Source: Trichoplax adhaerens
Taxonomy: Eukaryota > Animalia > Placozoa
Reading direction: 5' to 3'
NCBI RefSeq assembly: GCF_000150275.1
Contig: NW_002061034.1
Location: forward strand, 4,041-18,820
DNA: 14,780 nucleotides
Shown here: positions 1 to 14,780 of the stretch, one piece after another
Numbering within the stretch: position 1 is the stretch's first letter
How the letters are laid out: the number at the start of each line of letters is the position of its first letter
Program-made: the position numbers and the translations under genes
The notes under the pieces: model-generated
The model's input: the letters and a program-made list of their open reading frames with translations, nothing else
What the model was told of the DNA's origin: nothing
Database searches by the model: none

Positions 1-853
1 TTTTGCACATGGGAAGTTAAAATTTCATCAATTACTACATTTTTACGGAGTGTAAATCAGGCGTACGCCCAGTAAACACAAAGTCATAATCTGCATGGCG
101 AAGCGTGGTAAGCAAAGGTAGATTCGACTGTGCCCGTTTTTACAACGGGTATTACGAAGCTAGTGATATTCATAGTGACTAAGTCTTGATATTTAAAGAC
201 TAATTGATAATGATTATATTCATAATGACTAATCTTGATTGCTAATAGCAAATTTCAATAAAAATTATTTTTGGTAGCTAAATTATGACGATAAAAGGTT
301 AACATCTTCACTTCCTACAGCGATAGATAGTATTCTAGATGGACTAATACAAAAAAAGAATGAATTGCAGCAATGGAGCAGCTGTAGGTGTAACATACAT
401 ATGCAGGAGCTGCTGTTGAGCCAAGTTTATTAAAAACACAACTTTATCCATCTAAGGTTAACATAATCAGTACCTTCATTACTGCAGTTACAAATTGCAT
501 GCAATGACTTCATGCAGTACACTATGTACAAAATTATCTAGGGTTGCATAATCTGTGTTGCAAACTTAACTTCCAGTTGCAGTTGTAGGAGCTATATTAG
601 AAATGCTGAACGATACATGTATTTCAATTGGCTGACAGACTTATTCCTATCTTAAAATAGCGACTAATATTCAAAATAATTGCAATAGCCATAGCAATTA
701 GAAAAATACCATTCATCTTCTTTTTCATTTGTAAAACGATACTCTCATATACTGTACTGTATGTACTCGTTTTTCATTTCACTGAAAGGCTTTTTTCCCA
801 GCCATAAAACATAACAAAAACGTTGAAAATAACTATAATAGTAATAACTGATA
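1..853 (+). repeat. Copy A of a near-identical direct repeat (partner 13758-14780)
   Basis: Base-by-base match apart from a few substitutions, one 1-bp indel and a 169-bp internal duplication in the partner. Offset at the start is 13,757 bp. The repeat runs off both window edges. Confidence 0.97.
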
Positions 854-1051
854 TTAGGAAATGATTTCTTTACTCTTTTTAATTTCGCAGAATGAAACTA
901 TAACATTCCTTTAACCTTAAGAAACACTGCAAAGTAATTGTTTACTATCTGCCTTTAATAAAATAGTTTATGTCTTAGAATTGACGTCTCAATTGCATAA
1001 ATAAACGTTGACAATTTTCTTCAGCTTGCTACTTTAATAATTTTATAGACT

Positions 1052-1994
1052 TTAATATGTATAGCAGAATTTTGCCTTAATTGAGATTTCTTCGATGGTA
1101 ATGTCTAAAATGTAACGATAAAAACAACCCGATGTTAGGTATACGCTCGCCTTACCTAAGAATTATCAAGCCTAGTGTAGTATTGGCAAAAACAGCAATA
1201 AAGAGGCAGCTGTATATCTTTGCATTTGTAGATATACAGTACATCATACAGTATTATGATAGCTCCCTATCAAACTGCAATCAATGAGATTATGACTGTA
1301 ACATTATATAATTAGTTAACTAAGACAAGCTGGATAGCTATCAATTACAGCAGTTACAAATTGTAACTTACAACATCATTATCCCGTTTTGTAAGAACAG
1401 GAAGCTGGATATTTACTACGTATGTGTATAGTAAGATATAACATCAAAGGCGCTCTTCTGCAAAAACATGAGCATACCTCATCAAGAGATTCGAAATCGT
1501 CAAACAACTCCACAGTCGATGTTGTCGTAGATACCTATGCAGCGAAAAGTAATCAATTATGTATTCCATATCCGTATTTTGAGCTTTATTATAGCGCAAT
1601 TTTAGTTCATTTCATAGTGTATGGGACGTTGGCATAATTATGAGTAATCATATAGCGTTCGGTAGAGCTAAAGTGAATCTTTATTACAACATAATTTTAG
1701 TTCATTCCGTGGTATACATGGCGTTGGCATAATTATGAACAATCTTATAGCATTCGGTATAGGTAGATATTATTATCTATGAAAGAATGTTCGTTATCTA
1801 TTTCAAAACGTACAAAAAAATTTCTTCACCTTTAAGCCATCACTGCTGGTCAATTTTAATTGCAAAGCAAGATAGATGGAGATTTAGATGGACCATGAAA
1901 AACAGCCACAAAAGCATGAAGTTGAATCTCACTATACTGAGATTGCACAAGTTGGTAGGCCAGAGCAATATACGCGCTAAATTAGAAGTAGAAA
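1052..1994 (-). pseudogene. Decayed 3' exons of a spliced, probably single-pass membrane protein gene
   Basis: Minus-strand AG...GT-bounded segments: 1994-1830; 1534-1478 (57 bp, VSTTTSTVELFDDFESLDE); 1295-1156 (IISLIAV**GAIIILYDVLYIYKCK, TM-like with stops); a 51-bp gtaagg...ttttag intron at 1155-1105; and terminal 1104-1052 (ITIEEISIKAKFCYTY*). Confidence 0.5.
1584..1760 (+). repeat. Diverged tandem duplication, period ~95 bp
   Basis: ctttatta...aattttagttcatt...cgttggcataattatga...tatagc.ttcggta occurs from 1584 and from 1679. Confidence 0.9.
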
Positions 1995-2476
1995 CTGCAT
2001 AAGGTACCAGCAGATAAATAATAACACACGCCATGAATTATAAAATCTCCTAAACAGATAGTCAAGAGATATAACACCCTATAAATTTACAAATGGATTA
2101 TCAGGTTATAGTCGCGACTTCATAGTCTGTCAAACATTAGACAATGTCAATCACAGCGAGGTGTTATGAGATGGTTCGAGAAACATCTAGCTACTTGCTC
2201 GGCATCGTACGCGTTATTGAATGATCATTTGTACAATACAGTACAGTACTGTAAAAATATCGTCAGTACCTGAGACAACGGTATAGCGTTGTATACTGTA
2301 ACAACGTATACTTATTATCAACGTCAGAATATTCTGAAGTTCTAACCCGAATACAAGAGTCAAGTTTACAATACTGTACATTACGATATTATGTTAAAAA
2401 TAAAAAGCTTGAAGGAGAATTCTAAAAATTAATCTTCATTATATATTATAGAATAATTGCGTCTAAATTTTGTTTT

Positions 2477-2503
2477 AGATTTAGATATAGATAGATATAG
2501 ATA
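2477..2503 (+). repeat. Short imperfect TAGA/TAGATA microsatellite
   Basis: tagatttagatatagatagatatagata. Confidence 0.6.
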
Positions 2504-2869
2504 CTTAACTGTAACAATTGCAATTCAGTAGTGTAACATTATATATTTTAGTACGTTATACCAAGGATTAGTTCTAATCTATGTAGAGATACGCCTACTT
2601 ATTTCAACTGCATTGTATACGAGTATACACATACATGTATATATAAATATATGTTAAAATTTCGATGCCTAGCAACCTCGTTAGGCGCGAAATTATAATT
2701 GCTTACTTATTACTGAGAATAAAGAGTAGAGAGTATAAATTGTAAAAAAGGATATACCCAAGCACATCGCCTACACACATACTGGACGTAAAATCGTAAG
2801 ATACTATAATCATTACATTAAAATTGTGATATCTCTATCGCTGAAGCCACAAGATGTTAAAGTTAGTTC

Positions 2870-2878
2870 TTATAAAAG
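2870..2878 (+). promoter_or_regulatory. Candidate TATA box of gene 1
   Basis: ttataaaag about 45-50 nt before ATG 2919, positionally equivalent to ttataaag at ~9571 before ATG 9622. The AT-rich background lowers confidence. Confidence 0.4.
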
Positions 2879-2918
2879 ACGTGCATATGGAAGCAATTTT
2901 TCAATTCTTAACAACAGC

Positions 2919-3619
2919 ATGAATCACACAAGTTTATATCTGATAGCCCTGTTTTTATGTCATGCTAGCCTTCAAGTGGAGGGAAGAACAGTTTTCTATT
3001 CTACGTGTAATATTAGTAATCAAGATAGAAATGTGATAATAAATCAAGCGCAGAAGATGATGGAAGAAAGAAATAAGAAGGATAACCCGTTTACACCAAC
3101 TGTAATTGAGTTACTTGTGAAGATTCAATTTAACCGTACGCCCAATTTATTAGGGAATAACATTTTTTCTAGAAACATACGTGTATATATAGCTATAATG
3201 GAATATATTCCGACTGTACTATTATCTACTTCAAGCATGATGGGAATGAATTTGTATCCAGCGACTAAAATGATGCCAACAAGCATTAAATCGGATCGAT
3301 TACGCCATCTAACTATTTCAAAAAAGCATCTTTCATGCAATCCAAACGAAATCTATGATTATATACCTCACTTAGATCCCATTTGTGTCTACAAGTATAA
3401 TTTTTGTTACTTTTTCCTTATTGACCCAACAGATACTCTACTTAATGAGTCATCTACATCGGCTAGAACAGGAATTAATCTTTGGCCACTTGAAAGCTGT
3501 CAGTTCTTCAATCAAAGACATAATTTAATACTTGATAAAGGCCTAGTGTTGCTAATGATCTTAATGGTAGTGTATGCATTTTGGAACTATACATTAAAAG
3601 AGAGAAAAATTCGAGAATA
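2919..3619 (+). CDS. Gene 1, coding exon 1: signal peptide, ectodomain and first TM segment of an uncharacterised multi-pass membrane protein (spliced product 754 aa)
   Basis: ATG at 2919 begins a signal-peptide-like stretch (MNHTSLYLIALFLCHASLQVEG). The exon ends in a hydrophobic segment (GLVLLMILMVVYAFW) followed by GAA TA|gtaagt, a consensus donor at 3620. Clear paralogue at 9622-10397 shares PTSIKSDRLRHLTI and YIPTVLLST. Confidence 0.85.
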
Positions 3620-5290
3620 GTAAGTACCTAAAAATTACAATATTACCGGTACCTGTTTTGTATTAATTTAGTAAAGCTACTTCGAAGGATAATTCGGGAA
3701 GCGACATAAATTTGATTTAGAGATATATTCGTAGCTTTTAGTGAAACTGTCATTTTGTCACATGCACCATATTTTATATTATAGCTACATAATTTCTTCT
3801 TCGGATTAACATCGAGCTATATTCTGGATCGACATATTTGTCTCCATAAATTTTTTGCTGTATCTGTCCGTTTGGAAAACAATCACTATTAAGTTTTTTG
3901 GATCACCTGAAAAGATAATCACAACTTATATTATGTTACTTTAGCTGCGATAGCAATTTAAACTCATCAGGAAGATAATGTAGTCTGTTACCGTTAAATA
4001 GACACTACTATATAACTGTCGTGTTCAAATCACGACAAGAAAACCTGGGTCTTTAAATCCGCATAAACCGTGAGACTACAACAGCCAAGTGTACACATAA
4101 CGGGCTAAGCTCAGACTAGCGAAGCTTGTCTTAGGCTTTAAAATATTTTATTAAACGGAGACAGTCTTGACATTCAAGACTATTAAGCCCTGCAACACGT
4201 GTATACTACTACGGCAGACAGCTAATGAGGGCACCGAGCTTTATATACCCTAGCTCGGCTGCACTAGGTGCACAACTTAGACGAATAAGCCTAAAATATA
4301 TATGGCTTTATGTGGTTCGACTGTCTATATGATTTAGTATGGCAAACGGTGTAAACAACACCAATGAGTTATGAACTAAATAAGAGCCAATTAACGATCG
4401 AAGGCTCGGCATAAAGTAACAGAAATCACAATGTGTTTATAGTTGTCATCTCTTTAAGTAAATTTTTCTGCATAGGGTCTACATCACAGTATGACTAAAC
4501 TATCAATTAAACTAAATCATCGAGTAGCTAATTAATATAAGGTTATTAATTAGCTAGTATATAAGATCTTAATTACTAACACTAAAGCTATGATAATAAC
4601 TAACGGAGTCTGTAGTCTGTCATAATTACATTACTACTTCAGTCAATGATTCTATAATGGCTAATGTTGGCTGAACTTAAAGCGAAATAACGATACCTAT
4701 TGAAGGGAAGGTACCGTAGCACTAAAATTATAAAATCTACCACCGTAGCTCATGCAGTTTCCTTATTTGTCCTACTGCAATGCTATAGTCTGCTCGCTTT
4801 TACCGCTTACGTTGGCATTTAAAGCATAAAATATGGAATGGTTCTTGACCCTTCTATAAATACCTAAACTAAATACTATGATATACATTGCTGAGAAATA
4901 GTACGATAGTTGTCAGTTACAGTTTCTAAACGCGAGAGTCGCTGACGCATACAAATAGCATAAGTGTACCATTGCATCATATCATGTAATATCTGTAAAA
5001 TGCTTTATTTTATATTATTTACAAGACCTAGTTATGGCAATCGCATATTTGCATTAAAGTAGTTTTTCTTGAAACGATTTTTCTGTATTAGCCTTAATAA
5101 TTTACGCACCCGACAAAGCGTTCTTCAATCCATGTTGTGCATGTGTTGAAGCATCTTTATGGCAAATATAATACTAGAATAATTCTCGTAATTTCATTCT
5201 TTCTGGGAAATATAAAATACAGCTTACTATTTTCAATAATTTGAACTGCATATATGGACTAATGCAATTTTCCTATTCCTTTTCGTATAG
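3620..5290 (+). other. Phase-2 GT-AG intron of gene 1 (1671 bp)
   Basis: Donor gtaagt at 3620; branch-like actaat near 5259; pyrimidine tract ttttcctattccttttcgtatag ending at 5290. The join TA|T CAT GTA AGC keeps the frame. Confidence 0.8.
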
Positions 5291-6854
5291 TCATGTAAGC
5301 TCACTTCGTGAAAATCTTATGGTTGTCTACCGAAATGATGACACTAATTTAATGCAACTGTGTGCTGGATATATAATTAAATATATATTTGTGGAACATT
5401 GGCAGATGGTTCTTTTGATTATTCTTTTAGCAAAATCGATCGCTAGTTTCCTTATTTTTGGGTATCTAGGACCTGCATCACGGAATTTCGTAAAGCTTAC
5501 AAAGATTTTATTGCAATGCAGTATATGGAGTTACTATTTTATATTTCTCTATGGAATCGTTTGCATATCGATGCTTCTAGCTACGATATGTTCTATGTGG
5601 AAAAGTAACGAAGAGTCATGCCGATTATTGCAAGTATATAAGCAACATGTCTTTTATAACAAAAAAATTTCATTGGAAAAATACTTCTTTGATGAATCTA
5701 AAAAGAAGCATAAAGGAGATTGCGCATCAGGTTGTTTTAATTTTGTGAAGATAATACTTTGTAGGTTATGGTGGCTTGTGAAGAGTTGGAAGTTGATGCA
5801 ATTTGCTTTTAATGTAGCACAAATGCAAAGTTGCTACACCAGCAATATGTTTTGTTCTAATAAAGACAAATACACAAGCATCACACACTTAATTTCAATC
5901 CTGACATACATTTATTGCGTATATTCAGCCGCAATTATGGTATATATATGCATTTTACTTATTCTTTTATCCATCAAATTTCTGATACTAGATTTACTAA
6001 CTAATATGCTTGTATTATCATGTATTTCTTACCTTATATATTACTGCAGCCAATATTTATATTCAGATAAGAATATTCGTCTATCAAATTGTATAATAAA
6101 TAGTCTACAATATGTAAAAGATGAAACTCCTGACAATCACAATATATCACGTAAAAGTGGATCATTTCAAATTAAGTATGAAGCAACAGCAGAAAAAGTA
6201 AACGTCGACGTACCAGACATGTTAAAAAAATTAAGTCAAGACTTTAATAAGAAATTCGAGGACTTAATGAAAAATAATTTACTCATTACACCAACTTCAA
6301 ATGCCTGCATGATGGTGAAGTATTCGGGTGAAGAAGCTAATCTAGATGGAACGAATAATTTTAAGGTGACTTTCAGTAGCTTCGATGAGGAGTTAGATGC
6401 ATTGCGGACACCAATTGAAAATCTTTTACGCGATAATAGCGATAATTTAGTACGTTACAGCATATTTTTCGGTCAAAGCAATGAAACGTTTACCGTAATT
6501 CCTATATCACTTTTTGATTATTTGTATAATAATGAACCGAAAACTGCTTTACACCTTAAATTTATAATCTGCTATGTCATAATCGCTATAATGTCTATCA
6601 TCTTAATTATTTTTTATACATCCACCAATACTACATATCCTAAAGGTGGTATAGCTCTTGCGTTAATTTTTATTTTGTTTTCTTTTCTTCGGCCACTGAA
6701 TAACGATGATATCGAATCTTTTATCAGAGAGAAAATAATATCTTATAGAAATGGCTATACTTTTAACGATTCATATGCAATCAATTATAATAATAATGTA
6801 AGCATTCCAGTACGAATCATTATTGATTATGATAAAACAGAATTTTTGTATTGA
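5291..6854 (+). CDS. Gene 1, coding exon 2: about six further TM segments with two long hydrophilic loops
   Basis: Open frame of 520 codons in AT-rich DNA. Similarity to the paralogue begins at the acceptor (HVSSLRENLMVVYRNDDT vs HEGSSHEKYTAIYKDDNT). Shared motifs include CASG, LSNCIIN, VDVP, LSQD, KKFE and ITxTS. Confidence 0.88.
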
Positions 6855-6857
6855 CCT

Positions 6858-8222
6858 CCTATAGAGGTATACAGTATTCTAGATGAACTAATACAAATGT
6901 GAATTGCAGCAATGTAGCAGTGAAGCAGCGGTTGGTATAAAACACATAAACAGGAACTGCTACTCCTTTACTTATTTTAAGACAAGTTTATCGAAATACA
7001 ACCTTGTCCAGCTAAGTTTGTCATAGTTAATACGTTCGTTTTTCATTAGTGCCAAATTATATGCGTTAACTTCGTAAAGTACTCTATGTAATTATCTAAG
7101 GTTGCATAACATGTTACAAATTGAAACTCCAATTGTAGGTTTTAAGAGCTTTATTAGAAATGGTGAACTAAACCTGTATTTCAATTGACTGATAGGCCTA
7201 TTCCTGTCTTAATATAGCAACTATTTTTGAAAATGATTAATTACAATAGTCATAGCAGTTAGGAAATAATCTTTCCATCTTTTTCATTTGTGGAACGATA
7301 CTCGTATATACTGTATATATTTTGATTTACTGAGAGGCTTTTCCCAGTCATAAAACATAACGAACATTAAAAATAACTATAAAATTAACAACCAATATTA
7401 GGAAATAATCTCTTAACTCTTTTCGATTTTGCAGAATCAAACTATAACATTTACTTCAGAAATTTTGTAAAGCAATTTTTTATTATCTTCTTTAAATAAA
7501 ATAGTTTGTCTTAGAATTTGGCCTCTCAATTGTAAAAATAAACATTGATAATTTCTTTCAGCTTGTCACTTTAGTAGCTTTAAAGACTTTAATGCGAATA
7601 GCGAGATTTTATCTTAATTGAAATTTCTTCCATGGTAATGTCTCTAAGTAATGATAACAATATTGCAAAGATATTCGTATTGGGAAAAATAGTAAATGAT
7701 GTAGCAGCTGGATATCTTTCATTTGTAGATATACGCACATCAAATTACGATATCTTTCTACAAAACTGTAATCAATGAGATCATGACTGTAACATTATAT
7801 GATTAGTTAACTAGAGTAGCCTGAACAGATATATGCTATCCACTTTGTAAGAACAAGAATCAGATAATTACTAGGTATGTGCATAGTAAGGTATGATATC
7901 AATGTGCTGAGCAATAAACATCTATCTACCTCATCCAGAGATTGGAAATCGTTAAACAATTCCACAGTCGATGATGTAGTAGATGCCTATGAAGTAAAAG
8001 TAATTATATCCATTCAATTATATATTCAATACCTACACTTTTTAGCTTTATTATAGCATAATTTCAGTTCATCTCATAGTGTCTATGGTGTAGACATAGT
8101 TCTAAAGAAACGATAAAGAGATATAATAACCAATAAGTTTACAAATAGACCGTCAGGTTACAGTGGCGAATTCATGAGACAGTTCGAGAAACGTCTAGCT
8201 ACACGCTTAATATCGCACACAC
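6858..8222 (+). repeat. Older segmental duplication, block upstream of gene 2 (partner ~314-2212)
   Basis: Same collinear matches; homology starts within a few bases of the gene 1 stop codon. Confidence 0.9.
7589..7986 (-). pseudogene. Second, more decayed copy of the minus-strand gene remnant
   Basis: 57-bp exon 7986-7930 (ASTTSSTVELFNDFQSLDE) with both splice sites kept; TM-like exon with stops (MISLITVL*KDIVI*CAYIYK*); terminal ITMEEISIKIKSRYSH* with the stop at the homologous position. Confidence 0.45.
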
Positions 8223-9449
8223 GATAGAATCATTATGAGTGCGCAACATTTCTTAGTACAAATATTAGATAAACTCCAACTACCGAGATGATAATGCCAA
8301 TTGAGCTGCGTTCAAGGACTGATCAACTATGACCACATACAAATCACAGAACAGCCATTTACTTAATTACTTGTAATTGCAATATTCCATTTTTTTCCTT
8401 TTGGCCAAGTATGCGTGTAGATCTAGACTGACGTTTTACATGCGAAGACACAGATATAAGTTAAACATGAAGAGCGTAAGATATCAGTCAGAACTATAAT
8501 TTTAAACCTGCTATTATCTTATTAAAGGATAAGCTATGATAATATTAGGGTAACCTTACGTTGGCCTAGTACCAAGTCAATCAGATAGTGTGCAGGTATA
8601 CCAACACATGCTGCATCAAAATCTGGTCACTCTAGCTGCAGCCAGGTATATCAACAGCACAAAGTATACTCACGGACTTTTAAGAGGTAAACTTGCACAG
8701 AAGTTATAACCACGCAGAGTACTGTATACCATTAGATCTGCTAAAGAAATATGAAAAACTTGGTACAATTCTTGACTCAACAGCACCAGCATGTGACAAG
8801 ATACAAACACTGTACCAGATAGTGGGTGGAATTCTACATTCAGTAATGTTACGTCTTTCAACGGTACATCTTTGGTTTTAAAGATAGCACTACATTTCAT
8901 TTATACTTTTATTTAAATATCTAATGCGAAAATAATAATATTGCTATACAGTACTGGGGACTTCGAAGACTAATAGTCCGTAGTAGTAGATTGAAGTTAA
9001 ATCTTGATTGTAACCCAGCCATCTTCGCTAAGTTTTGTTTAATTAGGTTAAATGTTTAAAAAAATAGACATTATACTATACTGTATACTGGACTATAAGA
9101 TCGGTATTACGACGTGACTTGTAAAATAGTTTGGAGCGACCGTACATGGAATGGCGACTGATAGTTTGTATTCGAAATTTGAAAGAAATAGAATTATTCA
9201 ATACTTCGATAAAAGTAATTAAAATATCAAAAGCCATTGCTCAAGGTTGTACTGATCTGTCTGTATGGACTTGGAGCCAAATTGAAGGCAACACAATACA
9301 GTATAGCTGAGAACGTCTTTCAATCATTTGAGAGGACTTGCCACGCCCATATAATAGTGGTCTATTATAAATTGTGCAGCACTGTTTCAGAACCGAACCT
9401 CTCTCTGACAGGTCTAGCAGCACAGTACTCGTTGCCCCTGGCAACATTA

Positions 9450-9611
9450 GCGGGAAAAATTAAACTTAATGTACGGTACAGCATTTATAAAGCGGCGCCC
9501 ACCGCCAATTGCTCAACATTAGCGTGAAAGATTCGGCGGGAAAAATTAAACTTAATGTACGGTACAGTATTTATAAAGCGGCGCATGTGTGTCTTCACGC
9601 CAATTGCTCAA
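9450..9611 (+). promoter_or_regulatory. Tandemly duplicated promoter-like module (E2F-like GCGGGAAA, TATA-like TTTATAAAG) directly upstream of the gene 2 ATG
   Basis: 49-bp unit at 9450-9498 and 9536-9584 (1 mismatch, period 86), each followed by cgccaattgctcaa. Function is inferred from motifs and position. Confidence 0.55.
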
Positions 9612-9621
9612 TTTTCAAATA

Positions 9622-10397
9622 ATGCTTTCCAAAAATTTACATCCAGTAATTCTGATTTTATGTCTTGCTAGCCCTCAAGTAAATGGCCCACCAGTTTCCT
9701 ATTCTCCCAACGATATTGATAATAATTCATTAAGAGATTTGATATTAATTCAGACTCAGAAGATAATAAAGACAGAAAATATGTACGATAATTATGAGTG
9801 GTTCATATCGCAGATAACGACGTTACTTGCTACTAAGAAAATAGAAATGACGGAAAAAAAGTACGAAAATGATGGCCCGCTCACATCTAGGATAATCGAG
9901 TTACATGTAAAGATTCAATTTAACTCCAGTTCAGGCAATAACGTTGTTAAAAACATGACAGTATTTGTAGCTATAATGAGATATATTCCAACTGTATTAT
10001 TATCTACTGCAAGTTTCATGGAATTTGATATGTTTCCAGCAATTAAAATGATACCGACAAGCATTAAATCAGATCGATTACGCCACTTAACAATTCAAAA
10101 AAAGCTTCCTTTACGTAATCTAAACGAAACCTATGGTCGTATATCTCACTTGGATTCCATTTGTGTCTTCGAAGATAATCTTTGTTACTTCTTCTCTATT
10201 AGCCAAACGGATGCTTCACCCTATGGATCATATACATCGTATGGAATAGAAAATAATCATTGGCAATCCGATAATAGTCAGTTCTTCAACCAAAAACCTA
10301 ATTTAATATTTGAAAACATCCTAGTTTTGATAATAGCCTTTATGGTAGTGTACGCATTTTGGCAATATCTATTACCAGAGACGCCAATTCGAGAATA
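9622..10397 (+). CDS. Gene 2, coding exon 1: signal peptide, ectodomain and first TM segment (spliced product 729 aa)
   Basis: ATG at 9622 begins MLSKNLHPVILILCLASPQVNG. The exon ends ILVLIIAFMVVYAFW...IRE then TA|gtaagt at 10398, the same junction sequence as gene 1. Confidence 0.85.
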
Positions 10398-11506
10398 GTA
10401 AGTACCTAATAATTACAATATTACCGGTATCTATTTGCATTTATTCAGTAAATTACTTAAAAGAATAATTCGGGGAGCGAATTATTCTTGATGTAGAGAT
10501 ATATTTGTAGATTTTTGTGAAACCGCTATCCTGTAACATACAGCATATTTTTCAGTATAACTGTATAATTTCTTCCGTCAGGTTTATCCCCCTGACATTT
10601 AACCTACAGTGCGACACTAAATATACTAACGATCTCCCATCGCCAGGAGAAACAGAAACTCAACACTAGTCTCTCTTAGACATAACTGAACCCAAAATTA
10701 ATTGAAAAGTCAGTTAATTTATAATAAATCGCTATAAGCATTAATGATCAGTTTATAGGTAATATTAGAAAACCGAGCCGTTATCTATTAAAAATATATA
10801 AAGCGTAATAGATAACGATATGTAAATATATTTTTAGATAAATTTTTTATGGAATCTATGTTACTACGATAGCTACGCAAAAGTTACTTCGTAACATAGT
10901 CATAATAATTCACGCACCCCACAAGGTCTTCTTTATTCATATTATGCATGTATTGAAAAATATTTGAAACAAATATAATACTAGAATCATTCTCGTAATT
11001 ACATTCTTTCTAGGAAATATTAAAAAGCAGCTCTTTTTACTATTTCCAATAATTATAACGGTATACACGTATATGCACTGTTATAAATCGAAATACAAGT
11101 ACTACTCATCCGTAACAAGAAAAAGTAAAACTATTATAGAAATCGCACATTATGAGTCCACTGTCAGGTTTGTCCTCTTTGATATTGATCTACAGTACGA
11201 TTGTAAGTACTTACGATCTCCTATCATGAGGAGGAACAGTAATACCACCAGTCTCTTTTTAGATAAACTGAATCCGAACTTCATTGAAAAGTCAGTCAAT
11301 TTATACAAATCTACATAAACATTAATTATCAGTTTATAGATAACGTCATACACCCATGCAGTTATCTATTAAAATATGTAAAACGTCGTGGATACATTAA
11401 TATAAACATATTCTTAGATAAGTTATCTTAAAGAAATATGTTACAATAGCTATGCAAAAGTTACTCTGCAACATCACTGATGCAATTTTTATTTCTTTTT
11501 GGATAG
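10398..11506 (+). other. Phase-2 GT-AG intron of gene 2 (1109 bp)
   Basis: Donor gtaagt; branch-like actgat near 11476; tract tttttatttctttttggatag ending at 11506. The join TA|T CAT GAA GGC is in frame. Confidence 0.8.
10577..11475 (+). repeat. Diverged ~320-bp direct repeat inside the gene 2 intron (~10577-10897 and ~11163-11474)
   Basis: Collinear matches gtcaggttt..., acgatctcc..., attgaaaagtcagt.aatttata, gttatctattaaaa, atagcta.gcaaaagttact. Confidence 0.88.
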
Positions 11507-12920
11507 TCATGAAGGCTCATCTCATGAAAAATATACGGCTATCTACAAGGATGATAACACTAGTTTCATGCATCTGAGCGGTGGATGGCTAATTAAATAT
11601 GTATGTGTGATACACAGGAAAAAGATTTTTTTAATTTTTCTACCACTACTATTAATACCTATTTTGGCTATTTTTGGACCTTCCGTAAACCTTCCAGAGA
11701 ATTCATTGTACATGGCTAAACATATATTTTACAGTTGTGCAATCTTATTGGTATTATGGTTTGCACATATGATGCTCTTTATATGTATAAATAACGAAAA
11801 ATCACATCAATCATTTCAAGCATATGAGCTGAAACTTCTTCATAACAAACATGATAGAAATTGTGCATCAGGTTCTAATTTCGTACAGAAAGCCTGGTCG
11901 TTTTTGAAGAATTGGGGGTTGATACGATTTGCTTATAATGCAGCGGATATGCACGGAAGCTATTATCGCCATAAGTTAAATTCAAGTATAGACAAATACC
12001 CAATCATCAAACATATTATTTCAGTACTGATATTTTGCACTTACTGTTTTCCAGTTGCAATAGTTATATATATAAGCTATTTATTAACTTTATTATTATT
12101 CGCATATTTTCGACTAGATTTAATATATTTCTTAATAATACCGTGGATTTCTTACCTTATTTATAACTCAATTAAGACATATAACAAAAGGAATAGTCAT
12201 TTATCAAATTGTATAATTAATAGAATAGATCAGCTCCGAGAAAATGAATTAAGTAAAAGAGGATGCTTTGACATTCCTTATGAAATAATCGGTAAGACTG
12301 TAAAAGTCGACGTGCCAAACGTATTATGTGAGTTAAGTCAAGACTACATTAAGAAATTCGAGGAGTTACATAAAAAGAACGTACTCATTACATCAACTTC
12401 AAAGGCCTATATGGGGATAAACTATTCGTTTGAAGGTGATGATATAAATGTGGCTTTTCATAGCTTCGGTGAAAAGTTTGATGCACTGCTAGCACGAGCT
12501 AAAGCTGCTTTACGCGAAGCCAGAAATAGTTTAGTAGATACGAATTATGAATTTCGCGATCAAAGGTATAGAATAATTCCTAAAACATGCTTAGATAAGT
12601 TGTATAATAATCACAATGAATCAAATATTGATATATACCAGGGCGGTTTTAAATTTAAATTATTTATCGGTTTAGCTAGTATATCAATCATCGGAATTAT
12701 TTTTTGTCCATCCATAAATGGATATCATGTATTAATGATAACTTTAGCATTAACTTTATTTTGGTGTTTTTTTATACCGCCATCGAATAATGACAATATC
12801 CAAACTATTGTCAACTCAAATATAAAATATTGCGATTATAGAAAGGATCGTAATGTTAATAATTTTAATTTTAATTTTGACAATAACCAGCAAAAGCAAC
12901 GTCTCCAAACTACAGTATAA
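11507..12920 (+). CDS. Gene 2, coding exon 2: multi-pass TM region, paralogue of 5291-6854
   Basis: Open frame of 470 codons, collinear with gene 1 exon 2 and with the same pattern of hydrophobic segments. Confidence 0.88.
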
Positions 12921-13259
12921 TTCGTTATCAGTAATGACCAAATAGAATTATTGCTTGAATAAGATAAAATTTATTTAATTAATTTTCGAAATATACTGCT
13001 CTTAGTAGTAGCTTTACTTCAATATTGAAGCAAAATTACCTACAAAATTTGTGTTATTGAAAAAATTATTGGTCATGATGGAACAGAATTACTGTATTAA
13101 TTTCGAATAGATATTATTCTTACTAATAATTATTAATCATTCTTACAAATAAAAACATCATTTATGTTGTTGAGTCGATTTCAAAACTAAATGTTATGTT
13201 ATTAAGTTCATATTTACAAAATATCAAAATTTAATTTCAAATTTTATTGCATTATGAAT

Positions 13260-14075
13260 TTGTGATATGTAAAGGAGTAATTGTCATATTACTACTCAGC
13301 AATGGTTGATATAACTTTGATCTGTCCAGTAGCATTATTCTTCACATTAGGATATGTAGGGCAGATATTATAATTGCCGAATTATTATCAAAGACTGTAA
13401 TAAGGTTTCATCGGTGAATGCATCATTGAAAAGTAGTATTCTAGAAGCATAGTTGTGAATATAGTAGTGCCCGGCTATTACCGGGATATATATAATGTCG
13501 AATGGTAATACTATCTGTTAATTATTAACAAATCGATACACTATCGTAAACCGTCAGCAAAGCGACGGGAGTTTGTACTAGTGATAATAAAATGTCTAGC
13601 AAAATACTCGGAGTGCGTAGTGTACTGCACTTCTTTTCCAGCGTAGATGATAATATATATATACAATATACGAGTATATAATTTAGACTGTCCTCTCTTT
13701 CTGTTGTCAGAGCTGTACTACTACTGTATCATCAATTGCGATAGATTGGCATTACTATTTTGCACATGGAAAGTTAAAATTTCATCAATTACTACATTTT
13801 TACGGAGTGTAAATCAGGCGTACGCCCAGTAAACACAAAGTCATAATCTGTATGGCGAAGCGTGGTAAGCAAAGGTAGATTCGACTAGTGCCCGTTTTTA
13901 CAACGGGTATTACGAAGCTAGTGATATTCATAGTGACTAAGTCTTGATGTTTAATGACTAATTGATAATGATTATATTCATAATGACTAATCTTGATTGC
14001 TAATAGCAAATTTCAATAAAAATTATTTTTGGTAGCTAAATTATGACGATAAAAGGTTAACATCTTCACTTTCTA
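13260..14075 (-). pseudogene. Cadherin-repeat-like gene remnant (partly repeated at ~40-315)
   Basis: Frameshifted or stopped peptides in the order expected for cadherin repeats: HYEYNHYQLVIKHQD...LPRF.(DYDFVF), then PGTTIFT...YYSL...NNATGQIKVISTIAE**YDNYSFT. Recognised by eye only. Confidence 0.4.
13514..13581 (+). mobile_element. Helitron-type 3' terminus, possibly a complete 68-bp mini-element
   Basis: GC-rich hairpin ccgtc(a)gc-aaa-gcgacgg at 13551-13568, 9-nt spacer, CTAG at 13578-13581 followed by T. Candidate 5' end A|TC at 13513/13514 is uncertain. Confidence 0.6.
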
Positions 14076-14780
14076 CAGCGATAGATAGTATTCTAGATGG
14101 ACTAATACAAAAAAAGAATGAATTGCAGCAATAGAGCAGCTGTAGGTGTAACATACATATACAGGAGCTGCTGTTGAGCCAAGTTTATTAAAAACACAAC
14201 TTTATCCATCTAAGGTTAACATAATCAGTACCTTCATTACTGCAGTTAAAAATTGTATGCAATGACTTCATGTAGTACACTACGTACAGAGCAGCTGTAG
14301 ATGTAACATACATATACAGGAGCTGCTGTTGCAATACTTATGTTGAGCTAAGTTTATTAAAAACACAACTTTATCCATCTAAGGTTAACATAGTCAGTAC
14401 CTTCATTACTGCAGTTAAAAATTGCATGCAATGACTTCATGCAGTACACTATGTACAAAATTATCTAGGGTTGCATAATCTGTGTTGCAAACTTAACTTC
14501 CAGTTGCAGTTGTAGGAGCTATATTAGAAATGCTGAACGATACATGTATTTCAATTGGCTGACAGACTTATTCCTATCTTAAAATAGCGACTAATATTCA
14601 AAATAATTGCAATAGCCATAGCAATTAGAAAAATACCATTCATCTTCTTTTTCATTTGTAAAACGATACTCTCATATACTGTACTGTATGTACTCGTTTT
14701 TCATTTCACTGAAAGGCTTTTTTCCCAGCCATAAAACATAACAAAAACGTTGAAAATAACTATAATAGTAATAACTGATA
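13758..14780 (+). repeat. Copy B of the near-identical direct repeat (partner 1-853)
   Basis: Starts ttttgcacatgg..., ends ...ataactgata. Length 1023 = 853 + 169 + 1. Confidence 0.97.
14133..14456 (+). repeat. Tandem duplication, 155 bp + 169 bp
   Basis: agagcagctgtag... starts at 14133 and again at 14288. The second unit has a 14-bp insertion (caatacttatgttg). Single copy at ~375-529. Confidence 0.95.

What the first reader, a model, noticed from the sequence alone, without database searches (positions are those of the whole stretch)
2919..12920. Four ORFs resolve into two paralogous genes for an unrecognised signal-peptide + ectodomain + ~7TM protein
Seen in sequence: both short ORFs end at ATTCGAGAATA|gtaagt, and both long ORFs start to resemble each other exactly after a pyrimidine tract + AG. 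Both joins are phase 2 and in frame (..IRE-Y-HVSS.. and ..IRE-Y-HEGS..). Hydrophobic segments counted by eye give one TM in exon 1 and about six in exon 2. Inference: topology is N-out/C-in with long cytoplasmic loops after TM3 (~90 aa in gene 1, basic, CASG motif) and TM5 (~160 aa). That resembles a GPCR layout, but I see no class A DRY/NPxxY motifs, no GPS site and no Frizzled CRD. This is a candidate uncharacterised receptor or channel family with a novel ectodomain.
Basis: partly seen in the sequence, partly recalled or inferred. Interest (0 to 1): 0.8.

Follow-up and report, generated by a model that had tools for sequence, protein, structure and literature searches.

The report
Orphan seven-helix membrane genes, Trichoplax
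Two neighbouring two-exon genes of the simple animal Trichoplax encode fast-evolving proteins with a signal peptide, an outer domain and seven membrane helices; they belong to a family of about 28 genes seen only in placozoans, match no characterised receptor or channel, and their function is untested.

Summary
The window is Trichoplax adhaerens DNA, not human. The four ORFs form two tandem paralogous genes. Each has one phase-2 GTAAGT...AG intron, giving products of 754 and 729 aa. Public gene models in two Trichoplax genomes use the same joins, so the genes are already deposited as hypothetical proteins.

- **Topology:** hydropathy, loop charges and an AlphaFold model of a relative fit signal peptide, ectodomain and 7 TM, N-out/C-in, with two large cytosolic inserts.
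- **Family:** the pair is a divergent branch of a family of about 28 two-exon genes with the same intron position and phase. The sister branch carries a Pfam DUF8415 ectodomain; the window's ectodomain shows no detectable similarity to it.
- **No known relatives:** Pfam, PDB profiles and a 1.84-billion-protein phmmer search found only placozoan hits. A confident model (pLDDT 83) has no convincing fold match. Single domains were not searched.
- **Fast evolution:** between T. adhaerens and Trichoplax sp. H2, gene 2's exon 2 has dN 0.21, dS 0.12 and intron divergence 0.054. Both ORFs are intact.

My best reading is a placozoan-specific, diversifying surface sensor family. Expression and function are unproven.

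The parts
2919..3619 (+). Gene 1 exon 1 (233 codons + 2 nt): signal peptide (aa 1-22, nt 2919-2984), ectodomain (aa 23-203) with N-glycosylation sequons, TM1 (aa 204-226, nt 3528-3596)
   Evidence: Translation; donor sequence; 230/233 identical to P0001 residues 1-233; hydropathy; sequons
3620..5290 (+). Gene 1 intron, 1671 nt, phase 2, GTAAGT...TATAG
   Evidence: the same join is used in the TrispH2_011943 model; the intron diverges more than the exons between haplotype copies
5291..6854 (+). Gene 1 exon 2 (1 nt + 520 codons + stop): TM2-3 (nt 5394-5597), basic cytosolic loop of about 95 aa with the CASG motif (5598-5882), TM4-5 hairpin (5883-6041), cytosolic alpha/beta domain loop of about 167 aa (6042-6542), TM6-7 hairpin (6543-6704), tail (6705-6851)
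   Evidence: hhalign to the sister subfamily, prob 99%, E 7e-18
9622..10397 (+). Gene 2 exon 1 (258 codons + 2 nt): signal peptide, ectodomain, TM1
   Evidence: start and join as in TRIADDRAFT_62520
10398..11506 (+). Gene 2 intron, 1109 nt, phase 2, GTAAGT...GATAG; holds an internal duplicated segment (10577-10897 resembles 11163-11474)
11507..12920 (+). Gene 2 exon 2 (1 nt + 470 codons + stop), six TM segments, cytosolic alpha/beta domain, C-terminus ..QTTV
9514..12981 (+). Hyper-divergent block between T. adhaerens and Trichoplax sp. H2: 87.4% DNA identity against 98.3% in gene 1 and the flanks. Exon 2 differs at 10-25% of bases per 100 nt over most of its length (3-6% in nt 12214-12413); the intron averages about 5%
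1..853 (+). Copy (96-98% identical) of window 13758-14780, the sequence downstream of gene 2. With the 99.8% copy of 9325-11109 at the scaffold start, it suggests a repeated gene1-gene2 unit or an assembly of two haplotypes

Best explanation
Shown computationally: the window carries two intact tandem paralogues. Each has one phase-2 intron just after the first membrane helix. Both belong to a placozoan-restricted family of about 28 genes. The protein layout is a cleavable signal peptide, a glycosylatable ectodomain of about 180 aa and TM1, then the intron. After it come TM2-3, a basic cytosolic loop of about 95 aa with amphipathic helices and a TM4-5 hairpin. Then follow a cytosolic alpha/beta domain of about 165 aa, a TM6-7 hairpin and a cytosolic tail. 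That is 7 TM, N-out/C-in. The window pair is a long-branch offshoot: its membrane and cytosolic body is homologous to the DUF8415-bearing members, but its ectodomain is not detectably related to theirs. Inferred: the products are cell-surface sensors of outside cues (chemical, microbial or self/non-self). The variable ectodomain and outer helix ends would bind the cue. The more conserved cytosolic alpha/beta domain and the tail, which often ends in S/T-x-V, would pass the signal on or anchor the protein to scaffolds. Gene 2 is evolving under diversifying or balancing selection, and the locus is structurally polymorphic. My confidence in gene structure and family membership is about 0.9, in the topology about 0.75, and in the surface-sensor function about 0.35-0.4.
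For: Splice sites, phase and paralogy. The same joins appear in independent public models P0001 and P0012. The same intron position and phase occur in the distant member TrispH2_004921. Family size and clustering: 26 DUF8415-type exon-1 matches and 35 exon-2 matches in tandem clusters on three scaffolds. Two-exon genes were read directly. Homology of the body: hhalign prob 99%, E 7e-18 over 333 columns. Tree: the window genes form a 100/100 clade on a branch of 1.74. Topology: hydropathy, K+R counts of 7/16/19 in the loops assigned inside against 3/0/0 in those assigned outside, and the helices of the pLDDT-83 model. Restricted distribution: phmmer of P0001 against 1.84e9 representatives gave 6 hits; the five that carry a source name are Trichoplax sp. 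H2, and the sixth, unnamed, comes from a metagenome contig taken to be placozoan. Selection on gene 2, H1 versus H2: exon 2 has dN 0.206-0.216, dS 0.10-0.13 and omega 1.6-2.2, and exon 1 has omega 1.1-1.9. The intron differs at only 0.054; nonsynonymous sites versus intron give Fisher p 6e-21. Both ORFs are intact. Genome-wide H1-H2 means are dS 0.024 and dN/dS 0.37 (PMC6057997). Sister-subfamily members are 99-100% identical between H1 and H2. Six of 14 known C-termini end in S/T-x-V/I/L.
Against: No transcript, protein or localisation data were reachable, and no transcript contig encodes P0001 exactly. The function rests on architecture and evolutionary pattern alone. Gene 1 shows 12 nonsynonymous against 1 synonymous difference across two comparisons, which also fits relaxed constraint. 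The H1-H2 gene-2 contrast could reflect non-orthologous array members or gene conversion rather than selection. Gene 1 lacks the S/T-x-V end. The sister subfamily has an extra hydrophobic helix (P0009 384-406) that could be an eighth TM. AlphaFold on the window-type protein itself was poor (pLDDT 49.6).
Confidence: 0.55

Rival explanations
1. The proteins are subunits of an ion channel or transporter, working like insect odorant or gustatory receptors, rather than signalling receptors. The helices of several subunits would line a pore, and the large cytosolic domain would gate it or assemble the subunits.
For: There are no G-protein-coupling motifs. Two large structured cytosolic inserts are present. 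In the DUF8415 subfamily, Q468, R472 and T476 of P0009 are invariant or nearly so, spaced i, i+4, i+8 on one face of a membrane helix. Charged K and D residues sit in TM5 of gene 1.
Confidence: 0.2
2. The genes are divergent G-protein-coupled receptors whose 7TM bundle has drifted beyond recognition and acquired long loop insertions.
Against: None of the 49 family sequences hits a Pfam 7tm family at E<=0.05. There is no DRY, NPxxY or CWxP motif. Foldseek gave nothing at E<=0.001 and the GPCR rows lie inside the noise band stated by the tool. The TM4-5 and TM6-7 hairpins have outer turns of 2-6 residues, and cytosolic inserts of 95 and 165 aa sit where GPCRs have short loops.
Confidence: 0.08
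3. The pair is functionally dispensable or decaying lineage-specific DNA. dN/dS at or above 1 reflects relaxed constraint, and the high H1-H2 divergence of gene 2 comes from comparing non-orthologous array members or from gene conversion, not from selection.
For: Twelve of 13 exon differences in gene 1 are nonsynonymous. The alternative haplotype on the large scaffold C1413 carries only a truncated third paralogue in place of gene 2. The scaffold shows array-like repeats. No expression evidence was found.
Against: All four exons stay open in 32% GC DNA, with chance probabilities of 3e-8 to 1e-17, through divergence to 34-47% identity. Both H1 and H2 versions of gene 2 are open. Neutral decay cannot make nonsynonymous sites about four times more diverged than the intron between the same two copies. 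No donor paralogue for conversion exists in the H1 genome. Hydrophobic segments and the cytosolic domain are retained in all copies.
Confidence: 0.12

Closest known systems
Placozoan DUF8415 (Pfam PF28478) multi-pass proteins, e.g. TrispH2_004921 (P0009) and TRIADDRAFT_55378; all uncharacterised
   Same: Homologous exon-2 body (hhalign prob 99%, E 7e-18). The same two-exon structure with a phase-2 intron about 8-10 residues after TM1. The same order of parts: signal peptide, ectodomain, TM1, TM hairpins, cytosolic alpha/beta domain and tail. Tandem clusters.
   Different: The window-type ectodomain shows no detectable similarity to DUF8415 (hhalign prob 0.6%; hmmsearch about 2 bits) and lacks its conserved cysteines, which number at least 6 invariant. 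The hydrophobic helix at P0009 384-406 is amphipathic and charged in the window genes. The Q/R/T stripe is absent. The window genes sit on a very long branch.
G-protein-coupled receptors (classes A, B, C, F, adhesion)
   Same: N-out/C-in orientation, seven membrane helices, an N-terminal ectodomain, and lineage-specific tandem expansion.
   Different: No sequence or fold similarity above background. No DRY, NPxxY or CWxP motif. Very short outer turns and two large structured cytosolic inserts.
Insect odorant and gustatory receptor 7TM ion channels (comparison from general knowledge)
   Same: Seven helices, large fast-evolving lineage-specific tandem families, and no relation to GPCRs.
   Different: Those proteins are N-in/C-out and have no signal peptide or ectodomain. 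No structural match was listed.
GOST-type proteins: signal peptide + luminal domain + 7TM (TMEM87, GPR107/108, GPR180, Wntless; comparison from general knowledge)
   Same: Signal peptide, a luminal or extracellular domain of about 200 aa, and a 7-8 TM body.
   Different: None appears among the fold-search rows. The ectodomain in the model is alpha/beta rather than a GOLD beta-sandwich. Those families are conserved single-copy housekeeping genes, not fast-evolving arrays.

Membership tests
Placozoan DUF8415-type multi-pass family | Homologous multi-TM plus cytosolic alpha/beta body | tested here: met
   hhalign A6 vs A7: prob 99%, E 7e-18, 333 columns. Genome search E 1.6e-9 to 1.2e-6.
Placozoan DUF8415-type multi-pass family | Two-exon gene with a phase-2 intron shortly after TM1 | tested here: met
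   Window genes. TrispH2_004921 locus: GAAGC|GTAAGC ... TATAG|G.
Placozoan DUF8415-type multi-pass family | Cysteine-rich DUF8415 ectodomain | tested here: not met
   hhalign prob 0.6%. The local profile of 20 DUF8415-type exons scores about 2 bits. The Pfam model itself is not in the local library. The window genes are therefore relatives of the family's body, not DUF8415 members.
GPCR superfamily | Match to a 7tm Pfam family or a GPCR sequence profile | tested here: not met
   No Pfam hit for the four exon products or for any of 49 family sequences. PDB profile searches gave 0 hits at E<=1.
GPCR superfamily | Seven-helix bundle superposable on solved GPCRs | tested here: inconclusive
GPCR superfamily | Class A microswitch motifs (DRY, NPxxY, CWxP) | tested here: not met
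   A regex search of the four exon products found none.
GPCR superfamily | Coupling to heterotrimeric G proteins | not testable with these tools
   Needs cell assays.
Insect OR/GR-type 7TM channels | N-in/C-out topology without a signal peptide | tested here: not met
   N-terminal signal peptide and ectodomain with sequons; loop charge counts fit N-out/C-in.
GOST proteins (TMEM87/GPR107/Wntless type) | GOLD-like beta-sandwich luminal domain on a GOST 7TM fold | tested here: inconclusive
   No such chain was listed in the Foldseek or VIA searches. The ectodomain was not searched alone.

The most novel reading that the evidence does not exclude
The locus belongs to a placozoan-invented class of seven-helix surface receptors with a membrane fold unrelated to GPCRs or to known channels. 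Gene 2 would be a highly polymorphic recognition gene. Its exons diverge several-fold faster than its intron, and gene content differs between haplotypes shared by two Trichoplax lineages. It would therefore be maintained by diversifying or balancing selection for self/non-self, microbe or food recognition in an animal without nerves.
Probability: 0.3. Interest if true: 0.8.

Novelty: categorically new. Interest (0 to 1): 0.6.

Why it matters
Placozoans sense food, microbes and each other without neurons, and their known sensory repertoire consists mostly of lineage-specific GPCRs. A second, unrelated family of about 28 seven-helix surface proteins would add a receptor or channel class found in no other phylum searched. 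Its predicted fold is confident but unmatched. The gene-2 pattern is the kind of signature seen at recognition loci: 64% protein identity in exon 2 between two lineages whose genomes differ by dS 0.024, with exons more diverged than the intron. It gives a concrete, testable entry point through expression, localisation and allele surveys. The sequences themselves are already deposited as hypothetical proteins. What is new is the family definition, the topology, the missing relatives and the evolutionary pattern.

Tried and rejected
- **Pfam:** scans of the four exon products, of sister-subfamily proteins and of all 49 aligned members found nothing.
- **Word-indexed protein searches:** only Trichoplax or placozoan-like proteins.
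- **Exhaustive phmmer of P0001:** 6 placozoan hits.
- **ESM Atlas by features and by structure, for P0001 and P0009:** no usable hit. Atlas fold search gave TM <= 0.22.
- **AlphaFold on the window-type protein with 15 rows:** too poor to use, pLDDT 49.6.
- **Fold searches of the P0009 model:** Foldseek PDB, VIA wide and VIA re-rank gave only generic helical matches.
- **PDB profile searches with A4-A7:** 0 hits.
- **Ectodomain homology to DUF8415:** not detectable. A similar order of helices and strands in the two models is only suggestive, because one model is poor.
- **Literature:** no paper or held supplement names these gene ids or DUF8415.
- **Other features in the window:** Rfam and tRNA scans were empty.
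- **PF28478:** not in the local Pfam library.
- **JGI model of gene 2:** its two extra 'introns' remove the TM blocks. I rejected them because those stretches are open (chance 3e-7), conserved between paralogues and retained in the H2 models.
- **Joined exons:** the window's exons were never joined. Whole-protein work used the database proteins P0001, P0009 and P0012.
Full report
**Source.** The window is 28-37% GC and lies at G000:C1323:4041-18820, in a 105.6-Mb assembly of 1414 contigs. Its proteins are 99% identical to Trichoplax sp. H2 proteins. One of them is TRIADDRAFT_62520 of Trichoplax adhaerens, recorded on an 18,820-bp contig. The DNA is not human. Exons were searched by reference, and whole-protein work used the database proteins P0001, P0009 and P0012.

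**Observation.** Only six ORFs of 80 aa or more exist in the window, and four of them are the ORFs in the finding.
- Both short ORFs end in ATTCGAGAATA|GTAAGT, at 3619/3620 and 10397/10398.
- Both long ORFs are preceded by a pyrimidine-rich stretch and AG, ending at 5290 and 11506.
- Both joins are phase 2 and in frame.
- The exon-1 products are 47% identical (E 6e-68) and the exon-2 products 34% identical (E 2e-62).
- Introns and flanks are duplicated too, at 71-79% identity, so this is a tandem duplication of a whole gene.
- Stop codons occur at 0.072 per codon in non-coding frames, so the four open exons have chance probabilities of 3e-8 to 1e-17.

**Public gene models.**
- The MAKER model TrispH2_011943/011916 (P0001, 754 aa) matches gene 1 at 230/233 and 516/520 residues, with the predicted join.
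- The JGI model TRIADDRAFT_62520 (P0012, 445 aa) uses the predicted gene-2 join. It then splices out the TM blocks from a chance GTATGT. I reject those extra introns because the skipped stretches are open, conserved between paralogues and kept in the H2 models.
- In H2, gene 2 is annotated as two genes (011917 and 011918), although its exon 2 is one intact 470-codon frame.
- No transcript-derived contig was reachable, so splicing is well supported but not observed.

**Topology.** Kyte-Doolittle scans give an N-terminal signal-like segment, one TM at the end of exon 1 and six TM in exon 2 for both genes. With seven TM and the N-terminus outside, the loops assigned inside hold 7, 16 and 19 K+R. 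Those assigned outside hold 3, 0 and 0. The ectodomain carries N-x-S/T sequons. The loop after TM3 is about 95 aa, basic, and holds the CASG motif. The loop after TM5 is about 167 aa.

**A larger family.** Searching the genome with the exon-2 product found distant open frames of 574-610 aa on scaffold C1411.
- One distant member is the full-length protein TrispH2_004921 (P0009, 795 aa). It has a signal peptide, a cysteine-rich ectodomain, TM1 and the same body.
- Precomputed annotation calls that ectodomain Pfam PF28478 (DUF8415). This model is absent from the local Pfam copy.
- Its ectodomain exon has 26 matches and its body exon 35 matches in the genome. They lie in tandem clusters on C1411 (1.57-1.60 and 2.04-2.19 Mb), C1399 (0.37-0.43 Mb) and C1397.
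- Three loci read in full have the same two-exon layout.
- The TrispH2_004921 gene has its intron at the equivalent place and in phase 2: GAAGC|GTAAGC ... TATAG|G.
- Profile-profile comparison of window-type and DUF8415-type exon-2 products gives prob 99%, E 7e-18 over 333 columns.
- The two kinds of ectodomain are not detectably related.
- In a maximum-likelihood tree, gene 1, gene 2 and H2 gene 2 form a 100/100 clade on a branch of 1.74 substitutions per site.

The window pair is therefore an outlying branch of a family of about 28 genes, with a different or unrecognisably diverged outer domain.

**Distribution.** An exhaustive phmmer search of P0001 against 1.84 billion representatives gave six hits. 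The five that carry a source name are all Trichoplax sp. H2; the sixth is unnamed. It lies on metagenome contigs that also carry DUF8415-type genes, and I take them to be from another placozoan. The DUF8415 subfamily itself was searched only with the word-indexed tool. 'Placozoan-only' is therefore strong for the window type and provisional for the whole family.

**Comparison with known families.**
- Sequence: Pfam gave nothing for the four exons or for 49 family sequences. PDB profile searches gave nothing at E<=1.
- Model: with a 49-row alignment of paralogues, AlphaFold2 modelled P0009 at pLDDT 83.1 and pTM 0.78. It shows an alpha/beta ectodomain, TM1, a cytosolic beta-hairpin, helical TM hairpins and a beta-beta-alpha-beta-beta-alpha cytosolic domain.
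- Motifs: no DRY, NPxxY or CWxP.

There are two caveats. The model is of a relative, not of the window protein; the window-type model was poor, at pLDDT 49.6. Single domains could not be folded and searched, so a remote relation of one domain to a known fold is not excluded. In the DUF8415 subfamily an extra hydrophobic helix (P0009 384-406) might be an eighth TM. The loop charges favour seven, and in the window genes that helix is amphipathic.

**Evolutionary pattern.** Against the H2 contig L048, gene 1 and all flanks are 98.3% identical. Window 9514-12981, which is exactly gene 2, is only 87.4% identical. Divergence within that block is uneven:

| Region of gene 2 | Differences per 100 nt |
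|---|---|
| Most of exon 1 | 0-5 |
| Intron | about 5 |
| Exon 2 | 10-25 |

- For exon 2, dN is 0.206-0.216, dS 0.10-0.13 and omega 1.6-2.2 by three methods. The TM2-5 half has omega of about 2. Exon 1 has omega 1.1-1.9.
- Nonsynonymous sites are 3.9 times more diverged than the intron (Fisher p 6e-21) and more diverged than synonymous sites (p 0.011).
- Both versions are intact. Exon-2 protein identity is 64%.
- For scale, the genome-wide H1-H2 mean dS is 0.024 and dN/dS is 0.37 (PMC6057997). Sister-subfamily genes are 99-100% identical between the two lineages.
- Gene 1 has 7 nonsynonymous and 1 synonymous differences against H2. It has 5 and 0 against a second H1 copy.

The locus is also structurally variable.
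- The large scaffold C1413 holds a 98.7% copy of gene 1, followed by only the C-terminal remnant of a third paralogue in place of gene 2.
- H2 likewise has two contigs, one with gene 1 plus gene 2 and one with gene 1 plus the third paralogue.
- The window's own scaffold starts with a 99.8% copy of part of gene 2 and then a gap of 2255 N.

**Interpretation.** The architecture, the tandem expansion, the restricted distribution, the variable outer domain, the faster-than-intron protein change with preserved reading frames, and tails that often end in S/T-x-V (6 of 14) fit a family of surface sensors best. The ectodomain and outer helix ends would recognise something external. The better conserved cytosolic alpha/beta domain would signal or anchor. 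This functional step is inference. I give it about 0.35-0.4, against 0.2 for a channel or transporter, about 0.1 for a very divergent GPCR and about 0.1 for dispensable, decaying genes. The selection signal has its own rival, non-orthology or gene conversion. Against that rival, no donor paralogue exists in the H1 genome, and the intron between the same two copies is far less diverged.

**Novelty.** The sequences are public as hypothetical proteins, and one branch's ectodomain is a Pfam DUF. No paper in the searched library names them. No characterised family is detectably related by sequence or by whole-model fold. I rate it as categorically new in kind, with the stated caveats, and of moderate to high interest.

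Noticed in passing
L044:1585-2859 (+), i.e. about G000:C1399:365584-366858: An intact 424-aa ORF that reads like a bacterial MurA (UDP-N-acetylglucosamine 1-carboxyvinyltransferase) sits inside the C1399 cluster of family genes. It could be a gene transferred from a symbiont or contaminating bacterial sequence.
   Followed up: no
G000:C1323:1-4040 (L015) and window 1-853, 13758-14780: The 18.8-kb scaffold begins with a 99.8% copy of window 9325-11109 (gene 2 exon 1 and part of its intron), followed by a gap of 2255 N. Window 1-853 repeats 13758-14780 at 96-98%. This is either a tandem array of at least two gene1-gene2 units or a mis-joined haplotype.
   Followed up: partly
G000:C1413:104000-116500 (L016, L017) versus window 2620-14288: The 9.7-Mb scaffold carries a 98.7% copy of gene 1 and its flanks. 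In place of gene 2 it has about 3 kb of unrelated sequence, a short tandem repeat ORF and only the C-terminal 226 aa of a third paralogue (the TrispH2_012233 type). H2 shows the same two arrangements on contigs L047 and L048, so this looks like a structural polymorphism shared by both lineages.
   Followed up: partly
L048:7191-7928 and 9001-10413; window 11601: Public models of gene 2 look wrong in both genomes. H2 splits it into TrispH2_011917 and TrispH2_011918 although exon 2 is one open 470-codon frame. The JGI model TRIADDRAFT_62520 removes the TM blocks as introns starting at a chance GTATGT.
   Followed up: yes
C-termini of gene 2 (window 12906-12917) and of relatives: Six of 14 family members end in S/T-x-V/I/L, a class I PDZ-ligand-like motif: QTTV, ETIV, ESAV, VTFV, LTAV, LTVV. 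Gene 1 ends in EFLY. The members are related, so the count is not independent evidence.
   Followed up: partly
P0009 residues 468, 472, 476 (alignment A7): Q, R and T, spaced i, i+4, i+8 in a membrane helix, are invariant or nearly so in the DUF8415 subfamily but not in the window genes. This could be a polar site inside the membrane.
   Followed up: no
window 10577-10897 and 11163-11474; 5089-5252 and 10897-11065: The gene-2 intron holds an internal duplication at 75% identity. The two genes' introns share a segment of about 165 nt at 79% identity just upstream of the acceptors. Both introns (1.1-1.7 kb) are longer than the two sister-subfamily introns measured here, about 360 bp and about 850 bp.
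   Followed up: no
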